A DNA stretch of 64,000 nt from a virus, in IMG/VR virus record IMGVR_UViG_3300033997_000074, positions 1 to 64,000 of that record; one strand, 5' to 3'. Of this stretch, positions 1 through 64,000 are shown piece by piece. Within the stretch, counting starts at the first letter, position 1, and the number at the start of each line of letters is the position of its first letter. The position numbers and the translations under genes are program-made. The notes beneath the pieces are model-generated. The model had not been told where the DNA came from and did no database searches. It saw only the letters and a program-made list of their open reading frames with translations.

Positions 1-594
1 TTCATTTCTTTGCGCGTTTTTAATTACTTCCTCGGAGAGAGATTTTGAATTTTCTTTCTTCAAGGCCACAGACTTTTCAATCATCGAGGCATAGTGTTCT
101 TGGTTTTCTGTTGCCCACTTTTTCATTTGAAGAGATTTTCTTTCTTTAAATTCTTCAGTGTGTGAACAACCCCTACATGCTGCATTAGAAAGCAGCCTGT
201 ACTCATCTAGAAGTCCTGTTTCAACCTTGTGGTGGTTCAGCTCTGCTAGCTTCTTTTGCCTTGAAGGAGTATTAGCAAGCTTTCTTATTCTTGCTAAATG
301 TCCTGTTTCAACGTTTCTTTTACCCAAGGCTTTGTGTGTAGCAATAACTTTGTCCACCTCTTGCCTGCTCATTAAAATCCAAGCTTTGTAATCTGAGGCT
401 TTCTTATAAGCTTTCCATAAAAGTCGGTGAGCAAAACAGTGTTGTCGATAAGACAGAACAATTAGATTATCTTTGGAATCATCGCCTCCTGCATGGCGAG
501 GAACAATATGGTGAGATTCGGTATATTCACCTTGTTCGAAATGCTGATTCCTATATTTTTCAATAAACGCAAAGTAAAGTTTTTCGTAATTCAT
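1..594 (-). CDS. HNH homing endonuclease, intron-encoded; 3' end lies beyond the left window edge
   Basis: Manual minus-strand translation from ATG at 594: MNYEKLYFAFIEKYRNQHFEQGEYTESHHIVPRHAGGDDSKDNLIVLSYRQHCFAHRLL... It stays open for all 198 codons to position 1. It is absent from the ORF track because the edge truncates it. Confidence 0.75.
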   Translation of the reverse strand, partial: MNYEKLYFAFIEKYRNQHFEQGEYTESHHIVPRHAGGDDSKDNLIVLSYRQHCFAHRLLWKAYKKASDYKAWILMSRQEVDKVIATHKALGKRNVETGHLARIRKLANTPSRQKKLAELNHHKVETGLLDEYRLLSNAACRGCSHTEEFKERKSLQMKKWATENQEHYASMIEKSVALKKENSKSLSEEVIKNAQRNE

Positions 595-897
595 TTGTTT
601 CTCCCTTTTCGCCACTTACGCTTTCGCGTAAGACCAGACTATATCTTCACCCGGTATAAACAATACTTAGGGGCTCCCCATTTCGCCTCACTTGAGGCTA
701 CGGCATCACTGCCTAGTCGTTGAACCTTCCCTTTCGGGCTTGGCTGCTGATTGCCACATAACATATTGTTTTCAAACTTTCACGCTTGAGCCATCATTTT
801 AGAACAGGCTCTACGTTGTAGTCAATACGTCTTCGCGGGTTTCCAGCAATTAAAGGAGTTTTCAAGAGACCTTCCGGTCTCAGGCGACTTTTTTCAA
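1..897 (-). mobile_element. Group I intron (partial) interrupting the sheath-like gene, with the HNH ORF inserted after the P9-like hairpin
   Basis: Minus strand 897->595 shares ordered blocks with the terL intron: GCTGGAAACCC, GTTTGAAAA, ATCAGCAG, CAACGACTA, GATATAGTCT. It has GNRA-capped hairpins (GAGACC-GGAA-GGTCTC, CCC-GAAA-GGG, CTTACGC-GAAA-GCGTAAG). The 5' splice site is only approximate. Confidence 0.6.
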
Positions 898-1881
898 ATC
901 GATTGGTAGACCATCAAACATGTTACCGTCTTGGAAAATGTTTACACCACCAACTTCAGTGTAGAAGTTGTAGTTCTTCTCACGAAGATTGTTTTTAGCG
1001 GTGGCGCTAAGCTTAGAAACAGTAACTCCATTTACACGCTTAAAGTCCCAGTCGTTCGAGCCGGGAGTGTACGCAAGTTGAGCACCCGCCCAAGCAGCTT
1101 CCGGGTAATCCGAGTTAGCAGTTGGGAGGTAAACACCATAAGTACGACCAGCAGACTTAGCGCTAAGAATTGCACCAATGTCGGTAGTGCTGGTAGCTGT
1201 TGCAGTGGCGTCAGCAGTAGACACACCGTAAATCTTACGAACAGCGCCAATAGCATCTGACAGTGCTTCTTGATCAGCAGCAACGTGAGTCTCTGCAATA
1301 AGCAGATACCAACTGTCGTTGTCTTCAGTTACAGCATCAAGAGCTTCTACCCAAGTTTCGGTAGCAGTGGTAGTACCAACAGTGATATTGGAAGAAGCGG
1401 AGAAGCTCCAACCTTCACCCGGAGTTACCGGAGCTACACTGAAAGTGCCATCAAGGTTGTCAGTGAAATTAATCTCTACATCAGTGACAGCAGTATCAAG
1501 GGCTGCTACAATTTCAAGAGCAGAAGCATCAGCGTCAGAAGTGATGGTGTAAGTGGTGCCATTAATTGTGACACTGTACTCTGTGTTATTTGCTACAGTT
1601 CCGATGCTTGCGGTGATCGAGTCAACTTGACGACGACCAACAACAATGCTCGGAGGAACAGCACCAACGCCAGATTGACCAAAGAGCTTGGAAGCAATAA
1701 CATAAACGCTATCAGTGCTATCGAAGTCTTCTGCCACCTGAGTCATGCTCTCGTATACACGAGTACGCTCAGCAAAGTTAGTAAATGTTGCTAGAATCAA
1801 TGGAATCTGGAAACTAGCAGTTTGAACCGGCTGGGAAGCTCGTGTTAGCGTGATACGAATAATCTGATCGAGGTCACTCAT
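898..1881 (-). CDS. Tail sheath-like virion protein (DUF3383-like), exon 1; the last codons of ORF-track call 880..1881 are probably intron
   Basis: 333-aa ORF downstream of the neck genes. The C-terminal part (AAWAGAQLAYTPGSNDWDFKRVNGVTV...NNLREKNYNFYTEVGG) resembles sheath-family proteins from memory. The ORF runs straight into group I intron sequence. Confidence 0.5.
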
Positions 1882-1893
1882 ATTAATCCTCTT

Positions 1894-2481
1894 TTATGGG
1901 GTAGGAGTTGGGATGGGGGTTGTATCAGGGACGCCGAAGGTTTCATTGTAAACTTCAACTCCACCCTCATTTTCAACTATGCCGTTGATAATCGCAGACT
2001 CGAAATAATCAATCTGCTCTTCACTAACAACTTGATAAGTGAAAGTGATGTCTAATGTGTGGTAATCAACCCACCTTGTCTCTCTTTTGACAGGACTATA
2101 AGCAATGTTTCCTTTACGAATAAACCCAAGCTTTTCCTGCCGGAAAACATCTTGAATCAAAGGACTGTACAGCTTGTTAGAGAGAGTGTGGGCCATGTCA
2201 CCACTATCTCCGCCTACAAAGAGAATCCTGAACTCTACTTCGTATGCGGAAGAATAAGAAACTTTAAAGTCGGTGCTAGTGAGAGTTGAGGAAGAACCTC
2301 TACCTTGACTGTAAACACCGAGAACAGAGATAACGACATAACTGTCATCCGGCTCTGTACCGTTCAAATGAGAAAAGATAATAGGAGCTGTATCTTCGTT
2401 ATATGTGGGATAATAATCTTGCAATGAAGCCCATACACCCCTACGAACAGCTTCTTTTATTGTTGTATAAACTCCTGCCAT
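1894..2481 (-). CDS. Hypothetical virion (neck/tail) protein
   Basis: 195-aa ORF packed between the sheath-like and gp10-like genes in the structural operon. Confidence 0.5.
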   Translation of the reverse strand: MAGVYTTIKEAVRRGVWASLQDYYPTYNEDTAPIIFSHLNGTEPDDSYVVISVLGVYSQGRGSSSTLTSTDFKVSYSSAYEVEFRILFVGGDSGDMAHTLSNKLYSPLIQDVFRQEKLGFIRKGNIAYSPVKRETRWVDYHTLDITFTYQVVSEEQIDYFESAIINGIVENEGGVEVYNETFGVPDTTPIPTPTP

Positions 2482-2484
2482 TTA

Positions 2485-2949
2485 TCACCCCTTCTCAATT
2501 TTGAACTTAACCGAGTTTTTCATTGTCTCTGTTTCAATCAGAGGATCATTAAACCCTTTTAGTTCTACGGTAAGGGCTGCGTTAGGTGGAGAAGACCACT
2601 GTTCAATAATTTCTTTTGTATCTTGTACTAAGAAAGTGCCAAGTTTTGCATATTCTTGCTGCACGTTTGAAAGATTAAGAATTATTCGTCGAGCTGCTTC
2701 TTGATAATCTTTCCTATACGGAGTGCTTCTTACAACACCAGTCAAACCCTGAGCACCAGACATAAACGGGCGAGCGGGGGGTCCAAGACCAGCATCTTGA
2801 ATTCGGGCAATGTAGGCAACAGGAAGATTTTCATTTTCAGGGCCGTAACGATCTTCTTCAAAGAAACCGACACTAAGCTGAATAGAATCTGCTTGTCGGA
2901 ATTTCTTTTTCATTACTTCCCAAACTTTCTTGTCAACCTTCAGACTCAT
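2485..2949 (-). CDS. HK97 gp10-like neck/tail-completion protein
   Basis: 154 aa. The motif GLGPPARPFM is typical of the gp10 family, and the position in the neck module fits. Confidence 0.55.
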   Translation of the reverse strand: MSLKVDKKVWEVMKKKFRQADSIQLSVGFFEEDRYGPENENLPVAYIARIQDAGLGPPARPFMSGAQGLTGVVRSTPYRKDYQEAARRIILNLSNVQQEYAKLGTFLVQDTKEIIEQWSSPPNAALTVELKGFNDPLIETETMKNSVKFKIEKG

Positions 2950-3311
2950 GGCGTTGGCCCTATCCTAGCTGCCCATGCCTCGTGGTGGTCAAGAACTCCC
3001 ATATCCCAGCTCTGAACTTTCATTATCTGGTAACGATAACCCTTCCAAATAAATTCATCGGCATCGTATCCTTGTGCCCCCTCTTGCTTTGTTCTTACAA
3101 GGTCAGTTGTCCAAAGCCTGTACCACTCACGAGTGCGATCAGATTCAGGCATCATTTGAACTTCAGAAGGCTTCAAAGGCTGGATATTTGCACGAATTGG
3201 CACTTCAACGATTGGCCCCTCTACCCACACGCCACGGACATAAGAACCCGCTTCTTGTCGGTAGATGGTAAGTGGGACTGTTCTAGTCAGGAGAAATCTT
3301 GGAATAGACAT
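2946..3311 (-). CDS. Head-closure / head-tail adaptor protein (positional call)
   Basis: 121-aa ORF whose start and stop overlap its neighbours in the neck module. Confidence 0.4.
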   Translation of the reverse strand: MSIPRFLLTRTVPLTIYRQEAGSYVRGVWVEGPIVEVPIRANIQPLKPSEVQMMPESDRTREWYRLWTTDLVRTKQEGAQGYDADEFIWKGYRYQIMKVQSWDMGVLDHHEAWAARIGPTP

Positions 3312-3322
3312 TCACTTCTCCT

Positions 3323-3736
3323 TCAGAAAGTAGAACCGTAGGCTTTGCAAGTGTTACAACCACAAGATTCTTCGTGGTCACAAACTTGAATGTTAAGAAG
3401 CTTAGAGCAACTATCTTTACTTCCATACCAAGGGTACAATCCATCAGGCATAAACATGCCTGCACCCTTCATCAGATTTTCAAGAACTTTAAAGTAGCTT
3501 GTTGATACAGAGTTCCACACCTCTATTGAACCAGTGCGTTCACGAGTGCTCCAAGCAGACAATTGTGCATAAGCACTTGCTGCTGCAAACCTTGCTGCTT
3601 TATAAACATCCCCCTTAGAGAAATCTAAAAGCTTTTGAATTTCTTCGTCGGTTAGAAGCATGTAGAATGGAGACGTTTCCGTATCTCCGATCAAAATTCG
3701 AATTAAACTGATCTTTTCTTCGTCAGTCATGGGCAA
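3323..3736 (-). CDS. Head-tail connector (gp6-like) protein
   Basis: 137 aa with N-terminus MPMTDEEKISLIRILIGDTE...LLTDEEIQKLLD, typical of connector/DNA-packaging adaptor proteins. It lies after the capsid gene. Confidence 0.5.
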   Translation of the reverse strand: MPMTDEEKISLIRILIGDTETSPFYMLLTDEEIQKLLDFSKGDVYKAARFAAASAYAQLSAWSTRERTGSIEVWNSVSTSYFKVLENLMKGAGMFMPDGLYPWYGSKDSCSKLLNIQVCDHEESCGCNTCKAYGSTF

Positions 3737-3790
3737 AGCCTCTCCTTTTAATTTAAGGAGGGCAAAACCAAACGGCTTGCCCTATAATCT

Positions 3791-3967
3791 TTAAGCTTGA
3801 AGAGCAGCAATCACAGCATTAAGCAGCGTGGCAACATCTTCAGCAGTAGCCGTAGCGGGAGTAGCAATAGGCTCAAGAGCAACTACTTCTGCTTTAGTGG
3901 ACACATCCAGACCAGCAGCAAGCTGACGAACTGCGTAAAGCCAACCAGCTTTAGTTTCAACATCCAT
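3791..3967 (-). CDS. Small 58-aa protein between the capsid and connector genes
   Basis: Manual translation: GGAGACACCT ATG, MDVETKAGWLYAVRQLAAGLDVSTKAEVVALEPIATPATATAEDVATLLNAVIAALQA. Below the ORF-track size cutoff. Confidence 0.4.
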   Translation of the reverse strand: MDVETKAGWLYAVRQLAAGLDVSTKAEVVALEPIATPATATAEDVATLLNAVIAALQA

Positions 3968-3984
3968 AGGTGTCTCCTAAATAT

Positions 3985-4008
3985 AGGAGGCTATATTTCA
4001 AGCCTCCT
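3985..4008 (-). terminator. Rho-independent terminator after the major capsid gene
   Basis: AGGAGGCT/AGCCTCCT 8-bp stem with an 8-nt loop, followed on the minus strand by ATATTT. Confidence 0.55.
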
Positions 4009-4036
4009 TATTGTCTAACTATAAATCCTAAGAGGA

Positions 4037-5098
4037 TTAAACCAGCGACAGACGAACGATAGCACCCGGATTCAGCAGAGCGTTCAGGAAGTTTTGCTCA
4101 GTCATAATCTCGATGATGTCATCTTTCTCGTTCATGTACTCGAACCAGTAGCTACCCTGAGCACGGCGGTTGATGGTGCCGAAACGGTTAGCAGGAGCGA
4201 AGTAGGTCTTGAACATATCACGAACACCAACAGGCATCATGTAGGCATCACCTTCCGGTACGAACGGAACGAAAGTGCCAGCAGCGTTTTCATAACCGGC
4301 AGCACCTGCGTTGATGAAGGTGATACCGAACAGGTCAACATACTCAAAGCGAGCATCGGTAGCCAGCGACTGCGGCTGACCCAGCAGAACAGCAAGGCTT
4401 TGTGCGCCAGCGTCAGACTTCATTGCATCGGTAACATAGGGGTTCAGCAGCAGTGCGTTGAAGAAGCTGTCCGAAGCCAGAACAACGAAGCGGCGGATGG
4501 TGCCAGCTTGACCACCAGTCAGGCCAGCACGAACAGCTTTCTTGGCATCAGCGAAGTCGCCACGCGGGTCAACCGAAGCTGCCAGATTAACACCAATCTC
4601 TTCACGAGTAATACCAAACTCGGTGTAGTAGTTGGTCGATACAGTGCCGTTCGGAGCATAGACAGTACCGGCAGTGATAAGCTGCATACGAGCGGCTTCA
4701 AGGGTCAGACCATGAGCTTCACGCAGGTCAAACATCTTGTCAGCACGGACGTTAGCAACGCTTTCCAGCTCAGCGGCTTCAGCCATAGAGTTGGCAGAAA
4801 CAATACCATCGATGTCATTCGGGGTGATAGCGTCATCTGCCGGGAAGTGCGGAATCTTGAGCAGCAGCGAGTCGCGTTGACGACCAGCGATAGTTTGGTT
4901 ACGCTCATCCCAGTTACGGTCTTCCAACAGAGTGGAGCCACGCTTGGTGCGGGTGATTTCAACAGTCTTCTGACTGGAGAAGGTCGGAGTGAACAGACCA
5001 AGTGCGTTGGTGATACCTACAGTGTTCGGGATTTGAATCAGGCTGTCGGTACGGTCAACTACCTTAGTGCGGTCATTCGGGTTAATTACGAGAGGCAT
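4037..5098 (-). CDS. Major capsid protein, lambda gpE-like
   Basis: 353 aa. The order protease-decoration-capsid matches lambda C/Nu3-D-E. The C-terminal pattern FVPEGDAYMMP...IMTEQNFLNALLNPGAIVRLSL parallels the lambda gpE end as recalled. Confidence 0.85.
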   Translation of the reverse strand: MPLVINPNDRTKVVDRTDSLIQIPNTVGITNALGLFTPTFSSQKTVEITRTKRGSTLLEDRNWDERNQTIAGRQRDSLLLKIPHFPADDAITPNDIDGIVSANSMAEAAELESVANVRADKMFDLREAHGLTLEAARMQLITAGTVYAPNGTVSTNYYTEFGITREEIGVNLAASVDPRGDFADAKKAVRAGLTGGQAGTIRRFVVLASDSFFNALLLNPYVTDAMKSDAGAQSLAVLLGQPQSLATDARFEYVDLFGITFINAGAAGYENAAGTFVPFVPEGDAYMMPVGVRDMFKTYFAPANRFGTINRRAQGSYWFEYMNEKDDIIEIMTEQNFLNALLNPGAIVRLSLV

Positions 5099-5145
5099 AT
5101 TTTAACTTTCCTTTATTTAATTAATAACGTGGCAAAATATGCCGA

Positions 5146-5604
5146 TTACTTGGTTTCCAGAACCACGATACCTTGCTTTTCCAGCACTTCTTTCAGAGAA
5201 GCAAACTGAGCATCGGTAAGCGGGGTGCCGAGGGTGTCAGCGAACTGGCGAATGTAGTATTCTTTCAGTTGCAGGCCACCAGAATGACCAACAAAACCAA
5301 CAGCGTTATACTGACCAGCAACAATGGCACGCGGAACGAACGAGGGGTTGAAGCTGTAATGGTCGCCGTAAATAACAGCAAACTCATTGGTTTCTGCGAT
5401 TTGAGCAGCGGCGCTCAGAACTGCGTAAGCGCCTTCAGGGTCAGTACCCTTGGCACGGTAAACAACAGTGCCGATTTCAACAGCAGCGCCACCAGCCGGG
5501 GGAGTGACGTTTACACATTTACGGCCATAACCAACACTCGGATCAATTTCGTGAACAACGAGGTCAGACAGGCGCTTGGAGTAAGGCATGGTTACGAAAG
5601 GCAT
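5146..5604 (-). CDS. Head decoration protein (gpD-like, positional)
   Basis: 152-aa ORF immediately upstream of the capsid gene, as in lambda-like head modules. Confidence 0.5.
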   Translation of the reverse strand: MPFVTMPYSKRLSDLVVHEIDPSVGYGRKCVNVTPPAGGAAVEIGTVVYRAKGTDPEGAYAVLSAAAQIAETNEFAVIYGDHYSFNPSFVPRAIVAGQYNAVGFVGHSGGLQLKEYYIRQFADTLGTPLTDAQFASLKEVLEKQGIVVLETK

Positions 5605-5622
5605 ATTTTAAATTCCTTTAAA

Positions 5623-6996
5623 TTAACGGTTTTGAAGACGGGCTTGAATCAGCGCATCGGTAGTGGAAGTTTTCGGAGCAGCGGTCTCTTCAACAGAAGC
5701 CTCTACGCCTTGATCACCGACCTCGGTGAACATCTCACTGTTTTCAAGAGCTTTAGCTTGAGCAGCCATAGCGCCTACAACAGTGGAGAATGCAGCGTCG
5801 TCCAGAGAAGACAGGGAAGCAGCCAGAGCTTCTACTTGGTCAGCGGAAGTGACAGCAGCCAGCTTGTCTTTACGAGCTTGCAATTTCTGCTCTGCTTTCT
5901 CTTGTTCCAGTTGTGCAACCAGAGCTTGAGCATCAGCCAGAGCGGTTTCTTTTTCACCCAGAGCAGCTTCAAGAGCAGCCTTCAGTTGGGTCATATCTTC
6001 AAGGGATGCTTGAAGAGTAGTAACTTGTGCCTGATAGTCAGACAGTTGAGTTTGAAGCTCTTCGAGCTTTGGCATATCCACGGACATATTAGGAGTTACC
6101 TCATTCTTCATAAATTTAAAAATACGATTGTTCATTTCTTTCCCGGTCTTATTAGATTGGGCCTCTGACGACAAGTAAGAGTAGAAGTCTTCCAGAGTCA
6201 TTATTTTATCAGCTAGACCCAAAGCAACAGCTTCTTCTGAAAGAAACGTTTTAGCTTCGGTATTCCTCACTGCTTCCACGGACATGCCACGATGTTCTGC
6301 AACATATTCAGTGAAATCTTTGTAGAGAGCATCCACTTTATTTTGAAGGTCTTGAATAAATTCTTTTCGGAAACTTCCGTCTTCAGCAAAAGGAATTTTT
6401 TCTGATCCTGCTGTAACAAAGGTTCGCTCATAGCCTTTCTGTTCAAGGGCTTTTGAATCATTCATCAAGCGGATAAGAACCCCGACCGATCCAATCTCAG
6501 ATTGCTTGTTCGAAACAATTTCGTCGGAGATTGCGGTAAGTCCATATGCTGCCGATGCACTAAGGCCATCCACATAACTAATGATTCGTACACCGTTCTC
6601 ATCTGCTAGTTTTCGCAGATAATTACCAGTGTCCATCATTCCGTAAGCTTCACCACCACCAGACTCAACCATAAAAGCAATGGTCTTGGCACCTTCAACA
6701 ACAAGAGATTCGAAGTCTTCTTTAATACTCTCGTAAGAAGTTCCACCACAGAGAGCTTCCCACCCGGTAGACTTGTTGGTCAGAGGGCCAGTGATGCTGA
6801 TTACACCAAGATTATTTTCAGCGTAATAGAGTGTGTCATACATCGAAAACTCTAGAGAATCTTCTTTAGTCTCCAGTACAGCACCACCTTCACAACGCTT
6901 GTCCAAATAATTCATCACCGATTCGAAGGTGCGAGGGTCGATCAACAAAGGAGTGTCGAACATCTTGCTTCTTAGGCGAGTGAGTTCATGTGCCAT
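5623..6996 (-). CDS. Prohead protease (S49/SppA, lambda gpC-like) fused to a coiled-coil scaffold domain
   Basis: ESGGGEAYGM and DGLSASAAYG motifs fit the S49 ClpP fold. The C-terminal roughly 150 aa is heptad-rich (LEELQTQLSDYQAQVTTLQASLEDMTQLKAALEAALGEKE...). Confidence 0.85.
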   Translation of the reverse strand: MAHELTRLRSKMFDTPLLIDPRTFESVMNYLDKRCEGGAVLETKEDSLEFSMYDTLYYAENNLGVISITGPLTNKSTGWEALCGGTSYESIKEDFESLVVEGAKTIAFMVESGGGEAYGMMDTGNYLRKLADENGVRIISYVDGLSASAAYGLTAISDEIVSNKQSEIGSVGVLIRLMNDSKALEQKGYERTFVTAGSEKIPFAEDGSFRKEFIQDLQNKVDALYKDFTEYVAEHRGMSVEAVRNTEAKTFLSEEAVALGLADKIMTLEDFYSYLSSEAQSNKTGKEMNNRIFKFMKNEVTPNMSVDMPKLEELQTQLSDYQAQVTTLQASLEDMTQLKAALEAALGEKETALADAQALVAQLEQEKAEQKLQARKDKLAAVTSADQVEALAASLSSLDDAAFSTVVGAMAAQAKALENSEMFTEVGDQGVEASVEETAAPKTSTTDALIQARLQNR

Positions 6997-7007
6997 TATT
7001 CACTCCT

Positions 7008-8537
7008 TCATGTGTTTTCATTGTTAGAAATTGATCCGTCACCAGAACTGCCATCCACTGTACCCGTGCCCGAGCTAAGTCCCTCTGTCATCCCATCACC
7101 ACTTCTTGAAGTCATATTCCCAAGAGCAGCATCAAGCTCTTCTTGAGTCATGGTGTCTGGAACACGATAAGGGATATCAGCCTGCTTCATTACCCAGTTG
7201 ATTGTGTCTCGATTACGCGGGAATGTAGAAACAGCGGCAGTACGTTGAATAAACTTACTCACTTCATCCAGAGATTCTTTGCTCACATTTCCGTAAGTGA
7301 ATTCTGGCATGATTGTTGTATCCCAACCATTCTGTTCAAACAAGGTTCGGACAAGTTGGTGATTAAGCTGATTCTTGATTTCGTCAAGCTTGGCTTGAAT
7401 ACCCATCTCAATGATGCTAACCTTGGTTTCACCAAGGGCGAATGAGCCACCACCTTGTTGACCAAGAGCCAAGAAGTCAGCAAACAAACAAGTCAGAATC
7501 TCTCGGGTGTAGCGATTGATGATCTTGTCCGTATCATGGGCCTTTTGCCCCGTAATACTCATTACTTCAAAATCAAACATCCGCTTGCCAGTTTCATCTA
7601 ACAGCAAAGGAAGAATCAACCCGGATTGCTTAGCTTGGTGCATATTAGCCATTGCCTTCTGATACTCAGCAAAGACAGCTTTGTTCTCGTCAGAAGCATC
7701 GGATGCCATATACTGAGGCGGCAGATACAACACCTTAAAGCCATTCACATCTTGGGCACAGGACAGGGCCTCTGATTCCTGAAAAGCTGTCTTAAACTTC
7801 CAAGCCAACCATGCCCCATTCAAACTACTAACTCCGCAGGGTGAATCTTTCAGCGGATTATTGCGGAACAAAAGGAACTTTTTACGAGGGATTCGTTTAA
7901 CTCCGCCCTGTACATTCTCAGCAGAAGCATTTACAAAGTCCCATCCATACGAGGGGTTTGCTCCGTCTGGAACTACAACTCGCTGGACAAGTCCTGCAAG
8001 CTCTCGTCCACTGTTCTTCCAATACCAACCGTCAATAGTGTCTTGAGCGCGAATAGGAAGTTTCTTTACACCAACAAGCCCGTCATTGAATTTAGACCCA
8101 TTCTCTTTACGACGATATCGAAGAACAATCTCAAGAACAGAGAAACCATATCGGTTAAACGTGGCAGCTTGTTTAATCATGCTTTGCCAGTCATGATCCA
8201 TGTCCACCATCACTTGCTTGAGATAATTGGCTTTATCGGCAAGTTCCTCTTCATACCCTTCAGGAATCTTGACATCCCAAGGAACTCGTGCAATCATGGT
8301 TTCAACAAGTTCAAGAGCAGGGCTGATAGCAGCATCCTTAGCCATCTTCTTGTATGTTTCTATCGCTTGAGGCCAACGAAGTTCATGGCTGCAATCTTCC
8401 ATGATTTGTCCGTTAAGGCTCAGGATTCCATTATAACCTGTCTCTCTGAAAGAGATGCTTGGAATCTCATTATCCCCTTGTTCAAGCTGTACATCTTCAA
8501 CACTCTCCGCAACGGAGGCATCTTGTTCGTCAGCCAT
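7008..8537 (-). CDS. Portal protein
   Basis: 509 aa, located between terL and the protease. Size and synteny only. Confidence 0.75.
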   Translation of the reverse strand: MADEQDASVAESVEDVQLEQGDNEIPSISFRETGYNGILSLNGQIMEDCSHELRWPQAIETYKKMAKDAAISPALELVETMIARVPWDVKIPEGYEEELADKANYLKQVMVDMDHDWQSMIKQAATFNRYGFSVLEIVLRYRRKENGSKFNDGLVGVKKLPIRAQDTIDGWYWKNSGRELAGLVQRVVVPDGANPSYGWDFVNASAENVQGGVKRIPRKKFLLFRNNPLKDSPCGVSSLNGAWLAWKFKTAFQESEALSCAQDVNGFKVLYLPPQYMASDASDENKAVFAEYQKAMANMHQAKQSGLILPLLLDETGKRMFDFEVMSITGQKAHDTDKIINRYTREILTCLFADFLALGQQGGGSFALGETKVSIIEMGIQAKLDEIKNQLNHQLVRTLFEQNGWDTTIMPEFTYGNVSKESLDEVSKFIQRTAAVSTFPRNRDTINWVMKQADIPYRVPDTMTQEELDAALGNMTSRSGDGMTEGLSSGTGTVDGSSGDGSISNNENT

Positions 8538-8540
8538 TCA

Positions 8541-9986
8541 TTAGCCTCCTTGTATGTTGGAAAATGGGTTGTTAGATTTGAGGTTTGTAGATAGAAGACC
8601 TGGACCAAAGTTTGGAATATGTATCCTAGACGCTAGGGCAGCGAAACAGTCGCTTAGCGTATCGACGACATCATCGTGGCCGTTTTTACCCGACTTGCGC
8701 TGTCCCGTGAAGTTCTCCACTTCGTTGTAGAAGAATGTCAGATCGTCATATACCCCATTCTCAAAATCAGTGCCGCAGTCTTTGAGAATATGCATAAACC
8801 CGTTATTAATAAAAGCAGCAACAGGACGGAAGCGATTAAGCTTATCCCCACTCGCCTTCATTTCACGAACAACATATCCTTGACTGATGATCTCTTTCTT
8901 GATTTGAGAGTTTGCAAATCTTGCACTAGCTCCGGGGTCAAGAGGAATGATAATGTCAACGCTTCTACCATCACGCTCTGCGTTTTCAAGAATGAACTTA
9001 GCCCATTCTTCAACACCAATCCGAGTTCGTTGAACGTCGTGAATGAAATAATCACCATTTTTCAACTTACTCATTTTAATAGATACAAAATAGTCTGGAT
9101 CGTAGGTCATATCCTTTGTCTTCTTCGTAGAAGCAAAGTCATATGCGCGAACAGTCTTTACAATCTCGTTCCACGGAGGAGGATTATCAGCTTCTTTAAA
9201 TGCTTCCCGTCTGACAAGACCTTCACCTGCAGCGCGGGCCTCCCAGTTACCGTGCAGCAGAATTTCTTTCTCAATACGCCCAAGACCTTCAAGAAAAGCA
9301 ATATAACTGTCTTCGATGTATGGGTTGTCATATACCGAGGCAGAAATCATCGCAAACGAAAGTGGTTTGATTTGCTTCTGGTGTGAGTCAGGAAGAAGAT
9401 TTCCATCTTCATCTTTTCTTCCGTACTTCTCGAAAAGTTCGTCTCGTGTGTCAGCCCAAATCATTTCGTTATCAATACGAATGAACCAACGAACTTTACC
9501 CTGCTTGTCTGGATCAGGACGACCAAAGAACTCATGCCCGGCCGGGTACAGATACCAGTCTATCCATTTCCTAACCCACGAGTCAGGAAGGGGGTTCATC
9601 GTCGCACGGGCGACGGGCTTCATGTCGGCCTTTGTACGCAAACGAGAGAGAATATAGAGGAACTGAGATTCTTCAAACTGGCACAACTCATCTAGGACAC
9701 ACGAGGAAATTTGTGAGCCTTGAAAATTGTCCGTATCATCTACACGTTCAAAGTGTGTAAAAGAAATCTCTGCCTTTCTCTCTACTTCTTTAACAGGACC
9801 GAGCGTAATCTTCATATCTTTCAATCGAATCTTAGCAGAACGGTCTACTTGTTTATAAAGAGCCTTGGCCTCATCCCAAATTGCTCCGGGTTTGGTCAAC
9901 ATCGGAGTTGTTCGACGAATAGTCAAACCTTTGTAATAAGGGATATGAATATATTTTAGGTGGTGCATAAGGCTAGCGAATGACTT
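8541..9986 (-). CDS. terL: Terminase large subunit, exon 2
   Basis: Walker B VLDELCQFEE, coupling motif ATMNP, and a C-terminal nuclease domain. There is no Walker A unless this is joined to exon 1. Exon 2 begins AAG TCA TTC (KSF). Confidence 0.85.
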   Translation of the reverse strand, partial: KSFASLMHHLKYIHIPYYKGLTIRRTTPMLTKPGAIWDEAKALYKQVDRSAKIRLKDMKITLGPVKEVERKAEISFTHFERVDDTDNFQGSQISSCVLDELCQFEESQFLYILSRLRTKADMKPVARATMNPLPDSWVRKWIDWYLYPAGHEFFGRPDPDKQGKVRWFIRIDNEMIWADTRDELFEKYGRKDEDGNLLPDSHQKQIKPLSFAMISASVYDNPYIEDSYIAFLEGLGRIEKEILLHGNWEARAAGEGLVRREAFKEADNPPPWNEIVKTVRAYDFASTKKTKDMTYDPDYFVSIKMSKLKNGDYFIHDVQRTRIGVEEWAKFILENAERDGRSVDIIIPLDPGASARFANSQIKKEIISQGYVVREMKASGDKLNRFRPVAAFINNGFMHILKDCGTDFENGVYDDLTFFYNEVENFTGQRKSGKNGHDDVVDTLSDCFAALASRIHIPNFGPGLLSTNLKSNNPFSNIQGG

Positions 9987-10291
9987 CTGGTTCTTCAAGA
10001 TTGGTCGCTACTCAATCCCCGCAACATTACTTGCAGCTCTTACTTTCGTAAGAAGTTGAGACTATATCATCACCCCATAGGGGTGCCTACCGCTTCGTCC
10101 TGCTTAGGACTACATTTAGTCGTTGAGGGTTTCTCTTTTAAGAGACTTCCCTGCTGATCACCCATTGTTCCATCCGATAACTTTTCAAACCGTGGCTTTG
10201 GCTTTCGCCTCGCAGTGGTATATCGGCTTTAGGGGTTTCCAGCATTTCAATAGGTTTTTACTTCACCGTTGCCGGTGAAGGGGGCAAATCT
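9987..10291 (-). mobile_element. ORF-less group I intron (305 nt) inside the terL P-loop codons
   Basis: Exon GGGGGU pairs with intron GCCCCC 6 nt in, giving U.G at the 5' splice site, and the last intron base is G. Hairpins: TTCACCG-GCAA-CGGTGAA, GGC-GAAA-GCC, CTTAC-GAAA-GTAAG. Core strings are CAACGACTAAATGTAGTCCTAAG and GATATAGTCT. Confidence 0.75.
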
Positions 10292-10453
10292 ACCCCCGCC
10301 TGCTTGTCCACCATAGAAGATAATATCTACCTCCTCCCCTTCATCAGTGGCATACTTGCTACGCTTACCCGTCCCGTCTCTTAGTGTGAGAAATAACTCT
10401 TGGGGTTTACTGCAAGGGGATATTACTGTCTTATTACTCTTTGTTCCAACCAT
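10292..10453 (-). CDS. terL: Terminase large subunit, exon 1 (54 codons)
   Basis: ...[15 protein letters not shown] joins to KSFASLMHH, recreating the Walker A GGQAGGGKS. The start codon is uncertain: ATG 10453 overlaps the stop of the upstream nuclease gene. Confidence 0.7.
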
Positions 10454-11297
10454 AATACTTCAGTTCAGCCTCCTCACGAGCTTTAACAGCATCGTCAAAA
10501 TTAGCAAACATTCCCAGTCGGATATGTTCGTTATTGACATAGATTTCGGCAGACCACTTTCCTTGTTGAGTATAGAAACTCACTCCTGATTTACCGGAAG
10601 TGTTGTTTGGATCAAGCCGTTTGTTGTAACCTTGGACACTATTCGTTGCCCATCGACAATTTTCTTTACAGTAGTCACCGTTATAGTCTATTCGATCAAG
10701 ACTCATACCGTCTGGTGCTGGACCCATATCTTCGTAAAAATTTTCAAACGAACCGCCAGCTTTAGGATTCCAGCGGTCACAAACTTTAATACCTCTACCA
10801 CCGTAGTTTTCATAACCCAATTGCTGAGGGCAATTGCAACGGCGAAGCATACCTTCGTGGATTTGGTAAGTTCTAGTATTCGACAGACCGTGTGTCTTCC
10901 GACTTTCCTCTCCGACGCAACCGCAGGAGCTGGTGTTTCCCGATTTAAGATTATTCGTTCTAACTAAAGTCAGATTAGGATTTCCACAAGAGCATTTACA
11001 CCAAACTTGTCTAACCGTACCGTAGTCGTATTTGACCTTCGGCCCTTCTGAGACAATGGTGAGTAGGCCGAAACTATTACCCGGAAGGTAATCGGCAGAT
11101 TTCATCCCACAACCGCAAGTGGTCTTTTTCTTACCTGTGACTTGTTTGTGTTCAAGAATAATCGCCCCGCCACAATCACAGACTGCGTTCCACTGGGCTG
11201 TCAGCGCTGTGTCAGCCTCTGTGGGGTTATTTCTGCCTAGGATTGTGAGAAACCCTATCTTCTGGTTGGTGTAATCTTTTAATTTATACTTTCTCAT
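10434..11297 (-). CDS. Free-standing HNH/AP2-domain homing endonuclease
   Basis: [12 protein letters not shown]...[27 protein letters not shown] core plus an AP2-like [40 protein letters not shown]. Confidence 0.8.
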
Positions 11298-11352
11298 AAA
11301 ACAAATCTCCTAAATAAAGATGACGCCCTGCTGGCGTAGCCGTATTTCTACA

Positions 11353-11381
11353 ACTCTATAGCCAGCCTTACGGATCGTCAA
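11353..11381 (-). promoter_or_regulatory. Candidate sigma70 promoter for the endonuclease/terL transcript
   Basis: Minus strand TTGACG-17 nt-TAGAGT. Confidence 0.35.
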
Positions 11382-11484
11382 TATTTATCACAACAGAGGC
11401 CGTTCAATGAACAACGTATTGTCGGAGCTAATTAAATAAAATGGGGAATGTCTCCCGACAAGCCCCTTAACCTTCACTCTTTTA

Positions 11485-11757
11485 CTACAGTTCACCTTCA
11501 ACCGTCACCCAAGTCAACTCTTCAATATCACACTCGGGACTGAATAGTCGATACTGTATCAGATGAACTCCCTCACCTTGTTCAGGTAGCAGTTCTGCCT
11601 TAGCTAGAGCCTGGCAGACGCTGTTAGCCTTCCGGTAGTTGTCAAACTCACCACAAGTCTCTGTGCCCACCTTACCAAATTGTTCATCACCGGATGCTTC
11701 ATAGCGGGTGACGATGTAACGAGTAACTGGTTTTACTTTGTACTGAATAATGCTCAT
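11485..11757 (-). CDS. Hypothetical protein
   Basis: 90-aa ORF with GGAG upstream. No recognisable motif. Confidence 0.5.
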   Translation of the reverse strand: MSIIQYKVKPVTRYIVTRYEASGDEQFGKVGTETCGEFDNYRKANSVCQALAKAELLPEQGEGVHLIQYRLFSPECDIEELTWVTVEGEL

Positions 11758-11875
11758 ATTATCTCCTGACTGCTCACAGTCGGTTGGTTTTAATTAACCT
11801 CCGCAGAGGCTTTCTTTCAAGCTATGTGCTAATTATAAGTCATAGCTTGTTTCTACGTCAAGCCCTTGTAGCTAG

Positions 11876-12349
11876 TTATTCTTCTTTTTCTTCAGAAATT
11901 TCTTCTACTTTACTTTCAGATTCTTCTGTCGAAGGAGATTCTTGTTCTTCTTCAACCAACCCACCTTTAGGAACAAGCTTCTCTTTAGAGATGGCGTTAG
12001 CATCTTGTCCAGTGGCAGCCAAATATTGTCGAGTCATAATTGCACGATCACGTCCACGAATTTGACGACTCTTAACAGCATCCCGGAAAGCAGGAAACTC
12101 CATAGCATCAAGTTGTTCACGAGTGTACACTTCATCAATCTTAAACACTTGAACACCCGGCTCATTACGAAGCAACTCAGATGTTTCAATGGTGAGCCAA
12201 GCATGGTGGGGGAATTTAGCTTTAGGGGTGTGGCCCTCTTTGACCTCAGCACCCATCTTGATAAAGCGGATTAGGTTTTCCAACCACTTAATACCAAGCA
12301 CATCTACAGGACCAAGTTGAATCTCATATTTATTTACAATGTTTGTCAT
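11876..12349 (-). CDS. Hypothetical protein with an acidic C-terminal tail
   Basis: 157-aa ORF with SD AGGAGA 8 nt upstream. Confidence 0.55.
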   Translation of the reverse strand: MTNIVNKYEIQLGPVDVLGIKWLENLIRFIKMGAEVKEGHTPKAKFPHHAWLTIETSELLRNEPGVQVFKIDEVYTREQLDAMEFPAFRDAVKSRQIRGRDRAIMTRQYLAATGQDANAISKEKLVPKGGLVEEEQESPSTEESESKVEEISEEKEE

Positions 12350-12581
12350 ACTTCGTATCTCCTAATTCTGTTATTAAGGCTTTGTGATACGCTCCTCCTT
12401 TAGAAACGTATTAGAAAGCTTTAAATAAAGAGCAGCCTGCTTGGAACGAGGGCTGCAAGCTCGTCGGAGGAGGAGCATCTTTCGATGCCATGCCAAGCTC
12501 ATGTGAACCCACAAATATGTTAGCAGGAAAAGGTCTAACAACTCATGGGGAGGAGAAGCAACCAAATGAGGAAGAAGGTTG

Positions 12582-13223
12582 CTAGGAGATGTCTTTGTAC
12601 GGGTTTATTTCGCAGGTCCAGCCTTTCCAGTAGTCATACTCATCAGCTTCAACCACTCCGTTGTGCTCAAGCTTAATTTTATTACCAATCTGGATAACAA
12701 GAGCACGTTCGCTGTTTCCATACTGCTTTACAAGATAGAACATATAGCGAGGAAGCCATTTACCGGATTTCTTGGTAGGAGTAGCTTTCAGGAATTGCCA
12801 TCCTGTGCTCACTAAATCATCACGGACATAATCTTGACCAGCAATCTTAGTGAACGTATAGTCTCGTACATCACAACCAATTACAAAGCGCTTGAAGTAG
12901 TTGAATGGGTTGCGTATTGCACTCCACCAAAACATATTAAATGGCTTAGAGCTGTCTGCACCAAAGCTATTAGCATCCCACCAACCTCTGTGGTCGCCTC
13001 TGAGGCCATCTTCGATGTTCTGCCAAGGCTTTAGCCATTTAGGTAAATCTTCGTACACCCAATTTCTGTGAGTGTTGAAAGTGGTGAAGGGTTTTTCTGT
13101 GCTAGAATCTTTCTTTCTGAATATCAACCCAAGAGGGACGACAATCAATCCGAGGACAATCCCTGCGAGCTGAACCAGAAAGAAGAAAAGCCACGTAATA
13201 GTGGCTATAAGAATGTCTTTCAT
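12582..13223 (-). CDS. N-terminally membrane-anchored hypothetical protein
   Basis: 213 aa with a hydrophobic N-terminus (ILIATITWLFFFLVQLAGIVLGLIVVPLGLIF) and Trp-rich motifs. Confidence 0.6.
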   Translation of the reverse strand: MKDILIATITWLFFFLVQLAGIVLGLIVVPLGLIFRKKDSSTEKPFTTFNTHRNWVYEDLPKWLKPWQNIEDGLRGDHRGWWDANSFGADSSKPFNMFWWSAIRNPFNYFKRFVIGCDVRDYTFTKIAGQDYVRDDLVSTGWQFLKATPTKKSGKWLPRYMFYLVKQYGNSERALVIQIGNKIKLEHNGVVEADEYDYWKGWTCEINPYKDIS

Positions 13224-13338
13224 TTAACCCTCCAAAAGAATAAGTGAATGTATAGCCACCAGCAACCCTATGCCTACATTCCGAGCCGTCATACTACAGC
13301 CCCTCAACCATAACGTAGCGGACATGTTAAATGCGCGC

Positions 13339-13719
13339 TTATTTCTTTCCATCAACAACAGTAAAGCTCAAGACAGCCCCTGTCTCTTCTTCACCATCGT
13401 CATCTTGTGGAGCTTCACCTGAAGCTGTGTCAGGTTTGTAGCATTCGTTGCGAAGCTCAATAGCTTTATCCACAATAAGTTTTACAGCTTGAAGCTGGAC
13501 GGTAGCAGAAACTTTCGACTCTTCCAAATCTGCATCCAGAATTGCTTCAGCTTTATTAATTGCCTTTGCTAACAGTGGATCCAGTTTGTTGAGGATTTCT
13601 GCCAAACGACGCTGACGTGGTGTACGACTGGATTTGGTTCCGGGTTTTCTCCCACCTTTTGCGGCTCCGGTCCTGCCCAGCTTATCGGGAATCTCCCGAG
13701 GATCAATTTCTTTTGACAT
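13339..13719 (-). CDS. Hypothetical protein with a basic N-terminus; possible small terminase or DNA-binding protein
   Basis: 126 aa: GGRKPGTKSSRTPRQRR, then a helical region and an acidic tail. It sits behind a near-consensus promoter. The function is a guess. Confidence 0.5.
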   Translation of the reverse strand: MSKEIDPREIPDKLGRTGAAKGGRKPGTKSSRTPRQRRLAEILNKLDPLLAKAINKAEAILDADLEESKVSATVQLQAVKLIVDKAIELRNECYKPDTASGEAPQDDDGEEETGAVLSFTVVDGKK

Positions 13720-13801
13720 AAATACTCAGCTCCTATATGCGGCAAGAAGCCGTTCTTTGAAAATTCTCGGGATTCGGGCGTGCCTTCCCTGCTGTGCGAG
13801 A

Positions 13802-13829
13802 ATTATACCAGTTTTTTCATAGAAGTCAA
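13802..13829 (-). promoter_or_regulatory. Near-consensus sigma70 promoter
   Basis: Minus strand TTGACT-16 nt-TATAAT, followed by a roughly 75-nt leader with a TTCTCG...CGAGAA hairpin. Confidence 0.55.
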
Positions 13830-14039
13830 CTAATTATTGCTAATATTCATGATAAAACAGATATTTTCTGTCAAATCTTCAAATTGATAGCTTTTTACGT
13901 CCATATACTCTAGCACTTCGGTATCTCGAATACACCTGTTACACATATCCTCTTCAATGAAAAGTCCCTCGAACTCTTCACCATCTTTATACCTCACTGC
14001 CCCAACGAGGGGTACGTCACAACATTTACATCTACTCAT
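13830..14039 (-). CDS. Small Cys-rich (zinc-ribbon-like) protein
   Basis: 69 aa with CKCC...CNRC. Confidence 0.45.
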   Translation of the reverse strand: MSRCKCCDVPLVGAVRYKDGEEFEGLFIEEDMCNRCIRDTEVLEYMDVKSYQFEDLTENICFIMNISNN

Positions 14040-14778
14040 CTCTTACGTATCCTATTTCTCTTTCAAAATCTTGTGGAAGTTTACCGCTCTTTCTTAAGTT
14101 ACAGGTTGGACACAAAAGCTGGAGGTTAGAAGGCCAGTTGCTTCCTCCTTTTGAGAGTGGCATAATATGGTCTATGTGGTAACCCGTGAATTCAAAGTCA
14201 GCTTTGCAGTATATACACTGACTATCTTGGGCGATCAACAGTATGTCTATATCAGATTTTGTGAACGAACCTTCGGAAGACAGAAATAATCTTCGTCTTT
14301 CCATTGAATTAAGACGACGGTATGGTCTATACTCTTCTTTTAGTTGCTGTATGCAAGCGATACATTTACCAGATTCTGTTTCTCTGTTTGATAAATGATT
14401 CCTTTTACAAGGAAGTCCGGTGTTGTATTCAGGCTCTCCAATAGCCTTAGCAATTTCCCTTGTCCTTGGCACTAAATCTAATTCTTCATTTCCAAATGTA
14501 CAGTTGCTGAGAAGTTCAAGACTTTCCCTCTCATCTAAATCTGCAAGATTCTCTTTTAATGCTTCAAATGCTTTCTTGGCATTGACTTTTCTTTGCAGTT
14601 TTAGGTCTACGATTGATTTCCAGTTGTTACTGTTTTCTTGATTATCTTCTGCAACGCAATCAAGGCACTTGCCGGAAGAAGTTAATCTTTCAGCTAAGTG
14701 CCCTCTTTTACATTCTTCACCGTCAAAATAAGATTTTAAACCTAACTTCCTTGCCTCCGCTCTAGTAGTGAGGCAAAT
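14032..14778 (-). CDS. HNH endonuclease with duplicated N-terminal zinc-ribbon repeats; probable ATT start
   Basis: IDHIMPLSKGGSNWPSNLQLLCPTCN. The frame stays open and protein-like for 102 codons upstream of the ORF-track GTG (...GEECKRGHLAERLTSSGKCLDCV repeats ...GLPCKRNHLSNRETESGKCIACI). AGGAGG lies 8 nt before an in-frame ATT at 14778. Confidence 0.65.
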   Translation of the reverse strand: MCLTTRAEARKLGLKSYFDGEECKRGHLAERLTSSGKCLDCVAEDNQENSNNWKSIVDLKLQRKVNAKKAFEALKENLADLDERESLELLSNCTFGNEELDLVPRTREIAKAIGEPEYNTGLPCKRNHLSNRETESGKCIACIQQLKEEYRPYRRLNSMERRRLFLSSEGSFTKSDIDILLIAQDSQCIYCKADFEFTGYHIDHIMPLSKGGSNWPSNLQLLCPTCNLRKSGKLPQDFEREIGYVRDE

Positions 14779-14907
14779 TTCCCAACCCTCCTTTCAGTTG
14801 TTTAAGGGTATAGGATAACCTCTACATCCTCTATCCGTCAAGCCCCTTTGATAGAATTTCTTTATTTTCTTCAAAAATATTTCATTCAGCGTGCTTGTAC
14901 AGTGGAT

Positions 14908-15081
14908 TTACTCCACCACCTCCCATTCTTCCACAAAATATTGATAAGCGCTATCGAAGTCCAAATACTCATCAGACCCTTGAAGCTCAGTCCTCCAAGC
15001 AACCGCATCAGCAACTTTAGCAAACACCTTCGAGATTCTTGTCCCTCTTGGGCTTTGTTCCAGAACAATATAGATTTTCAT
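14908..15081 (-). CDS. Hypothetical 57-aa protein
   Basis: Manual translation: MKIYIVLEQSPRGTRISKVFAKVADAVAWRTELQGSDEYLDFDSAYQYFVEEWEVVE. The ATG directly follows the upstream stop. Confidence 0.45.
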   Translation of the reverse strand: MKIYIVLEQSPRGTRISKVFAKVADAVAWRTELQGSDEYLDFDSAYQYFVEEWEVVE

Positions 15082-15759
15082 TTATTTCCTCTCCGTAAAA
15101 CAGAATTTATTTTCACCAAGAACGTCTTTCCATGCTGCGTGCATTGTACCTGACTTCAAAAGTGCAATCAATGCTACATCGTCCCTTGTCTTGACTTCGT
15201 GGTCACTGACGAACAGTGGCTGTAAGTTCTCTAGTGAATTACAATATACCCGCTGGTGCTCATCCGTCAAGTCAAAAGCGCCCATTGGAATGATGTGGTC
15301 AAGCTGCCACACAACGCCATGATTATTCCAATCCATCCCTTCAGAAAACTTACTCTCTATATTCGACATGAAGTCCTCTCTAGAGTAACCCAAAAGCGAG
15401 AAGGTGTTTGAAGATTTACCTTCTTCAATTGACTTAAACACTCTCTTTATACAGTCCCTTAAAATTGATGATGCTCTGAATTTTGGATCATTCCTGTATC
15501 GCTCCTTCTGCCGCCGAACCATAGATTTGTAAGCCTTCTCTTTATTTTCATTAAAATACCTACGTTTTCCCCTACGAGTACAAACAGCGCATCTGTTGGT
15601 AGATGTCAATCGAACAGGTAAGTGACCATTTCTACACGGCTTTGAGTGTATAAAAACAAAATCGCCTTTGAGCCTAGCTTCATCCGCAGTAGTCGCTAAT
15701 TCATCCAGTCGATCTATACAATCTTTCAAGTAAATCTCGTTTTCTTCTTCCTTATTCAT
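15082..15759 (-). CDS. HNH endonuclease
   Basis: WQLDHIIPMGAFD...NLQPLFVSDHEVK and N-terminal SKPCRNGHLPVRLTSTNRCAVC. ATG 15759 forms an ATGA overlap with the upstream stop. Confidence 0.75.
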   Translation of the reverse strand: MNKEEENEIYLKDCIDRLDELATTADEARLKGDFVFIHSKPCRNGHLPVRLTSTNRCAVCTRRGKRRYFNENKEKAYKSMVRRQKERYRNDPKFRASSILRDCIKRVFKSIEEGKSSNTFSLLGYSREDFMSNIESKFSEGMDWNNHGVVWQLDHIIPMGAFDLTDEHQRVYCNSLENLQPLFVSDHEVKTRDDVALIALLKSGTMHAAWKDVLGENKFCFTERK

Positions 15760-16274
15760 CAGAACGGGTCTTCCATATCCATCCAACTCGGTGTTGGTTC
15801 GTAATATTGTGGTGGTCGTGAATGTTCTGCTGTCTGCTTAGGTGAACCTCTCCACTCATTCACCTTCTTAGCTGGTTTCGTTTCTGATTTCCAGAAATCT
15901 TCCTCGACAACACCAAGCTCGATAAATTCTTTAGATAATCCTTGGGTCTTCTGTTGATACAGGTTCAGTGGAGCAACATTCTCATATCGCCAATTCTTGT
16001 GTTGACCACTACTACCTTTGTTCGCAACAATAATCTCGTTGTCTATGAATGATCGTAGAATCCTGCCCGTCTGCTTAAGACTCACACCCGAAAGCTCGGA
16101 AATGTCTTCCTGCTTGTCGAAGTGTTTGTCAAAGAAGGCGTTCCTCTTCTTCATCACGACATAGATATTCTTCTCGTTAGCTGTCAGTTCTATCAGCTCT
16201 CCAGAAGACGGGTGAATGTATCCAGTAGCCCGCATAAGCTTTTCTGGGTATTTATAAAAAATCGTTTCTTCCAT
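15759..16274 (-). CDS. Winged-helix/HTH DNA-binding protein (candidate regulator)
   Basis: ISELSGVSLKQTGRILRSFIDNEII is HTH-like. The gene lies close to the divergent control region, with one small ORF (16314..16451) in between. Confidence 0.5.
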   Translation of the reverse strand: MEETIFYKYPEKLMRATGYIHPSSGELIELTANEKNIYVVMKKRNAFFDKHFDKQEDISELSGVSLKQTGRILRSFIDNEIIVANKGSSGQHKNWRYENVAPLNLYQQKTQGLSKEFIELGVVEEDFWKSETKPAKKVNEWRGSPKQTAEHSRPPQYYEPTPSWMDMEDPF

Positions 16275-16313
16275 ATTTTCTTACCTCAGTTCTATAGTTT
16301 TGTGGGTAAGGCA

Positions 16314-16451
16314 TCACTTATTCGTAGTGCCCTTTATTTCATCAATCTCAACCAGCTTAACAAGGCACTGAACAATGAACGATTGTCGGGACATCGGACC
16401 TCGATTGGCATCCACCCATCCCAGCACCTTAAACGGTAGTTTCAAATTCAT
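16314..16451 (-). CDS. Small 45-aa ORF, first gene leftward of the divergent control region
   Basis: Manual translation: GAGGAAGATTT ATG, MNLKLPFKVLGWVDANRGPMSRQSFIVQCLVKLVEIDEIKGTTNK. Confidence 0.35.
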   Translation of the reverse strand: MNLKLPFKVLGWVDANRGPMSRQSFIVQCLVKLVEIDEIKGTTNK

Positions 16452-16487
16452 AAATCTTCCTCATAAGCAGTTAAGTCCTTTGTCATG

Positions 16488-16729
16488 GGACATCGTGTCC
16501 TATAACGTTTTGTCTCATTAAATTCGCTCTGCTCTTGCACACAACAAAATAATATAGGCTTCGCCTCTAAAAGCATGAAGAGCTTTGCTAAATACAAGAT
16601 AACACAAACAGACAAAGAGTCAAGGGACTTAATGTCCCATAATAGATTTTCTATCTCTCTTATTCTATCTGTATTATCTATCTCTCTATTGGGCCATCGT
16701 GTCCTATAAATGTAGGACTTTAAGTCCTA
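16488..16729. promoter_or_regulatory. Cluster of GGAC-N5-GTCC palindromes (operator-like) plus TCTATCTCTCT direct repeats
   Basis: GGACatcgtGTCC at 16488-16500, GGACttaatGTCC at 16625-16637, GGCCatcgtGTCC at 16692-16704, GGACtttaaGTCC at 16715-16727, and direct repeats at 16648-16692. Confidence 0.5.
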
Positions 16730-16843
16730 TCACAAAGACAAGAAGTCCTATGACATGCAGGTCTAGCAGAGATGTTCATAGTGTTTCACACCCATCCCCT
16801 CCTGTCAACACACAAAACAAATAAATTTCCTTGAAGAAATTGC

Positions 16844-16873
16844 TTGACGTGCAGGAGCAAAGGGATGTATTCT
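16844..16873 (+). promoter_or_regulatory. Candidate promoter of the rightward block
   Basis: TTGACGtgCAGGAGC...-18 nt-TATTCT. It shares the CAGGRGC spacer motif with the promoters at 23010 and 26007. Confidence 0.45.
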
Positions 16874-16906
16874 TCTTCTAGATGTTCAACAAAGAGGAGT
16901 CAGAGG

Positions 16907-17149
16907 ATGAAGCCAAGCAAGATGCGTTATAGGGATGCCGTAAAGTCGGCCAGAGATTTTGTGTACGGAGTGATAGACAAAATGCCAGAACATTTCGACG
17001 AACGCCAAGAGCGAGTATTTACCAAGTATGTAGCAAAGACAGAGTATCAGAAAAAGTATTTTGATGAGCTGGACGATGAGATGTGGATTGCCTACACAGG
17101 TTATACAAGAAGAGAATATGAGAAATTTAGCCAACAAGCTGAGGTGTAA
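16907..17149 (+). CDS. Hypothetical protein
   Basis: ORF track trimmed to MKPSKMRYRD, which follows the SD AGGAG. Confidence 0.5.
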   Translation: MKPSKMRYRDAVKSARDFVYGVIDKMPEHFDERQERVFTKYVAKTEYQKKYFDELDDEMWIAYTGYTRREYEKFSQQAEV

Positions 17150-17153
17150 AATA

Positions 17154-17336
17154 ATGAAAGTGAAAGAATTGATTGAAAAGCTGCAAGAGATGGATCAAGA
17201 GGCTGTTGTGAATTGTTATGATGGTTATGATCCGTATTTTGGTGATAAGTGGAGTGTCTGTTCCAGTGTAGAACAAGACATTATTCGGTGGGACCCTTAC
17301 ACGGATCAATGTGTTTACGAGGTGTTTATCCAATGA
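17154..17336 (+). CDS. Hypothetical protein
   Basis: MKVKELIEKLQEM... in a packed same-strand array. Confidence 0.5.
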   Translation: MKVKELIEKLQEMDQEAVVNCYDGYDPYFGDKWSVCSSVEQDIIRWDPYTDQCVYEVFIQ

Positions 17337-17488
17337 AAGAACATCTCACAGAAGGCGGATGGGAGTGGTATCTGAGACAGCTAAAAGAAAAGCTTGAGCG
17401 CCCCTTGACGCAGAAGGAATACTCAGACATAATGAGGCTCTACATCGTTGGAACACCTGTTGAAAAGACATTGGAGGAATTGAAATGA
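17333..17488 (+). CDS. Hypothetical protein
   Basis: MKEHLTEGGWEWYL...; its start overlaps the upstream stop. Confidence 0.45.
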   Translation: MKEHLTEGGWEWYLRQLKEKLERPLTQKEYSDIMRLYIVGTPVEKTLEELK

Positions 17489-17742
17489 CTGTGGCTGAGT
17501 TTACGGAATGGCTTAAAACGCAAGACCAAGACGCAATTGTACAAATTGTTTATCATGAGCGAGGAACAGGCTACTATGATCAGGGAGGCACCGCTTCTGT
17601 CATAGAGTTTAACCCTACCGTGAACAAGTATGGTGTTGCTGACCATTGGAACTACACCGATTATCGTAATAACAAGTTTGTAAAGGAAACCGACCCTCAC
17701 TATAACAAATTATATCTTCTTATCGGAGGCTACGAAGAATGA
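17485..17742 (+). CDS. Hypothetical protein
   Basis: 85-aa ORF with ATGA overlaps at both ends. Confidence 0.5.
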   Translation: MTVAEFTEWLKTQDQDAIVQIVYHERGTGYYDQGGTASVIEFNPTVNKYGVADHWNYTDYRNNKFVKETDPHYNKLYLLIGGYEE

Positions 17743-18167
17743 CAATTGAAACGCTGAATGAAATTAAAGCTGATGCTACAGCACTGCGTACTGGCCTGCT
17801 TGATATGGCGGATAAAGTCAGCTTGGTAGAAGCTGAGGGTGTTGTAATTCCAGACGATGTGGATGTCGCCATGGATGCAATTCTTGTTAATCTGGGTACT
17901 GTCCTCACTTGGGTGGAGCAAGCTATTACAGATGGAACGGAGGAACCAGAGCTAAACGCGATGCGCTTGTTTCTGAATGAACTTAAGGCTGTCTTTGATA
18001 AATACTCTGCTGTGCTGGAGCGTCTAGATGGGACAGGATACGGAAGCAGCTACGGCGGTGCAGACTTCTTCCGTGTCACTGTAACAGACCCTGTTTCTGG
18101 GGATGTAGAGACAAAAGATATTGTTCCTGCTGTGGCTGATACAATTACGTCTGTAGATTTGGTGTAA
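17739..18167 (+). CDS. Hypothetical acidic protein
   Basis: 142-aa ORF in a packed array. Confidence 0.5.
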   Translation: MTIETLNEIKADATALRTGLLDMADKVSLVEAEGVVIPDDVDVAMDAILVNLGTVLTWVEQAITDGTEEPELNAMRLFLNELKAVFDKYSAVLERLDGTGYGSSYGGADFFRVTVTDPVSGDVETKDIVPAVADTITSVDLV

Positions 18168-18238
18168 TTACTATTGAAAATGAGGGTAGAAATCAACGAT
18201 CTATCCTCAACCTAAGCTACCCTACGCTGGAGGAGAAT

Positions 18239-18604
18239 ATGAACAAAGACTACCTTAAAAACATAAGTCAAGAAGACAGAGCTTTGATGCTTGAGAAGGC
18301 CAAAGCTAAACGTGAAGAGAAAAAGAAAGCTGGTGAATCCCTTCGTCAGAATTATGCAGATGAGAATTACCATCGCTCATTGGCAAAGGAGTATGGCCTG
18401 CGTATGCCCGCCAGTTATATTCCTAACACAGAGACTAAATATTTGAAGCGAGCAGCTAAGCATTTTGGGGTGGATATCAAGGAATATCTTGCAGATTGTG
18501 GTTGCACAACACTCAAACAGCTTGCTAATATGAATCCTAATGAGACAGCAGTTGAATTCGTAGGCTGTTTCCTTGAATGGTATTCTGAGAAGGAGAAGAA
18601 ATGA
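18239..18604 (+). CDS. Hypothetical protein translationally coupled to the radical-SAM gene
   Basis: 121 aa with SD GGAGGAG upstream. Its stop overlaps the ATG of 18601. Confidence 0.55.
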   Translation: MNKDYLKNISQEDRALMLEKAKAKREEKKKAGESLRQNYADENYHRSLAKEYGLRMPASYIPNTETKYLKRAAKHFGVDIKEYLADCGCTTLKQLANMNPNETAVEFVGCFLEWYSEKEKK

Positions 18605-19497
18605 AAAAGTACAACTACAATTTTACAGTAGTTACTCCGGGTGGGTGTAATGCTGATTGTTCATTTTGCACAGACAAGATGAACTACAAAATGTCTAAGA
18701 ACTACTTTGAAAATTTATACAATATTGTTTTCAGTAAAAAACTCCCACACCAGTTTGACCAAGTGAGTATTTCTGGAGGGGAACCAACTAACAGTAAGCA
18801 CCTACATTCGATTCTGGCTCTTTTAGGTGTTGCACGCGAGCAAGGGATTTTCAATAAGGTGGTTTTGACAACCAACGGGGCAAAATTACTTGACCATGTG
18901 CATGCGATTGGTGATAATGTAAACCATCTAAACATATCTCGTCACGGAATTGGGTTTGATAAGAATGTCGAGGTGTTTAAGACGAAGGACATTGCTAGTG
19001 ACGAAGTTATTAAAACTGCTGCAATTACCCTTGGTAAGCGTGGGGTGGATATAAATTTTAACCACGTATATGATGATACTGAAGGGTTTGACGATAAATA
19101 TGTACTGGATTATATCGAGTATGCTAAGAGTCTTGGTGTAACCAAAGTGACGTTTAGGCACGATCAGAACAAGAATCAACTTAGTCAGACAAAACTGGAG
19201 AAGTATTTTGAAGACTACAAAATTGTAGAAGAAGGCAGTTGCCAAGTTTGCCGAAATCACACTATATTGGTGAGCGGGATGTATGTCAGCTTTAAGTCAA
19301 GCTTCGCTGAGCCAAGTAATTATCTCGGAGAGATGTACGAGCTTATATACCACCCATCGGGTAAGCTAACAACTGATTGGGAGGGTCAGAAAGAGTATTC
19401 CTCCCCTTCAATCAAACCTGATTTTGATCTGATATATAGGACTTACCCAGTTAGCAGCGGAAGTGGTGGGTGCGGGTCAGGAGGATGTGGTAAATGA
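18601..19497 (+). CDS. Radical SAM enzyme (MoaA/PqqE-like core) with a C-terminal Gly/Cys repeat
   Basis: GGCNADCSFC (CX3CX2C), SISGGEPT, LTTNG, a second CQVC pair, and the tail SSGSGGCGSGGCGK. Confidence 0.75.
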   Translation: MKKYNYNFTVVTPGGCNADCSFCTDKMNYKMSKNYFENLYNIVFSKKLPHQFDQVSISGGEPTNSKHLHSILALLGVAREQGIFNKVVLTTNGAKLLDHVHAIGDNVNHLNISRHGIGFDKNVEVFKTKDIASDEVIKTAAITLGKRGVDINFNHVYDDTEGFDDKYVLDYIEYAKSLGVTKVTFRHDQNKNQLSQTKLEKYFEDYKIVEEGSCQVCRNHTILVSGMYVSFKSSFAEPSNYLGEMYELIYHPSGKLTTDWEGQKEYSSPSIKPDFDLIYRTYPVSSGSGGCGSGGCGK

Positions 19498-19646
19498 CAC
19501 AAGAGGAAAAGCTTGCAATTGTGGTTGAAGCAGTCTTGAAGCTATATGGACATATTGAAATACGAACAAGGCGTGATGATGAGCTTATAAAGCTTCTTTA
19601 TGAAATTAAGAGAGGGGATGAGAAGGATGAACCAAATCCAGATTGA
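19494..19646 (+). CDS. Small 50-aa protein
   Basis: Manual translation: MTQEEKLAIVVEAVLKLYGHIEIRTRRDDELIKLLYEIKRGDEKDEPNPD. Its start overlaps the radical-SAM stop. Confidence 0.4.
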   Translation: MTQEEKLAIVVEAVLKLYGHIEIRTRRDDELIKLLYEIKRGDEKDEPNPD

Positions 19647-19860
19647 CTTCGTCAAACAGCTTGACCCAGAGGGATTAAACGGTTCGGTTGCTTCTGTCTT
19701 ACTACGTAACGATCTAAACATGTGCAACTACACAAAAACCTTGGAATTCTTGTTGCAAGTTACGATTGGGGAGCGTAAAATGCTAATCGAAGAGAATATG
19801 AAGCTTAGCAAAATTCTCAAAGACAGGAATTTATATCATTTGATTTTGGAGGATGTGTGA
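19627..19860 (+). CDS. Hypothetical protein
   Basis: ORF track trimmed to MNQIQIDF, which follows a purine-rich SD-like stretch (GAGGGGATGAGAAGG). Confidence 0.45.
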   Translation: MNQIQIDFVKQLDPEGLNGSVASVLLRNDLNMCNYTKTLEFLLQVTIGERKMLIEENMKLSKILKDRNLYHLILEDV

Positions 19861-20042
19861 TGAAATTGTGGCAGGAGGTCAGACGGGAGGGTAAGATACT
19901 TGACCGTGTTGATGTAGAAGATCAGTCAGGGGTACACTCAGAATTTTGGGTAGAATTAGGAACAAGTTATTACTACTGCAAGATGACTAATGGTGAGGTC
20001 ATCATGTTTGATGAGATTGAATACCCTTGGAGGATCAAATGA
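19857..20042 (+). CDS. Hypothetical protein
   Basis: 61-aa ORF overlapping both neighbours. Confidence 0.45.
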   Translation: MMKLWQEVRREGKILDRVDVEDQSGVHSEFWVELGTSYYYCKMTNGEVIMFDEIEYPWRIK

Positions 20043-20734
20043 ATAGTGATTTTAAAGATGAAAATATTTGGTTGATGCAAGGTGATTGTCTAGAACGTAT
20101 GAAGGAGATTCCTGATGGAAGTGTTGACTTAGTTTTGACTGATCCTCCTTACAACATTGCTAGGGAAAATAACTTTCACACTATGGGACGCGCTGGAATT
20201 GACTTCGGGGAGTGGGATAAGGGGGCAGACATACTGAGCTACATTACAGAGGTTTCCCGTGTACTGCACAAAAATGCAAGCTTTATTGTCTTCAATGATT
20301 GGAAAAATCTGGGGGATATTGTAAAGTTTGCAGAGAATGTGGGGTTTGAGACTAAGGATATGCTTCGATTAGAGAAATCAAACCCCATGCCGCGAAACCG
20401 TGATCGTAGGTATATTACAGACTATGAGTGTGCGATTTGGTTTGTGAAGAGAGGTGCTAAGTGGGTATTTAATCGACAAGATGAGAAATACCAACGTCCG
20501 AAATTTGTTCACAGCATTGACAAAGGGTTGCATCCGACACAGAAATCTCTCAAACTTATGGAAGAGCTTGTTAAAATTCACTCAAATAAGGAGCAAGTTG
20601 TACTGGATTGTTTCATTGGCAGCGGAACTACAGGGGTGGCCTGTGTGAGCACTGGCCGCCGATTCATCGGCGTTGAACTGGATGAAAATTATTTTAACAT
20701 TGCTAAGCAACGAATCACAGGAGAAAACAATTGA
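20039..20734 (+). CDS. DNA methyltransferase (DPPY motif; N6-adenine or N4-cytosine, beta-class order)
   Basis: DLVLTDPPYNI near the N-terminus and DCFIGSGTTGVA near the C-terminus. Confidence 0.85.
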   Translation: MNSDFKDENIWLMQGDCLERMKEIPDGSVDLVLTDPPYNIARENNFHTMGRAGIDFGEWDKGADILSYITEVSRVLHKNASFIVFNDWKNLGDIVKFAENVGFETKDMLRLEKSNPMPRNRDRRYITDYECAIWFVKRGAKWVFNRQDEKYQRPKFVHSIDKGLHPTQKSLKLMEELVKIHSNKEQVVLDCFIGSGTTGVACVSTGRRFIGVELDENYFNIAKQRITGENN

Positions 20735-20925
20735 GCAATAAAAACATTTATAAAGAATCACACTTTGTTGACTTCTACAAAGAAGTGGAAAATTATGCTT
20801 ATCTGCAAGGACTAGATTTCTCTGATGTGTCGCGTATGCGTAGTGAAGTGATGATTGCTTTTATGGCAGGTCTTGGTATAGAAGAGACATTTGATGCTGT
20901 TTTTCATACAGAAGGGGAGCTGTGA
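20731..20925 (+). CDS. Hypothetical protein
   Basis: 64-aa ORF overlapping both neighbours. Confidence 0.45.
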   Translation: MSNKNIYKESHFVDFYKEVENYAYLQGLDFSDVSRMRSEVMIAFMAGLGIEETFDAVFHTEGEL

Positions 20926-21476
20926 TGACTTGCATTGTAGGATGTATCCATAACGGTAAAGTGTTCTTGGCTGGCGACCAGCTTGGAAGCAATGGCTATT
21001 ATAAAGAAAATCACGAAAAGCTTACTAAAGTGTTTAAGGTTGGAGAGTTTCTGATTGGATACACAACAAACTTCCGTATGGGTCAGATTCTTCAATATTC
21101 TTGGACTCCTCCAACAATCTATCATGGGCAGGATGAAGACTCTTACATCTTCAATGATGTTGTAAAGAGCTTGTCTTCAGTCTTCGACGCTAATAAATAT
21201 GGCAAAAAGGATGGAGTAGAAGAAAACACTGGTGTGTTTCTAATGGGTTGGCGTGGACGCCTTTTTACAGTGCAGAGCAATCTTAGTGTTTTGGAACATG
21301 ACCGTTTTGCTGCCTGTGGTTGCGGAGAAGACTACGCTCGCGGTGCAATGTATACTTTGTTAGAGACTGGTCATTTAGACTCCGACCCTGTGGAGTTTTT
21401 GTCCTTTGCGATTAAATCAGCAGCTTATTTTAGCTGTGGTGTTGGAAATACAATCACGTTTGTTGGGGAGGAATGA
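20922..21476 (+). CDS. HslV/proteasome beta-like Ntn hydrolase
   Basis: MTCIVGCIHNGKVFLAGDQLGS compares with HslV [21 protein letters not shown], and ACGCGEDYARGAMYTLL with AIGSGGPYAQAAARALL (both recalled). Confidence 0.7.
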   Translation: MMTCIVGCIHNGKVFLAGDQLGSNGYYKENHEKLTKVFKVGEFLIGYTTNFRMGQILQYSWTPPTIYHGQDEDSYIFNDVVKSLSSVFDANKYGKKDGVEENTGVFLMGWRGRLFTVQSNLSVLEHDRFAACGCGEDYARGAMYTLLETGHLDSDPVEFLSFAIKSAAYFSCGVGNTITFVGEE

Positions 21477-22225
21477 TTATGGGTAAAGTACGAGTTACTG
21501 TTGATACAGAAGATAATAAAAGCCGTCCAGTTAAAAAGCCTCGTGCTTCCGAGGACACTGTTGCACGCCTAAATCAGTTCCACCCCACAGAATCTCAGAA
21601 AGAGGCGATTAATGTTGCTCGCGGACATACACTCAGCATCGTAGAAGGTGTCCCCGGTAGTGGCAAATCAACATCAATCCTGTGGGATTACTGCCAAGAG
21701 TATCTTAAAGACCCAAGTAAGCAGATTGTTGTAGTTAAATCTCCTACAGAAGCTGGACAACTTGACAAGATAGGTTTTCTTCCGGGGACCATCGACGAGA
21801 AGCTTTCGGCACATTTCGTAGCAAATCGACGCATTCTGGAAGAATTTCTTGGAAAAGGTAAAGTTGAGTGCGATCTTGGTAAACGCATTCACCTAATTGT
21901 GCCAAATTACCTGCTAGGTATGACTCTTGATAATAGCTTGATTCTTGTAGAAGAGGCTCAACAGCTACAACCGATGATGTTGAAATTGATTCTTGAGCGT
22001 ACAGGTTGTCAGTCCCGTGTGTGCGTTGTTGGGGACCGGATGCAACTCTATACAGACGCAAAAGAATCTAAACTACGAAACGGACTGACAGATTTGGTTC
22101 AGCGCTTCATTAATGAGGACGGTAGTGCTAAATTCGCAGACGTGGGTCACTACAAGTTTGGAATTGAAAGCGTCATGCGAAGCGAGATCGTTAAGACCGT
22201 TATTAAAGCCTATTATGATGTGTGA
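21473..22225 (+). CDS. phoH: PhoH-like ATPase
   Basis: Walker A GVPGSGKST and Walker B-like LILVEEAQQ. Confidence 0.8.
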   Translation: MIMGKVRVTVDTEDNKSRPVKKPRASEDTVARLNQFHPTESQKEAINVARGHTLSIVEGVPGSGKSTSILWDYCQEYLKDPSKQIVVVKSPTEAGQLDKIGFLPGTIDEKLSAHFVANRRILEEFLGKGKVECDLGKRIHLIVPNYLLGMTLDNSLILVEEAQQLQPMMLKLILERTGCQSRVCVVGDRMQLYTDAKESKLRNGLTDLVQRFINEDGSAKFADVGHYKFGIESVMRSEIVKTVIKAYYDV

Positions 22226-22234
22226 GGGGGTTAC

Positions 22235-23002
22235 ATGAATGAAGATTTTAAAATGATGCCACTTGTTCAACCAAAGCGAGTGCTGACTAGGACTTTCCAG
22301 AACACCGAATATAAGATTCGTCTTGCTCGACCTATCACGGAGATTGATGACTTCGAAGAAGAGATTATGGTGTTCGAGGAAGCTTCTGAAGGAGATTTGG
22401 TTTCAGTCCAGCTATCGAGTCCGGGTGGTTCCCTTGAGACGTGTGACTTCATCTGCCGACGAATGCTGGAATGCCAAGCACCAATTGTTGTAGAAATTGG
22501 AATTACTTGCGCTTCGGCTGCATCTGCTATCTGCCTTCATGCCGATGAGTGGGTGATCCACGACAGCAGTACGATGATGGTACATGCGTGTTCGTACTCT
22601 CCGGGGTGGGGTAAAGAGGTTGATGTGTTTGCTTCTGCAACTTACACTAACCGCATCAATCGGGAGTGGTTGGAACGGACTTATAAAGGGTTCCTTAGTG
22701 ATAGCGAGATTCAATCAGTGTTGGACGGAAAGGATTTGTACTTCTACGCAGATGACCTGCGTGAGCGGCTTCCAAAGTACAAGGAATATCGTGAACAAAA
22801 GATGATGGATATGTGTGAATGTGGCGATTGTGAAAGACAAGAACCACCGCTGTCCATTGAAAACATGATGTTCGAAGCTGCCAAAAAAGCTCTCGCTGCT
22901 CACGAAGCAGAGAAAGCTAAGAAGGAAGCCAAGGCTAGGAAAGCTGCTGAACGTAAACCAAAGGACACACCTTCCGAACAAAAACCGGAAGATATTTCAT
23001 AA
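22235..23002 (+). CDS. ClpP-fold serine protease, separate from the prohead protease, with a Lys-rich tail
   Basis: SSPGGSLE, GITCASAASAI (Ser) and MMVHAC (His). The C-terminus reads KKALAAHEAEKAKKEAKARKAAERKPK. Confidence 0.7.
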   Translation: MNEDFKMMPLVQPKRVLTRTFQNTEYKIRLARPITEIDDFEEEIMVFEEASEGDLVSVQLSSPGGSLETCDFICRRMLECQAPIVVEIGITCASAASAICLHADEWVIHDSSTMMVHACSYSPGWGKEVDVFASATYTNRINREWLERTYKGFLSDSEIQSVLDGKDLYFYADDLRERLPKYKEYREQKMMDMCECGDCERQEPPLSIENMMFEAAKKALAAHEAEKAKKEAKARKAAERKPKDTPSEQKPEDIS

Positions 23003-23009
23003 AGTATCG

Positions 23010-23038
23010 TTGACACAGGGGCTAGCCTGATTTATTCT
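23010..23038 (+). promoter_or_regulatory. Candidate promoter with a hairpin across the spacer and -10
   Basis: TTGACAcAGGGGCTAgcctgatttatTCTAGCCCC: TTGACA-17 nt-TATTCT. Confidence 0.45.
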
Positions 23039-23065
23039 AGCCCCATCTAAACAGAGGAGACATAA

Positions 23066-23518
23066 ATGACAATCCGTAAAGTAAAAGGAAAGTGGGAAGT
23101 TGGGTATAAGGATACTTATTCTCTGAGCCATTCGCTCAGCCCAATCATCTTCGCAGGACTAAAGAAGTTCCACGATGTTCTGGTTGAACGTAATCAGAGC
23201 GGAAAAACTATGGGTATTCCTCATGGTTATATGAAAGATGAAGATCAGTGGGTAACGGATTCAGATGTTCAAGGCTGGCTAGATGATGTCAAGAAAATGA
23301 TGTATGCGTTCGACCAAGATTCGGAGCCTAATATCAAAGATTACAATTTCAGCTACCCAAACGCTTTCAAAGATCGGGAAGAAGGATCGTCTGTAGATTT
23401 GACCTGTTCCAACCCAGCAGAGCAAGAAAGGTATCGTAAAGATATGAAGGAATGGCAGAAAAAGGTGGAAGAGGGTCTGAAGCTCTTCGGAGAAAAATAT
23501 CAAGATTTGTGGTGGTAG
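23066..23518 (+). CDS. Hypothetical protein
   Basis: 150-aa ORF with SD GAGGAG upstream. Confidence 0.55.
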   Translation: MTIRKVKGKWEVGYKDTYSLSHSLSPIIFAGLKKFHDVLVERNQSGKTMGIPHGYMKDEDQWVTDSDVQGWLDDVKKMMYAFDQDSEPNIKDYNFSYPNAFKDREEGSSVDLTCSNPAEQERYRKDMKEWQKKVEEGLKLFGEKYQDLWW

Positions 23519-23519
23519 T

Positions 23520-23798
23520 GTGGCTTGGTTTGTATTTGAATCTGAAGAAATTATAATGGGACCGTATCTGACCCGTAAAGAAGCAGAGCGTGATTTAGAC
23601 ATACAAATGACGGAGTGCTATTTGGGTGAAGATTACCCATCACCATATATTGATTTTGTAGAGCACGAAGATGATTGGTTTAATTGGGAAGAGATGGACT
23701 TTACTGAGAACAGACTGTATTATGGAAGAGATGTGAGGGGCTTAGATAATCTGCCCTTCAAACAAAGAATTAAGAAAAAATTTAAGGCTGTTGAGTAG
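23520..23798 (+). CDS. Hypothetical protein (GTG start)
   Basis: 92-aa ORF in a packed array. Confidence 0.45.
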   Translation: MAWFVFESEEIIMGPYLTRKEAERDLDIQMTECYLGEDYPSPYIDFVEHEDDWFNWEEMDFTENRLYYGRDVRGLDNLPFKQRIKKKFKAVE

Positions 23799-23810
23799 GA
23801 GATTGGAGAA

Positions 23811-24029
23811 ATGAATCGCTATACTCTTGTGTATTGACCAAGTGGCCAAAACATTCATCTACCTGTAGAATGTGACATGGAGTCAACCTTCTGTTGGAGT
23901 CCCTTTTGTGACAGCCCGTGTGATTGTGGCTACACGTTTGAGGAAGCAAAGGATGCGGTGATTCGTTATTACGAAGAAAAGATTGAGCGCCTAAAAACAC
24001 TGTCCGAGGAAGAGTGGGAGAACATTTGA
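23811..24029 (+). pseudogene. ORF interrupted by an in-frame TGA at 23835-23837 (readthrough, pseudogene, or a 50-aa product from ATG 23877)
   Basis: GGAGATTGGAGAA ATG, then MNRYTLVY-TGA-PSGQNIHLPVECDMESTFCWSPFCDSPCDCGYTFEEAKDAVIRYYEEKIERLKTLSEEEWENI. There is no SD before ATG 23877. Confidence 0.35.
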
Positions 24030-24030
24030 A

Positions 24031-24324
24031 ATGACAAGCATTAAGAAAGGACTTATCTGCAACCTAAGCCCTCATAAATTCAATCGTCTTAAAGAACGAG
24101 AAGAGGCTGTAGTGGGTGTAGCCCACTATACACCAAAGGGAGTGTCCCAATACAAATCAGATGTTGCTCTTGAAGCTTTCTATATCTGTCCATTCCTTTA
24201 CATGAAGATTAAATGTAAGAAACAACCAGAGAATCGTCTTAAGACTGTTTGTATTCGTGTGGATAGGTCTACAGGCTATGACAATCTCTTCACTTGCTTT
24301 GTTGAAGACAACACTGTTCTGTAA
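24031..24324 (+). CDS. Hypothetical protein
   Basis: 97-aa ORF in a packed array. Confidence 0.5.
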   Translation: MTSIKKGLICNLSPHKFNRLKEREEAVVGVAHYTPKGVSQYKSDVALEAFYICPFLYMKIKCKKQPENRLKTVCIRVDRSTGYDNLFTCFVEDNTVL

Positions 24325-24338
24325 TAAGGAGTCGAAGT

Positions 24339-24617
24339 ATGACTAAAAAAGAGGTTAAGGTCACTGTGGTTTCTTATGAGGATTTCAGCGATTACGAGTT
24401 TAATCCCCCAGCGACCTTCTATATTATGGACTGCCTACAGAACTATCATTTTGTCCATACATCTGACAGGAAGGTTGCACAGGATTGGGTTGATGAGACA
24501 TTCGGTAAAGGTCGGTACACAGTGAAGGCTTCTAAGATTCAGAAAACGAAGTTTAAGAATGAGGCAGGTATTTATACCGTGACGGGAACTTCAACTCGTC
24601 GGGGACAGAAGCGATGA
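24339..24617 (+). CDS. Hypothetical protein
   Basis: 92-aa ORF with SD AAGGAG upstream. Confidence 0.5.
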   Translation: MTKKEVKVTVVSYEDFSDYEFNPPATFYIMDCLQNYHFVHTSDRKVAQDWVDETFGKGRYTVKASKIQKTKFKNEAGIYTVTGTSTRRGQKR

Positions 24618-24895
24618 GCAACTACATTTATGACTACCAAGAAACTGTTCGTGTAGATGGGATTGATGGTCTTTACATTGTTTCTTCTCGTAAGACAAAA
24701 TCTCTTCCATCTGGCGTAGTAACACGTTATTATTCTCTCGTTGGAGCTGTTACAGGGAAGCCTCTTATTAATACAGGAGGGACTTGGTGGCCTTCTTCGA
24801 GTCTTAAAAAGAATTACAGTGAAAGCTATATGACGTTCCATGAGCTTATGGATGTATTGAAGAATGATGTTATTCAACAGGATGATTTTGAATAG
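24614..24895 (+). CDS. Hypothetical protein
   Basis: 93-aa ORF with an ATGA overlap. Confidence 0.5.
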   Translation: MSNYIYDYQETVRVDGIDGLYIVSSRKTKSLPSGVVTRYYSLVGAVTGKPLINTGGTWWPSSSLKKNYSESYMTFHELMDVLKNDVIQQDDFE

Positions 24896-24906
24896 GAGAA
24901 AATGAG

Positions 24907-25122
24907 ATGGCAGCAGCAGACTACCGACTGTGTGATCGGTGTAATGAGAAAGTTTTCTACGATGCAAGTCTGAATTATCAGCTTGAAGAAGACGATTGGA
25001 CCAGCTTCGACGAAATTGACAAGAAGCGGGGATATAGATTGGATTATCTTGGCGATTGGCTTTGCCTTTGTAAAGACTGCTCAGAGCGCTACATCATTGT
25101 CACAATGGATCGGGAGGGATAA
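24907..25122 (+). CDS. Small Cys-rich protein
   Basis: 71 aa with CDRC...CLCKDC. Confidence 0.5.
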   Translation: MAAADYRLCDRCNEKVFYDASLNYQLEEDDWTSFDEIDKKRGYRLDYLGDWLCLCKDCSERYIIVTMDREG

Positions 25123-25529
25123 TGGCACACAATAAAGAGCTAGCAAAGCAACAAGGAATCTCACAAGAAGCTTGTGTTGCGATTGACGTGCTTCATAAGA
25201 TGCGTGAACAGATTGTATCACGTCCGGATATGTTCTTCGATAACACTGAGGATGCTGTAGAAGCTCTACATGGAATTTCTTTTGCTCTTCAGTGGATTTG
25301 GAAATTTCCTCTTGACAAGAAAATGCACAAAGATGTGTTTGATTTTGAATTCAATCGTATGTGGGCAGGGTTGAAGTATAAATGCACCAAGACTGGAGAA
25401 ATCTTTACAATCCCAGAAAACGTAAAGGAGTGTGATTTCTTCCAATTTGGTGAAGCTTTTATTGATGTTGGGCGTCGAGGCTCTTATTGTCGTCTGAGTG
25501 GGTGCATTAGCGTAGGAGAGGGTGATTGA
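25122..25529 (+). CDS. Hypothetical protein
   Basis: 135-aa ORF in a packed array. Confidence 0.5.
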   Translation: MAHNKELAKQQGISQEACVAIDVLHKMREQIVSRPDMFFDNTEDAVEALHGISFALQWIWKFPLDKKMHKDVFDFEFNRMWAGLKYKCTKTGEIFTIPENVKECDFFQFGEAFIDVGRRGSYCRLSGCISVGEGD

Positions 25530-25933
25530 ATAAATGGGATAAGATGTATATGGATATTGCCCTCCGCGTTGCCAAGGAGAGCAAGTGTCCTCGAAAGCAA
25601 GTGGGGTGTTGCATCCTCCTTGAATCTGGTCTGTTGGCTACAGGAATTAACGGGTTTCCAGCAGGACAAGAAGAGATGTGGACAGATGGAGAAAGTAGTA
25701 ATCCTTTTGTTACGCACGCAGAACTATCAGCAATGGGCAAGCTTCTTGAAGAGGGTGTTAGTGCCAAAGGGGCAACAGTCTACGTTTCAATGCAACCCTG
25801 TGTTGACTGTTCGAAGCTGCTTGTCCGAGCCAAAGTGAAGCGTGTTGTGTACAAAGAAGAATATCGCTGCAAACAAGGATTGGAATATCTCATCAAATAT
25901 GGTGTTGAGGTTGATCGGTTTATGGAAGGCTAA
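25526..25933 (+). CDS. dCMP (deoxycytidylate) deaminase
   Basis: Zinc-binding motifs HAELSAM and PCVDCSKLL. TTG start overlaps the upstream stop. Confidence 0.85.
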   Translation: MNKWDKMYMDIALRVAKESKCPRKQVGCCILLESGLLATGINGFPAGQEEMWTDGESSNPFVTHAELSAMGKLLEEGVSAKGATVYVSMQPCVDCSKLLVRAKVKRVVYKEEYRCKQGLEYLIKYGVEVDRFMEG

Positions 25934-26006
25934 AAAATAGTCACTAATAGTGTAGTATTTCTATCAATCATAAACCAACGATTAGCAAATTCAATGAAGA
26001 AAATGA

Positions 26007-26035
26007 TTGACACACAGGAGCCACTAGCTTATTCT
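26007..26035 (+). promoter_or_regulatory. Candidate promoter upstream of the wall hydrolase
   Basis: TTGACAcaCAGGAGC...-17 nt-TATTCT. Confidence 0.45.
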
Positions 26036-26109
26036 CTTTACATAGAGATTGGTTAGTGGCTTTTCTTCATTCTGAAGGACGCCTTTTCTTGTTTATGGAG
26101 GATGAAAAT

Positions 26110-26667
26110 ATGAATAACAGGATGACTTCTCTTGAGTTTATCTGCTGGAGTGTCTTCTTAGGTGGCGTTTTGTTCTTCCTGGATGTGTGGTTATCTGATA
26201 TGTACGAAGGCCGTCACAAGATTAAGCAGCTTCCACCAGCTCCTAATGGCTTTCAGCACACGCGAGAAGAGAAGGCTATCTTGTGTACAGGGTGGTCCAC
26301 TTGCATGAAACTCTCAGAAGCTGTATTGTGGGAATCTCGTGGTGAACCACTGGAGGGACGACGCCTTGTTGCACAAGTGATTCTGAATCGTGTTAATCAC
26401 AAAAACTGGCCCAACACTGTCGAGGACGTAATTCATCAGCGTAAGCAATTCAGCTATTTGCAAGATAAACACAAGCAACGCACACCAACACAAAAAGATT
26501 GGACAGAGGCTCGTGCTACAGCTTACAATGTGCTACACGGTTTGGTTCCTGATGAGTCTCAAGGAGCTACACATTACACAGAAAAGAATGTTCAGCGTAG
26601 CTGGATGAAGAATCTTGAGCTAATAGGTGTAGTAGGTCAACATAAGTTCTTTCGCGGAGCGAACTAA
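26110..26667 (+). CDS. SleB-type cell-wall hydrolase (endolysin candidate) with an N-terminal transmembrane/signal-anchor segment
   Basis: WESRGEPLEGRRLVAQVILNRV...QFSY...ATHY, and N-terminal LEFICWSVFLGGVLFFLDVWL. GGAGGA lies 7 nt before ATG 26110. Confidence 0.8.
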   Translation: MNNRMTSLEFICWSVFLGGVLFFLDVWLSDMYEGRHKIKQLPPAPNGFQHTREEKAILCTGWSTCMKLSEAVLWESRGEPLEGRRLVAQVILNRVNHKNWPNTVEDVIHQRKQFSYLQDKHKQRTPTQKDWTEARATAYNVLHGLVPDESQGATHYTEKNVQRSWMKNLELIGVVGQHKFFRGAN

Positions 26668-27017
26668 TGAAGCTTGAGATTGTTGGAGGGAATTATGATG
26701 AAGCTGCAAGGAAAGCTTTCAAAGGAAACCCAAATACAGCCCTGAGCTTCTTCATTGTGGCGTCGTATTGCTACTATGCAGTTTACGAAAGCATCCTATC
26801 AGACGAGTGTTATGATAAGATGGCTCGTTATCTGCTACAGAATTGGGATAAGGTGGATCACGTTAACAAAAATCTTGTGACGAAGGACAATTTAAAGGCT
26901 GGAAGTCTTTACAACCTGAAAGAAAGCGACTACCCTACAAGGGTGAGAGTGACAGCAGATATTCTTATCAGAGATTTGCTGTTGTGGAGGAACGAACGAG
27001 GGGAGAATCAGAAATGA
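26667..27017 (+). CDS. Hypothetical protein
   Basis: 116-aa ORF in a packed array. Confidence 0.5.
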   Translation: MKLEIVGGNYDEAARKAFKGNPNTALSFFIVASYCYYAVYESILSDECYDKMARYLLQNWDKVDHVNKNLVTKDNLKAGSLYNLKESDYPTRVRVTADILIRDLLLWRNERGENQK

Positions 27018-27289
27018 TAGAACTGCCTGTAGAATATAAATCATTGGTTTATTTGCACCGATATGTCGGCTGCGTAAAGACCGTTGAGTTTGCCTGCAAA
27101 ATCTGGAACGAGCTTCATCAGATGGACAGCTTGCGCATAAAGTATGTCAAAGAACCTGAGAGTACAATTGTGGTGACAGGTAAGTGCCGAGATTTAGAAC
27201 TCTTCCTGCCCATCTCCCGATACCTAACAGCGATTGGTGTTGATGTGCAGTACGAGAAGACCGTTATGACAATAGAGCTTGAGGTGTAA
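27014..27289 (+). CDS. Hypothetical protein
   Basis: Trimmed to MIELPVEYK, which follows GGGGAG. Confidence 0.45.
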   Translation: MIELPVEYKSLVYLHRYVGCVKTVEFACKIWNELHQMDSLRIKYVKEPESTIVVTGKCRDLELFLPISRYLTAIGVDVQYEKTVMTIELEV

Positions 27290-27290
27290 G

Positions 27291-27491
27291 ATGACACAAC
27301 AAATTGAAGAAAATGTTGTAGAAGGACAAGTGCAATCTCCTTCTCAAATTGCACGACTGTTCACAAACCTAGATGCACTGCTTGACTTTGCTAAATGGGC
27401 ACGCCCTGCTGCTTTTACTGTGCAATCTGGTGTAGATGAGGATGGTAAGATGGTGTGGCAGATTGTCTATCATACACAGAACAGGGATTGA
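27291..27491 (+). CDS. Hypothetical protein
   Basis: Trimmed to MTQQIEEN in a packed array. Confidence 0.45.
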   Translation: MTQQIEENVVEGQVQSPSQIARLFTNLDALLDFAKWARPAAFTVQSGVDEDGKMVWQIVYHTQNRD

Positions 27492-27493
27492 AA

Positions 27494-27739
27494 ATGAACA
27501 CACATTACAATGCAGCTTCTCAAGTGGAAGCTCTGAGCTATGTTCTTAACACTCTCATACAATCTTCAGCTAAAGAATCTGAGGGGTGTGTGAGGCATGT
27601 ACGACAGAAAGAACTCCTCATCAGCATCCAGCTCACTAAAAAGCTGTTGCAACATGCTGAAGAGCTTGCTATGATGGAGGCAGAAGTTGAAGCATTGTTT
27701 GAAGGGAATGCTTCTCTTGGTATTCACAACCAGCAATAG
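27494..27739 (+). CDS. Hypothetical protein
   Basis: Trimmed to MNTHYNAAS in a packed array. Confidence 0.45.
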   Translation: MNTHYNAASQVEALSYVLNTLIQSSAKESEGCVRHVRQKELLISIQLTKKLLQHAEELAMMEAEVEALFEGNASLGIHNQQ

Positions 27740-27750
27740 GAGAATAGAAA

Positions 27751-27948
27751 ATGCAAGAACAAAAACAAGAAGACATTCTATTGAATTCAGAGCGTAGAGC
27801 TTTGATGGATGAGATAGCAGAGATTAAGCAACGTCTTGATGCTGCTTGGGCATCTAACAATCGTCGGATGAACAGGATTATTCTGACAGCAGACTACCTG
27901 GATGTTTCTGCTAAAGATAAATTGCTTGCAGCAGTGTGGGAGAAATAA
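27751..27948 (+). CDS. Hypothetical protein
   Basis: 65-aa ORF with SD AGGAGA upstream. Confidence 0.45.
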   Translation: MQEQKQEDILLNSERRALMDEIAEIKQRLDAAWASNNRRMNRIILTADYLDVSAKDKLLAAVWEK

Positions 27949-27949
27949 G

Positions 27950-28129
27950 ATGACTAACTGCTTAGAAATTACAGAGAATTACAAATCTCTTTTGAATATG
28001 TGTGACACAAAGACAGCAGCAGATGTTATCATGTTCCGTAGTGGTGAGCTTACAGAGCAAATGCTTGTAGACATTATGTACTCAATGAAAGGGGAGATTA
28101 TGCTTCGGCAAATGGAGGAAGAGAGTTGA
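27950..28129 (+). CDS. Hypothetical protein
   Basis: Trimmed to MTNCLEITEN in a packed array. Confidence 0.4.
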   Translation: MTNCLEITENYKSLLNMCDTKTAADVIMFRSGELTEQMLVDIMYSMKGEIMLRQMEEES

Positions 28130-28269
28130 TTACACAGAAAGAAATTAAAGATGCTGTATTCCTGATTATCGAGAATCTTGAGGAATGTACAGATGATACA
28201 CTGGAACGTCTAAGCTTTAATATTTGGGCTGAGATGCAAGAGCGTGGATATGAGGAGGAACATACATAA
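28126..28269 (+). CDS. Small 47-aa ORF (TTG start)
   Basis: Manual translation: LITQKEIKDAVFLIIENLEECTDDTLERLSFNIWAEMQERGYEEEHT. It fills an otherwise empty gap. Confidence 0.3.
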   Translation: MITQKEIKDAVFLIIENLEECTDDTLERLSFNIWAEMQERGYEEEHT

Positions 28270-28589
28270 TGTCTAAAGAATTTTGTTATGTTGTAGCATT
28301 TCAAGAAAATGCAAAAGAGCTTTATGTAGGGCTTGTGCTTGATGTGGTATATTATCATAAACAAGAAGCTGATTTCTCTGCTGATAATCCTGATGATTTC
28401 TACGGATACACAGAAATTGAATGGAATGTTGCACGAGCTGATATTTTCGATGATAATACTGACGAGCTTGTTGAGGCTCTAGAGAGTCCCACAAAAGAAT
28501 ATTGTGAAGAACGCTTCAATGTTGACACAGATTATCTTGAAGCATGGCTTATTGAACAAATTGAAATGGAGAAAGAAGATGAGCAATAA
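28269..28589 (+). CDS. Hypothetical acidic protein
   Basis: 106-aa ORF in a packed array. Confidence 0.5.
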   Translation: MSKEFCYVVAFQENAKELYVGLVLDVVYYHKQEADFSADNPDDFYGYTEIEWNVARADIFDDNTDELVEALESPTKEYCEERFNVDTDYLEAWLIEQIEMEKEDEQ

Positions 28590-28821
28590 AATTCGTGTAC
28601 GTGTTCCAAATGGGAAGCCTATCTTCTACCTTGACACAGGCGTAGTCCTTGATAATATTCGCTTTGTCAAATACAGCACAGAAGATGATGCTCCAGCTTT
28701 CACTGTTGTAAAACGAGATGGAACATTCTACACTCAAGCCCCTGTCAATGGGAAGAACATTCATTGCACGCTAGAGAAAGCTATCAACCGTTATGGCTTG
28801 TCTGTATATTTGGTGAGCTAA
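28579..28821 (+). CDS. Hypothetical protein
   Basis: Trimmed to MSNKIRVRVPNGK. Confidence 0.45.
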   Translation: MSNKIRVRVPNGKPIFYLDTGVVLDNIRFVKYSTEDDAPAFTVVKRDGTFYTQAPVNGKNIHCTLEKAINRYGLSVYLVS

Positions 28822-28822
28822 G

Positions 28823-29116
28823 ATGGACGTACATGTAGTGAATATCAGGAATGATGTGAGGGTTTTCTCTACATTTGAGAAGGCTCTTGCTTTCGTCTCC
28901 AAGCATAACAACAAAGTGGGACGTGTAGCCCAATTCCTTGCAGCAGACAGAGAGATGTTTGATGGGATGATGGAAGAGCATCTTCACAATGTATGGGTTA
29001 GCAACTCTTCTTATGAGAGATGGCGAGAAGATAAGATGCAAGAGCTTGGCATTGAAGAAGATGATCTTCTAGAATACACAGACACGATATTTATTCATAC
29101 GGTGGAGGTGGAATGA
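28823..29116 (+). CDS. Hypothetical protein
   Basis: 97-aa ORF in a packed array. Confidence 0.5.
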   Translation: MDVHVVNIRNDVRVFSTFEKALAFVSKHNNKVGRVAQFLAADREMFDGMMEEHLHNVWVSNSSYERWREDKMQELGIEEDDLLEYTDTIFIHTVEVE

Positions 29117-29448
29117 TGTCTCCTAAAGAGAAGATTGACAGCGTGTGGAATAGCATCTGGAAAGATATTCTAGAGAATCCTGATGGCACACCGGACATGG
29201 ACAGTATAAAACGTGAGCTGCATGACTACGTTGTCTTGTTCAAGAGTGTCCAGACAGCTTATTCTCGTTTGACAGGAGGAGAGATTAATCACCCCTTTAC
29301 ACAATTGGATGTTCTTATCTCCTATGTTGATTTGTATTATGAGGAGATGATGTCTGTAGGCTATCAGGAAGAACAAGAGGAGGAAGTGTTCCAAGAAGAA
29401 AGAGCTTCGCTCTTTGATGCTCCATATTCAAAAGCAACGATCCACTGA
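29113..29448 (+). CDS. Hypothetical protein
   Basis: 111-aa ORF with an ATGA overlap. Confidence 0.5.
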   Translation: MMSPKEKIDSVWNSIWKDILENPDGTPDMDSIKRELHDYVVLFKSVQTAYSRLTGGEINHPFTQLDVLISYVDLYYEEMMSVGYQEEQEEEVFQEERASLFDAPYSKATIH

Positions 29449-29458
29449 GGAGAAATAA

Positions 29459-29722
29459 ATGACATTCCTAATTACATACTACGTTATCGGCCTTGTCCTC
29501 TCTGCCATGCTTCTGTTGGTAACATGGAAGTTTCTTGGGGAGCAAGGAGTGTACCAGTTCTATCGTGAGGAATATCACAATACAAAGCTTTCTGTAAAGG
29601 AAGTGTATGTTTATTTCCACATTGCTGTCCTTGTCCTGTTGCCGTGTCTTTACGGTGTGTGGGTTCTGGAAGCTATCATTGATTACGTCTTCAAAAAGCT
29701 TGCACCAAAGAAAAAGAAGTGA
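29459..29722 (+). CDS. Two-TM membrane protein
   Basis: 87 aa with two hydrophobic helices and a KKKK tail. Confidence 0.5.
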   Translation: MTFLITYYVIGLVLSAMLLLVTWKFLGEQGVYQFYREEYHNTKLSVKEVYVYFHIAVLVLLPCLYGVWVLEAIIDYVFKKLAPKKKK

Positions 29723-29777
29723 TATTATGGCCTGACATTTAACGATGTTGGGCTATTTTTGTTTATGGAGGAAGATA

Positions 29778-29987
29778 ATGAAAATGAATAAACAATGGAA
29801 AAGCATTTACTTAGAACTTCCTATCGACGGGGCTGACTGCTCATGTCGTAGGTCAGGAGAAGAGGGTTATGTGGGCAGTTGCACATATGACGCCAAGACA
29901 AATACATTCAGAAGCTACGAGGATTTTCGTAATCGCGTAGTCGTTACAATCTGGAAAAGTGATGAGTGGTGTTACAATGACATCTAA
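29778..29987 (+). CDS. Hypothetical protein
   Basis: Trimmed to MKMNKQWKS, which follows GGAGGAAG. Confidence 0.45.
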   Translation: MKMNKQWKSIYLELPIDGADCSCRRSGEEGYVGSCTYDAKTNTFRSYEDFRNRVVVTIWKSDEWCYNDI

Positions 29988-30174
29988 AATACGTTGGTAT
30001 ACACAGAAAGACGAATATGGACATCTCATTACAGCAGAAATATCATTAGGGATGTGCGGTCGATACATCGAACACCAGATCATCCCCTGCTGGGAGAATT
30101 TAGTAGATCAGAAGAATGTGCTTGCTTGCACAATAGAAAGAATGCAGAAGAATGTGGAGGACGTGTTGAAATGA
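29977..30174 (+). CDS. Hypothetical protein
   Basis: Trimmed to MTSKIRWYTQ. Confidence 0.4.
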   Translation: MTSKIRWYTQKDEYGHLITAEISLGMCGRYIEHQIIPCWENLVDQKNVLACTIERMQKNVEDVLK

Positions 30175-30434
30175 GTATTTACACAAAAATCAAGTACTGG
30201 GCTGAGAAGAAAGAGCGCCAAGAATGGTTAAAGAAATATCATTGTGACCAGAAGTGCCCTAAGTGCAACACATGGCAGTCTAACTGCGGAGGTTGGCGAG
30301 AAGTGATCAGTAATACACCAGCAGACATGAATGATAGGACACAATGCGGAAAGTGTAATCAGTGGACAACATGGTTTGATTTCGGAATGGGGTTCGTAGT
30401 GGCCGATGACTGCACAGGAGAGCCTTTGAAATGA
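30171..30434 (+). CDS. Zinc-ribbon protein
   Basis: MSIYTKIKYW... with CPKC...CGKC. Confidence 0.45.
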   Translation: MSIYTKIKYWAEKKERQEWLKKYHCDQKCPKCNTWQSNCGGWREVISNTPADMNDRTQCGKCNQWTTWFDFGMGFVVADDCTGEPLK

Positions 30435-30661
30435 TTTTAAAAACTAACCCATATCCAGCAGAGCTTCTATTACGCCTGTCTGGTGTTAATGGATATAAGC
30501 CAATCCATCCTCGTGATGGTACGTGGATTGCAGAGCTGATTAAAGATTATTACAATCAAATATCCAATCTCCAACGTGAGGTGATAACGCTTACACAAGA
30601 GAAAGGAATGCTTGAGCAGGAGAATAAGTTTTTGATTGCACAGATGCAAGAGGAAGAGTGA
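30431..30661 (+). CDS. Hypothetical protein
   Basis: 76-aa ORF with an ATGA overlap. Confidence 0.45.
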   Translation: MILKTNPYPAELLLRLSGVNGYKPIHPRDGTWIAELIKDYYNQISNLQREVITLTQEKGMLEQENKFLIAQMQEEE

Positions 30662-30852
30662 AGAATAGATTGATTGGTATTACAGTTTTGCTGCTATTGG
30701 ACTTTGTGGTGTTTGTATGCCTTGCAGGATTTGGAACGTTGATAGCTGTTATGTTCCTGACAATGCACCCAGTAATGATTATCCTTGGGAAAGTGGTGTC
30801 ATCTTGTTTGGTGTTGTTGCATTTGATGACTAAAGATAACAAAGCCTCTTAA
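30658..30852 (+). CDS. Small membrane protein
   Basis: 64 aa with two hydrophobic helices. Confidence 0.45.
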   Translation: MKNRLIGITVLLLLDFVVFVCLAGFGTLIAVMFLTMHPVMIILGKVVSSCLVLLHLMTKDNKAS

Positions 30853-30879
30853 TTGGGGCTTCTTTTATTGGAGAAGAAA

Positions 30880-31074
30880 ATGAAGGACGATGAATACAAA
30901 CTCTTGACTGACCCTGAATACACAAAGGAATGGGCGGAGCAAGAACTAGCACGAGGAACATTCTATTTCTATGAGCAACTGGGAGTGGAAGACTCCTACA
31001 TTTGTGATTGTCATAGAGCGTATGGTAAGAAGTGTTTATCCCCAGAAAAATATCGAGAAGGAGGGTGTGATTAG
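30880..31074 (+). CDS. Hypothetical protein
   Basis: Trimmed to MKDDEYKLL, which follows GGAGAAG. Confidence 0.45.
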   Translation: MKDDEYKLLTDPEYTKEWAEQELARGTFYFYEQLGVEDSYICDCHRAYGKKCLSPEKYREGGCD

Positions 31075-31084
31075 TGAGGAAATT

Positions 31085-31702
31085 ATGTATAGAGTAGATG
31101 ACATACCCAAATACGACAACCTGTTCATCAGAGATGGTGAGCGGGTTTTTGTCGTTAACAAATATACAGGAGAGATATTACAATCCCTATCTGTCCTAGA
31201 CTATTGTGACTTCTGGTTAAACGAATATCGGACTAACGAAGTAGTCAGAAAATACTATGAGAAGGGGCTGTTTTTCCCAAAGCCTACACCGGACACAGCT
31301 ACAAATATAAAGGAACTTAAATCTCTGTGTTCGGACAGTTCACGAACTGGTAGAGGAGATAACGGATACCTCCTAGACTTCATGCTACTAGATTCTTGCA
31401 CGATAACAGAAAGCAAGATGTTAAAGCTTGTATGTGACAATGTGGTGGTGTGGAACTACAGCGTAATGCCTTGGTCACAGATAAAGAAAGGAATGAACAC
31501 AGGAGACAAGCAGACCAGAAGAGTGTACCTATCTTTATTGAGTAAAGGGTTGATTATTGAACTGACCACAAAGTTTGAAGACGAAGACGGTTGGTCACAC
31601 TTGATAAAAGTGCATCCCAAGTTGTTCTGGAAAGGTAGGTACAGTGCCTTCATGGCGGCTGTTGCTGACAGCTACGAATATGGGCCAGACTTGTTTGCAT
31701 AG
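31085..31702 (+). CDS. Winged-helix-like DNA-binding protein (candidate regulator or initiator)
   Basis: C-terminal TGDKQTRRVYLSLLSKGLIIEL is wHTH-like. A GGACA-N5-TGTCC palindrome lies 7 nt after the stop. Confidence 0.4.
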   Translation: MYRVDDIPKYDNLFIRDGERVFVVNKYTGEILQSLSVLDYCDFWLNEYRTNEVVRKYYEKGLFFPKPTPDTATNIKELKSLCSDSSRTGRGDNGYLLDFMLLDSCTITESKMLKLVCDNVVVWNYSVMPWSQIKKGMNTGDKQTRRVYLSLLSKGLIIELTTKFEDEDGWSHLIKVHPKLFWKGRYSAFMAAVADSYEYGPDLFA

Positions 31703-31708
31703 ATGTTG

Positions 31709-31723
31709 GGACATCAAATGTCC
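31709..31723. promoter_or_regulatory. GGACAtcaaaTGTCC palindrome related to the 16.5-16.7 kb operator-like sites
   Basis: Perfect 5+5 inverted repeat seen in the sequence. Confidence 0.4.
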
Positions 31724-31803
31724 ATCCGATGCTCTGTACCCCTTGTATTTTGGTGTAGAGCAGATGGGCCTACATAATATAGTAAGTATTTAGGAGGAAT
31801 GAA

Positions 31804-32334
31804 GTGGAAGACGAGATTTGGAAAGACATTGAAGACTTTGAAGGGCTGTACCAAGTAAGTAATCTTGGTAGGGTGAAGTCAATGGTTCGTCCTTACAGGA
31901 GAACAGAGAAGATAATTACAGCCACCGATAATGGTCACGGATATCTGATTGTAGGTCTAAGAAGACCAAGTTCTGTTAAAGGTATGCTTGTACATAGGCT
32001 AGTAATGCAAGCTTTTGAACCAATTAGCAATCCAGAAGATATGCAAGTCAACCATAAAGATTTTAATACCTATAACAACAGATTGGATAATCTTGAATGG
32101 TGTACAGTTCTTGAGAATAACCAACACTTCTGGAGAGAAGGTGGGCATATTGACCTTTCGAGTATTACAGGAAGTAATCACCACTTGAGTAGTCTCACTG
32201 AAGAAGATGTTCTGAATATTCGTGCTATGCACGCAACAGGTAAATATTCGGTTAATGGCCTTGCAAAAATATTAGGAATGCCTGAGAGTACAGTGAGATG
32301 TATTGTTAAAAGAAAGACTTGGAAACATCTCTGA
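31804..32334 (+). CDS. HNH homing endonuclease (NUMOD4-type N-terminus)
   Basis: EIWKDIEDFEGLYQVSNLGRVKS and VNHKDFNTYNNRLDNLEWCTVLENNQH. GTG start. Confidence 0.8.
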   Translation: MEDEIWKDIEDFEGLYQVSNLGRVKSMVRPYRRTEKIITATDNGHGYLIVGLRRPSSVKGMLVHRLVMQAFEPISNPEDMQVNHKDFNTYNNRLDNLEWCTVLENNQHFWREGGHIDLSSITGSNHHLSSLTEEDVLNIRAMHATGKYSVNGLAKILGMPESTVRCIVKRKTWKHL

Positions 32335-32358
32335 GAAACACCAACCCCCTCTATTTTT

Positions 32359-32390
32359 GGGACTGCTCTTTTAGGGTAGTCCCTTTTCTT
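32359..32390 (+). terminator. Rho-independent terminator ending the rightward block
   Basis: GGGACT...AGTCCC stem followed by TTTTCTT. Confidence 0.6.
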
Positions 32391-32479
32391 TGCGTCTAGA
32401 AAATATCCTATGAGGGTGAGACCCTTTCAATAAATCCCAGCTCTATGTCCGAGGGGTTTAACAATGCACGCCACCACCA

Positions 32480-32526
32480 ATAGACTACCTCTATGAATTT
32501 TAAAATATCGATAGACTCTCTCTATG
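32480..32526. repeat. Two 16-nt direct repeats, each internally palindromic, spaced 31 bp apart
   Basis: ATAGACTACCTCTATG at 32480 and ATAGACTCTCTCTATG at 32511, flanking AT-rich AATTTTAAAATATCG. Confidence 0.5.
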
Positions 32527-32665
32527 TTACTCTGTAGCACCATGTTAGACGCCTGCTAACTTTAACTGACGTTAAGGAATGATATAGGGGCACTGACGTG
32601 CTAGAAAGGGTTTTTGGAATCGTTCATGCTTAACCACATGCGTGGTCTCGCATTCACTCCAAAGG

Positions 32666-32720
32666 TATTAGAGGGGATATTTAGAGGGATATTTTGAAGG
32701 GAGAGGGGTGTTAGAGAGAT
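32666..32720. repeat. Iteron-like tandem TTAGAGGG(G)A repeats
   Basis: tATTAGAGGGGA tATTTAGAGGGA tATTTTGAAGGGA ... GTTAGAGAGA. The same core recurs at 32859 and 33704. Confidence 0.5.
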
Positions 32721-32853
32721 GCCTACAGACAGCGCAGACGCTGGCTTGTGTGTATTCTCATGCTATCGCATGAAGGGTTGGTGTTATGTTGTCATCTACC
32801 GATGACGGATGTATATAGGGATATGCTAGAGAAAGGATTGGGGAGTGTGTGTG

Positions 32854-32898
32854 TTGGGGTTTAGAGGGGAGGGTAGGAAGGTTTTTAGATGTTTATGT
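32854..32898. repeat. 45-nt repeat copy 1 (42/45 identical to 33699..33743)
   Basis: TTGGGGTTTAGAGGGGAGGGTAGGAAGGTTTTTAGATGTTTATGT. Confidence 0.7.
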
Positions 32899-32911
32899 AG
32901 CAGACAAGAGA

Positions 32912-32929
32912 AAGCCCCTTTCGGGGCTT
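32912..32929 (-). terminator. Terminator hairpin after the 33308-32942 mini-operon
   Basis: AAGCCCC-TTTC-GGGGCTT. The minus-strand T-run is TTTCTCTT. Confidence 0.6.
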
Positions 32930-32941
32930 ATTTGTATGGGG

Positions 32942-33088
32942 TTATTCTTCTCTTACGATGGCATGACCATCGAAGTCGGGATTGTTGTTTAGCTCATCTG
33001 CTAGGGATAAAGCTTCTGTTTCTGTTAGGCCAGAAGCGTAGAGAGTGGTGGTTATGGCGTCGTAGTAGGTGACATAAACATTAAACAT
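32942..33088 (-). CDS. Small 48-aa protein
   Basis: Trimmed to MFNVYVTYYDAITTT..., which follows AAGGAGAACATC. Confidence 0.45.
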   Translation of the reverse strand: MFNVYVTYYDAITTTLYASGLTETEALSLADELNNNPDFDGHAIVREE

Positions 33089-33098
33089 GATGTTCTCC

Positions 33099-33308
33099 TT
33101 ATTCGCAGAGGAAGCCACAAACGCTATCTTCGAGGGTGCAGAATTCATCAACGTTGTAAGCGCAAAGCTCTACCAATTGAATGAACATGAGGTCAGTATC
33201 ATCACCGCAGCTAAGACCAGAGTTAGGGAAGATACGGACGAACTTGGCTTGAGTGTCGGCATTCCAGTAAGCGGCTTTGAGGTCTTGAAGTTCTTTGGAG
33301 AGGATCAT
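33099..33308 (-). CDS. Hypothetical 69-aa protein
   Basis: ORF track; AGGAAACAGAAC ATG. Confidence 0.45.
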   Translation of the reverse strand: MILSKELQDLKAAYWNADTQAKFVRIFPNSGLSCGDDTDLMFIQLVELCAYNVDEFCTLEDSVCGFLCE

Positions 33309-33344
33309 GTTCTGTTTCCTTCTGTTTGTGTTCCGTGTGTAAGC

Positions 33345-33400
33345 ATTGTACTGAGAAACAAGAGAAATGGGAACAGATGTTTTGATTGTATATTCCTATT
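33345..33400 (-). promoter_or_regulatory. Early-type promoter (TTCCCA-17-TACAAT) with a degenerate upstream element
   Basis: Minus strand AATAGGAATATACAATCAAAACATC...TTCCCA-17 nt-TACAAT, with leader ACACGGAAC. Confidence 0.4.
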
Positions 33401-33537
33401 GTCCACTTAGGGGATGATAGGGAAATGCCTATGTGCCTCTAGAAGCCCCTAGAATGCGTTTTAAGAGGGTTTGTGTGAGGCAAGGCATTGGTATGGGGTA
33501 GGGGGAGAAAAGCCCACTATGGAAAGATGAGAATGAT

Positions 33538-33620
33538 TTATCCACAAGGTTATCCACAACTATTTACATAATCAATTGGACATATGGGGAGCTAATAGAA
33601 AGCCTATTGCTTGTGGATAA
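33538..33620. promoter_or_regulatory. Three perfect DnaA boxes (TTATCCACA)
   Basis: 33538-33546 and 33550-33558 on the plus strand, and 33612-33620 inverted (TGTGGATAA). Confidence 0.7.
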
Positions 33621-33660
33621 GTGATTTTGCAGACAAGAGAAAGGATTCTCCGAAAGGAGA

Positions 33661-33678
33661 AAGCCCCTTTCGGGGCTT
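33661..33678 (-). terminator. Terminator hairpin, preceded by a second TTCTCC-GAAA-GGAGAA hairpin
   Basis: AAGCCCC-TTTC-GGGGCTT, identical to the stem at 32912. Confidence 0.5.
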
Positions 33679-33698
33679 TATTTAGTGAGGGTTTCGTA

Positions 33699-33743
33699 TT
33701 GGGGTTTAGAGGTGAGGCTAAGAAGGTTTTTAGATGTTTATGT
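33699..33743. repeat. 45-nt repeat copy 2
   Basis: TTGGGGTTTAGAGGTGAGGCTAAGAAGGTTTTTAGATGTTTATGT. Confidence 0.7.
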
Positions 33744-33756
33744 GTTAGATAAAGAA

Positions 33757-33776
33757 AAGCCCCTTAACAGGGGCTT
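33757..33776 (-). terminator. Terminator after gene 33782..34174
   Basis: AAGCCCC-TTAACA-GGGGCTT, then TTTTCTTT on the minus strand. Confidence 0.6.
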
Positions 33777-33781
33777 TGTTA

Positions 33782-34174
33782 TTAGTCTTGATTGTTAACA
33801 GTCTCGAGCATCACCCTTTCCATTTCCTTTAGATATTGCTCTTTATCCTCCTTGCTGGCGGGGTCAATATGGGGATGATCTCCCCACTTTTCTAGCATGA
33901 TCTCGAAGTAGGCAGCCATTTGCTTTTCATACTTCTGCTTTGCCTTGAATCGCTTTATCGCAAGCTTCTCACCTGCAATCAATCCCGAATCACCTGTCTT
34001 TTTGACGCATTCGCAACCAATACTAGCAACCTTCCCATCGCTGCTCTTAATGATACTCACTTTTTTGATACCACGGCCGCAGAAAGCGCAGCCAGTCGAA
34101 CGCTCCTCATAACCGATAACCTTGAAAGGTGTTTGTCCTAGACCTGCCTCGGTGAAGATATGCGATGCTTTCAT
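33782..34174 (-). CDS. Hypothetical zinc-ribbon protein
   Basis: Trimmed to MKASHIFTEAG..., which follows the conserved leader. Contains CAFC...CEC. Confidence 0.5.
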   Translation of the reverse strand: MKASHIFTEAGLGQTPFKVIGYEERSTGCAFCGRGIKKVSIIKSSDGKVASIGCECVKKTGDSGLIAGEKLAIKRFKAKQKYEKQMAAYFEIMLEKWGDHPHIDPASKEDKEQYLKEMERVMLETVNNQD

Positions 34175-34209
34175 TTTCTTGCTTCCGTGTTTGCTTGGTT
34201 GATGTGGCC

Positions 34210-34237
34210 ATTGTACAGAAGCCCTGGTGGTGGTCAA
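34210..34237 (-). promoter_or_regulatory. Early promoter module (paralog of 36009..36037)
   Basis: AAAAAGCCC TTGACC-16 nt-TACAAT, then leader CACATCAACCAAGCAAACACGGAAGCAAGAA. Confidence 0.55.
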
Positions 34238-34257
34238 GGGCTTTTTACAGATTTATT

Positions 34258-34461
34258 TTACTTTTGCTTTGCCAGGTGCTGAAAGAAATACCGTGCTGTA
34301 CTGCCGCTTGCGCTAGATGGTTTGCGATAACCACATGCTTTAGATGCCTCCACCAGCAGCTCCACCTGGGAGCTGGGAAGGGCGTGGAAGTCTTCAGAGA
34401 AGTCGATACCCTGGGCGCAAAGGGTGGCTTTGATAGTGGCTTTGTCTGCTTTCTTGCTCAT
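34258..34461 (-). CDS. Hypothetical 67-aa protein
   Basis: ORF track; leader ACGGAGCAACAGCC ATG. Confidence 0.5.
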   Translation of the reverse strand: MSKKADKATIKATLCAQGIDFSEDFHALPSSQVELLVEASKACGYRKPSSASGSTARYFFQHLAKQK

Positions 34462-34499
34462 GGCTGTTGCTCCGTATGGGTTTCTGTAAGAGATGGCCC

Positions 34500-34527
34500 A
34501 TTATAGGCATGTTGGGAGTCTGTGCAA
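34500..34527 (-). promoter_or_regulatory. Early promoter
   Basis: TTGCAC-16 nt-TATAAT on the minus strand. Confidence 0.5.
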
Positions 34528-34570
34528 CAACTATTTTCGATTATTTGTGATTTTATTTTAGACATAAGAA

Positions 34571-34590
34571 AGCCCGCTCCAAGCGGGCTT
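34571..34590 (-). terminator. Terminator after 34627..34836
   Basis: AGCCCGCT-CCAA-AGCGGGCT, then TTTCTT on the minus strand. Confidence 0.6.
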
Positions 34591-34626
34591 GATGTGTTGT
34601 GGGGGTGGGTTAAGCTTTAAGGGCGG

Positions 34627-34836
34627 TCAGTAGTGGACCCAGCGGCCTGCGATGTTCCTACCAACAGCGAAGGTACTGAACGGCTTCAGTGCGGTGACAG
34701 CTTCTTCACGAGTCGCGTGACCGTGAGTCGAAAGCATTTTCACCTGACCGCTGGCGATGGTGTCAGCGATCATTTTGTCAGTTGCGGCTTTGGCTTCGTC
34801 GAGTCTGGCTTGCAGGGCTGGGTGGATGGCCATCAT
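34627..34836 (-). CDS. Hypothetical 69-aa protein
   Basis: ORF track; SD GAGGATAAG upstream. Confidence 0.5.
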   Translation of the reverse strand: MMAIHPALQARLDEAKAATDKMIADTIASGQVKMLSTHGHATREEAVTALKPFSTFAVGRNIAGRWVHY

Positions 34837-34872
34837 CTTATCCTCTAGGTTGTGTTTGCTTTCGATGTGCCA

Positions 34873-34900
34873 ATTCTACCAACCTGAGAATCTACGTCAA
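34873..34900 (-). promoter_or_regulatory. Early promoter
   Basis: TTGACG-16 nt-TAGAAT, then CACATCGAAAGC. Confidence 0.55.
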
Positions 34901-35004
34901 CCACTTTTTGCATTCTTTTTAAATTTATTTTCGATGGCTGAGCAAGCCATGAGGATGCATGCGATGATGGCTAATGCTTGCATAGATAGGGCTTCGATGG
35001 TCAT
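34897..35004 (-). CDS. 35-aa hydrophobic peptide (paralog of 37185..37280)
   Basis: Manual translation: GAGGACGCACA ATG, MTIEALSMQALAIIACILMACSAIENKFKKNAKSG. Confidence 0.45.
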   Translation of the reverse strand: MTIEALSMQALAIIACILMACSAIENKFKKNAKSG

Positions 35005-35013
35005 TGTGCGTCC

Positions 35014-35259
35014 TCAATAGATGCGGAGATGCCACAAGCCAACATCTGGCCACAATTCGCGGGCAATCTCTTTGTTCTCATCTAGCAGACGTTGCTTTTC
35101 TTCCTTTGCTTTTTGCTTCAATTCAGTCTCACTGTCTGCCCACAATTGACGATAAAGCGCTTTACACTCCCCATAGAACAGATACCCGCATACATAATTG
35201 CCACCTATAATTGTTCCGCTTGTTTCATCGTCTTTGAACACGTCGTGAATGTTTCCCAT
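35014..35259 (-). CDS. Hypothetical 81-aa protein
   Basis: Trimmed to MGNIHDVFKDD..., which follows AAGGAGGCATAAG. Confidence 0.5.
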   Translation of the reverse strand: MGNIHDVFKDDETSGTIIGGNYVCGYLFYGECKALYRQLWADSETELKQKAKEEKQRLLDENKEIARELWPDVGLWHLRIY

Positions 35260-35260
35260 C

Positions 35261-35449
35261 TTATGCCTCCTTGATTTCAAATTGACCAATGACAAACGTA
35301 TTGCCGAAGCTTGTAATGATTTCGCAGTCTTGTACTGTCTTAGCATCAAGAATGCCATGACCGATGATTTCAGCCATGTTGAGTGTGACGGTGTGAGTGT
35401 ACCCAACTGTTCCACGAAATGCGTTATTTTTGACAGTGTAGGATTTCAT
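35261..35449 (-). CDS. Hypothetical 62-aa protein
   Basis: Trimmed to MKSYTVKNN..., which follows CGGAGCAACAAAG. Confidence 0.5.
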   Translation of the reverse strand: MKSYTVKNNAFRGTVGYTHTVTLNMAEIIGHGILDAKTVQDCEIITSFGNTFVIGQFEIKEA

Positions 35450-35483
35450 CTTTGTTGCTCCGAGTGCGTTTCTGATGTCTGTC

Positions 35484-35529
35484 ATTCTACACTGTAGCTA
35501 TAACCCGTCTAATTGGTTGTTTCTATCAC
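35484..35529 (-). promoter_or_regulatory. Early promoter with the conserved upstream element
   Basis: GTGATAGAAACAACCAA TTAGAC-17 nt-TAGAAT. Confidence 0.55.
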
Positions 35530-35552
35530 GTCTGATTACCAGATAGCGTTCC

Positions 35553-35729
35553 TTATGCTTTTCCGATAGCTCTAGAAACGTCTGATGCATACCAGTAACC
35601 CTTAGATGGTTGTTTCATGCTTTCCAGCTTATTACTGGCTGCAATCAACTGCTGTTCTGTGTTGTGTCCAGCATCCCAGAACATGCGAAGAGCTGTACGC
35701 TTGTTCAATGCCAATTCATTAACGTTCAT
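35553..35729 (-). CDS. Hypothetical 58-aa protein
   Basis: Manual translation: MNVNELALNKRTALRMFWDAGHNTEQQLIAASNKLESMKQPSKGYWYASDVSRAIGKA. Confidence 0.4.
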   Translation of the reverse strand: MNVNELALNKRTALRMFWDAGHNTEQQLIAASNKLESMKQPSKGYWYASDVSRAIGKA

Positions 35730-35733
35730 TCTC

Positions 35734-35973
35734 TTAGCCCATCAGTTCGTTTAGAAGATCATCATCTGACATATCATCCACTTCGTTTGCCTCAGCGTAG
35801 ACGTCAATCCCTTTGCTTGCCAGAAACTCAACTTCGGCTTCTACCTCTCTTTCCAGTTGCTTCACCCATACAGAACGCAAAGCGTATTCAGCATCAGAAG
35901 CTGACTGTTCAAGGCGCTGACGTTCCTTAGAAAGATTGGTCATCAGGGCAACGTAGTGTTCTGTTGTGTTCAT
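35734..35973 (-). CDS. Hypothetical 79-aa acidic protein
   Basis: Trimmed to MNTTEHYVALM..., which follows the conserved leader. Confidence 0.5.
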   Translation of the reverse strand: MNTTEHYVALMTNLSKERQRLEQSASDAEYALRSVWVKQLEREVEAEVEFLASKGIDVYAEANEVDDMSDDDLLNELMG

Positions 35974-36008
35974 GTTCTTGCTTCCGTGTTTGCTTGGCTG
36001 ATGTGCAA

Positions 36009-36037
36009 AGGATAAAGCCCTCAACATATGCTGTCAA
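36009..36037 (-). promoter_or_regulatory. Early promoter module (paralog of 34210..34237)
   Basis: AAAAAGCCC TTGACA-17 nt-TATCCT, then leader CACATCAGCCAAGCAAACACGGAAGCAAGAA. Confidence 0.55.
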
Positions 36038-36050
36038 GGGCTTTTTGAGA

Positions 36051-36305
36051 TTATTTACTGTTATCAGCGTCGTCCATGTACACACGTCCGCTAGGAGTGA
36101 TGGCGATCACAACATTAGCCAGCTCAGAAGGGCGATAATTCAGCCCATAAACGAAGCCAGCATTAGGGCGTGTCTTGCCACGATACAGCTTGCCATTCTC
36201 GTCTGTCAGAGTGAAGCTGTAAACAGGGTTTCCGTAAACAGTATTATTCTCGCGGCTCCAATCGAGGATGGTGGCTTTGGTGATGTTGGTTTTAGTAGTT
36301 TTCAT
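36051..36305 (-). CDS. Hypothetical 84-aa protein
   Basis: Trimmed to MKTTKTNITKAT..., which follows AAGGAAAACACC. Confidence 0.5.
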   Translation of the reverse strand: MKTTKTNITKATILDWSRENNTVYGNPVYSFTLTDENGKLYRGKTRPNAGFVYGLNYRPSELANVVIAITPSGRVYMDDADNSK

Positions 36306-36483
36306 GGTGTTTTCCTTAGCCTTTCTGGCTGTTTCGTTTGCTGTTGGTGTCATCCTAACAGCTTGGTTTGTGGTGTCAACAGCTACTTCGCTTTATTTTT
36401 AATCTTTCTGTTTGACGCTATCTGTTTGAGTATTGGCCAGACTACAGCCTGCATACATTCTTCGATGATAAAATCGGCCATAA

Positions 36484-36642
36484 TCAGTAGCCAAGCCAGA
36501 TCAGAACAGCTTGCGCTTCGTAGCTTTTCCGCAGCCCCATGTCCTGCACAAACTCTTCCCAGCTAGAGCCGTGCTTCTCTACTTCATTTTTAGCACGTTC
36601 TGGGCTAATGATGATGCCTTCTGCGCTTTCGTAGTAGTCCAT
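36484..36642 (-). CDS. Hypothetical 52-aa protein
   Basis: Manual translation: AGGAGACACAAGAG ATG, MDYYESAEGIIISPERAKNEVEKHGSSWEEFVQDMGLRKSYEAQAVLIWLGY. Confidence 0.4.
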   Translation of the reverse strand: MDYYESAEGIIISPERAKNEVEKHGSSWEEFVQDMGLRKSYEAQAVLIWLGY

Positions 36643-36680
36643 CTCTTGTGTCTCCTAGCTTATTTGCTTTCGATGGAGCT

Positions 36681-36727
36681 ATTAAAACAAAAGGCCGCAT
36701 TAGCGGCCAATTGATTGTTTCTATTGG
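36681..36727 (-). promoter_or_regulatory. Early promoter with the upstream element; a terminator hairpin sits in its spacer
   Basis: CCAATAGAAACAATCAA TTGGCC-18 nt-TTTAAT. GGCCGC-TAAT-GCGGCC + TTTTGTTTT (minus strand, 36693-36708) terminates the upstream gene. Confidence 0.5.
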
Positions 36728-36921
36728 TCTGCTGTTACCTGTTTGTTTTCTATATACACAGAATCGGAGCAGGCGGGGCAAAATAGGCCGGAGTATACGT
36801 TGCCGGCTTTTGTCTTGTAGTTGGAAAAGTACCACCATTGCTCACCGTCGGCCATCAGACGAATCGCGGTTTTGTTTGTGACGGCTTTGCAATTTGAGCA
36901 TTCTTTATGATTGATAAGCAT
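36721..36921 (-). CDS. Zinc-ribbon 66-aa protein
   Basis: Trimmed to MLINHKECSNCKAV...CPAC. Confidence 0.5.
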   Translation of the reverse strand: MLINHKECSNCKAVTNKTAIRLMADGEQWWYFSNYKTKAGNVYSGLFCPACSDSVYIENKQVTADQ

Positions 36922-37078
36922 TGTTAATCTCCGCATGGCAAAAATCTGTAATCAGTTGCCTTGACAGTCCTTCTATAATTACAGCATCAGACAAATCCCA
37001 TGCACTTGCTTTTAGCCGATTAATCATTGCTTTGAAAGTAGAGTCAACCCAAAAGCCGCTTTCTTTGTCAAAGAACAT
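36905..37078 (-). CDS. Hypothetical 57-aa protein
   Basis: Manual translation: MFFDKESGFWVDSTFKAMINRLKASAWDLSDAVIIEGLSRQLITDFCHAEINNAYQS. Confidence 0.4.
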   Translation of the reverse strand: MFFDKESGFWVDSTFKAMINRLKASAWDLSDAVIIEGLSRQLITDFCHAEINNAYQS

Positions 37079-37116
37079 GTTTTATTCCCTTTGCTGTTTT
37101 GCGTTTCGATGGGGAG

Positions 37117-37163
37117 ATGATAAAGCTTGCGTGTCCGGGCGTCTAATTGATTGTTTCTATTAC
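37117..37163 (-). promoter_or_regulatory. Early promoter with the upstream element
   Basis: GTAATAGAAACAATCAA TTAGAC-18 nt-TATCAT, then CCCCATCGAAACGC. Confidence 0.55.
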
Positions 37164-37184
37164 GTCCAGTTGCTTGATAGACAT

Positions 37185-37280
37185 TTAGCTTTTATTCATC
37201 TTCTTCTCAACGAAACATCCTATAAGCAATGCACATAAAACAATACAGAAAGCTTGCATAAATAGGGATTCAATGGACAT
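37185..37280 (-). CDS. 31-aa hydrophobic peptide (paralog of 34897..35004)
   Basis: Manual translation: GGAGTGAACAAA ATG, MSIESLFMQAFCIVLCALLIGCFVEKKMNKS. Confidence 0.45.
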   Translation of the reverse strand: MSIESLFMQAFCIVLCALLIGCFVEKKMNKS

Positions 37281-37293
37281 TTTGTTCACTCCA

Positions 37294-37491
37294 TTACATT
37301 TTGAATTTAAGCGTATCGTCTTTCTGCCAGTCTAGCATATTTTCACGTCGGACAGATTGCTTTTGTCCTGTGGATTCATTCCTTACAATGTAAAAGTAAG
37401 TGCCTCTGATTTGTTGGCTTCCGATAACAGTGTACTCGACACACTCTAGTGTAAACTGGTGACCTTTAGAGATACGGGATACAATTTGCAT
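37294..37491 (-). CDS. Hypothetical 65-aa protein
   Basis: ORF track; packed array. Confidence 0.5.
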   Translation of the reverse strand: MQIVSRISKGHQFTLECVEYTVIGSQQIRGTYFYIVRNESTGQKQSVRRENMLDWQKDDTLKFKM

Positions 37492-37494
37492 AAT

Positions 37495-37575
37495 TTATAC
37501 TCCTACAGATTTAACAATAGGGCGGCTAATGATGTACCCAGCAACAGAACAGAGGGAGAGAATGGCTAGGATCAT
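37495..37575 (-). CDS. 26-aa hydrophobic peptide
   Basis: Manual translation: MILAILSLCSVAGYIISRPIVKSVGV. Its stop abuts the next start. Confidence 0.3.
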   Translation of the reverse strand: MILAILSLCSVAGYIISRPIVKSVGV

Positions 37576-37644
37576 GGCTGTTGTCTCTTATGTGATTAGC
37601 TTGTGGGGAGAATGATAGCCCCCGAAGGGGCTTAGGTCAAGCTT

Positions 37645-37959
37645 TTATTTTGTTCTGTTTTTATAATCTTCTAAAATAACGGGGTCAATTTCATAACCTC
37701 GTTTAATTCTTTCACCGATGGCATAAAACCAATGCTTTAAGTTGCTTAAGCGGGTGAGTTGCTGTTCCGCTCTGACGTAGATATTATCAGAAAGCGGTGT
37801 GCTGGTCTTATCATTCCAATCCCGCCACTGGTCATAAGTCATGTTCCAGGGCCACAGTTTGTTTACTGTTTTCCATTGTTTATAGGTGAATATGCAGAAC
37901 TCACCATTTACTAAAGGGGGTGAATCTAATCCTATAAGGTCATCATCGGAGTAAATCAT
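37645..37959 (-). CDS. Hypothetical 104-aa protein
   Basis: ORF track; overlaps the upstream stop. Confidence 0.5.
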   Translation of the reverse strand: MIYSDDDLIGLDSPPLVNGEFCIFTYKQWKTVNKLWPWNMTYDQWRDWNDKTSTPLSDNIYVRAEQQLTRLSNLKHWFYAIGERIKRGYEIDPVILEDYKNRTK

Positions 37960-38240
37960 GGGTAAAACTCCTTTAGTGTGCGTTGAATGGCAGGCTTCAT
38001 CTTACCGAAAGTTTTTTGCCATTTTTCTATGAATTGTTCAGCAGAACAAGCAAAACATGCTTTATCAGACAATCGGCGACGGATGATTTCTGCGCAATCG
38101 TCCCCAACGTGTCCGATATCCACAATCTCCCCTTTGACGATGCGTTGACCGCAGCACGCACAAAGCTTGCGCTCATTCATGGGAGGGCTGATTCTCTTAC
38201 CAGTGTGAAAACAAACCGTGCGGTCATCGAACTTGGGCAT
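37956..38240 (-). CDS. Cys-rich 94-aa protein
   Basis: ORF track; CACC...C...C. It follows the leader AACACGGAGCTAAACAA. Confidence 0.5.
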   Translation of the reverse strand: MPKFDDRTVCFHTGKRISPPMNERKLCACCGQRIVKGEIVDIGHVGDDCAEIIRRRLSDKACFACSAEQFIEKWQKTFGKMKPAIQRTLKEFYP

Positions 38241-38276
38241 TTTGTTTAGCTCCGTGTTTTTCGTTTCGATGGGTTC

Positions 38277-38304
38277 ATTATACTGGATTGCTGGAGGCTG
38301 TCAA
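38277..38304 (-). promoter_or_regulatory. Early promoter, consensus hexamers
   Basis: TTGACA-16 nt-TATAAT, then GAACCCATCGAAACG. Confidence 0.6.
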
Positions 38305-38459
38305 GCTTTTATTTCAATTAAATGGCTGAAATCTTTCCCTAAATCTTGAAACCATTGCTGGCTGCTGTGATTCCAGAAGAGTACGCAAAATTCTTGAGGT
38401 TTATCGCCCATTACCTTGTACAGGTTGCCATATTCGTCTTTGTGGGTTGCTTGTTCCAT
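38301..38459 (-). CDS. Hypothetical 52-aa protein
   Basis: Manual translation: MEQATHKDEYGNLYKVMGDKPQEFCVLFWNHSSQQWFQDLGKDFSHLIEIKA. Confidence 0.4.
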   Translation of the reverse strand: MEQATHKDEYGNLYKVMGDKPQEFCVLFWNHSSQQWFQDLGKDFSHLIEIKA

Positions 38460-38460
38460 C

Positions 38461-38655
38461 TTAGTTCACCTCAGAGATTGCTTGGATTTCGTGATATTCT
38501 ACTTGAGGAAATCCAAGCCAGTCAAACCCATGGGTAGACAATCTCTTATTATATTTTTCTATTGCCTTTTGCTGGTCATCATAATCTTCATATGATGCGA
38601 CTGCCACTACCTTAAATCCATCCAACTTATTAATAAATACGATATAGTATTTCAT
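38461..38655 (-). CDS. Hypothetical 64-aa protein
   Basis: ORF track; packed array. Confidence 0.5.
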   Translation of the reverse strand: MKYYIVFINKLDGFKVVAVASYEDYDDQQKAIEKYNKRLSTHGFDWLGFPQVEYHEIQAISEVN

Positions 38656-38661
38656 TGCTCG

Positions 38662-38829
38662 TCACCAGTATTCATCTAGTTTATTTTCGAACTTCTGCAT
38701 TTCGTCAAAGTGTTTACTTAGATGACTGCTTTGCTTGTAGAAGTCGAAAGCATCATCCCGACGTTCTTTTTCTGACCAACTGCTAACCTTTACCACTCTC
38801 CCATCTTTTAAGTGAATGAGGTAATACAT
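38662..38829 (-). CDS. Hypothetical 55-aa protein
   Basis: Manual translation: MYYLIHLKDGRVVKVSSWSEKERRDDAFDFYKQSSHLSKHFDEMQKFENKLDEYW. Confidence 0.4.
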   Translation of the reverse strand: MYYLIHLKDGRVVKVSSWSEKERRDDAFDFYKQSSHLSKHFDEMQKFENKLDEYW

Positions 38830-38831
38830 GA

Positions 38832-39035
38832 TTAACTCCACTGAAAACCAACGCTGTTAGGATAATAAGTCACTTTCCTACGCTGTCCCATATAGTTGCT
38901 GTAATGGACACGATATGCAACCTTCTCAGGAGCAAAGCGATTTTCTGAATAGTCCAGCACCTTGAAAACAATACGGCCCTCTCCCAGGGTGTCGAATTTG
39001 CTTAACTCTTTAATTACTTGCTCTTTAGTTAACAT
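38832..39035 (-). CDS. Hypothetical 67-aa protein
   Basis: ORF track. Confidence 0.5.
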   Translation of the reverse strand: MLTKEQVIKELSKFDTLGEGRIVFKVLDYSENRFAPEKVAYRVHYSNYMGQRRKVTYYPNSVGFQWS

Positions 39036-39087
39036 ATCTGCGATTCCTGTTTTACCTAGAGGACACTATGTCTTCTCTGTTGTGTTC

Positions 39088-39133
39088 ATTCTATAACATA
39101 CAGCTTTGATGGATAATTGATTGTTTCTATTAC
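39088..39133 (-). promoter_or_regulatory. Early promoter with the upstream element
   Basis: GTAATAGAAACAATCAA TTATCC-17 nt-TAGAAT. Confidence 0.5.
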
Positions 39134-39159
39134 TTCTAGTTGTCTGATACGTTCTCTAT

Positions 39160-39420
39160 TCAAGGCAATAGAGCAACGGACTCTCCGGTTTGAATATAGT
39201 GCGCGAGCTGCATGAATGTAAAAGAGTTATCCCATTCTCCATTCTGAATGGAGCGTTGTTCATTAATGCGACTCTGTACATATTCGTTAATGTCAACATG
39301 ACTGGCAAGACCAAGCGTACCGTTGACTGCACCATCGATACAAGCTTGTTGGTTATCAATAAACCACTGGCGTGCCTTTTCGATGCTTTGTTTATCGATC
39401 TCTACCCCGTTAAATTTCAT
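39160..39420 (-). CDS. Hypothetical 86-aa protein
   Basis: Trimmed to MKFNGVEIDKQS..., which follows AAGGTGATACAA. Confidence 0.5.
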   Translation of the reverse strand: MKFNGVEIDKQSIEKARQWFIDNQQACIDGAVNGTLGLASHVDINEYVQSRINEQRSIQNGEWDNSFTFMQLAHYIQTGESVALLP

Positions 39421-39456
39421 TTGTATCACCTTGCGGTTTTCGTTTCTGTTGTGGCT

Positions 39457-39485
39457 ATTCTGACCCAATGCACCCATGCCGTCAA
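39457..39485 (-). promoter_or_regulatory. Early promoter
   Basis: TTGACG-17 nt-CAGAAT. Confidence 0.45.
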
Positions 39486-39520
39486 GATGTTTTAAAGGAA
39501 AACCCGCCCAAAAGATTCTA

Positions 39521-39733
39521 TTACTCGTGGCTCTTCAATAGCTTAAGCTTATCAGCAGCCTCTGTATGTGCCACTAAGCGCTCCATAGCTTCTAGCTGGC
39601 GTTGCTGTTGGACATATTCAAGCTTCCTGTTGCTATGAGCGTTAGCCAATAGACGCCAAATGTAGATGATGACCCAAAGCCCGCCCGTTAGGAAGATCAT
39701 CAGGATGTGTAAGATGTGCCATGTAGATTTCAT
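39521..39733 (-). CDS. Small membrane protein (70 aa)
   Basis: Trimmed to MKSTWHILHILMIFLTGGLWVIIYIW..., which follows AAGGAGCG. Confidence 0.5.
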   Translation of the reverse strand: MKSTWHILHILMIFLTGGLWVIIYIWRLLANAHSNRKLEYVQQQRQLEAMERLVAHTEAADKLKLLKSHE

Positions 39734-40074
39734 TGTGTACGCTCCTTTTTCAAACGGCTTATGCACTCTAATGCCTCATACCATCCGTGAGCTACGTCTG
39801 ATAAGTCCCGAAATGCTTCGCATTCGTCTAATACCGCCTCCAGGTCGCTAGCAGTCGGCAATAACGGCTGCTGCTCGGCGGTCACGGCTGACATGGCGGG
39901 CGCGAAGTGGTGATCGAACAGCTTACCCATCTGTCCGCGAAGGTGTTCTCGCTCCTTGTCTGTCATTCCGCTGCAAAAGTCGCAGCCTTCCAGCTTGTCA
40001 ATGCCGAAGTCATGCCGCCATGTCAGGCACATTGATTCGACCACGCGATCCCGATCAACCAATACCTTGCTCAT
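39730..40074 (-). CDS. Hypothetical 114-aa protein
   Basis: ORF track; visibly GC-richer patch. Confidence 0.5.
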   Translation of the reverse strand: MSKVLVDRDRVVESMCLTWRHDFGIDKLEGCDFCSGMTDKEREHLRGQMGKLFDHHFAPAMSAVTAEQQPLLPTASDLEAVLDECEAFRDLSDVAHGWYEALECISRLKKERTQ

Positions 40075-40083
40075 TTTCTCTCC

Positions 40084-40779
40084 TCAAAACAAAATTACAA
40101 ACGTTATAAAGCTCAGGACAACGCCTCCAATATAAGGACTAAGCTTTTCTTTGTCAACAGATATTTTATTATTTACCACTGATTTTACTACGTCTTTTAG
40201 CTTGTTGTGCGTAAGGATGAAAACGTTTCCACCTTCCCACCAATCGCGTTTTTCTACGTTGTTTTTCCCTACTATCTCTGCCCTCTCTTGCCACTCTGAC
40301 AGCATTTCTTCGTCTGTTGATTCGTCAGGATCATCGTCAGATGATATCCCAAGGGCTTTACAACGAGATTTCCACGCTCTAGCCCTCTTTTGCTCCAAGG
40401 CGAAGATGAGCTGTTTAAATTCTTCCTCGCTTATCTCTTGCTTTTCAAAAGCTTTGTAAAGCTCAGCTTCTTGTTTATCCAGGCGATCCAATGTTTTCTC
40501 TTGTGGAACAATTTGATGTGCAATAGGAACAGTTCTCTTAGCTGGCGTTTTCTTTTGATTAAGACCCAAAGCTTCATCACTAAAAGCTTTAATGTTTGGT
40601 TTTCCGTCTTTTGTCCAAACATCGGGAATCTTACGAGCTGACCAACCGTCCCCGCTTCGCTCAAGGGCTACCTCAACAGAGCGTTGATGCCTGTTCCCAA
40701 TCTGCTCACCTGAATATGTGTCACCTTCGTCATACTCAGCCGCACCGACCCAAGAGTTTACTATATACTGTCTAGGCAT
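40084..40779 (-). CDS. Hypothetical protein with a C-terminal membrane anchor
   Basis: About 231 aa, ending PYIGGVVLSFITFVILF. Confidence 0.5.
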   Translation of the reverse strand: MPRQYIVNSWVGAAEYDEGDTYSGEQIGNRHQRSVEVALERSGDGWSARKIPDVWTKDGKPNIKAFSDEALGLNQKKTPAKRTVPIAHQIVPQEKTLDRLDKQEAELYKAFEKQEISEEEFKQLIFALEQKRARAWKSRCKALGISSDDDPDESTDEEMLSEWQERAEIVGKNNVEKRDWWEGGNVFILTHNKLKDVVKSVVNNKISVDKEKLSPYIGGVVLSFITFVILF

Positions 40780-41597
40780 CTGTCCCACCCATGAAAAATT
40801 AACTTGTTGTCGAGATGGTACTCAAGAATACCAACCCTGTCAAGCATCGCCGGTAAAAATCTCCCATCCTTTACTGAGTTCTTGTGTATTTCAAGCAGAT
40901 TTTTAAGCTTCTCTAACCTTTCCTCGATGTATGCAAAGTGACATTCTTCTGCGGTGAAGAATCGAGGAGACTTTTCCCATGTACCGAGGTAACCTTTCGG
41001 TCTGGGGTTTTTCCTGTCGGTATCCTTTGGAAACATTACACCAATAGGTAATCCACTTTTCTTGTTAGTTCCGTTACTTTTGAAAAATACGTTAACATCT
41101 CTTGGAACCAAAATACACTTTTCCTTTGAATATTCCTTATTACCCAAACAAAGCAAGTCTTTATCAAGTTCAAACTCTCCATTATCCCACTCAAAGTACC
41201 ACTCTGCAAAATTTTGGAAGTTATGCCACTCAGATGCTACGTACACACCATTTCCTCCGTAATTAGAGAAGTTCTTGTTCTTAGGTACGTAGCATCTCTT
41301 AAGCATCCCTGACCAAATCCTACTAGCTCTGTTGGCAGACACTTTACCGTCTATTTTGTTTTTGGAGTGAGTGTAGACACCCTCCCCTGTGAAACCTACG
41401 CCTGCCACTTTTGGGAAGTAAGGGTCTACTATGGAACCATCCGTAACCGAAGACCTGCGACAAACCCTCCTAGTGCCTGTCAAGGTAAACTCAACAGTAA
41501 CATCCCGACTCCCGCGATCCTCTATGACCTTAAAATCTCCGTAACTGTTTGATTTTAAGATAGTACCTGTTTCTATTTTAGAATTATACAAAAACAC
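40761..41597 (-). CDS. HNH/AP2-like homing endonuclease (subfamily shared with 50106 and 57945)
   Basis: IWSGMLKRCY...NYGGNGVYV..EWHNFQNFAEW...ELDKDLLCLGNKEYSKEKCILVPRDVN. Confidence 0.7.
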   Translation of the reverse strand: MFLYNSKIETGTILKSNSYGDFKVIEDRGSRDVTVEFTLTGTRRVCRRSSVTDGSIVDPYFPKVAGVGFTGEGVYTHSKNKIDGKVSANRASRIWSGMLKRCYVPKNKNFSNYGGNGVYVASEWHNFQNFAEWYFEWDNGEFELDKDLLCLGNKEYSKEKCILVPRDVNVFFKSNGTNKKSGLPIGVMFPKDTDRKNPRPKGYLGTWEKSPRFFTAEECHFAYIEERLEKLKNLLEIHKNSVKDGRFLPAMLDRVGILEYHLDNKLIFHGWDRCLDSI

Positions 41598-41774
41598 CCC
41601 CTTATATTTAACGATAAAAATCTATTTACGCCGCTCCAGTCATCCTGTGTCCCGTCTTCAACCGTAGCACCAACACCAGACCTGAACCCGTAACCCCTTG
41701 GGATACTAATCATCTTTCTTTTCCTCTTACAGCTAAATTGCTTTGTTGATAGAAGGATAAAAGAAAAGCTCCGA

Positions 41775-41805
41775 GGAGTCAACCAAGGAGCTTATGAAAA
41801 GAATC
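41775..41805 (-). terminator. Terminator after 41822..42235
   Basis: AAGCTCC...GGAGCTT stem, then TTTCTTTT on the minus strand. Confidence 0.5.
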
Positions 41806-41821
41806 TATTGATGCTGTGTTT

Positions 41822-42235
41822 TTAATTAGCTTTTTCTGTCGGTGTTGCTGACGGATCGACTTCCTCAATCTCAGCCTTAGCTTTCTTCATCAAGCTTTGC
41901 AGAACATCCAAGCCTTCAGCGCCAAGCTCTTGCACTTTCTCGTTCTCTGCAATCGTTTGAACACCATAAGCTCCGAGCATGTAGGCTGTCACTTCTTTTG
42001 TGGGGACAAGGTTTGCCACTACCAAACAAGCAATAGCCACCTTAGCCCACTTTTTAACGGCTACATTTATAGCCCAATCCCAAGTCTCTCGGTTACTGTA
42101 AACATCACGCATCATGCCGCCAATGAAAAGTGCAATCAGTGTAATAACCAGCCAAGCCAGAAATGCAATAAACGTCAGCTTAGAAATTGCAGGTAGAGCA
42201 GTGAACACCAGATATACGATAAGAGCCAAAGACAT
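41822..42235 (-). CDS. Multi-pass membrane protein
   Basis: 137 aa with three hydrophobic helices. Confidence 0.55.
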   Translation of the reverse strand: MSLALIVYLVFTALPAISKLTFIAFLAWLVITLIALFIGGMMRDVYSNRETWDWAINVAVKKWAKVAIACLVVANLVPTKEVTAYMLGAYGVQTIAENEKVQELGAEGLDVLQSLMKKAKAEIEEVDPSATPTEKAN

Positions 42236-42252
42236 TTTTTATTTCTCCTTAA

Positions 42253-42384
42253 TTAGTCAGCCGATTGCCAGCGGTTATTACGATTCTTGCGAAGCTCACG
42301 AAAGTTTTTATGCTCCTTGCGCTCTTTCTGCTTGCTGTTGCTGTATTCGTTGTGTTGCTCTTGTGCATTCATACGGATTTTCAT
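42253..42384 (-). CDS. Small basic 43-aa protein
   Basis: Manual translation: MKIRMNAQEQHNEYSNSKQKERKEHKNFRELRKNRNNRWQSAD. Confidence 0.35.
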   Translation of the reverse strand: MKIRMNAQEQHNEYSNSKQKERKEHKNFRELRKNRNNRWQSAD

Positions 42385-42427
42385 TTCTATAATTCCTTAA
42401 AAGCTCTTTGTTGTGTGTTGTGTTTTC

Positions 42428-42781
42428 TTATTGAACTTTAGTACGTTTTACAGACTCAACCCATTCCTGACAAGGGCTGGACATTATACCAAGATCGAAC
42501 CAGTCAGGACGCTTGCCCTCTGACTCTCCGGTATAACAGTCAACAAACTCCTCCCGACCATCTTTGTATTTCAGAAGCATAACAGGAGTTGCCCAACGAG
42601 AGCTAGAGATTCCTACAATTTCTGGCTCCTCGCTAAGGTCGATTGTAAACTTCCCATCTTCATAAACTGTATCGGCAGTCCAGAACCAATCTTCTTCCAT
42701 GCCCATAAGAGCCTCTGAGAGAACATCAGATTTCATTTGGATCATCCGTTGTGCCAGCTCATAGTCATAACGCTTCGACAT
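42428..42781 (-). CDS. Hypothetical 117-aa protein
   Basis: Trimmed to MSKRYDYELAQ..., which follows GAGGAGAAATGAA. Confidence 0.5.
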   Translation of the reverse strand: MSKRYDYELAQRMIQMKSDVLSEALMGMEEDWFWTADTVYEDGKFTIDLSEEPEIVGISSSRWATPVMLLKYKDGREEFVDCYTGESEGKRPDWFDLGIMSSPCQEWVESVKRTKVQ

Positions 42782-42792
42782 TTCATTTCTCC

Positions 42793-43044
42793 TCAATACA
42801 TTTTCGTTTGTTTAAGCTGCTTTTCTCGGGCAGTTGAGATATTTTGGATCAACTGCATTCCTTTGTCAACAGCTTTCTTTGCTTTTTCTTCATCTTTGAA
42901 CATCTCTCTAGCGTCATAGGAGAGCTGCGCTGTAGCCCATGCTCGCCAATAGCCCAAGTCATAAGCGTTGATAGCCTTTGAAACGTATTGTAGATTTTTG
43001 TATACGTTCCAAGCTGCTGAGAGGTGTTGGTTATAGCCAAGCAT
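42793..43044 (-). CDS. Hypothetical 83-aa protein
   Basis: ORF track. Confidence 0.5.
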   Translation of the reverse strand: MLGYNQHLSAAWNVYKNLQYVSKAINAYDLGYWRAWATAQLSYDAREMFKDEEKAKKAVDKGMQLIQNISTAREKQLKQTKMY

Positions 43045-43046
43045 AG

Positions 43047-43244
43047 CTATTCTCCCACTGTAAACAATTTATCTTCAAAATCTTTAAGGGCTTGCAGATA
43101 TCCTCTGTCCTCATCATCTTGGGATGGACAGCCCTCCCAATGCTTCAAATGCTGCACAAGAGCGCTATAACCAAGCTTTATTGCATATTCACAATCCTCG
43201 ACTCCCAGTCGATACCCTTCGTTGTATTCTGGAGAGGTTTTCAT
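43047..43244 (-). CDS. Hypothetical 65-aa protein
   Basis: ORF track. Confidence 0.5.
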   Translation of the reverse strand: MKTSPEYNEGYRLGVEDCEYAIKLGYSALVQHLKHWEGCPSQDDEDRGYLQALKDFEDKLFTVGE

Positions 43245-43245
43245 A

Positions 43246-43422
43246 TCACATTCCTAATTCAATTTCAGCTTGTTTTAGAAGGCTTCCCAATGAAGCTGAC
43301 CATAGCATAGGCTCTTTCTTATCAGCCGTCAAGCTAAAGATTGTCCAGAGCCTATCAATCTTTTCTAGGGAAAACCCTGCTTCAATAAGCATATTGTATA
43401 GCTTAGATGAATATGTGTTCAT
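43246..43422 (-). CDS. Hypothetical 58-aa protein
   Basis: Manual translation: MNTYSSKLYNMLIEAGFSLEKIDRLWTIFSLTADKKEPMLWSASLGSLLKQAEIELGM. Confidence 0.4.
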   Translation of the reverse strand: MNTYSSKLYNMLIEAGFSLEKIDRLWTIFSLTADKKEPMLWSASLGSLLKQAEIELGM

Positions 43423-43431
43423 TTAAAGTCG

Positions 43432-43767
43432 TTACTCGTTGAATGCTTTCCACATATTCAACACTTTCTGCTCTAGGTTGTCAAGCTTCACTTCTAACTC
43501 TTCCGGCTTTACACTGTAAATCTTGATCTCACACCATTCTCCGTCCTTGTTTTCACCACAAATGTAAATCTCACAAGATTTATGCTCGTGGTCCTGAATC
43601 GCAAACTCGTGTTGACGGATGTTAATGTGAAGCTTTTCATTGCACTGACACAAAGGAGCATCAAACCCTTCGTCTAGATCAACCCTACGCTGCCAGTGTT
43701 TTGTGTTACTGACACTATCAACGTCAGTTTTCCAGCATTTATAGCCTTTGTCTTCTAGAATTTTCAT
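43432..43767 (-). CDS. Hypothetical 111-aa protein
   Basis: ORF track. Confidence 0.5.
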   Translation of the reverse strand: MKILEDKGYKCWKTDVDSVSNTKHWQRRVDLDEGFDAPLCQCNEKLHINIRQHEFAIQDHEHKSCEIYICGENKDGEWCEIKIYSVKPEELEVKLDNLEQKVLNMWKAFNE

Positions 43768-43777
43768 CTTTAATTCC

Positions 43778-44308
43778 TCACGTTCTTGCGGAATTGCTTT
43801 GATTTGTCCCTATTTTACACAGAATCCTTGTGGATGAAAGGTCTCTTTCTATCAATAGTTCAGCAATTTCTTCTGTGAGCCACACCTCCTTACGTTGTAA
43901 GTATTCAAGTTCACTTTTTACGTCTGCGAGTTCCCGTTCTTTCTTTGTGAGAATGGCTTTCTTACTTTTACATACGCCCTTATCTACAGCAAAATGCGGG
44001 TAACAGCGGTGCTGGTGGCTCAAATCGTATACTTTGTCGTACTCGTCTGCATCTGATTTGTGAATAAATTCAACATCGTCAAGATTGCAAACAAACTCAA
44101 GGTCAATTTTTTCTTCGTCTAGAATTGTTGCATTGGATGATAGGTATTGACCAGAAAGACCAGACCAATATGTATCTACAAGACCAACACCCTCCCAGTA
44201 TACACACTGATTGTCTAAACACCAGTATGCCGTGCCAGAGCCAGCATGTTTTGCTCGGTATTCAGTATCATTCTTAAAATACCACCGGAACACATCACCA
44301 TTTTTCAT
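43778..44308 (-). CDS. Hypothetical 176-aa protein
   Basis: ORF track. Confidence 0.5.
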   Translation of the reverse strand: MKNGDVFRWYFKNDTEYRAKHAGSGTAYWCLDNQCVYWEGVGLVDTYWSGLSGQYLSSNATILDEEKIDLEFVCNLDDVEFIHKSDADEYDKVYDLSHQHRCYPHFAVDKGVCKSKKAILTKKERELADVKSELEYLQRKEVWLTEEIAELLIERDLSSTRILCKIGTNQSNSART

Positions 44309-44430
44309 TTCTTAGCCTCCAGAGTTTGAATACGTTCAGAGAGCTGTGCAATCTTCTCGTCTTGTTTCATGTTAACTGCACTAGCAAAAAGAAGAGAAAT
44401 TCCTAGTAAGATAGTAGTCATTGTATTCAT
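44305..44430 (-). CDS. 41-aa membrane peptide
   Basis: Manual translation: MNTMTTILLGISLLFASAVNMKQDEKIAQLSERIQTLEAKK. ATGA overlap with the next gene. Confidence 0.4.
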   Translation of the reverse strand: MNTMTTILLGISLLFASAVNMKQDEKIAQLSERIQTLEAKK

Positions 44431-44633
44431 TTAGTCAACACCTCAATCAGTCGATCCTTGTTCTCGATAATCCCTTTTACAATGTCGTCCTCATCCAAAT
44501 CCCGATAATAGAACGAATGCACAATACTTTCAACAGCTTTTTCAAACTGAATTTCGTTTTCGTATTCCTCAGCCTCTTCTTTTGTATCAAACAAATGTCC
44601 ATAAGAGTGCCACATCGTCACTTGCTCAACCAT
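44427..44633 (-). CDS. Hypothetical 68-aa protein
   Basis: ORF track; GGAGGAATAGAAA ATG. Confidence 0.5.
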   Translation of the reverse strand: MVEQVTMWHSYGHLFDTKEEAEEYENEIQFEKAVESIVHSFYYRDLDEDDIVKGIIENKDRLIEVLTK

Positions 44634-44668
44634 TTTCTATTCCTCCAAAAGTATCAGTTGTTTGGCAT

Positions 44669-44698
44669 ACTTTACAATGCGTTTTGTGTCATCGTCAA
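44669..44698 (-). promoter_or_regulatory. Candidate promoter
   Basis: TTGACG-18 nt-TAAAGT. Confidence 0.35.
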
Positions 44699-44814
44699 CA
44701 CCTATTTCTTACTAATTTTACAGAATTGGTTGTCACCAACCTCCTCTTTCCAAGCTTTCCTCATTGCATCATACAGCACCTGCTCAGCACTTGCACGACA
44801 GATGTAGCTGTCAG

Positions 44815-45423
44815 TTAGTGCAACCCGTCTAGTTCGTCTTCTACACCACACCTAAAGTCATATAATCCCTCAGGGTGTGCATAATGTGAAAACATTTGTG
44901 CGCTGAATTCATATGAGGCTATATCATCGGTTTTATCTATAGTGATTACTCTTGTACCTGTGGGCAATTCTATAACATAGAGTGCTAAACCTGCTTGTAT
45001 TAATGTCTCAAGAAGGTTTGCCTCTGTTTCTGTGTTAGGGAAGACGTCCTCTATTTTCTGCCTATAGGCCTTCTTCTCTCGTTCTTCTATTGACCAGTTA
45101 CTTCCTATTAATTTTATGTCTCTAATGGTCCTTAGATTTGGCTTTATGATGGGGTTGTGTTTGATGACCCTATTATACAAATTATCAATGTCATTTCTTA
45201 TCATATCTGCTTCAAGGGTTTTTGCATCTTCCTCAGAGAGGCCCTTTTTAACAATCTCCACATCCATAACCTTGCCAGCAAAGAAATCTCGGTTTAACTC
45301 TGGACAAGAACTAACGCCCGATGTGCAGTGCTTGTACCGGTCTTTCTTACCCATTCCAATGTACTTTACCACCCCATCTACCTTGCAAACATATACATAA
45401 TATACACCAGATGTCTTCGGCAT
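44815..45423 (-). CDS. GIY-YIG homing endonuclease
   Basis: SGVYYVYVCKVDGVVKYIGMGKKDRYKHC...LEADMI...LYN. Confidence 0.8.
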   Translation of the reverse strand: MPKTSGVYYVYVCKVDGVVKYIGMGKKDRYKHCTSGVSSCPELNRDFFAGKVMDVEIVKKGLSEEDAKTLEADMIRNDIDNLYNRVIKHNPIIKPNLRTIRDIKLIGSNWSIEEREKKAYRQKIEDVFPNTETEANLLETLIQAGLALYVIELPTGTRVITIDKTDDIASYEFSAQMFSHYAHPEGLYDFRCGVEDELDGLH

Positions 45424-45999
45424 TTTAAATCCCCCTTTAAATTTTAGATAAACCTACCCTCTCTCATTCCCTGCAACTACCCAGCAGGCACCAACGCGCC
45501 CACCTGAATACACTCAGTATTCTAAGGATAATCACATCTGCTCAGTAAAGCAGAAGGAGAACAAGATTCTATCTCTCAAGGCACACAGCATTGCCTTAAC
45601 CACCTTCCCCGTAGGTGGCATTCCCTTGGTGACTTAACCCTCACCACTATAAGACGCTACGACTGTCGCAGGTATTCACGTCAAACAGGCAGAAAACAAA
45701 TTTCTTTCTTTTCTTACGGGCCTTCTCTTCCGAGATTCCATTATGCAGGTCACTGGTTGACAGAGGTCGTCATTGCCAGCACTAACTTTTCAGTATCCGT
45801 CATTTGTCTCACCAATTGCTTCCGTGCAATCTCAACAAATCGGTTTGTGTCAGGTTTTGCTTTTGGTCGCTGAACCGAGGGAACCATGCCGAAACGCCTC
45901 TTTGAATCTATGTTGGTAATAGTACCACCGAATTTCTACTCTGCAACTATCTTTACACAATCTTTACATTTCTCTCAGTCCCATACCTTTTCTTCCCTA
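45424..45999 (-). ncRNA. Candidate long structured leader/ncRNA upstream of the GIY-YIG gene
   Basis: No credible ORF on either strand, with stops in all minus-strand frames. Purine-rich on the minus strand. Many local hairpins, e.g. CCACC-TACGGGGAA-GGTGG, AAGGCA-ATGCTGTG-TGCCTT, CCTGC-TGGGTAGT-TGCAGG. A promoter-like site lies at 46006-46034. Confidence 0.35.
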
Positions 46000-46005
46000 C
46001 CCCTA

Positions 46006-46034
46006 ATTCTCCGCCTTCCTCTCCTAAATGTCAA
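46006..46034 (-). promoter_or_regulatory. Candidate promoter driving the long leader
   Basis: TTGACA-17 nt-GAGAAT on the minus strand. Confidence 0.4.
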
Positions 46035-46165
46035 CACACCATCCCCTACAATTTCTTCTATCATGCTCTGCATCCTCGATAGAAATTTACAATTATGCTT
46101 TCTGAGATGTTGATGTAAAATATGCCCATCGACAACAGAAAGCCGAAGAGGCTAGGAGAGAAGAT

Positions 46166-46762
46166 ATGAAGGATTTTGAAGCAGAAATTAAGCACCTACA
46201 AGATAGCATTTCGCCACTGATTGCTGAGCGGGATAAACTTAATAGGAAAATAATGTCTATTAACGATAAAATCAAGAAGGTTAGACAAGAGCAGGAAACC
46301 TGTCAAATGGCTTCGGGAATGACAAAAGAAGAGAAGATTGAGTATTTTCTTTTTGAAGATGGTTTGGTAGACGGCGAGCGGTATAAAGCACGTCAAAAGT
46401 TTTGGAGTTCTATGAGGCTTCGCCAGTCGGGTTATTTCCCAGAAACGGAACAAATCCAACTTGAGCTTATGCTATACAAAGGTATCGGTGATAATTTAGA
46501 ACAGACCGTTACTGCTCTGGAAGAGGTATTACCTTTCATAAAGCCGCTCAAGGGAGTGAAGCACCTTAAGATTTTTGAACACACCTTGTCAGAATATGGT
46601 AGCTACAGGGTTGAGATTTCTGAAACCTCCTTTGATGTGGTTGTATGGACCTACGGTCGTAAGAGCACCGTAAAATCTTTTGACAATCTTCGTTCTATGG
46701 TTCAGTATGTCCAACAACACCACTACTACGAAAGCTCGGTAGACGAGGATAACGAAGAATGA
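46166..46762 (+). CDS. Hypothetical 198-aa protein (N-terminal coiled coil)
   Basis: ORF track; SD AGGAGAGAAG upstream. Confidence 0.55.
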   Translation: MKDFEAEIKHLQDSISPLIAERDKLNRKIMSINDKIKKVRQEQETCQMASGMTKEEKIEYFLFEDGLVDGERYKARQKFWSSMRLRQSGYFPETEQIQLELMLYKGIGDNLEQTVTALEEVLPFIKPLKGVKHLKIFEHTLSEYGSYRVEISETSFDVVVWTYGRKSTVKSFDNLRSMVQYVQQHHYYESSVDEDNEE

Positions 46763-46887
46763 AACAACGTAACATTGTCAAGAAACACACATTCTCCTTC
46801 AACAAGCCTAAAATTAAGCTTGACAAGAAGAAGGAAAGTCGTAAGAATGGATACACAGAGCAAGAAGCTCGTTATCAACTAATGTAG
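46759..46887 (+). CDS. Small basic 42-aa protein
   Basis: Manual translation: MKQRNIVKKHTFSFNKPKIKLDKKKESRKNGYTEQEARYQLM. ATGA overlap. Confidence 0.35.
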   Translation: MKQRNIVKKHTFSFNKPKIKLDKKKESRKNGYTEQEARYQLM

Positions 46888-46898
46888 GAGGAAGAAGA

Positions 46899-47456
46899 AT
46901 GACTAAGTTTAAGATTGGGGATGAGGTGGAGTTGGTGGTAGTATCCTACGAACCATCCGTCCCAAAAGGCTCTATCCTAAATGTTGTAAAAGACGGCTCC
47001 CTTGGAGCTTACTGGATCACTAAGGATAGCGTCGAGGTTTCAGCGCTCAACGACTACTCAGAGGAGTTTAAGCTTGTGAAAGATACCCCAAAAGCTCAAG
47101 ACAATTCGTGGTATGAAAATGGTGAGCTTCCTCCTGTCGGAGCTAACATCGAATATAAGCTTGGAGCTGGCCCTTGGTATGCAGCTACGGTGAAATACGT
47201 GCTGGACGTTCTCGATGGTGATGAGGGTGAGATTGTTATCGCTTGTCCACATCTAGGATTTGAACAGCTTTTGACGTTGAATAAGCATACAAAGATTCGT
47301 CCAATCCAAACACCTGAGCAGATTGCAGCACAAGAGCGAAAGAAGGTTATTGATGCTATCTCGGACGTGTTGATTGAAACCGAACGTATGTCTAGTTATA
47401 CTGATGTGGCTGCACACCTTTATGAATCAGGTCTTCGTTTTGCAGAGGAGGAATGA
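46899..47456 (+). CDS. Hypothetical 185-aa protein
   Basis: ORF track; SD AGGAGGAAG upstream. Confidence 0.55.
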   Translation: MTKFKIGDEVELVVVSYEPSVPKGSILNVVKDGSLGAYWITKDSVEVSALNDYSEEFKLVKDTPKAQDNSWYENGELPPVGANIEYKLGAGPWYAATVKYVLDVLDGDEGEIVIACPHLGFEQLLTLNKHTKIRPIQTPEQIAAQERKKVIDAISDVLIETERMSSYTDVAAHLYESGLRFAEEE

Positions 47457-47457
47457 A

Positions 47458-47706
47458 ATGCTAACAGAGCGCCAGCAACGTATGATTGCCAAGTGTAAAT
47501 CAACAGGCTACGGCTGGGCAAAATACGCTAAGTCTGTTGAAGATCAAGGGTGGTGTTCTAAGGCTCAAGAGGAGAAATTGGTGGAAATGTGGCAGAAAAT
47601 ACAACACGCCGAGTGTGTGAAAGCTGGAAACATTAAACCTGATTTCGGATGTTATGACTCAGACATTTCTGATAATGAAGCATATCGCTCTTACGACTAT
47701 TTCTAA
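47458..47706 (+). CDS. Hypothetical 82-aa protein
   Basis: Trimmed to MLTERQQRMIAK. Confidence 0.45.
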   Translation: MLTERQQRMIAKCKSTGYGWAKYAKSVEDQGWCSKAQEEKLVEMWQKIQHAECVKAGNIKPDFGCYDSDISDNEAYRSYDYF

Positions 47707-47718
47707 GGAGCTTTCAAA

Positions 47719-47901
47719 ATGAATGACGATATGTCCCTATGGCTCCCTGTAGCAGAGCATCTGAAGAATATTTCTTTGTCTGGCCTGTATACATTCAAAG
47801 ATATTATTGAAGCGGAAATTGCTATTAGGCAGGAAAGCTTTTATAATGAAGATGATTCTACTGAAAAGAAGGCAGCTATTAAATTGGAGGTGGTGAAGTG
47901 A
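47719..47901 (+). CDS. Hypothetical 60-aa protein
   Basis: ORF track. Confidence 0.45.
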   Translation: MNDDMSLWLPVAEHLKNISLSGLYTFKDIIEAEIAIRQESFYNEDDSTEKKAAIKLEVVK

Positions 47902-48296
47902 ACACAAAAGAAAAGATTCTACAAGACGCCCTTGAGGAGCTTAAGCAAAAAGCTGGTAATGTGCTTGAAGACATTATGTCAAACCTCTACACTGATTATC
48001 TTCCGCATATAGAGACTGACACGGAATGCAATATTTCCTATCGTGTTGCTGGCTGCATTGAGAACATCTTGCAAGGGAAAATTACGCGAGTGAGTGAGCA
48101 ATCGTTCCATGTAAATGATACATATGGTGTGGAGCATCTGGTGAGTGTACGGGGCTGGCGGATGGATATGAAGCAACTGGCTGTTGCTCTGCTTCCTAGC
48201 ATGGGAGAGACAATCCTTAAGGAACGAATCAAAGAGCTTGAGGAGCAGAATCAACGTCTTGTAGAAGAGATAAAGCAAGTATATCGTTCCTATTAA
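47898..48296 (+). CDS. Hypothetical 132-aa protein
   Basis: ORF track. Confidence 0.5.
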   Translation: MNTKEKILQDALEELKQKAGNVLEDIMSNLYTDYLPHIETDTECNISYRVAGCIENILQGKITRVSEQSFHVNDTYGVEHLVSVRGWRMDMKQLAVALLPSMGETILKERIKELEEQNQRLVEEIKQVYRSY

Positions 48297-48308
48297 GGAG
48301 AACAAATA

Positions 48309-48500
48309 ATGCAACAGACATTCCATAAATCAAAATCCTCTCTTATTCGTGAGATTGATATGTATTTGAAGAGCGGAGGAACACAGATTGCTGTGTGTAT
48401 TTCAGAGGATGAGAAAGGAGCTACAGGCTATTTGTTTTCTCGTCCATTTGTTGTTAAGATGGTGGAACAAATTGATCTAGAGGATGAAGGCTATGTTTGA
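48309..48500 (+). CDS. Hypothetical 63-aa protein
   Basis: ORF track. Confidence 0.45.
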   Translation: MQQTFHKSKSSLIREIDMYLKSGGTQIAVCISEDEKGATGYLFSRPFVVKMVEQIDLEDEGYV

Positions 48501-48693
48501 AGCCTTCTTGATTACGTTGATTGTTGTTGGCTATTTTGTGGTGTTCTTTTTCTTGCTGTCGCAATCACTGTATGACAACAAAATTGCAATGGTTGGCTTT
48601 GTGTTCTGGTGTGCAATGGGTGTATTCTTCCTGCTCTATGCTGGAATGGAAGATTCTAAACAGGGTCCATGCATTGAATGGCAAACACATTAA
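48484..48693 (+). CDS. Two-TM membrane protein
   Basis: ORF track; FLITLIVVGYFVVFFFLL and MVGFVFWCAMGVFFLLYAG. Confidence 0.5.
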   Translation: MKAMFEAFLITLIVVGYFVVFFFLLSQSLYDNKIAMVGFVFWCAMGVFFLLYAGMEDSKQGPCIEWQTH

Positions 48694-48725
48694 CAGAGAA
48701 AGCCGTGTAGGCTAGGAGACAACGT

Positions 48726-49787
48726 ATGAAACACATCAAGACCTTGAAAGTCCGTGTCCGAGACAAGCATCAACCGCTGCTGAACCAAATGGCGCGTTCA
48801 GTCAACTTTGTCTGGAACTACGTGAACGAACTTAGTCACCGCTCTATTAAAGAGCGTGGTGTGTTTTTGTCTGCCTACGATATGCATCCCTACACAAAAG
48901 GGGCTCACAAAGAGCTGGGACTGCACAGTCACACGGTTCAGAAAGTGTGTGCTGAGTACGCCACCCGTCGTAAGCAGTTCAAGAAGGCGCGGCTAAACTG
49001 GCGTAAAACCGGAGGTGCTCGCCGCTCGTTAGGATGGGTTCCAATCAATACCGGCATGGCGAAGTGGAAAAACGGGCAGGTGTACTACAACGGACACTAC
49101 TTCAAGGTCTGGGACAGCTACGGGCTTTCCAACTACAAGTTTCGCTCCGCGTCGTTTAATGAGGACGCCCGTGGTCGCTGGTATTTCAATGTCGCGGTAG
49201 AAGTTGAGGCGGACATGCCAGTCGGTCAAGACAAGATCGGTATCGACCTTGGTCTGAAAGATACCGCCACCTGCTCTGACGGAACCAAGCTAGAGGCTGG
49301 TCGGTTCTACCGCGATATGGAATCGAATCTGGCTGTTGCACAACGCGCAAGAAAGAAAAAACGTGTCAGAAACATTCACGCCAAGATAGCTAATCGTCGA
49401 AAAGACGCATTGCACAAGTTCAGCCGTCAACTGGTAAACCGTGCGGGTGAAATCTATGTTGGTAATGTTAGTAGTAGCAAACTCGTTAAAACCAAGATGG
49501 CCAAGTCAGTGTTGGACGCTGGCTGGGCTATGCTGAAAACAATGCTGGAATACAAATGCGATAGCGCAGGCATTGTTTTTAAGGAAGTTAACGAGGCATA
49601 CACCACCCAGACCTGCTCGTGCTGCGGTTGTATTTCCGGCAGCAGCCCAAAGGGTAGAACAGGTTTGCGAATAAGAGAGTGGACTTGCAGTGAGTGTGGT
49701 GTCACTCACGACCGTGATGTAAACGCGGCCAAGAACATTCTTGCGGTCGGGCATGGCCGTCCTGTAGAGGGAATCCCCGTCCTTTAG
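48726..49787 (+). CDS. tnpB: TnpB (IS605 OrfB-family RuvC-like nuclease), catalytic residues apparently intact
   Basis: GIDLGLKD (Asp), VNEAYTTQTCSCCG (Glu plus CxxC), CSECGVTHDRDVNAAKNI (CxxC plus Asp). 353 aa. Confidence 0.85.
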   Translation: MKHIKTLKVRVRDKHQPLLNQMARSVNFVWNYVNELSHRSIKERGVFLSAYDMHPYTKGAHKELGLHSHTVQKVCAEYATRRKQFKKARLNWRKTGGARRSLGWVPINTGMAKWKNGQVYYNGHYFKVWDSYGLSNYKFRSASFNEDARGRWYFNVAVEVEADMPVGQDKIGIDLGLKDTATCSDGTKLEAGRFYRDMESNLAVAQRARKKKRVRNIHAKIANRRKDALHKFSRQLVNRAGEIYVGNVSSSKLVKTKMAKSVLDAGWAMLKTMLEYKCDSAGIVFKEVNEAYTTQTCSCCGCISGSSPKGRTGLRIREWTCSECGVTHDRDVNAAKNILAVGHGRPVEGIPVL

Positions 49788-49803
49788 GGCGTGGAGGATG
49801 TCA
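49650..49803 (+). ncRNA. Candidate omega/reRNA scaffold overlapping the tnpB 3' end
   Basis: Inferred by analogy with characterised TnpB systems, plus the terminal hairpin across the stop codon. The extent has not been determined. Confidence 0.3.
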
Positions 49804-49804
49804 T

Positions 49805-49951
49805 ATGAGCGATTTCCTTGAACACATCTTTCAGGGGATGATTTCTGAAGCTGAGGCTGAGAGGATTGCTGAGAAGGCTAATCAAGAAGGGTATGATGTG
49901 GGGTATCAGGAGGGTTATTATCAAGCGCAAGTTGATGAAGTTGAATATTGA
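49805..49951 (+). CDS. Small 48-aa protein directly flanking the TnpB element
   Basis: Manual translation: GGAGGATGTCAT ATG, MSDFLEHIFQGMISEAEAERIAEKANQEGYDVGYQEGYYQAQVDEVEY. Confidence 0.4.
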   Translation: MSDFLEHIFQGMISEAEAERIAEKANQEGYDVGYQEGYYQAQVDEVEY

Positions 49952-49966
49952 TATGGGGAGAGGGTT

Positions 49967-50116
49967 GTGAATCGTGAAACAAGCTTCACTGTCACCCGCT
50001 ACGGCGTAGAGGTTGACCTGTCTGAAGAGGGGAAGACAGGTTGTCCTCGTTGCCAAAAGAAACACGGTCGTGACAAGAACAATGACAACCTAATGGTTAG
50101 GAGGGGTGATGGTTAG
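49967..50116 (+). pseudogene. Diverged duplicate of the primase N-terminal zinc-finger segment (49 codons, GTG start)
   Basis: VNRETSFTVTRYGVEVDLSEEGKTGCPRCQKKHGRDKNNDNLMV compares with the primase MVFKITRYSQEIDLSYEHKTRCPRCASKRGDNSGNNLHCY. It ends where the endonuclease ORF begins. Confidence 0.6.
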
Positions 50117-50759
50117 ATTAGTTCAAGGTTGGGGCATAAACGATGAAGGGAGTTCTAGTATTCGCTTGTCAGACGGTTCAGTAATTAAGTGTCCTTTGTA
50201 TAGGTCTTGGTCTAGGATGCTAGAGCGTTGCTTTAGTCGAAACTGGAAAGAACGATACAAAACTTATGAGGAATCTTTGTGTTGCGAAGATTGGCGTTAC
50301 TTCTCTTCCTTTAAACTGTGGGCACAAGCTCAGCCGTGGCAAGGAAATGATCTTGACAAAGATTTGCTCGTGTTTGGAAACAAAGAGTACTCTCCAGAAA
50401 CTTGTATCTTTATTCCGCCAATGATAAATAAAGCTCTTCGAGTTGTTCGGACGGGAAAGAATTTACCGGGAGTATCTTTCCAATCAAAAAGCTGGTCTAT
50501 GGTTAACGGTCTGAAGAAGCCTTGGATGGCTAAGTGCTACTCCCTCAGAGATGGGAATACTGGAACGTACCTCGGGAACTACTCAACGGAAAAGGAAGCA
50601 CATAATGCTTGGCGTTCTGCTAAGGCAGAGGCTCTGAGGGAGTGGGCTGAACTCTGGAAATATGAACCTTCAATGGTTGGCAGCTTCAGTGAAAAAGCTT
50701 ATAATGCGCTTATCCAAAGGGCATCTCTGTTTGATGATTACAGTGTTGACTTGGTTTAG
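50106..50759 (+). CDS. HNH/AP2-like homing endonuclease (subfamily shared with 40761 and 57945)
   Basis: YRSWSRMLERCF...CCEDWRYFSSFKLW...DLDKDLLVFGNKEYSPETCIFIPPMIN, and AP2-like GVSFQSKSW...YLGNYSTEKEAHNAWRSAK. Confidence 0.7.
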   Translation: MMVRLVQGWGINDEGSSSIRLSDGSVIKCPLYRSWSRMLERCFSRNWKERYKTYEESLCCEDWRYFSSFKLWAQAQPWQGNDLDKDLLVFGNKEYSPETCIFIPPMINKALRVVRTGKNLPGVSFQSKSWSMVNGLKKPWMAKCYSLRDGNTGTYLGNYSTEKEAHNAWRSAKAEALREWAELWKYEPSMVGSFSEKAYNALIQRASLFDDYSVDLV

Positions 50760-50767
50760 GGGGTAGC

Positions 50768-52534
50768 GTGGTTTTTAAGATTACTAGGTATAGTCAGGAG
50801 ATTGATCTTTCTTACGAGCATAAAACCAGATGTCCCAGATGTGCATCTAAGAGGGGCGACAACTCTGGAAATAACCTCCATTGCTATGGCCTGGATGAAA
50901 ACAATAAGCACAAGGGTGCATTTTGTTTCTCTTGTGAGTATGTTATTCCAAGCCAACAATGGCTAGAAGATAATGGTGAAATTGAAGAAGAGGAGTATGA
51001 TCTAGTGGGAGCTGATTTTAACGATGACATCCACAAGAAACTGAAAGAGACGACGGGCGTAGATAGTAAAAACTATCGCAGCGTTCGTACAGATGTGAGC
51101 AAACCGTTTGGCGTTCGTTATGCCTATTCTCAGGAAGATGGTAGCGTTGTTGAGACTTACTACCCTTGCACAAAGAATGGTGAGCTTTCGGGTTACAAAG
51201 TTCGTCACCATGTAAAACGCTTTGAGGCAATTGGTGAAACAGGCAAAGATTGTGAGATGTTTGGGCAGTTTAAGTTCAAGACAAACAGTCATACTGTCGT
51301 TATTACAGAAGGAGAGCACGACTGTCTGGCGGCATTCCAGATGCTGTCTGATGCACAGAAAAACAAACAATTTGACCCTGTGGCTGTGGTCAGTACAACA
51401 ATTGGTGGAGCAGGCGCCTACAAGCAAATTAAAAACAACTACGACTTCTTTAATCAGTTTAAGAAGATCATTGTTTGTATGGACGCGGATGCAGCAGGGG
51501 ACAAGGCGACAGAAAGTGTCGTCGATGTTCTCCCTAAGGGGCGTGTATTTATCTTGAAGATGCGTTACAAAGACCCAAACTTTTACCTAGAAACAAACAA
51601 AGCGACTGAGTTCATCTCAGATTTTTGGTCAGCTAAGCCTTACACACCTGCTGGAGTTAAAAGTGCGGCTGAGGGTATTGATGAGATTCCAGATGAGTTG
51701 CGTAAACCACGGATTACCCTGCCGGAATATATGCACGTTATGCAGGACATGATGGGCGGGGGTATTATTCAGGGTCGCATAGCTAACGTGATCGCAGATA
51801 CCTCGTGCGGCAAATCGACACACGTTAATCGCATGGTATATCACTGGATTTTTAATAGCCCAGTAACCCCGACCATTGTAAGTCTTGAGGCCACCGCTGC
51901 ACAGTATATGTTGGAAATGTTGTCGATACATCTTGAGAAAAATCTTTTGTGGCGTATGACAAGTGAGCAGATTATTGATTTTCTTGGCACCGAGGAAGGA
52001 CAACGGGTTAAGAACGAACTGGCTTATAAGGAGACAGGTGAACCAAGGTTCTTTATCATCGACGAGCGCGCAGGGAGTATTAAAGACATGGAAGCAGAAA
52101 TGGAGATGCTTTTCCGTAAACACGGCAGTAGGCTCTTTGTTATTGACGTTCTTACAGACTTGCTACGCGGAAGCAGCGAACAGTTTTCCGAGGATCACAT
52201 GAATTTTCAGCGCAATATGGCAAAGAACGGGGTAACTACCGTGAACGTCCTGCATACACGAAAGCCACCACAAAATGCTGAAGGTAAACCACGTAAAGTT
52301 AGTGAATTTGATGCACTTGGGACGGGCAGCTTCGTGCAGTCGGCTGCCTACAACATTGTGCTAAATCGAGATAAGCTTTCGGAATCTGAGATTGACAAAA
52401 ACACTACAGAAGTGGATTTGCCAAAATGTCGAGGCGGAAAAACGGGCTCAGCAGGTAAGTGGTTCTATGAGTTTGAGAAAAGTAAGTGCCACGACCTTGA
52501 TGATTGGCTTCGTAATAACCCACAAGATTTTTAA
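50768..52534 (+). CDS. Bifunctional primase-helicase (T7 gp4-like)
   Basis: CPRC...CFSC zinc finger; TOPRIM VVITEGEHDCLAAFQ and IVCMDADAAGDKA; Walker A ADTSCGKST; Walker B LFVIDVLTD. Confidence 0.9.
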   Translation: MVFKITRYSQEIDLSYEHKTRCPRCASKRGDNSGNNLHCYGLDENNKHKGAFCFSCEYVIPSQQWLEDNGEIEEEEYDLVGADFNDDIHKKLKETTGVDSKNYRSVRTDVSKPFGVRYAYSQEDGSVVETYYPCTKNGELSGYKVRHHVKRFEAIGETGKDCEMFGQFKFKTNSHTVVITEGEHDCLAAFQMLSDAQKNKQFDPVAVVSTTIGGAGAYKQIKNNYDFFNQFKKIIVCMDADAAGDKATESVVDVLPKGRVFILKMRYKDPNFYLETNKATEFISDFWSAKPYTPAGVKSAAEGIDEIPDELRKPRITLPEYMHVMQDMMGGGIIQGRIANVIADTSCGKSTHVNRMVYHWIFNSPVTPTIVSLEATAAQYMLEMLSIHLEKNLLWRMTSEQIIDFLGTEEGQRVKNELAYKETGEPRFFIIDERAGSIKDMEAEMEMLFRKHGSRLFVIDVLTDLLRGSSEQFSEDHMNFQRNMAKNGVTTVNVLHTRKPPQNAEGKPRKVSEFDALGTGSFVQSAAYNIVLNRDKLSESEIDKNTTEVDLPKCRGGKTGSAGKWFYEFEKSKCHDLDDWLRNNPQDF

Positions 52535-52543
52535 GGAGGCTTT

Positions 52544-53464
52544 TTGAATATTGTTTATAAACTAACAAACCTAGACCGCGAAAGCGGTCGAAGGTTTTAT
52601 GTAGGCTCCAAAACCGAGTGCTTTATAGAAAAGATAAACGGTGTAGACCGAATTGTGTCAACAAAGACAGGTCTTCCTTATTATGGAAGCAGCACATGTC
52701 CACTGATGAAAGCTGATATGGCGGAGGGCCACAGATTTTCCGCCGAGATTTTGGAAGAAGTTACAAATAAGAAAAATCTTTTGTCGGCAGAAGATGCTTG
52801 GATTGTAGAGTTGAATGCAGTTGAGTCAGAGGATTACTACAACATCGCCTATGCCAGAGTGGGTGGTCACATGGTGGACCAGACCGCTGCATATAATATG
52901 TACGGTGAGACTATTGTGGATTATGGCAAGGCTGTATCCTCGCTAAACAAAAGAAACAACACGGCAGCTAAGTATGGCTACAGCAACATGGGTTTGTTTT
53001 GTCTTTTCTTGAAGGAACAGTTCGACTCTGGAAAAGGTTCCGCTGAGATAGCTTCTGATCTTGGTTGGGAGAGACATGCTCCCGCGAGGTATATAAAACC
53101 TTATGATATGGATAAGTGCAAAAGAGAGTGGGAGTCTCAGGAAGAAGGGGTCAGGAAATCTATTAGGCAGCTCATAGCTGAGGGTGTTTCCGCAAAGAAG
53201 ATTGCGGAGCTGAAAGGGCTTGAAATCCCCACGGTTTGCTTGTATATTGGAGACTACTCAAAGGTTTATAGGAAATCTTACCTAGTGGCTCAGCGTCGAG
53301 GTGAGACAAAAGAAGAGCTTGAAGTCAAGATTACCAAGATGGTCGTTGATGAAGAGAAAGGTTTCAACGAAGTGTCAAGGGAGCTTATGATAAATGAAGC
53401 AAGTGTGAAGAGATACTTTCTCCGTTGTATACGGAGGAATCTAAAAGATGTAGAACTTATCTAG
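52544..53464 (+). CDS. GIY-YIG homing endonuclease, free-standing between primase-helicase and polymerase
   Basis: IVYKLTNLDRESGRRFYVGSK...EDAWIVELNAV...YYNIA, with C-terminal HTH-like repeats. TTG start. Confidence 0.7.
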   Translation: MNIVYKLTNLDRESGRRFYVGSKTECFIEKINGVDRIVSTKTGLPYYGSSTCPLMKADMAEGHRFSAEILEEVTNKKNLLSAEDAWIVELNAVESEDYYNIAYARVGGHMVDQTAAYNMYGETIVDYGKAVSSLNKRNNTAAKYGYSNMGLFCLFLKEQFDSGKGSAEIASDLGWERHAPARYIKPYDMDKCKREWESQEEGVRKSIRQLIAEGVSAKKIAELKGLEIPTVCLYIGDYSKVYRKSYLVAQRRGETKEELEVKITKMVVDEEKGFNEVSRELMINEASVKRYFLRCIRRNLKDVELI

Positions 53465-53473
53465 GAGGAAGTT

Positions 53474-55615
53474 TTGAAGAAGATTACAAACTGGAGGAGT
53501 GCAACAGTAGCTGACTTTGAGGCTGATGGGCTTCTTGATGAAGCGACAAAACTTCACGTGCTTTCGTATCAACTCGATGGCAAGGGTGTCAACTCTTTTC
53601 ATGGCACGGAAGAAGCAGACCGGATCAGGGCTTTCTTCCGTTACCACCTAGAAAAGAAAATTCCTATTGTCATGCACTCTGGGATTTCTTACGACATTCC
53701 TCTGGCAGAGAAGCTTTTGGACATTGATTTGTCTGAAATCATGTTGATTGACAGTTTGGCACTGAGCTGGTACTTGAACCCCAACAGGTCCAAGCATGGA
53801 TTGGACTCTTTTCACGAAGATTACGGTATTGAGAAGCCGAAGATTGATGACTGGGAAAACCTTTCTTACGAAGAGTACCGACATCGCTGCCAAGAGGACG
53901 TGAAGATTAACAAAGCTTTGTGGGAAGACCTGAAAGCTCGATTGATCGACATGTACACATTCGCACAAGCGGAAATTAATGCAGGCCACGTTGGCGGCAC
54001 TCGGATGTTTGATGGTGAAGAGATTTATCTTGACCAATTTGTAGGTAGCACAGTTGATGAGGCTATTGACCGCATTTTGACTTTCTTGATGTTCAAGATG
54101 GATTGTGCAAGGCTTCAAGAGAAAACTAGGTGGGATGTTGATGTAGAGCTTTTGGAGTCCTCGATTGAGGAGCTGACAGAAGAGGGTGCTAAGGCTAAGG
54201 CAGAACTGGAATCTGTAATGCCAATGGTGCCGAAGTACTCCGAGAGAAAGAAACCTGCAAAGCCGTTTAAAAAGAACGGCGACTTGTCTGCATCTGGCGA
54301 GGCTTGGGAGGAAATTAAAAAGCTTATCGAGACAAAAGCTGTTGATGAGCACGGAAACCCAATGGTAAAACCTAGCACCAAAGAGGGTGCTATTAAGGTG
54401 CTGACTGGTTATGAGCCGCCTAATGGCAACAGCCCCGAACAGATTAAGGCTTTTCTTTACTCGAAGGGTTGGGTTCCTCAATCGTTCAAATATGAAAAAG
54501 ATGAGGAGGCTTTTAATAAGTGGATTGCTTCTAAGCCGAGAGAAGGTGCAACCCACCAAGCGTGGAAGGCTTGGAAAGCTGCTCGACCAGAAGAGAGAGC
54601 TATCCCACAAATCACCGTTGCTGGTGATGAAGGGAAAGAGCTGTGTCCGTCTCTTGAAGAGCTTGCAGAGGAAGTGCCAGAGATTCGCGTGTATGCAAAA
54701 TACTGCGTTCTTAAGCACAGACTTGGTGTACTAAACGGCTTTAAGCGTGACATGAAAAACGGGAAGCTACAGGCTCGTATTGCCGGCCTTACTAACACTC
54801 TGCGTATGCAACATGCAGAGATTGTAAACCTCGCTGGGGTGGACAAAGCCTATGGCAAGATTGTCCGTGGAGTGTTGGTTGCTGGTAAGGGAAAAGTGTG
54901 CCTAGGGTCGGATTTGTCTTCTCTTGAAGATCGCGTTAAGCATCACTTGATGCTGCCCCATGACCCAGAGTATGTTGCTACAATGCAAGAGGATGATTTT
55001 GATCCTCACATTTTGATGGCGCTGACGGCTAAGATGATTACACAAGAAGAGTATGATGAGTTTAAGAAGGGGAACAAAACAGCAAACGCAAAAGCAGCCC
55101 GTAAGAAAGGTAAAACAACAAACTATGCATCCGTGTACAATGCGGGAGCTGCTAAGATTGCTCAAGCTGCTGGTGTGCCGCTGAAAGAGGGGGAGGCTTT
55201 GCATGAGGCATATTGGAAGCTAAACTGGGCTGTCAAGGCTATTGCAGAGGAGCAAGTTGTGATAAAGGACAGTCGTGGTAATAAGTGGCTGGTTAACCCT
55301 GTCAACGGCTTCTGCTATGCTTTGCGCAAAGAGTCAGACAGGTTCTCTACCCTTGCTCAAGGCACTGGTGCATTTTTCTTTGACATGTGGCTGGATAACT
55401 GCTTGAATATGATGCACGAAAGGTATGGGGCAAAGACTTTGACAGGCCAGTTTCACGATGAGCATATTTTTACCATCCGTGACAAGGAAAAGTTTGTTGA
55501 GGAGTTTAAAGAAATTATTCAGTTGGCGATTGAGAAGGTGAACGAGGATTTTAAGCTTCGCAGAAAGCTTGGGTGTGAGACACAAGTAGGCTATCGTTAC
55601 TCTGATATCCACTAA
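53474..55615 (+). CDS. DNA polymerase I family (Pol A) with a 3'-5' exonuclease domain
   Basis: Exo I DFEADGL, motif A DLSSLEDRV, motif B KTTNYASVYNAG, motif C QFHDEHI. Confidence 0.9.
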   Translation: MKKITNWRSATVADFEADGLLDEATKLHVLSYQLDGKGVNSFHGTEEADRIRAFFRYHLEKKIPIVMHSGISYDIPLAEKLLDIDLSEIMLIDSLALSWYLNPNRSKHGLDSFHEDYGIEKPKIDDWENLSYEEYRHRCQEDVKINKALWEDLKARLIDMYTFAQAEINAGHVGGTRMFDGEEIYLDQFVGSTVDEAIDRILTFLMFKMDCARLQEKTRWDVDVELLESSIEELTEEGAKAKAELESVMPMVPKYSERKKPAKPFKKNGDLSASGEAWEEIKKLIETKAVDEHGNPMVKPSTKEGAIKVLTGYEPPNGNSPEQIKAFLYSKGWVPQSFKYEKDEEAFNKWIASKPREGATHQAWKAWKAARPEERAIPQITVAGDEGKELCPSLEELAEEVPEIRVYAKYCVLKHRLGVLNGFKRDMKNGKLQARIAGLTNTLRMQHAEIVNLAGVDKAYGKIVRGVLVAGKGKVCLGSDLSSLEDRVKHHLMLPHDPEYVATMQEDDFDPHILMALTAKMITQEEYDEFKKGNKTANAKAARKKGKTTNYASVYNAGAAKIAQAAGVPLKEGEALHEAYWKLNWAVKAIAEEQVVIKDSRGNKWLVNPVNGFCYALRKESDRFSTLAQGTGAFFFDMWLDNCLNMMHERYGAKTLTGQFHDEHIFTIRDKEKFVEEFKEIIQLAIEKVNEDFKLRRKLGCETQVGYRYSDIH

Positions 55616-55630
55616 TCTCTAAAAATTCCC

Positions 55631-55659
55631 TTGACAACCCCTAAAACATGCTTCACAAT
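55631..55659 (+). promoter_or_regulatory. Candidate promoter
   Basis: TTGACA-17 nt-CACAAT. Confidence 0.4.
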
Positions 55660-55703
55660 GTACACACACTAACAGAAAGCCTTATGGCGATAGGAGAGAA
55701 GAG

Positions 55704-55934
55704 GTGGGATATAAATATTGCGCAGTGTCTGTAAAAACCGAGAGCGGCGATCTTTGCACGTTCTTGGTAGATTACACCAAAATAGACGAGATTCCTGTAC
55801 GACTTTATGAGTGGATGGGTGAAGAGGTTTATCTCGTTTGTCAAATACAGGTTGATTCTGGTGTTAATGCTGTGCTAGATGATGAAATTGTCGCACATAT
55901 TCAGAATTTCATTGACGCTGAGGAGAACATCTAA
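55704..55934 (+). CDS. Hypothetical 76-aa protein (GTG start)
   Basis: ORF track; GGAGAGAAGAG upstream. Confidence 0.45.
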   Translation: MGYKYCAVSVKTESGDLCTFLVDYTKIDEIPVRLYEWMGEEVYLVCQIQVDSGVNAVLDDEIVAHIQNFIDAEENI

Positions 55935-56260
55935 TGGCATCTGTAACTAAAACAATCACTGAGACTGTCGGAGAAATTCAGAAAACAACATCTCTGTATT
56001 TCGCTTCCTTTGAGGATTTCATGGAGTATGAGCGTATTGTGAATGAGAAAGGTCGAGAAGACAATCAGTCAGTGCTGAAAGAGCTTGTAGTAGGAAAACA
56101 ATACCGGGTTGTAAAAGATATCTCAGGCCACTGTCAATATATCGGAGACATTGTAACGGTCACGGAATATGATGAAGAGGACTACCGTCTTCCGTATCGT
56201 GTAGAAGATGCTCTTGGTAATGGTAGTTGGCTTAATCCAGAAGAAGTGGAGGAAATCTAA
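55934..56260 (+). CDS. Hypothetical 108-aa protein
   Basis: ORF track. Confidence 0.5.
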   Translation: MASVTKTITETVGEIQKTTSLYFASFEDFMEYERIVNEKGREDNQSVLKELVVGKQYRVVKDISGHCQYIGDIVTVTEYDEEDYRLPYRVEDALGNGSWLNPEEVEEI

Positions 56261-56428
56261 ATGAACATTGAAAAGATTAAAGCATGGGCTACAACAGATG
56301 AGAAAGGAAATGTAATTGCTTTGTGTGAGACACGCGATCAAGCGCGTTCTCAGCTTCGTTATGCAAAGCGTCATGGACACACTAAATTTAAGCTTGTTAA
56401 GCTTTCATTTGACAGTTTTCAACGATAA
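56261..56428 (+). CDS. Hypothetical 55-aa protein
   Basis: Manual translation: MNIEKIKAWATTDEKGNVIALCETRDQARSQLRYAKRHGHTKFKLVKLSFDSFQR. Confidence 0.4.
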   Translation: MNIEKIKAWATTDEKGNVIALCETRDQARSQLRYAKRHGHTKFKLVKLSFDSFQR

Positions 56429-56439
56429 GGAGAATTAAT

Positions 56440-56601
56440 ATGTGGTTTATTTTGGGAATGATGTTCCTGATTATGTTTGGGCTGAAGCTTGCAGGAATTG
56501 CTACGATTAGCTGGGTTGTTGTCACTGCTCCTTTGTGGGCACCATTGGTGATTGTGGTTCTTCTGTTCGTCTGCTCTACGATGTATTTTAAGAGCAAATA
56601 A
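56440..56601 (+). CDS. 53-aa two-TM membrane peptide
   Basis: Manual translation: AAGGAGAATTAAT ATG, MWFILGMMFLIMFGLKLAGIATISWVVVTAPLWAPLVIVVLLFVCSTMYFKSK. Confidence 0.45.
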   Translation: MWFILGMMFLIMFGLKLAGIATISWVVVTAPLWAPLVIVVLLFVCSTMYFKSK

Positions 56602-56614
56602 TTCAATTATTCTC

Positions 56615-56650
56615 TTGACGAAAAGAGAAAAGTTTGAAACAATACGCAGC
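56615..56650 (+). promoter_or_regulatory. Promoter upstream of the SSB gene; shares a 15-nt block with the site at 62916
   Basis: TTGACG-17 nt-AACAAT, with GAAACAATACGCAGC identical in both copies. Confidence 0.5.
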
Positions 56651-56719
56651 TTCAACGGAGTGTGGCTTCCGTTCCAAAAATGTCACAAATCATTTTAATC
56701 AAAGAGGAGATGTATAGTT

Positions 56720-57382
56720 ATGCCAGTTATTAAAGATGCCGTTTTCGCCTACTGCAAAGTTGACCAAGCCGATTTTAAATATGGCTCGAAAACAGAGAAA
56801 GAATACTCTGTCGATGTAGTGGTTCCGAAAGCTGTAGCAAAAGAGTGGAACAAGAAATATCAGAAGCAGAAAGCTAAGGAGGTGGATCGTGATGATTTCG
56901 AACGCGCTTACAAGTTTGCACCACCCTTTGAAGGTGATGAACTGTATGTAATCAAGCTGAAGAAGCCAGCACAATACAAAGATGGTACTCCGATTGCTGA
57001 CTACGCTAAGCCTCGTGTTCTTCTTGCAACCGAAGAAGGTAATGTTGATATCACTGCCACCACTAAAGTTGCTAATGGTTCTAAAGGTGTTGCACAGTTT
57101 GATGAAGTTAGTAATGACTTCGGTACTTTTGCCAAACTGAAAGCTATCCGTGTTGATGAGCTGATCGAATACAAGCCAACTGGCGGTAGTTCAAGCTTTG
57201 ATGAGCTTGGTGGTGTGAAAGGTGGTCTTGCCGACCTTGGTGGTATCCCTGAGCGCGAGCCTTCTGAAGCTCAAGAAAAAGCTTATGAAGAGGCAACCAA
57301 GGAAACTTCTAAGTCGAAAGCTAAGAAAGATGTAGAGCCAGAAGTTGATCCTTTCGGAGATGAGCTAGACGCCCCATTCTAA
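56720..57382 (+). CDS. Single-stranded DNA-binding protein (T7 gp2.5-like) with an acidic C-terminal tail ending in Phe
   Basis: 220 aa ending DPFGDELDAPF. It sits in the replication module. Confidence 0.65.
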   Translation: MPVIKDAVFAYCKVDQADFKYGSKTEKEYSVDVVVPKAVAKEWNKKYQKQKAKEVDRDDFERAYKFAPPFEGDELYVIKLKKPAQYKDGTPIADYAKPRVLLATEEGNVDITATTKVANGSKGVAQFDEVSNDFGTFAKLKAIRVDELIEYKPTGGSSSFDELGGVKGGLADLGGIPEREPSEAQEKAYEEATKETSKSKAKKDVEPEVDPFGDELDAPF

Positions 57383-57453
57383 TCTAATTCCGAAGAAATT
57401 AGCTTAAAACAAAGCCCGTCTGAAATACGGCGGGTTATCTCAGGAGAAATGAG

Positions 57454-57663
57454 ATGAAAACCATTAGCCTAACAGATGAAGAAGCTTACATCCTTGCTTG
57501 CATCATTGGCTATATGAAGCCAGACAGCAAAGTGTATGGTCTTCTAGGAAAGATGGATGCTCTTGTTGATAAAGAGCTTGGCTGCTCTGATTATGACCGC
57601 GTAGCTTTTCAGATAGACATTGAGAAGGGTCAAGTGGGTAACGTAGAAATTGTATTTAATTAA
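57454..57663 (+). CDS. Hypothetical 69-aa protein
   Basis: ORF track; AGGAGAAATGAG ATG. Confidence 0.5.
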   Translation: MKTISLTDEEAYILACIIGYMKPDSKVYGLLGKMDALVDKELGCSDYDRVAFQIDIEKGQVGNVEIVFN

Positions 57664-57679
57664 TTGAGGAGAGTAAATA

Positions 57680-57934
57680 ATGATTTCACAACGCGAAATG
57701 TTTGACCGTTTGGTTGACCTTGAGAAGCAAAAGCTTGTTCTTGCTGAAGACATTGCACAACTAAAGAAAGATGCAAAGTATGATGAAGATGAGAATCCAC
57801 AAGGTATCAGCAAAGAAGATATTAAACTGATTGGTGCAGCAGCTAAACTACAAGCTAAAAATGATTATGAGGAAAAACGAGAGGCTGCTACAGCGGTTTT
57901 CAAGAAATATGAAGAACTGGTTGATTACCAGTAA
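57680..57934 (+). CDS. Hypothetical 84-aa helical protein
   Basis: ORF track; GAGGAGAG upstream. Confidence 0.5.
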   Translation: MISQREMFDRLVDLEKQKLVLAEDIAQLKKDAKYDEDENPQGISKEDIKLIGAAAKLQAKNDYEEKREAATAVFKKYEELVDYQ

Positions 57935-57944
57935 GGGGTGATTC

Positions 57945-58685
57945 GTGGGGAGGAGGGTTAACGTTGGGGATACCTTTAAAACAAACCAAGGCTGTCAAGT
58001 AACTGTTGTGGATTATGTGCGAGCCACTAACGTAGAGGTTATCTTTGAGTCTGGTTTTAGGAAAAGAGTAACAGTACAAAACCTACTGAATGGTCAGATC
58101 AGCAACCCCTTCCTCCCCACAGTCTATGGTGTGGGGTACTTTGGAGACGGACCTTATAAAGCTAAAGTAAATAGGAATAGCACCAGGGAATACAATCGCT
58201 GGAATGGGATGATAGAGAGGTGTTACTCTAAAATTGGAAGTAAGCTGCATATAACTTACAAGGACTGTTACGTTTGTGAAGATTGGTTAAATTTTCAGTC
58301 CTTTGCCTCTTGGGTTAATGAGCAGGATGAGTGGTTGAATGAAGATTGGCAACTTGACAAGGACTTACTAGTCCCTAAGAATAAAGTCTACTCACCAGAC
58401 ACTTGTGTATTTCTTCCAGAGGAAATAAATACGTTCTTAATACTAGGTAAAGACAGGCAAGGAGTACGCCCAGGAGTATACTACAATGCAGATAAAAGGA
58501 AGTACATACCTCAGAGCGGGTCTTCTGGGTACTTGGGTGCTTTTGAATCTGAAGAGGCTGCCTTTAGGGTATACGTAACGGCAAAGGAGAAACGTGCAAA
58601 AATGCTTGCTGATAAATGGTCTGATTTAATATCAGACAGGGCTACAAAGGCTTTGCTAAGTTTCAGAGTAGAGGATAGATTGTAA
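57945..58685 (+). CDS. HNH/AP2-like homing endonuclease (subfamily shared with 40761 and 50106)
   Basis: YNRWNGMIERCY...VCEDWLNFQSFASW...QLDKDLLVPKNKVYSPDTCVFLPEEIN, and AP2-like GVYYNADKRKYIPQSGSSGYLGAFESEEAAFRVY. GTG start. Confidence 0.7.
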   Translation: MGRRVNVGDTFKTNQGCQVTVVDYVRATNVEVIFESGFRKRVTVQNLLNGQISNPFLPTVYGVGYFGDGPYKAKVNRNSTREYNRWNGMIERCYSKIGSKLHITYKDCYVCEDWLNFQSFASWVNEQDEWLNEDWQLDKDLLVPKNKVYSPDTCVFLPEEINTFLILGKDRQGVRPGVYYNADKRKYIPQSGSSGYLGAFESEEAAFRVYVTAKEKRAKMLADKWSDLISDRATKALLSFRVEDRL

Positions 58686-58785
58686 AATAAAGCTAAGGCT
58701 GCTCAAGACAATCTTCGTGACAAAGCAGACGAGCTTAATGAGATTGCTGAGATTCAAGACAAATATTCTTGATTGAAATACAAAA

Positions 58786-58812
58786 GGGGCTGTTAAATCA
58801 GCCCCTTCTTTT
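58786..58812 (+). terminator. Rho-independent terminator
   Basis: GGGGCTG-TTAAAT-CAGCCCC followed by TTCTTTT. Confidence 0.6.
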
Positions 58813-58822
58813 AGGAGGGAGG

Positions 58823-59839
58823 ATGACAACAGCACATTTAGACTTAGATGCCTTTAAGTACAGCCTTGCGTCAGTTGGCGAAGATCGCTCCATTGTTGCT
58901 GTACACAAGACAAGTGGACGAGAGAAAGAGTTTAAAACTCGTACTGAATTCTGGGGACACTGGAAAAAGAAGTCAGGAGGTTGGCTTGGTAATCTAAACA
59001 AAAGTCGAGTGGAGAAAGACTTAGAACCTTTCAAACCAGAAGACTTTGAGATCATTGACAAGCAGCAAGTCAAGAATGAGCCAATTGCTAATATCTTACA
59101 CTCTGTTAAACAGTCCGTAGATTCTGCCGTAAAGGCTTCAGGTGCAGATAAAGTAAATTACTATATTGGTAAAGGAGATTCTTTCAGAGTTGAACGTAGT
59201 ACGCTTTTGGAATACAAGGGTAATCGAAAAGACACACTTAAGCCCCTTCTCTTTGATGAAGTTGTTGAGTACATGGAGAAGAAGTTTAAGCCAGAGGTAG
59301 TTACTGGGCACGAAGTTGATGATCGTATTAATATGGAAGCCTACGGTAAAGAGGATGAGTTTTGCATCCTACTCGACAAGGATGGGTATGGTGCAGGAAG
59401 CAAACTCTTTAACTTCACTCTGCCGCATGAAGGTATTGTGACAACAAATTGTTTCGGTAAGCTTTGGATTGACAATTCTGGAAAAGAAAAGAAAGTTCGT
59501 GGTTACGGTAGGATGTTCAAGATGTGGCAATGTTGTGGCTTAGACGACTCCGACAATTACCGAGCTAACTGTATGTCAGATGTTAAGTGGGGAGAGATGT
59601 CTGCGTACAAAGCCCTTGTAGATTGCAAGAATGACAAGGAGCTTTTTGAAGCCGCTGTTGGAGTGTTTAAACATCTGTACCCGGAAACAAAAGTGGTTAA
59701 GGGTTGGCGGGGAGATGACATCACAATTGATTGGTTGTATGTGATGCAAGAATGCCTCGATATGTGCCATATGCTTAGGTGGGAAGGAGATCGAATTTAT
59801 CTTCCTAATGTATTTGATAGGTTGGGGGTGAGATTTTGA
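58823..59839 (+). CDS. 5'-3' exonuclease (T7 gp6-like)
   Basis: Trimmed to MTTAHLDLDAFKY..., which follows AGGAGGGAGG. The architecture resembles T7 gp6 as recalled (LDL..F..., ...YKGNRKD). Confidence 0.55.
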   Translation: MTTAHLDLDAFKYSLASVGEDRSIVAVHKTSGREKEFKTRTEFWGHWKKKSGGWLGNLNKSRVEKDLEPFKPEDFEIIDKQQVKNEPIANILHSVKQSVDSAVKASGADKVNYYIGKGDSFRVERSTLLEYKGNRKDTLKPLLFDEVVEYMEKKFKPEVVTGHEVDDRINMEAYGKEDEFCILLDKDGYGAGSKLFNFTLPHEGIVTTNCFGKLWIDNSGKEKKVRGYGRMFKMWQCCGLDDSDNYRANCMSDVKWGEMSAYKALVDCKNDKELFEAAVGVFKHLYPETKVVKGWRGDDITIDWLYVMQECLDMCHMLRWEGDRIYLPNVFDRLGVRF

Positions 59840-60561
59840 CAGAAGACGTGAGGTGCTATTTATATTGGATTAAGTCTGAAGATATGTCGAACTTTCTCAC
59901 CGAGGGTTATGTTGGGATCAGCACAACCCCGCATGTCAGGATAAAACAACATATCAGCAATGCAAAAACAGATAGTCACCACAAATATCCCGAGGAGTTT
60001 AAAAACGTATTACTGTCCGGTAATTACTCCTTTGAGGTTTTGGTTTGTGGTAGTATTGAATATTGTATGCTCATTGAAAGGAAACTTAGACCAATGCCGT
60101 ACATAGGGTGGAATAGGGCCATCGGAGGTGATGGTGGTGTTGTATATAAACATGGTCTGACTGGGAGCAGGACCGCGAAAACTTACTATAACCTATTGAA
60201 TAAGTCTAAGGCTGATGGTGAAGATTTTTACGAGGGTTGGAGCGGAGATGGAGGTCTGGAACAATTCTCTATCTTTTACCAAACCTTAGAGGAAGTAGAT
60301 GGGGAGTTCACCCTTAAAGTGAAGGGTGGTGGCTATCATCCAGAGAACCTAATTAAAATGACTCGATCAGAGATTATACGGAGGGCTTATAGGCGATATG
60401 ACATTGGTGACGGAAGTTTATACTCTGTTGCTGAGTTGGCAGAAAAATTTAATCTGAAACCTAATACAATTTCCGTCAGGATGAGGGACGGTTGGACTAC
60501 TAGAGAAGCTGTAGGTCTTGATCCTAGAAAAACTGGTAGGGGCTTGAATGCGGAAATGTAA
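59836..60561 (+). CDS. GIY-YIG homing endonuclease
   Basis: CYLYWIKSEDMSNFLTEGYVGIS..RIKQH...LIERKL...GWNRAIGG. Confidence 0.75.
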   Translation: MTEDVRCYLYWIKSEDMSNFLTEGYVGISTTPHVRIKQHISNAKTDSHHKYPEEFKNVLLSGNYSFEVLVCGSIEYCMLIERKLRPMPYIGWNRAIGGDGGVVYKHGLTGSRTAKTYYNLLNKSKADGEDFYEGWSGDGGLEQFSIFYQTLEEVDGEFTLKVKGGGYHPENLIKMTRSEIIRRAYRRYDIGDGSLYSVAELAEKFNLKPNTISVRMRDGWTTREAVGLDPRKTGRGLNAEM

Positions 60562-61096
60562 GGAACCGTGGGGGCCGGACAGTCCCTGGAAAAACTCTGT
60601 CGCTTTTTTTACCTACCTCAGAGGCTGTTTGCGTAAGGCATGGTCAAATAATCCAATCAAACACAACCTAATTAAAAAGAAAAGGAAACAGATTCCTAAT
60701 CCAAATCCGAAAGGGAAGAAACAGACTGTTTGGGGGTTTGATTGTGAAATGTGCGGAGGAGAGTTTATAATGTCCTTGTGCCAAGTGGATCACATTGTTC
60801 CGGCAGGAAGCTTACAAAAGACCGAAGATATTCAAGGCTTTGTTGAGCGATTACTTTACGTGACAGAGGATGATCTAAGACTGGTATGCAAGGATTGCAA
60901 CTCGGCTCTAGCTCTTTCTGAAAAGCAAGGGCTTACTTGGGAAGAAGCTAAAGCAACTAAAGAAGCTATTAGACTACAGAAAGCTAAGCTTGATACACAA
61001 TGGCTGAAAGAAAATGGCATAATTCCAGCCAGCAACTCAGCTAAGCGAAGAATTCAGATTGTAGAACGACTAATGGAGGAGAAAGAAAATGAGTGA
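60548..61096 (+). CDS. HNH endonuclease
   Basis: CEMCGGEF...CQVDHIVPAGS...LVCKDCNSAL. Confidence 0.75.
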   Translation: MRKCKEPWGPDSPWKNSVAFFTYLRGCLRKAWSNNPIKHNLIKKKRKQIPNPNPKGKKQTVWGFDCEMCGGEFIMSLCQVDHIVPAGSLQKTEDIQGFVERLLYVTEDDLRLVCKDCNSALALSEKQGLTWEEAKATKEAIRLQKAKLDTQWLKENGIIPASNSAKRRIQIVERLMEEKENE

Positions 61097-61466
61097 TGTT
61101 AAGGCAAACAAAACTTACATCATTAGGAACAAGGAGACAAAAGAATTGTTCCGTGCAGCTTCCGGCAAAACTTCTTGGAAGGCTCCGGGTCATGCGAAGA
61201 ATGCTTTTAATCAGACAGTTGCTTATGGACGATCAGCAGAGCGATACGGCTTGAAAGTGATTGTAGAAGAGAAACGTTGGGGAACAGATATTCACGGACC
61301 TAAGTTTTCTGAGCAAGATGTCTATGAGATTGTAGAGCTTAAACCTGAGTCAGAAGATACCCTTGCTCGCGCTGTTGAGATTTTAAAGCAAGTGATGGGA
61401 CGTTGTGACGGTGTTGTATTTGATATGATTTATGGTTTTCTAGAGGAGATTGGAGAAAATGAATAA
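61089..61466 (+). CDS. Hypothetical 125-aa protein
   Basis: ORF track. Confidence 0.5.
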   Translation: MSDVKANKTYIIRNKETKELFRAASGKTSWKAPGHAKNAFNQTVAYGRSAERYGLKVIVEEKRWGTDIHGPKFSEQDVYEIVELKPESEDTLARAVEILKQVMGRCDGVVFDMIYGFLEEIGENE

Positions 61467-61584
61467 ATATGAAGAGATGCTTGAGCTAGACAAGGATAAT
61501 TTATTTGCTTGTTGGTTCTTTGCAGAGATTGTTCAGTTTGGTGTGTTTGCTAATGTGTTTATGAACCAGCTTGGTGTTGTGTGA
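61459..61584 (+). CDS. 41-aa ORF
   Basis: Manual translation: MNKYEEMLELDKDNLFACWFFAEIVQFGVFANVFMNQLGVV. Confidence 0.3.
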   Translation: MNKYEEMLELDKDNLFACWFFAEIVQFGVFANVFMNQLGVV

Positions 61585-61745
61585 TGGAAGATCAAGCGGG
61601 ATATAAGCTTGGGTATGAGGATGCTCTTATCCAGTGTCTTGTAAATACAAAAGAGCTAATCAATGAGCTTGGAGAAGAGCAAGGGTTGAAAGCTGTTCGA
61701 GATTGGCTTAAACATGAGATTAAGAGTATGGGAGATGAAGAATGA
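61584..61745 (+). CDS. 53-aa ORF
   Basis: Manual translation: MEDQAGYKLGYEDALIQCLVNTKELINELGEEQGLKAVRDWLKHEIKSMGDEE. ATGA overlaps at both ends. Confidence 0.4.
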   Translation: MEDQAGYKLGYEDALIQCLVNTKELINELGEEQGLKAVRDWLKHEIKSMGDEE

Positions 61746-61924
61746 ACACTTTAGTTTTACATAGACCAGAAGCAGGAGATTGGACTGTAGCCTATCTGAA
61801 TGACAAACTCATTTACGAGGGACACAGTGGTTTGAATGACCTTTCTTGGGAAGTATTGTGTTCACTTGGGGTGGAAGTTAAGACAGTAGAATATTCTGAT
61901 GAAGAGTTTCAGGAGAAGTTCTAA
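61742..61924 (+). CDS. Hypothetical 60-aa protein
   Basis: ORF track. Confidence 0.45.
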   Translation: MNTLVLHRPEAGDWTVAYLNDKLIYEGHSGLNDLSWEVLCSLGVEVKTVEYSDEEFQEKF

Positions 61925-62122
61925 ATGAAAGAAGACATTTATTATACAAATCTAATGATAAAGCTTGAGAAGCTTGAAGATAAGATTGAACGTCTTGAAA
62001 AGATTCTTCTTTCTCATCCTATTGAGCTGAAGACAAACTTCACCATTGAGAAGCCAATTACACCAGAAGACTTTAGCAGCTTTCTGGAATTTGGAGAAAA
62101 CTTCCGCACTAACGCTAATTAA
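61925..62122 (+). CDS. Hypothetical 65-aa protein
   Basis: ORF track. Confidence 0.45.
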   Translation: MKEDIYYTNLMIKLEKLEDKIERLEKILLSHPIELKTNFTIEKPITPEDFSSFLEFGENFRTNAN

Positions 62123-62134
62123 GGAGATTAAATT

Positions 62135-62911
62135 TTGCGACACCTATTTCTACCAGACGTACAGGCAAAAGAGGGAGTTCCACTGCAACATCTTGAAGCA
62201 GCAGGAAACTATATCGTAAAGAAGCAACCAGAAGTGATTGTGTGTATTGGTGATTTTGCTGATATGCCGAGCTTGAGTTCTTACGATGTAGGTAAGAAAA
62301 GCTTTGAAGGGCGTATGTACACCAAGGATGTTGAAGCTTCTCGTAAAGCTATGGACATTCTTCTTGGCCCCCTGAAGCAATACAATATGCAGCAGGCTCT
62401 TAACCGCAAGAAGCAATATAAACCTCGTATGGTTATGTGCTACGGTAATCACTGCCAAGGTCGTATTGAGCGTGCTATTGAGAATGACCGTAAGCTTGAA
62501 GGTTTGATTTCAGTAAACGATCTTGGTTTTGCTGAGGCGGGATGGGAATGTCACAACTTTCTAGACATTGTGAATATTGATGGAATTCGTTACAGCCATT
62601 ACTTCGTAAACCCAAATAGCTTGTTGAAGAATTGTGTTGGTGGTAACATTGATGCAAAGCTCAAGAATCTTGGTTGGTCATTCAGCATGGGTCACCAACA
62701 AACTTTGCAATACGGCGTGCAATATCTTCCAGATGGTGAATGTCGTCAAGGTCTGGTTGCAGGTGCCTTCTATCTCCATGACGAAGGATATATGGGCGGT
62801 CAAGGTAATAAGAGTCATTGGCGCGGTATTGTGATGAAGAACCAAGTTGAGAATGGTAGGTACGATCCTTGCTTTGTCTCTATGAAGTATCTTTTGGACA
62901 AATACCTGTAA
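62135..62911 (+). CDS. Calcineurin-like metallophosphoesterase
   Basis: VCIGDFADM and CYGNHC motifs. TTG start. Confidence 0.7.
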   Translation: MRHLFLPDVQAKEGVPLQHLEAAGNYIVKKQPEVIVCIGDFADMPSLSSYDVGKKSFEGRMYTKDVEASRKAMDILLGPLKQYNMQQALNRKKQYKPRMVMCYGNHCQGRIERAIENDRKLEGLISVNDLGFAEAGWECHNFLDIVNIDGIRYSHYFVNPNSLLKNCVGGNIDAKLKNLGWSFSMGHQQTLQYGVQYLPDGECRQGLVAGAFYLHDEGYMGGQGNKSHWRGIVMKNQVENGRYDPCFVSMKYLLDKYL

Positions 62912-62915
62912 CCGC

Positions 62916-62951
62916 TTGACAGACAAAAGAAAAGATGAAACAATACGCAGC
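62916..62951 (+). promoter_or_regulatory. Promoter upstream of dut; shares a 15-nt block with the site at 56615
   Basis: TTGACA-17 nt-AACAAT, with GAAACAATACGCAGC. Confidence 0.5.
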
Positions 62952-63006
62952 ATGGACGACAAGGAAGGGAAAGGATTCCCACAGAGATATTAGAGAGGAG
63001 AAAGAA

Positions 63007-63438
63007 TTGAAACTGAAGGTAAAACGTTTGTATCCAGAAGCTAAGCTTCCAACTTATGCAACAGAAGGGGCTGCTTGTTTTGACATCTCTACATATCTTA
63101 ATGGGGATGTAGATCATGGTGAAGCACATGTATTTTCTACAGGTCTTGCATTTGAAATCCCAGAAGATCATGTTATGCTAGTCTTCAGTCGTAGTGGTCA
63201 CGGGTTTAAGAATGATGTGCGTCTTTCTAATTGCGTTGCCGTGATCGACAGCGATTTTCGTGGAGAATTGATGATTAAATTAGCCTGTGATAAGCCGGGT
63301 TGGGGTCTTGAGATTAATGCCGGGGAGAGGATTGCTCAGGCCATGGTTATCCCTGTAAAGCAAGTGCAGTTTGAAGAAGTAGATGAGCTTAAGTCTACGA
63401 AGCGTGGTGATAAAGGGTTGGGATCGACGGGACGTTAG
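63007..63438 (+). CDS. dut: dUTPase
   Basis: Trimmed to TTG 63007, which follows GAGGAG (MKLKVKRLYPEAKLPTYAT). Motifs: GAACFD, SRSGHG, VIDSDFRGEL, GERIAQ, RGDKGLGSTGR. Confidence 0.85.
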   Translation: MKLKVKRLYPEAKLPTYATEGAACFDISTYLNGDVDHGEAHVFSTGLAFEIPEDHVMLVFSRSGHGFKNDVRLSNCVAVIDSDFRGELMIKLACDKPGWGLEINAGERIAQAMVIPVKQVQFEEVDELKSTKRGDKGLGSTGR

Positions 63439-63500
63439 ATGTCTAACATTCGTTACATCTAAGTAAGGTTGTTGTGCAGACGTAACAAAGGAGGAGTGAG

Positions 63501-64000
63501 ATGAAGGTTCGAGTGATGGTTGATGATTATGAGTATATGGGGTTGATGAAGGGCTCTGTACATGATGCTTCTGTGTACACAAACTCTTTGGGTCGGGTAG
63601 AATATAGATTTACATTAAACGGTAAGCAATGGTCTCTCTATTCGACATGCGTTGACCCCATTCCACAAGAATGCCGTAGCTCCTATTGTGAGTGTGAAGA
63701 GGGCAAGTGCTCTGGTGGTAAGATTGATATGCGTGCTGATGAGGCTCGTAAAATAATGGAAAAAGGACCGATTAAACCTAATTCCCCAATCAAATCTGAT
63801 GGTGGGAGTAGCACATACTACGATTTGAATATCCCAGAGTGGTTGCTGTATACTCTCAACGAACGTCAGAAAGAGGGGAAGTGCTACATTAAAACTGAGG
63901 AGATGATTAGTGCTTTCTTCGGTAATGACTTTTCCTTCGGGACGGCCTTGAAAAGTCTTGTCAGAGCTTGGGGAATTAAGATTGGAGCTGGTAAGGCTGG
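63501..64000 (+). CDS. Hypothetical protein (possibly DUF3310-like), truncated by the right window edge
   Basis: Manual translation: AGGAGGAGTGAG ATG, MKVRVMVDDYEYMGLMKGSVHD...GGSSTYYDLNIPEWL...FGNDFSFGTALKSLVRAWGIK. Not in the ORF track because no stop falls inside the window. Confidence 0.5.
   Translation, partial: MKVRVMVDDYEYMGLMKGSVHDASVYTNSLGRVEYRFTLNGKQWSLYSTCVDPIPQECRSSYCECEEGKCSGGKIDMRADEARKIMEKGPIKPNSPIKSDGGSSTYYDLNIPEWLLYTLNERQKEGKCYIKTEEMISAFFGNDFSFGTALKSLVRAWGIKIGAGKA

Follow-up and report, generated by a model that had tools for sequence, protein, structure and literature searches.

A phage terminase gene split in its P-loop codons by a group I intron, and the association of the intron with an upstream putative homing endonuclease gene

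The large terminase gene (terL) of a virus is interrupted within its P-loop codons by a 305-nt segment which, to judge by its sequence, is a group I intron, and a cleanly defined one. The gene lies on the minus strand of IMG/VR record IMGVR_UViG_3300033997_000074, of which positions 1 to 64,000 (64,000 nt; hereafter the window) were analysed. The intron has very probably been inherited together with terL exon 1 and the gene upstream of it, which encodes a putative endonuclease, and collaborative (trans) homing is the likeliest process behind this arrangement. The original prediction, an earlier note on this DNA, had described the split gene and its intron; what is new is that the upstream ORF was recognised as a putative homing endonuclease and as part of a module that also comprises exon 1 and the intron. 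The features of the locus are collected in Table 1.

Table 1. Features of the terL locus, in window coordinates, with the predicted pairings of the intron. In intron numbering, nucleotide i is window coordinate 10292 - i.
Feature	Position	Strand	Details
terL exon 1, 54 codons	10292..10453	-	ATG at 10453 to GGT; N-terminus through GGQAGGG of Walker A
terL exon 2	8541..9986	-	AAG (Lys55 of GKS) to stop; Walker B VLDELCQFEE, ATMNP, RNaseH-like nuclease domain
Free-standing putative homing endonuclease	10434..11297	-	287 aa, HNH-like + C-terminal AP2; phrog_374
Exchangeable module	9987..11294	-	Endonuclease from codon 2 + terL exon 1 + intron; 1.3 kb; L008 homology gap
Group I intron, ORF-less	9987..10291	-	305 nt, phase 0; RF00028 and absence from intron-less alleles L005, L008, L009
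Internal guide sequence GAUUUGCCCCC	10280..10290	-	Read off the sequence; 11/11 pairs kept in 3 copies
P1	10285-10280 with 10297-10292	-	Intron nt 7-12 GCCCCC with exon 1 GGGGGU; 6 bp, U10292.G at 5' splice site
P10	intron nt 2-6 with 9986-9982	-	GAUUU with exon 2 AAGUC; 5 bp
P2 hairpin	10262..10279	-	i13-19/i24-30, GCAA tetraloop
P4-P6 domain	10126..10244	-	P4 i48-53/135-140; P5 i57-59/129-131; P6 i141-143/163-165; P6a i147-151/156-160
P5abc-like arm, long	within 10126..10244	-	i60-122, GAAA at tip
Catalytic core, 3' half	10060..10121	-	RF00028 consensus strings
P7 (core 3' half)		-	i171-175 GACUA with i228-232 UAGUC
P7.1/7.2-like hairpin (core 3' half)		-	i182-195
P3, 3' strand (core 3' half)		-	i200-206 with i38-44 (10248-10254)
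P8 (core 3' half)		-	i207-221, then J8/7
3' portion	9987..10054	-	P9 i238-255 (GAAA loop), P9.1 i256-273, P9.2 i275-293, 12-nt tail, omega-G 9987

As the original prediction had it, the terminase is divided between two ORFs. ORF 8541..9998 (minus strand) encodes 485 aa with the VLDELCQFEE and ATMNP motifs and without GxxxxGK[ST], and the separate ORF 10247..10453 (minus strand) encodes 68 aa, whose tail after the start of the P-loop reads RFAPFTGNGEVKTY and then ends at a stop. The intron falls between Gly54 (GGT, 10294-10292), which shares the frame of the ATG at 10453, and Lys55 (AAG, 9986-9984), which is in frame with the downstream ORF; in Walker A it follows the codon of the final Gly and precedes that of the Lys (GQAGGG/KS, where a slash marks the point of insertion or joining, here and below). 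Joining GGT to AAG had been expected to yield a GxxxxGKS motif, and removal of the segment indeed leaves an intact 535-aa frame with GQAGGGKS, the same junction being found in natural intron-less alleles. The predicted ligated-exon sequence is ...GGCGGGGGU/AAGUCAUUC..., with the RNA junction GGGGGU/AAGUCA. The spliced product contains the domains Terminase_6N (PF03237, 35 bits against a cut-off of 22) and Terminase_6C (PF17289, 36.8 bits against a cut-off of 22.6). Aligned with uninterrupted TerLs, as had been suggested, it is gap-free over the junction (GGAAGSSKSHVGLM and GGAAGAGKSYLGVM), and P13, S15, Q18 and GG.AG of exon 1 are conserved residues that align with intron-less TerLs. Matches to the spliced TerL occur in 1367 phage records, the best being Pseudomonas phage vB_PsaM_M1 (41% identity, E 1e-129, residues 5-530 unbroken). 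An alternative 3' splice site after G9996 was rejected: its product (GGGKNQKSFAS) is three residues longer than every homolog and the natural intron-less alleles, and P10 would be just 3 bp.

In an Rfam covariance-model search, a check proposed along with the original prediction, the window matches the group I intron family RF00028 at 97.4 bits (gathering score 50; E 6.2e-24), and the match spans the full model (1-253 of 253) at 10301..10037. The segment had been called ORF-less, and all three of its frames carry stops; the two longest ORFs inside it have 31 and 35 aa, and a scan of the 305 nt in three frames found no HEG ORF within a peripheral loop. The U.G-closed P1 pairing, the GNRA-capped hairpins and the terminal G (9987) of the earlier description are all present, with GNRA tetraloops on three hairpins (GCAA in L2, GAAA at the tip of the P5 arm and in L9). 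Natural alleles are found that lack the segment. Three intron-less TerLs, identical to that of the window at 98% (P0001/L005), 97% (L008) and 95% (L009) of amino acids, read ...GGQAGGGKSFASLMHH..., and exactly the 305-nt segment is missing from each. The DNA of L005 has GGC GGT GGA/AAG TCA where the window has GGC GGG GGT[305 nt]AAG TCA.

Four copies of the intron, including that of the window, are present in public metagenomes and are 94-98% identical; L013 and L123 score 96.6 and 94.2 bits against RF00028, respectively. The exon 1-intron-exon 2 block also occurs in IMG/VR 3300036546 (96%), Logan SRR17204926 and JGI Ga0194138 (94.5%), identities of 94-96% applying where the whole block was measured. 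The window is probably metagenomic, and an assembly artefact or chimera joining unrelated reads might for that reason be suspected. Equal structure in these three independent assemblies refutes such an artefact in practice and reduces its probability to almost nothing. Searches with blastn and nhmmer found no full-length intron homologs beyond three further contigs from this phage group, the conserved core alone being common to introns of N4-like, phiKZ-like, Twort-like and Vibrio phages. No near relative of the phage was found among 50,697 phage records by megablast with 3 kb and 24 kb queries, for which the sole match was the 76-nt intron core of Pseudomonas phage PAP02. The window holds a second group I intron at 615..905.

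The intron sequence accommodates every helix, from P1 and P2-P9.2 to P10, as well as the P3/P7 pseudoknot, 93 pairs in all. Since a 5-bp P10 adjoins a 6-bp P1 on one guide sequence, both splice sites are fixed. Across the 93 pairs in three copies, 99.6% of cells are paired, compared with 36-48% when the partners are slid. Compensatory double changes are seen at two pairs among the first three of the four copies, both in L013: G-C to A-U in the hairpin at the tip of the P5 arm, and C-G to U-A in P9. The first three copies also show two C-to-U changes that yield G-U pairs, plus loop-only changes; in P2 of L013, C-G is changed to U-G and the loop GCAA to GUAA. The fourth copy adds no compensatory change. 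In a covariation test the observed score was equalled by 51/500 shuffles, a weak statistic given how similar the four copies are. With two compensatory pairs in four near-identical copies, covariation is too sparse, and the Rfam covariance-model score was therefore relied on instead.

ORF finders call two separate ORFs at the locus, which would suit a decayed, non-splicing relic, terL being either a pseudogene in a defective phage or expressed as two polypeptides (fragments of 54 aa and 485 aa). Such decay is very improbable in view of a full-length covariance-model match 47 bits over the gathering score, with every core helix as well as P1 and P10 intact, and of compensatory substitutions between copies that indicate selection on the fold. 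Exon 1 is in frame in 4 independent contigs with protein-level conservation of 87-98%, and a TerL split at its P-loop could not bind ATP. Because terL is essential and the intron belongs to the group I family, we infer that the segment is removed by splicing.

The upstream gene, whose 3' end with its stop covers the first 20 nt of terL, encodes a protein that matches PHROG 374, "HNH endonuclease", with an E of 3.5e-75. Its AlphaFold model (pLDDT 86) has an AP2 fold at residues ~237-283 (TM 0.70, rmsd 1.7 A and probability 1.00 against AtERF1, 1gcc), and the Pfam AP2 match is sub-threshold (E 0.027). A beta-beta-alpha element is predicted by the structure model at residues 199-224. The HNH-like motif, SLDRID...NCRW...N, has an invariant Arg202 in the place of the catalytic His of canonical HNH, and His136, also invariant, lies outside the motif. 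The HNH-like stretch is central in the protein, behind two N-terminal Cys-rich repeats. Searches of Pfam (up to E 10), NCBIfam and PDB sequences returned no nuclease domain, and Foldseek against PDB recognised the AP2 domain and no other; among predicted viral structures, the nearest are those of phage proteins whose names vary between AP2-domain protein and putative HNH endonuclease. With Arg replacing His and no nuclease profile matched, the nuclease activity of the protein and its target are thus putative. A comparable class of HEGs is IPA-HNH, in which a divergent HNH invisible to Pfam is combined with a C-terminal AP2 (PMC10448857). The 287-aa ORF resembles this class in its C-terminal AP2 and in having no Pfam-visible HNH, and differs in that its HNH-like stretch is central and not N-terminal.

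Homology to the intron-less L008 ends right after the common endonuclease ATG (11297-11295) and restarts at 9986, the first nucleotide of exon 2, with flanks that are 95-96% identical. In intron-less relatives this slot holds a different endonuclease gene and a synonymously diverged terL 5' end. Synonymously different codons number 29/44 in exon 1 compared with 44/475 in exon 2, exon 1 being ~7 times more diverged. The HNH-NUMOD3 protein in the same slot of L005 and L008 has a Cys-rich repeat alone in common with the endonuclease of the window, and the "homing endonuclease" of phage M1, also in this slot, has no similarity to it. An ORF-less intron with an adjoining free-standing endonuclease gene, their co-inheritance, and an exchange boundary at the insertion site are thus all seen here as in collaborative homing.

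The intron might nonetheless be real and splicing and yet be an immobile, vertically inherited passenger, the endonuclease-like gene upstream being unrelated to it: an independently homing HEG, a packaging HNH like HK97 gp74, or an inactive DNA-binding protein. The Arg in place of the catalytic His and the missing nuclease profile match are compatible with this view, which must be set against the association itself. The endonuclease is present with the intron in 4/4 copies, and its homologs with at least 67% identity abut a terL split by a P-loop group I intron in 12/12 contigs, where the TerLs are 32-45% identical to that of the window (in the 7 of 12 contigs compared). Proteins with at least 60% identity number about 180. 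Two P-loop introns, those of L031 and L035, were missed by Rfam even at E 0.01 and were accepted as introns on the split in terL and 84% identity to the intron of L124, which passes gathering. Conservation of the endonuclease at 67-81% while the host TerLs are far more diverged is expected of a mobile gene, and the module boundary is the exact intron insertion site. A P-loop intron with another upstream gene does occur, in L006, where a DUF723 protein and not an endonuclease of the window type is found. The packaging alternative draws on terminase-adjacent HNH proteins, which can be packaging factors, as discussed in one report (PMC10448857), and on the intron-less relatives that also hold an endonuclease in the slot, though a different one. 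There is, however, no endonuclease upstream of terL in phiPMW (a hypothetical protein instead) or vB_PseuGesM_254 (tRNA genes), nor in PAK_P5, whose record has no gene ahead of terL, and such relatives argue that the endonuclease is not a conserved packaging component. A gene like that of HK97 gp74, which would be a small HNH protein kept beside the terminase genes of all relatives and required for cos cleavage, was rejected as a candidate: the protein has 287 aa with AP2 and Cys-rich repeats, and the slot is filled by an unrelated endonuclease in close relatives (95-96% flanks) and by none in more distant ones. A passenger intron beside an unrelated gene is on the whole unlikely.

By its sequence the intron folds in the transcript into the canonical P1-P10 architecture, and an 11-nt guide at its 5' end pairs with the last nucleotides of exon 1 (P1) and the first of exon 2 (P10), which brings the two next to each other. 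Two GTP-initiated transesterifications, as expected from family membership, would excise the 305 nt and ligate the exons, and the ligated mRNA would be translated into a functional 535-aa TerL. Under collaborative homing, the favoured explanation of the inheritance, the endonuclease would cut an intron-less terL in or near the P-loop codons during co-infection, and donor-templated repair would copy its gene jointly with exon 1 and the intron. The intron, which splits the target, would protect the carrier genome.

The introns paired with this endonuclease subfamily differ in position, of which there are three, and come from several sequence lineages, which fits "any insert that breaks target" and equally fits independent histories. 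P-loop introns are found at GG/QAGGGKS, GGAA/GSSKS and GGG/KS, all within 15 nt and in at least three to four sequence lineages, while inteins take a fourth position, K/S. It can be proposed tentatively, at somewhat short of an even chance, that in this phage group the TerL P-loop codons (~27 nt) are a homing hot-spot for several kinds of self-splicing element, with introns recruited as interchangeable "immunity inserts" and the endonuclease as the driver. If true, introns would repeatedly protect a genome against its own terL-targeting endonuclease.

Automated annotation was forecast to report a truncated terminase and an orphan ORF, and the gene calls of L123 are indeed ORFs of 89 aa and 460 aa. 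Gene callers yield an orphan 68-89-aa ORF and a "terminase" without its ATP-binding loop (L123-L125), so that TerL phylogenies, packaging-type prediction and viral marker counts in metagenomes are mis-handled unless introns are modelled. The locus is a clean natural case of an endonuclease, its adjacent target stretch and an ORF-less intron that appear to move as a unit with a boundary at the insertion site. Since the module is small and both donor and recipient (L008 type) sequences are known, the collaborative-homing model is directly testable.

Precedents for the layout and mechanism are described in three reports (PMC10448857, PMC3984707, PMC2790892). In Vibrio phage ICP1, splicing of the terL intron was established by RNA-seq and RT-PCR, and the authors read the system as collaborative homing (Barth et al. 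2023, PMC10448857). As in the window, the N-terminal exon of terL is short and left unannotated, pipelines give the name "terminase" to the large C-terminal one, no ORF lies in the intron, and a free-standing HEG adjoins exon 1 and is not embedded in the intron (PMC10448857). The two differ in phage lineage and in the HEG, T5orf172 in ICP1 and AP2/HNH-like here, and splicing is demonstrated in ICP1 and predicted here (PMC10448857).

The "collaborative homing" layout is already known from ICP1 terL, cyanophage psbA and T7-like phages. [quoted passage not shown] Another example is T4 MobE with the nrdB intron (Wilson and Edgell 2009, PMC2790892). All three resemble the window in an ORF-less or HEG-defective intron in an essential gene, a neighbouring free-standing endonuclease gene, co-inheritance, and a recombination boundary at the target gene. 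In those systems experiments have shown that DNA is cut or nicked at the site of insertion or close to it, whereas the window offers the genomic signature alone; the endonuclease families also differ, the canonical HNH His being Arg here.

Terminase genes of other phages are known hosts of group I introns. Lactobacillus phage LL-H is said to carry one in its terminase gene. Terminase group I introns with embedded HEGs are found in Bacillus phage Moonbeam (PMC4299906). Both share with the window the class of host gene and a self-splicing type of group I intron in a conserved region; they differ in their Gram-positive hosts, and the introns of Moonbeam carry a HEG where that of the window is ORF-less. 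Phage IA-type introns (T4 td, nrdB and sunY; Twort; SPO1) are similar in the core strings CAACGACUA and GAUAUAGUCU in P7 and J8/7, in an extra P7.1/7.2-like hairpin between P7 and P3', in P9.1/P9.2 extensions and in their protein-coding host genes. The intron of the window differs in having one hairpin only at the P7.1/7.2 position and a large P5abc-like arm, and has no blastn similarity to T4. The original prediction had likened its core to that of T4 td; the strings do match the RF00028 consensus (UUCAaAGACUA, AGAUAUAGUCu), but a td-specific relation is unsupported by blastn, T4 accounting for 0/73 matches to the intron among the 50,697 phage records. The likeness is thus to the family core and not specifically to td.

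TerL P-loop inteins occur in the same TerL clade (P0056, P0062, P0064 and L019) at GGQAGGGK/S or GGQAGGGK/T, one codon 3' of the intron site. Inteins leave by protein splicing and encode a LAGLIDADG-type HEG of their own, in contrast to the RNA-level, ORF-free element of the window, and both exploit the same conserved P-loop codons. The terL intron-endonuclease layout described here is a further example of a known arrangement and not a new category.

A complete group I intron interrupts terL in this phage, and excising it between positions 10292 and 9986 restores a natural, conserved large terminase gene. As the original prediction had read, the N-terminal part of terL, ORF 10453..10247 (-), contributes 54 aa and then reads into RFAPFTGNGEVKTY and a stop, and the 485-aa ORF 9998..8541 (-), which contains VLDELCQFEE and ATMNP, lacks a P-loop. 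The frame of the ATG at 10453 runs through GGT (10294-10292) as a full codon, that of the downstream ORF includes AAG at 9986-9984, and joining the exons produces a 535-aa protein with GQAGGGKS. Stops close all three frames of the intervening 305 nt (10291..9987), whose last base is G. When the whole window is scanned against Rfam, the group I intron model RF00028 matches 10301..10037 (-) over its full length (97.4 bits, gathering score 50, E 6.2e-24), which bears out the proposed intron class; resemblance by chance is excluded. The strings likened to the T4 td intron are the P7 and J8/7 strings of the family consensus, and T4 is absent from the intron's blastn matches among phage records. By family membership, the terL transcript would undergo GTP-initiated, two-step self-splicing; group I identity and splicing, taken as one claim, carry high confidence.

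The exact splice sites can be predicted from sequence. Because of an in-frame TAG at 10010-10008, the possible starts of exon 2 are limited, leaving two in-frame G^A candidates (caret, splice or insertion point) for the 3′ splice site, one following G9996 and one following G9987. The latter is the predicted site on three independent lines of evidence. The spliced protein aligns with uninterrupted Pseudomonas phage TerLs with no gap over the junction (GGAAGSSKSHVGLM, GGAAGAGKSYLGVM); a site after G9996, which would add KNQ relative to these proteins, was rejected. Uninterrupted TerLs are also encoded by intron-less alleles on ENA contig L005 (protein P0001, 98% identical) and IMG/VR contigs L008 (97%) and L009 (95%). 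The junction reads GGC GGT GGA^AAG TCA TTC in L005 and GGC GGG GGT[305 nt]AAG TCA TTC in the window. Synonymous differences thus end the intron-containing exon 1 in GGGGGU, which gives U at position -1 and the anticipated P1 pairing with intron nt 7-12 (GCCCCC), with U.G at the splice site. P10 pairs intron nt 2-6 (GAUUU) with exon 2 AAGUC over 5 bp. Its intron strand directly adjoins that of P1, and therefore one continuous 11-nt guide sequence would align both exons.

The remaining elements of the fold, including the predicted GNRA-capped hairpins, are listed in the table. An additional hairpin separating P7 from P3′ and the presence of P9.1 and P9.2 point to a putative subgroup IA-type phage intron. 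Three more copies of the intron were found, in L013 (IMG/VR 3300036546_000109), L123 (Logan SRR17204926) and L126 (JGI Ga0194138). The whole HNH-terL block of L013 and L126 is 94-96% identical to the window, and the intron alone shows ~98% identity among three aligned copies. In the first three of the four copies, standard pairs occupy 99.6% of pair cells, versus 36-48% with partners slid. Double compensatory changes occur in two stems (GGC/GCC to GAC/GUC; C-G to U-A in P9), C-to-U changes turn two pairs into G-U, and other changes fall in loops or junctions. This covariation backs the fold, in a supportive rather than statistically strong manner: the sequences are few and very similar, and 51 of 500 shuffles reach the observed score.

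Elements of the terL intron (i, intron position; window coordinate = 10292 - i) and P-loop introns in related contigs
Feature	Position	Detail
P2	i 13-19 / 24-30	GCAA loop
P3	i 38-44 / 200-206	
P4	i 48-53 / 135-140	
P5	i 57-59 / 129-131	long P5abc-like arm i 60-122, GAAA tip
P6	i 141-143 / 163-165	
P6a	i 147-151 / 156-160	
P7	i 171-175 / 228-232	GACUA / UAGUC; pseudoknot with P3
P7.1/7.2 position	i 182-195	single hairpin
P8	i 207-221	
P9	i 238-255	GAAA loop
P9.1	i 256-273	
P9.2	i 275-293	
Tail and omega-G	i 294-305	12-nt tail; omega-G at 305
Site a	GG^(Q/A)AGxGKS	L030, L031, L032, L033, L035, L124, L125; also L006
Site b	GGAA^GSSKS	L034, L036
Site c	GGG^KS	window, L013, L123, L126
P-loop intron in relatives	L006 3749-4015; L125 ~3983-4272	
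Further terL group I introns	L024 3397-3608; L025 448-659, 1741-1952; L018 1370-1671; L030 4466-4697; L124 4497-4708	

The original prediction recognized the terL intron and missed two other features, a second group I intron and an upstream endonuclease gene adjoining terL. The second intron (615..905, minus strand; RF00028, 79.9 bits) interrupts a tail sheath gene (ORF 880..1881, minus strand; phrog_205, matched over profile positions 14-319 of 455) whose exon 2 falls beyond the window. An ORF that begins at ~594 (-), immediately 3′ of the intron core, runs past the window start; its product is a homing endonuclease of canonical HNH type (phrog_655, motif ESHHIVPRHAGGDDSKDNLIVL), probably encoded within the 3′ part of this intron.

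Upstream of terL, the 287-aa ORF 11297..10434 shares 20 nt with the start of that gene; 4 nt downstream of terL lies a Mu-type portal gene (7008..8537, minus strand; PF06074, E 1.8e-22). The closest isolate TerL, from Pseudomonas phage vB_PsaM_M1, is 41% identical, and the lineage that carries the locus consists of uncultivated phages with contigs of ~87-93 kb. In vB_PsaM_M1 the order is likewise endonuclease-terL-portal, with an intron-less terL and a "homing endonuclease" unrelated to the 287-aa protein. The latter matches PHROG 374 "HNH endonuclease" (E 3.5e-75), and searches of Pfam HNH, NCBIfam and PDB sequences returned no match. Its structure model (pLDDT 86) has a C-terminal AP2 DNA-binding domain (AtERF1 1gcc, TM 0.70), and among viral structures it best matches phage proteins that bear the annotation "AP2 domain / putative HNH (homing) endonuclease". 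At E<=1e-5 the family numbers 3260 database proteins, almost all of them without a name. Its alignment shows an HNH-like stretch, SLDRID...NCRW...N, with an invariant Arg at the place of the HNH general-base/catalytic His. His136 is likewise invariant, and the N-terminal part has two Cys-rich repeats (CxCxCG...CGC). This putative endonuclease resembles the IPA-HNH class of phage ICP1, defined as a Pfam-invisible divergent HNH with a C-terminal AP2 (Barth et al., 2023; PMC10448857); however, the HNH-like stretch is central here and N-terminal in that class. In IMG isolate-genome prophage contigs (L082-L100), a homolog of the putative endonuclease with 39% identity (3001-3615) is directly preceded by a group I intron core (~2755-2921), and so other family members may be intron-associated or intron-encoded.

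Comparison with the intron-less alleles suggests that intron, exon 1 and endonuclease gene form one exchangeable module. Flanks are 95-96% identical to L008, whose homology includes the endonuclease ORF's RBS and start codon (ATG, 11297-11295), ends at codon 2 and restarts precisely where exon 2 begins, at 9986. The intron-less terL 5′ end encodes nearly the same protein with strong synonymous divergence, same-amino-acid codons differing at 29/44 positions in exon 1 and 44/475 in exon 2. Thus, the exchange boundary coincides with the intron insertion site. In the slot equivalent to 10434..11297, the three intron-less alleles have another free-standing endonuclease of 354 aa (HNH PF01844 and NUMOD3; L005 158-1222, L008 1967-3031), followed by an uninterrupted terL 5′ end. 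Both endonuclease genes have a common upstream RBS and ATG and behave as alternative alleles. From comparative genomics and published systems, the endonuclease would cut intron-less terL near the P-loop codons in co-infection, and double-strand-break repair would then copy the endonuclease gene, exon 1 and intron; in the carrier genome, the target would be interrupted by the intron. Such collaborative or trans homing is given an even chance or slightly better. The main rival, in which homing or other action of the endonuclease-like gene does not depend on the intron, is considered possible though rather unlikely.

The P-loop is a repeated target in relatives. Homologs of the 287-aa protein (67-81% identity) in IMG/VR contigs L030-L036 and in L124 and L125 each abut terL with a stop/start overlap (ATGA), and each of these terL genes is split by a group I intron within the P-loop codons, 15 nt (GG^QAGGGK) or 9 nt (GGAA^GSSKS) upstream of the window's site. 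Between the window's TerL and those of L030-L036, identity is only 32-45%. Counting the four copies of the window intron, this endonuclease subfamily lies beside a P-loop-split terL in 12 of 12 contigs; L006 has a site a intron, yet a DUF723 gene upstream instead of the endonuclease. The introns comprise several sequence lineages; Rfam misses those of L031 and L035 even at E 0.01, which are 84% identical to one above gathering score. Inteins in the same TerL clade (P0056, P0062, P0064 and L019 1825-4428) sit one codon 3′ of the window's intron site, GGQAGGGK^[intein](S/T), those of P0056 and P0062 with LAGLIDADG/Hom_end domains, and both kinds of element therefore target one set of P-loop codons. 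Because introns occur at differing sites and in several lineages, with inteins one codon 3′, the 27 nt coding for the P-loop appear to be a hot-spot for self-splicing elements. Further introns lie around residues 144-164 and around residue 493, and hence terL has been multiply invaded in this phage group.

A group I intron was reportedly described in the terminase gene of phage LL-H in 1995. The locus, whose split terL is confirmed and whose intron interpretation is supported, is a textbook-quality example and not a surprise. Modestly new are the exact P-loop site, the clean pair of intron-plus and intron-less alleles, and one AP2/HNH-like subfamily strictly coupled to introns at three neighboring sites. 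Terminase genes also carry group I introns in phage Moonbeam (PMC4299906) and are listed among typical intron targets in a review that covers collaborative or trans homing (PMC3984707), which has been demonstrated for T4 MobE and the nrdB intron (PMC2790892). The ICP1 study proposes collaborative homing at terL and reports an RT-PCR-verified layout in which a short exon, absent from the annotation, encodes the N-terminus, the intron is ORF-less and a free-standing HEG lies next to exon 1 (PMC10448857). The window has the same layout as described there, and therefore adds a further case of a known arrangement.

Follow-up and report, generated by a model that had tools for sequence, protein, structure and literature searches.

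A strongly conserved ~460-nt element, candidate for an undescribed structured RNA, beside a GIY-YIG-like putative homing endonuclease gene in a phage locus

In the window, the whole 64,000-nt stretch of viral DNA analysed here (IMG/VR record IMGVR_UViG_3300033997_000074), positions ~45912–45453 (minus strand) are probably a stand-alone gene for a structured non-coding RNA of ~460 nt, and the GIY-YIG-like gene behind it is probably a free-standing homing endonuclease gene that shuffles the locus. Judged from its sequence, the element is a candidate for an RNA family that has not yet been described. The first-pass annotation had proposed a structured RNA in this ORF-free stretch, with three possible roles: a regulatory leader limiting nuclease expression, a different class of intron or an RNA partner of the nuclease. 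The stretch is probably structured RNA rather than junk, but none of the three roles holds as proposed, and our verdict is against reading the element as a nuclease-specific leader, as an intron, as a guide RNA or as a pseudogene. The nuclease gene probably belongs to a set of selfish insertions that can replace one another here and is not the partner of the RNA, and the slot behind the element is a recombination hot spot. This reading is built on the element's boundaries and conservation, the pattern of its promoter-like site, the variable cargo behind it, an allelic replacement and gene remnants, all observed at the locus.

Locus layout and non-coding character

The earlier description of a stretch without credible ORFs stands. 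Positions 45424–46165 form a 742-nt divergent intergenic region, bounded by a 202-aa gene (44815–45423, minus strand) and a 198-aa gene (46166–46762, plus strand) and containing short ORFs only, the longest of which encode 75 aa (45886–46113, plus strand), 48 aa and 45 aa. None of these three is kept in every copy of the locus; the 45-aa ORF, for example, lacks its ATG in L009 and L016 (L numbers denote loci in related contigs). The features of the locus are as follows.

46006–46034, minus strand: P1, a sigma-70-like promoter site (TTGACA-17-GAGAAT) found by the promoter scan and kept in relatives
45949–45968, minus strand: tandem pair of TGTAAAGAT copies 11 nt apart, immediately before the promoter-like site of the candidate RNA
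45919–45946, minus strand: P3, the extended -10 promoter-like site of the candidate RNA, with TTGCAG (45946–45941), a 16-nt spacer and TGg-TACTAT
45453–45912, minus strand: conserved ~460-nt non-coding element, a candidate structured RNA (nhmmer profile match at 45904–45453; conservation)
45424–45452, minus strand: linker GTTTATCTAAAATTTAA with the Shine-Dalgarno of the nuclease gene, where the variable cargo starts
44815–45423, minus strand: gene of 202 aa, a putative GIY-YIG-like free-standing homing endonuclease (structure model, invariant residues, presence/absence)
44705–44812, minus strand: last 36 codons of a phrog_4756-family gene, from the 'HDS' motif, inside the 49-codon ORF 44702–44851
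44640–44699, minus strand: 3' end (20 codons) of an HD-domain gene, with 75% identity to the HD_4 protein of L029 (137 aa) at its C-terminus

Several searches bear on the coding capacity of the element. Its ORFs of 45 and 47 aa are lost in some copies, and the sole ORF common to all copies is an invariant one of 29 codons, without usable Shine-Dalgarno spacing and with two non-synonymous changes versus one synonymous site. No frame of the element gives a Pfam or PHROG signal. The six frames of the leader retrieved nothing from PHROGs at E<=10, phrog_4756 included, so that no trace of a pseudogene was found. Descent from a decayed gene, which the gene stumps at 44705–44812 and 44640–44699 could bring to mind, is scarcely conceivable for the element, which matches no PHROG family in any frame, is the best-conserved sequence of the region and shows no nhmmer similarity to the allele that takes its place in L033. 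Decay applies only to the 49-codon ORF at 44702–44851, which had been listed as a gene candidate and is corrected here to the 3' remnant of a longer gene.

Known RNA classes were not recognised either. Run against the Rfam 15 models, the window gave no match at gathering score to the region, and neither the surrounding 2.1 kb nor the 521-nt element alone gave one at E<=10. The same library identified two group I introns elsewhere in the window (97 and 80 bits), while the group I core (RF00028) was recognised neither in the region nor on the element, which agrees with the earlier statement that group I blocks are missing here. The covariance models of GOLLD, ROOL, OLE, HEARO, raiA, RNase P, tmRNA and 6S RNA did not match the element, and ARAGORN detected no tRNA or tmRNA.

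Conservation and distribution of the element

The promoter-distal ~460 nt of the intergenic region form a sharply bounded island. The element is 94–100% identical across 13 distinct metagenomic phage contigs; on either side, the adjacent nuclease gene included, identity falls to 40–75%. The position of P3 sets its presumed 5' end, and the point where conservation falls off sets its presumed 3' end. Divided into 50-nt bins from 45900 to 45451, the element is 88–100% identical to the window in L008, L009, L015, L029, L016 and L039. The bins beside it range from 24 to 92%, mostly 40–70%, with all high flank values in close relatives; in the divergent L008, L009 and L016 the flank bins stay at 24–70%, except for one at 84%. 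In L009, blastn detects just one other similarity across 12.6 kb, in the helicase gene (70%). The first-pass annotation had allowed that relatives might show no conservation of the stretch, and the conservation found is extreme.

Predicted loops are conserved as well as stems. Near-identity even in these loops is more than secondary structure alone explains, and it could come partly from recent horizontal spread.

The element has a narrow and patchy distribution: it is confined to one clade of phage contigs of ~83–90 kb, and L033, though a close relative, lacks it while the distant L009 carries it. Pattern scans of IMG/VR with the 3' and 5' halves of the element each returned only one and the same set of four contigs, and a metagenome scan added four contigs to these. 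Pattern scans of 185,579 reference genomes found no copy, and the 2.1-kb region had no match among 50,697 GenBank phage records at the DNA level in near or distant mode. Loci fetched by synteny with the primase-helicase gene yielded no further copy and revealed the replacement allele of L033. Within the window, nhmmer found neither a second copy nor a long antisense target. Eight loci sharing an exact 21-mer (L018–L025) were discarded as a chance match: they belong to one unrelated phage lineage, and the 21-mer overlaps a gene end. Literature searches turned up neither this RNA nor the 422-aa protein encoded by the L033 allele, which is weak negative evidence.

Promoter-like sites and upstream repeats

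The promoter scan recovered P1, the site reported earlier at 46034–46006 (minus strand). It takes the form TTGCTT-17-TAGAAT in L008 and L009, and in L033 the same site precedes an intact 422-aa gene. Closer to the element, the tandem pair accounts for two of only three exact TGTAAAGAT copies in the window and is kept in all locus copies but L016; it is possibly a regulator-binding site. P3 follows, with its -10 hexamer at 45924–45919. All nine 5'-complete copies display TTGnnn, a spacer of 16–18 nt and TGnTAnnnT, and the bases between differ (TTGAAA/TGgTAAGGT in L008 and TTGACT/TGtTAAGGT in L016, for example). The hexamer is constantly placed 20 nt ahead of the conserved block, its position being kept and its sequence not. 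P3 has a weak -35 consensus match and lies below the threshold of the generic promoter scan, where it was consequently unreported. That scan found no terminator after the element and no promoter-like site for the nuclease gene itself upstream of its start. Given that no terminator follows, a discrete RNA would need processing, or the RNA may exist only as a leader.

Predicted fold and substitution pattern

The RNAalifold consensus fold of the element has 113 pairs, with 99.8% of cells paired versus 37–47% when partners are slid by 1–3 columns. Approximately 21 of its pairs are G-U, which makes the fold specific to the minus strand. Compensatory double changes affect two of the 113 pairs, a count reached in 102 of 500 shuffles, and one-sided changes from G-U to G-C or A-U affect ten more; covariation support is limited because the copies are 94–100% identical. 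A non-circular test of pair preservation took the window's own minimum free energy (MFE) fold as reference. Among 62 unique substitutions, 33 fall within the 35% of positions that are unpaired, and pairs are broken by only 13, where 26.2 +/- 3.3 would be expected (P<1e-4). Substitutions thus significantly avoid or preserve the base pairs predicted from the sequence. Most of the pair-breaking ones lie in the 5' third of the element, so the fold of that part is tentative.

Some earlier remarks on composition and structure hold in part. Four of the five stems named before (GGTGA/TCACC, CCACC/GGTGG, AAGGCA/TGCCTT and CTGCT/AGCAG) are present in the RNAalifold consensus, and the fifth, CCTGC/GCAGG, is displaced by an alternative pairing. 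'Hairpin-dense' is a modest property for the single sequence, whose MFE z-score is -2.2 on the minus strand versus -1.2 on the plus strand. 'Strongly purine-rich' is true of 45912–46060 only (70% purine) and not of the rest of the leader: the whole leader has 58.8% and its conserved part 56.6% purine, with a genome-wide sense-strand mean of 55.6 +/- 2.6%, and 37% of 460-nt windows are at least as purine-biased as the conserved part.

These patterns bear on the rather unlikely reading that the region acts as DNA, or is an origin-priming transcript (an R-loop primer like ColE1 RNA II or the T4 origin transcripts), or is recently swept DNA whose identity reflects youth. An origin would suit a place where leftward and rightward gene clusters diverge and the cumulative GC skew has its minimum (about 46000–46200), where primase-helicase and DNA polymerase genes lie ~5 kb away, and where the L033 allele is a family-A polymerase-like gene with a winged-helix N-terminus. 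The patchy distribution and the conservation of loops as well as stems would likewise suit this reading, and homing endonucleases co-convert flanking DNA, according to PMC2790892. However, substitutions are enriched at unpaired positions and spare pairs far beyond chance, and the ~21 G-U pairs give the fold its strand specificity; neutral or purely DNA-level sequence would show neither. A promoter signature at a fixed distance from the block also speaks against this reading, as does the lack of iterons or an AT-rich stretch in the element. As for a sweep, the adjacent endonuclease genes are only 53–75% identical against 94–98% for the flank, so that a single recent sweep of endonuclease and flank cannot explain the identity of the flank.

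Variable cargo and the GIY-YIG-like gene

Behind the element, four arrangements occur: a GIY-YIG gene, an HNH gene, zinc-ribbon and HD-domain genes, or nothing. The GIY-YIG gene adjoins the element in the window, L004, L008, L009, L013 and L039, and an HNH endonuclease gene (Pfam PF01844, E 4e-5) takes its place in L015, L030 and L014, the HNH protein having 246 aa. In L029 the element is followed by two non-nuclease genes, encoding a 95-aa protein and an HD_4 protein, while L016 has no cargo gene and only 92 nt separate its element from the next promoter-like site. The linker GTTTATCTAAAATTTAA is common to all copies except L016, and homology among the GIY-YIG, HNH and 95-aa-gene versions stops at this linker (45424–45452). 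The junction after ...TCTAAAATTTAA is identical in the GIY-YIG, HNH and endonuclease-free versions.

The 202-aa protein had been called a GIY-YIG nuclease, a name that the fold model and the invariant residues support and that profile searches do not: Pfam and PHROG gave no match at E<=0.1, and a profile of eight homologues retrieved no GIY-YIG chain from PDB sequences. Its AlphaFold2 model has a mean pLDDT of 76 (84–93 for residues ~8–90). The top Foldseek match in the PDB is PD-T4-3 (E 4e-3, probability 1.0), followed by the N-terminal GIY-YIG domain of UvrC (probability 0.96–0.99) and T4 EndoII, with marginal E-values. Invariant in the eight homologues, which are 32–76% identical to the window protein, are Y8 in (V/I)YY, Y21 in Y(I/V)G, R29, H32, E71 and N84, to which we assign presumed catalytic roles by analogy with I-TevI. 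The protein would be at best a divergent member of the GIY-YIG superfamily. Contigs that are otherwise collinear either carry or lack its gene, the polymorphism at a fixed site that is typical of a free-standing homing endonuclease gene.

Conservation of the element is decoupled from that of the nuclease gene. Nucleotide identity to the window is 96.7% for the RNA versus 66.5% for the adjacent GIY-YIG ORF in L008, 94.5 versus 53.2% in L009, 98.5 versus 55.5% in L039 and 94.8 versus 75.2% in L013. It is hardly credible, then, that the RNA is a partner or guide of the nuclease in the manner of omega or bridge RNAs, a role suggested by adjacency alone. The RNA, at 94.5–98.5% identity, stays nearly invariant while the nuclease ORF falls to 53–75% and the protein to 49% amino-acid identity, the reverse of what co-evolution of the two would give. 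Some copies of the RNA have an HNH gene or non-nuclease genes beside them, or stand alone, whereas the GIY-YIG homologues of L036 and L037 lack the RNA; obligatory pairing with one nuclease family, as in the omega or bridge RNA type, is thus not seen, nor is there a variable 'guide' segment.

The four arrangements bear equally on a leader function. The earlier proposal of a dedicated leader limiting the nuclease does not survive: the same ~460-nt element, with its own promoter-like site, precedes an HNH gene, non-nuclease genes or no gene, and the constant class of downstream gene expected of a cis-regulatory leader or riboswitch is missing. A broader version, in which the element would act in cis as a general leader of the leftward operon (by processive antitermination, transcript stabilisation or translation gating) and would also limit the inserted endonuclease, seems to us improbable. 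In its favour, a promoter-like site immediately precedes the element, which opens a long same-strand cluster; no terminator follows, an ORF starts 25–30 nt past it in most copies, and no promoter-like site specific to the nuclease gene lies upstream of that gene's start. But the first downstream gene varies, the next genes of L016 have their own promoter-like site, and 460 nt at 94–100% identity are atypical of a cis regulator. The element is several times larger and much better conserved than known antitermination or leader RNAs, put and EAR among them.

Gene remnants and the replacement allele of L033

The remnant at 44705–44812 aligns with positions 404–438 of the 440 of phrog_4756 (E 4.9e-5), and its tblastn matches are the C-termini of phage proteins of 446–450 aa. 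Searches of the window with three family members (tblastn) found no N-terminal part of the interrupted gene. The second remnant, at 44640–44699, has an intact counterpart in L029, the 137-aa HD_4 protein, and it carries both a promoter-like site (TTGACG-18-TAAAGT, 44698–44669) and the ribosome-binding site of the next gene (44427–44633).

The close relative L033 lacks the element and has an intact 422-aa gene at the same place, in flanks 90–98% identical to those of the window save for two short stretches of 76–83%. One breakpoint lies just past the -10 hexamer of P1 and the other at the VHDSF codons in the 422-aa gene, VHDSF being the most conserved motif of this protein family. The endonuclease-bearing versions keep the last 36–51 codons of such a gene, from the 'HDS' motif, and L029 and L016 have the element without any stump of it. 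The structure model of the 422-aa protein is family-A polymerase-like, with a winged-helix N-terminus. Its family has no Pfam domain and comprises >245 sequence clusters; the model predicts an unusually compact polymerase of the T7 RNA polymerase/Pol I type.

This geometry recalls an intron that carries an endonuclease ORF and splits the polymerase-like gene at the HDS motif. The right junction of the GIY-YIG and HNH versions falls at the VHDSF codons, a classic intron and homing site, and the genome has two true group I introns. We nevertheless hold such an intron, and with it the intron class suggested by the first-pass annotation, to be very improbable: a 5' exon is missing upstream of the element and across the window, the element alone shows no Rfam group I or II match at E<=10, L029 and L016 have it without a gene remnant, and it has its own promoter-like site.

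Proposed route of expression and spread

From these patterns we infer the transcription of the element, its fold, the read-through expression of the nuclease gene and the homing route. In the favoured explanation, a stand-alone RNA gene beside a homing endonuclease, host RNA polymerase would transcribe the element, the first in the leftward gene cluster, using an extended -10 promoter that belongs to the element itself. The endonuclease gene sits at the 3' boundary of the RNA gene. The two are just 29 nt apart with no terminator between them, and the GIY-YIG-like gene lacks its own promoter-like site, so read-through probably drives its expression; the RNA would then in effect be its 5' leader, though not a dedicated one. 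The endonucleases would cut the HDS motif of intact alleles, and repair from an endonuclease-bearing phage would copy the endonuclease gene and the RNA gene together, with the stump and, at the opposite end, the shared P1 region serving as homology arms. As the RNA is kept whatever lies downstream, our best guess is a trans-acting early RNA (a decoy, a scaffold or ribozyme-like) rather than a cis regulator.

A bolder version is, in our estimate, a long shot: the element would represent a new class of large RNA, functional in itself and able to replace a compact family-A polymerase-like enzyme, as a primer or scaffold made by the host polymerase or as a ribozyme-like molecule, and homing endonucleases would carry this exchange of a protein module for an RNA module through a phage population. 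Such a swap would account for the mutual exclusion of the RNA and the 422-aa gene as alleles of one locus, and for the retention of almost all nucleotides of the RNA.

Comparison with known systems

Among T4-like phages, the free-standing endonuclease genes comprise the seg and mob genes; segB lies in a tRNA gene cluster, and mobE mobilises neighbouring DNA. The locus resembles these systems in having a nuclease gene without a surrounding intron or intein, present or absent in collinear genomes, at the edge of a highly conserved gene and of exchanged segments. The use of the same slot by the GIY-YIG and HNH families is a further likeness. Unlike seg and mob genes, the conserved neighbour here is a 460-nt candidate RNA rather than a tRNA or protein gene, and the insertion is tied to the loss of most of a polymerase-like gene, the homing role being putative. 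According to PMC2790892 and PMC10448857, free-standing endonucleases mobilise flanking DNA and mark the boundaries of genetic exchange between phages; the general behaviour of free-standing phage homing endonuclease genes is covered by these two and PMC13096335.

With the large orphan structured RNAs known from phage and metagenome sequence (GOLLD and ROOL, and in bacteria OLE, raiA and HEARO), the element shares a length of several hundred nucleotides and many hairpins, GNRA-type loops among them. Like this group, it is strongly conserved, phage-encoded and without a function evident from its context. It differs from the group by matching none of their Rfam models at E<=10, by its much narrower distribution and by having no tRNA genes near it; its structural support is also weaker than theirs, because its sequence hardly varies. 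Mobile group I introns in phage polymerase genes likewise place an endonuclease gene beside a structured RNA, with a junction at conserved catalytic-motif codons, but the element has neither a 5' exon nor a group I core, has its own promoter-like site and exists outside the polymerase-like gene. ColE1 RNA II and the T4 origin transcripts are primer RNAs made by host RNA polymerase. They resemble the putative transcript of the element in being ~0.5 kb long, promoter-driven and structured, and in lying at a strand switch and GC-skew minimum near replication genes, though an origin here would be conjecture. In contrast to ColE1, the scan found no antisense promoter-like site of the RNA I type, and the conservation of the element is far above the known needs of a primer.

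Significance

Large, strongly conserved non-coding RNAs are rare, and new classes have tended to reveal unexpected biology. This candidate is a useful one, with clean boundaries, its own promoter-like site and natural 'knock-out' or 'replacement' alleles (L033 carries the polymerase-like gene in its place, and L016 and L029 lack an endonuclease gene); given a host–phage pair, these properties make its function directly testable. A by-product is the replaced family of ~420-aa proteins, predicted from the model to be a compact polymerase. The locus also suggests how two families of free-standing homing endonucleases could drive the exchange of whole functional modules, beyond themselves; their target would be a conserved catalytic-motif sequence, and a gene stump would serve as homology arm.

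A conserved non-coding stretch upstream of the nuclease gene

The region that the first-pass annotation described as an ORF-free, hairpin-dense and purine-rich leader upstream of a GIY-YIG gene is a divergent intergenic region, which holds nothing but short ORFs, as claimed. The main features of the window are:

615-905, minus strand: group I intron (Rfam RF00028, 80 bits)
10037-10301, minus strand: group I intron (Rfam RF00028, 97 bits)
44705-44812, minus strand: remnant of a phrog_4756-type gene
44815-45423, minus strand: 202-aa gene bordering the intergenic region
45424-46165: divergent intergenic region, 742 nt
46166-46762, plus strand: 198-aa gene bordering the intergenic region (phrog_7208)

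The promoter-like site TTGACA-17-GAGAAT is present at 46034-46006 on the minus strand (hereafter P1). The purine richness holds for 45912-46060, the bias being ordinary elsewhere. An Rfam search of the region matched no family, and membership of an Rfam family was rejected for the conserved element; the same scan detected both group I introns elsewhere in the window, in line with the reported lack of a group I signal here. These introns sit among the structural genes, close to those for the tail sheath and the large terminase. No tRNA genes were found, and a comparison with 50,697 GenBank phage records returned no DNA relative of the region.

Metagenomic phage contigs with the same layout (L numbers) were gathered via the 202-aa protein and its homologues (76, 65, 49 and 49% identical to the window protein), and further ones via DNA pattern scans. 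Absence of conservation in relatives had been set beforehand as a refuting result; instead, about 460 nt upstream of the nuclease gene were 94-100% identical to the window in all gathered contigs, while the surroundings diverged. Per 50 nt, identity was 88-100% across 45900-45451 and mostly 40-70% on both flanks, and an nhmmer profile bounded the element at 45904-45453. Thirteen distinct copies were obtained. The element was more similar to that of the window than the adjacent nuclease ORF was, at 96.7 versus 66.5% in L008, 94.5 versus 53.2% in L009, 98.5 versus 55.5% in L039 and 94.8 versus 75.2% in L013. Over 12.6 kb of L009, blastn similarity besides the element was found only in a helicase gene (70%).

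The assembly of IMGVR_UViG_3300035637_000015 (90,069 nt) was opened inside the element, its two ends (L014 and L040) each carrying half of it. Many other contigs likewise end in or near this locus, which matches population-level polymorphism breaking assemblies. Eight IMG/VR contigs (L018-L025) were rejected as element copies: they share the exact 21-mer TTGAGAGATAGAATCTTGTTC, which overlaps a gene's stop codon in one unrelated phage lineage, a chance match that calls for caution with pattern scans.

The element carries its own promoter-like signature

Every 5'-complete copy has the pattern TTGnnn, a 16-18 nt spacer and TGnTAnnnT on the minus strand, 20 nt before the conserved block, while the other bases vary (P3, below). 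Such an arrangement would be expected for an extended -10 promoter, with a predicted start near 45912. A generic promoter scan did not report P3, because its -35 hexamer is too weak.

P3 in four copies of the element
Window: TTGCAG (45946-45941), spacer 16 nt, TGgTACTAT (-10 hexamer 45924-45919)
L008: TTGAAA, spacer 16 nt, TGgTAAGGT
L016: TTGACT, spacer 18 nt, TGtTAAGGT
L029: TTGCAA, spacer 16 nt, TGaTAGTGT

Directly upstream of P3, TGTAAAGAT occurs twice, 11 nt apart (45949-45968, minus strand). The pair is kept in all element copies except L016, and the window holds one more exact copy only, at 25401-25409. Coding content is slight: L009 and L016 no longer have the ATG of a 45-aa ORF (45750-45887), the window lacks a 47-aa antisense ORF, and the sole ORF common to all copies is invariant, has 29 codons and lacks usable Shine-Dalgarno spacing. 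No frame of the element matched any PHROG family, which speaks against a decayed pseudogene.

Evidence for a conserved RNA fold

An RNAalifold consensus of 12 copies contained 113 pairs, its best-supported part being the 3' two-thirds, a domain closed by the pairing 45721-45718 / 45459-45456. The hairpins listed in the first-pass annotation fall in this domain. Folded as a single sequence, the region reached modest z-scores, -2.2 for the minus strand and -1.2 for the plus strand. On the consensus structure 99.8% of cells pair, with three unpaired; shifting the partners by 1-3 columns lowers this to 37-47%. Compensatory double changes occur in two pairs (A-U to U-A in three copies, U-A to C-G in two), and one-sided changes between G-U and G-C or A-U in ten. 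The fold includes about 21 G-U pairs and therefore belongs to the minus strand.

Because the consensus was derived from the same sequences, we added a non-circular test that took the MFE fold of the window sequence itself as its reference. Of 62 unique substitutions, 33 fell at unpaired positions, which make up 35% of the total, and only 13 broke pairs, compared with 26.2 +/- 3.3 expected at random placement (P<1e-4). The breaks lay mostly in the 5' third of the element, whose fold we do not regard as established. The copies vary so little that covariation is suggestive of structure rather than conclusive. The near-identity, which extends even to loops, may partly reflect recent spread; however, the adjacent endonuclease genes are divergent and the substitutions spare pairs, which argues for purifying selection.

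Variable cargo behind the element

The copies carry different sequences behind the element:

Window, L004, L008, L009, L013, L039: GIY-YIG-like gene
L015, L030, L014: 246-aa HNH endonuclease gene (PF01844, E 4e-5)
L029: 95-aa zinc-ribbon gene and 137-aa HD_4 gene
L016: 92 nt, then the next promoter-like site

The linker ...GTTTATCTAAAATTTAA is common to all versions but L016, and divergence begins right behind it. The nuclease gene is thus an interchangeable neighbour of the element. The element was absent near the distant GIY-YIG homologues P0006 (L037) and P0008 (L036), which, with the varying cargo, contradicts the proposed RNA partner of the nuclease. The differing cargo likewise tells against a riboswitch-type regulatory leader, and the element also failed the test for an intron.

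A Pfam search with the 202-aa protein gave no match. Its structural model (mean pLDDT 76) best matched GIY-YIG domains (PD-T4-3, the UvrC N-terminal domain and T4 EndoII), and Y8, Y21, R29, H32, E71 and N84 are invariant among eight homologues; we therefore accept the annotated nuclease identity, as a divergent GIY-YIG enzyme. Judged from its presence/absence pattern, the gene is probably a free-standing homing endonuclease gene.

The cassette replaces a polymerase-like gene

The weak 49-codon gene candidate at 44702-44851 turned out to be a remnant: its last 36 codons correspond to the very end of phrog_4756 (E 4.9e-5) and to the C-termini of 446-450-aa Vibrio and Aeromonas phage proteins. 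The remainder of such a protein was found nowhere in the window. L033, with flanks 90-98% identical to the window except for two short stretches of 76-83%, wholly lacks the element; between P1 and the same downstream promoter-like site it has an intact 422-aa phrog_4756-family gene (L033 4409-5677, minus strand) and a 105-aa gene. In the HNH contigs, compared with L033, the TGTAAAGAT pair, P3, the RNA and the HNH gene take the place of the segment that starts immediately behind the P1 -10 hexamer and runs to the VHDSF codons; the last 49-51 codons of the 422-aa-type gene are retained. The window has kept the corresponding stump from another member of the family, beginning ...TDSY. The 422-aa gene is therefore the allelic counterpart of the element cassette, and the stumps begin at its catalytic motif. 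Since the HNH and GIY-YIG versions both end at this motif, two endonuclease families have inserted at the same place.

The ~420-aa family (phrog_4756; proteins P0009-P0128) is widespread among phages and comprises more than 245 clusters at E<=1e-3, ~50% identical over full length. Many of these lie on contigs of 83-94 kb, and all lack a Pfam domain and an informative name. The family's model (pLDDT 88, pTM 0.85) begins with a winged helix and finds its best PDB matches exclusively among family-A polymerases and single-subunit RNA polymerases, including Aquifex Pol I (E 9e-6), Pol theta, mitochondrial RNA polymerases and T7 RNA polymerase. Among the invariant residues are E235 and D237 ('EVDF' motif) and H372-D373-S374 ('VHDSF' motif). 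On this modelling, the family may be an unusually compact, undescribed polymerase.

A further stump (44699-44640, minus strand) consists of the last 20 codons of an HD-domain gene that is intact in L029, where the zinc-ribbon and HD_4 genes occupy 1216-1913 (HD_4 E 4e-6, just under the Pfam cut-off; possibly an alarmone hydrolase). The stump in the window bears a promoter-like site (TTGACG-18-TAAAGT) and the next gene's ribosome-binding site, which may account for its retention. In L015, L016 and L033, too, no more than the final codons of the HD-domain gene are left.

Other nuclease and mobile loci

A second endonuclease-invaded locus (window 15082-16274, minus strand) contains a 171-aa winged-helix ORF and, behind it, a 234-aa HNH ORF that ends in ~20 residues similar to the C-terminus of phrog_4756 proteins. 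L037 1101-2300 has the same layout, with the GIY-YIG gene P0006 replacing the HNH gene, and L009 6622-6685, just after its GIY-YIG gene, matches window 15137-15075 at 83%. A 146-aa ORF (14032-14472, minus strand) has an HNH motif (HIDHIMPLSKGG...NLQLLCPTCN); counting it with the two group I introns, the 64-kb window holds at least three nuclease genes. Other long stretches with few or no ORFs lie beside GIY-YIG or HNH genes at L036 4234-5200, L037 403-1100 and window 16275-16843, the last including a conserved 45-aa ORF; downstream in L036 are also a CRISPR_assoc (PF08798) gene and a helicase gene. A 353-aa ORF (48726-49787, plus strand), some 2.6 kb away from the element, matches the phrog_506 'transposase' (E 5e-83) and may be TnpB-like; its absence from the same position in L004, L015, L031 and L033 marks it as a recent insertion.

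A proposed route of spread

The element is sharply bounded, promoter-equipped, non-coding, strand-specific and conserved. We propose that it is transcribed as a structured RNA and that the endonuclease genes would be expressed by read-through from it, because they lack promoters of their own and start 29 nt behind it without an intervening terminator. The endonucleases would cut the HDS-motif sequence of intact alleles, and repair from the endonuclease-bearing phage, with homology arms provided by the stump and the P1 region, would copy the endonuclease and RNA genes together. This route agrees with the behaviour described in two papers, in which free-standing endonucleases mobilise flanking DNA and mark exchange boundaries (PMC2790892, PMC10448857).

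We favour a trans-acting role for the RNA, because the element is kept with any cargo or none. The main alternative is an origin or primer role, suggested by the strand switch and GC-skew minimum at the locus and by the polymerase-like allelic gene; a general operon leader is the third option. Narrow distribution and thin covariation limit the case for a new large RNA.

As in T4-type phages, the locus would work as a free-standing homing-endonuclease site. It differs from the T4-type sites in having a candidate for a new large RNA as its conserved neighbour and in displacing a polymerase-like gene.
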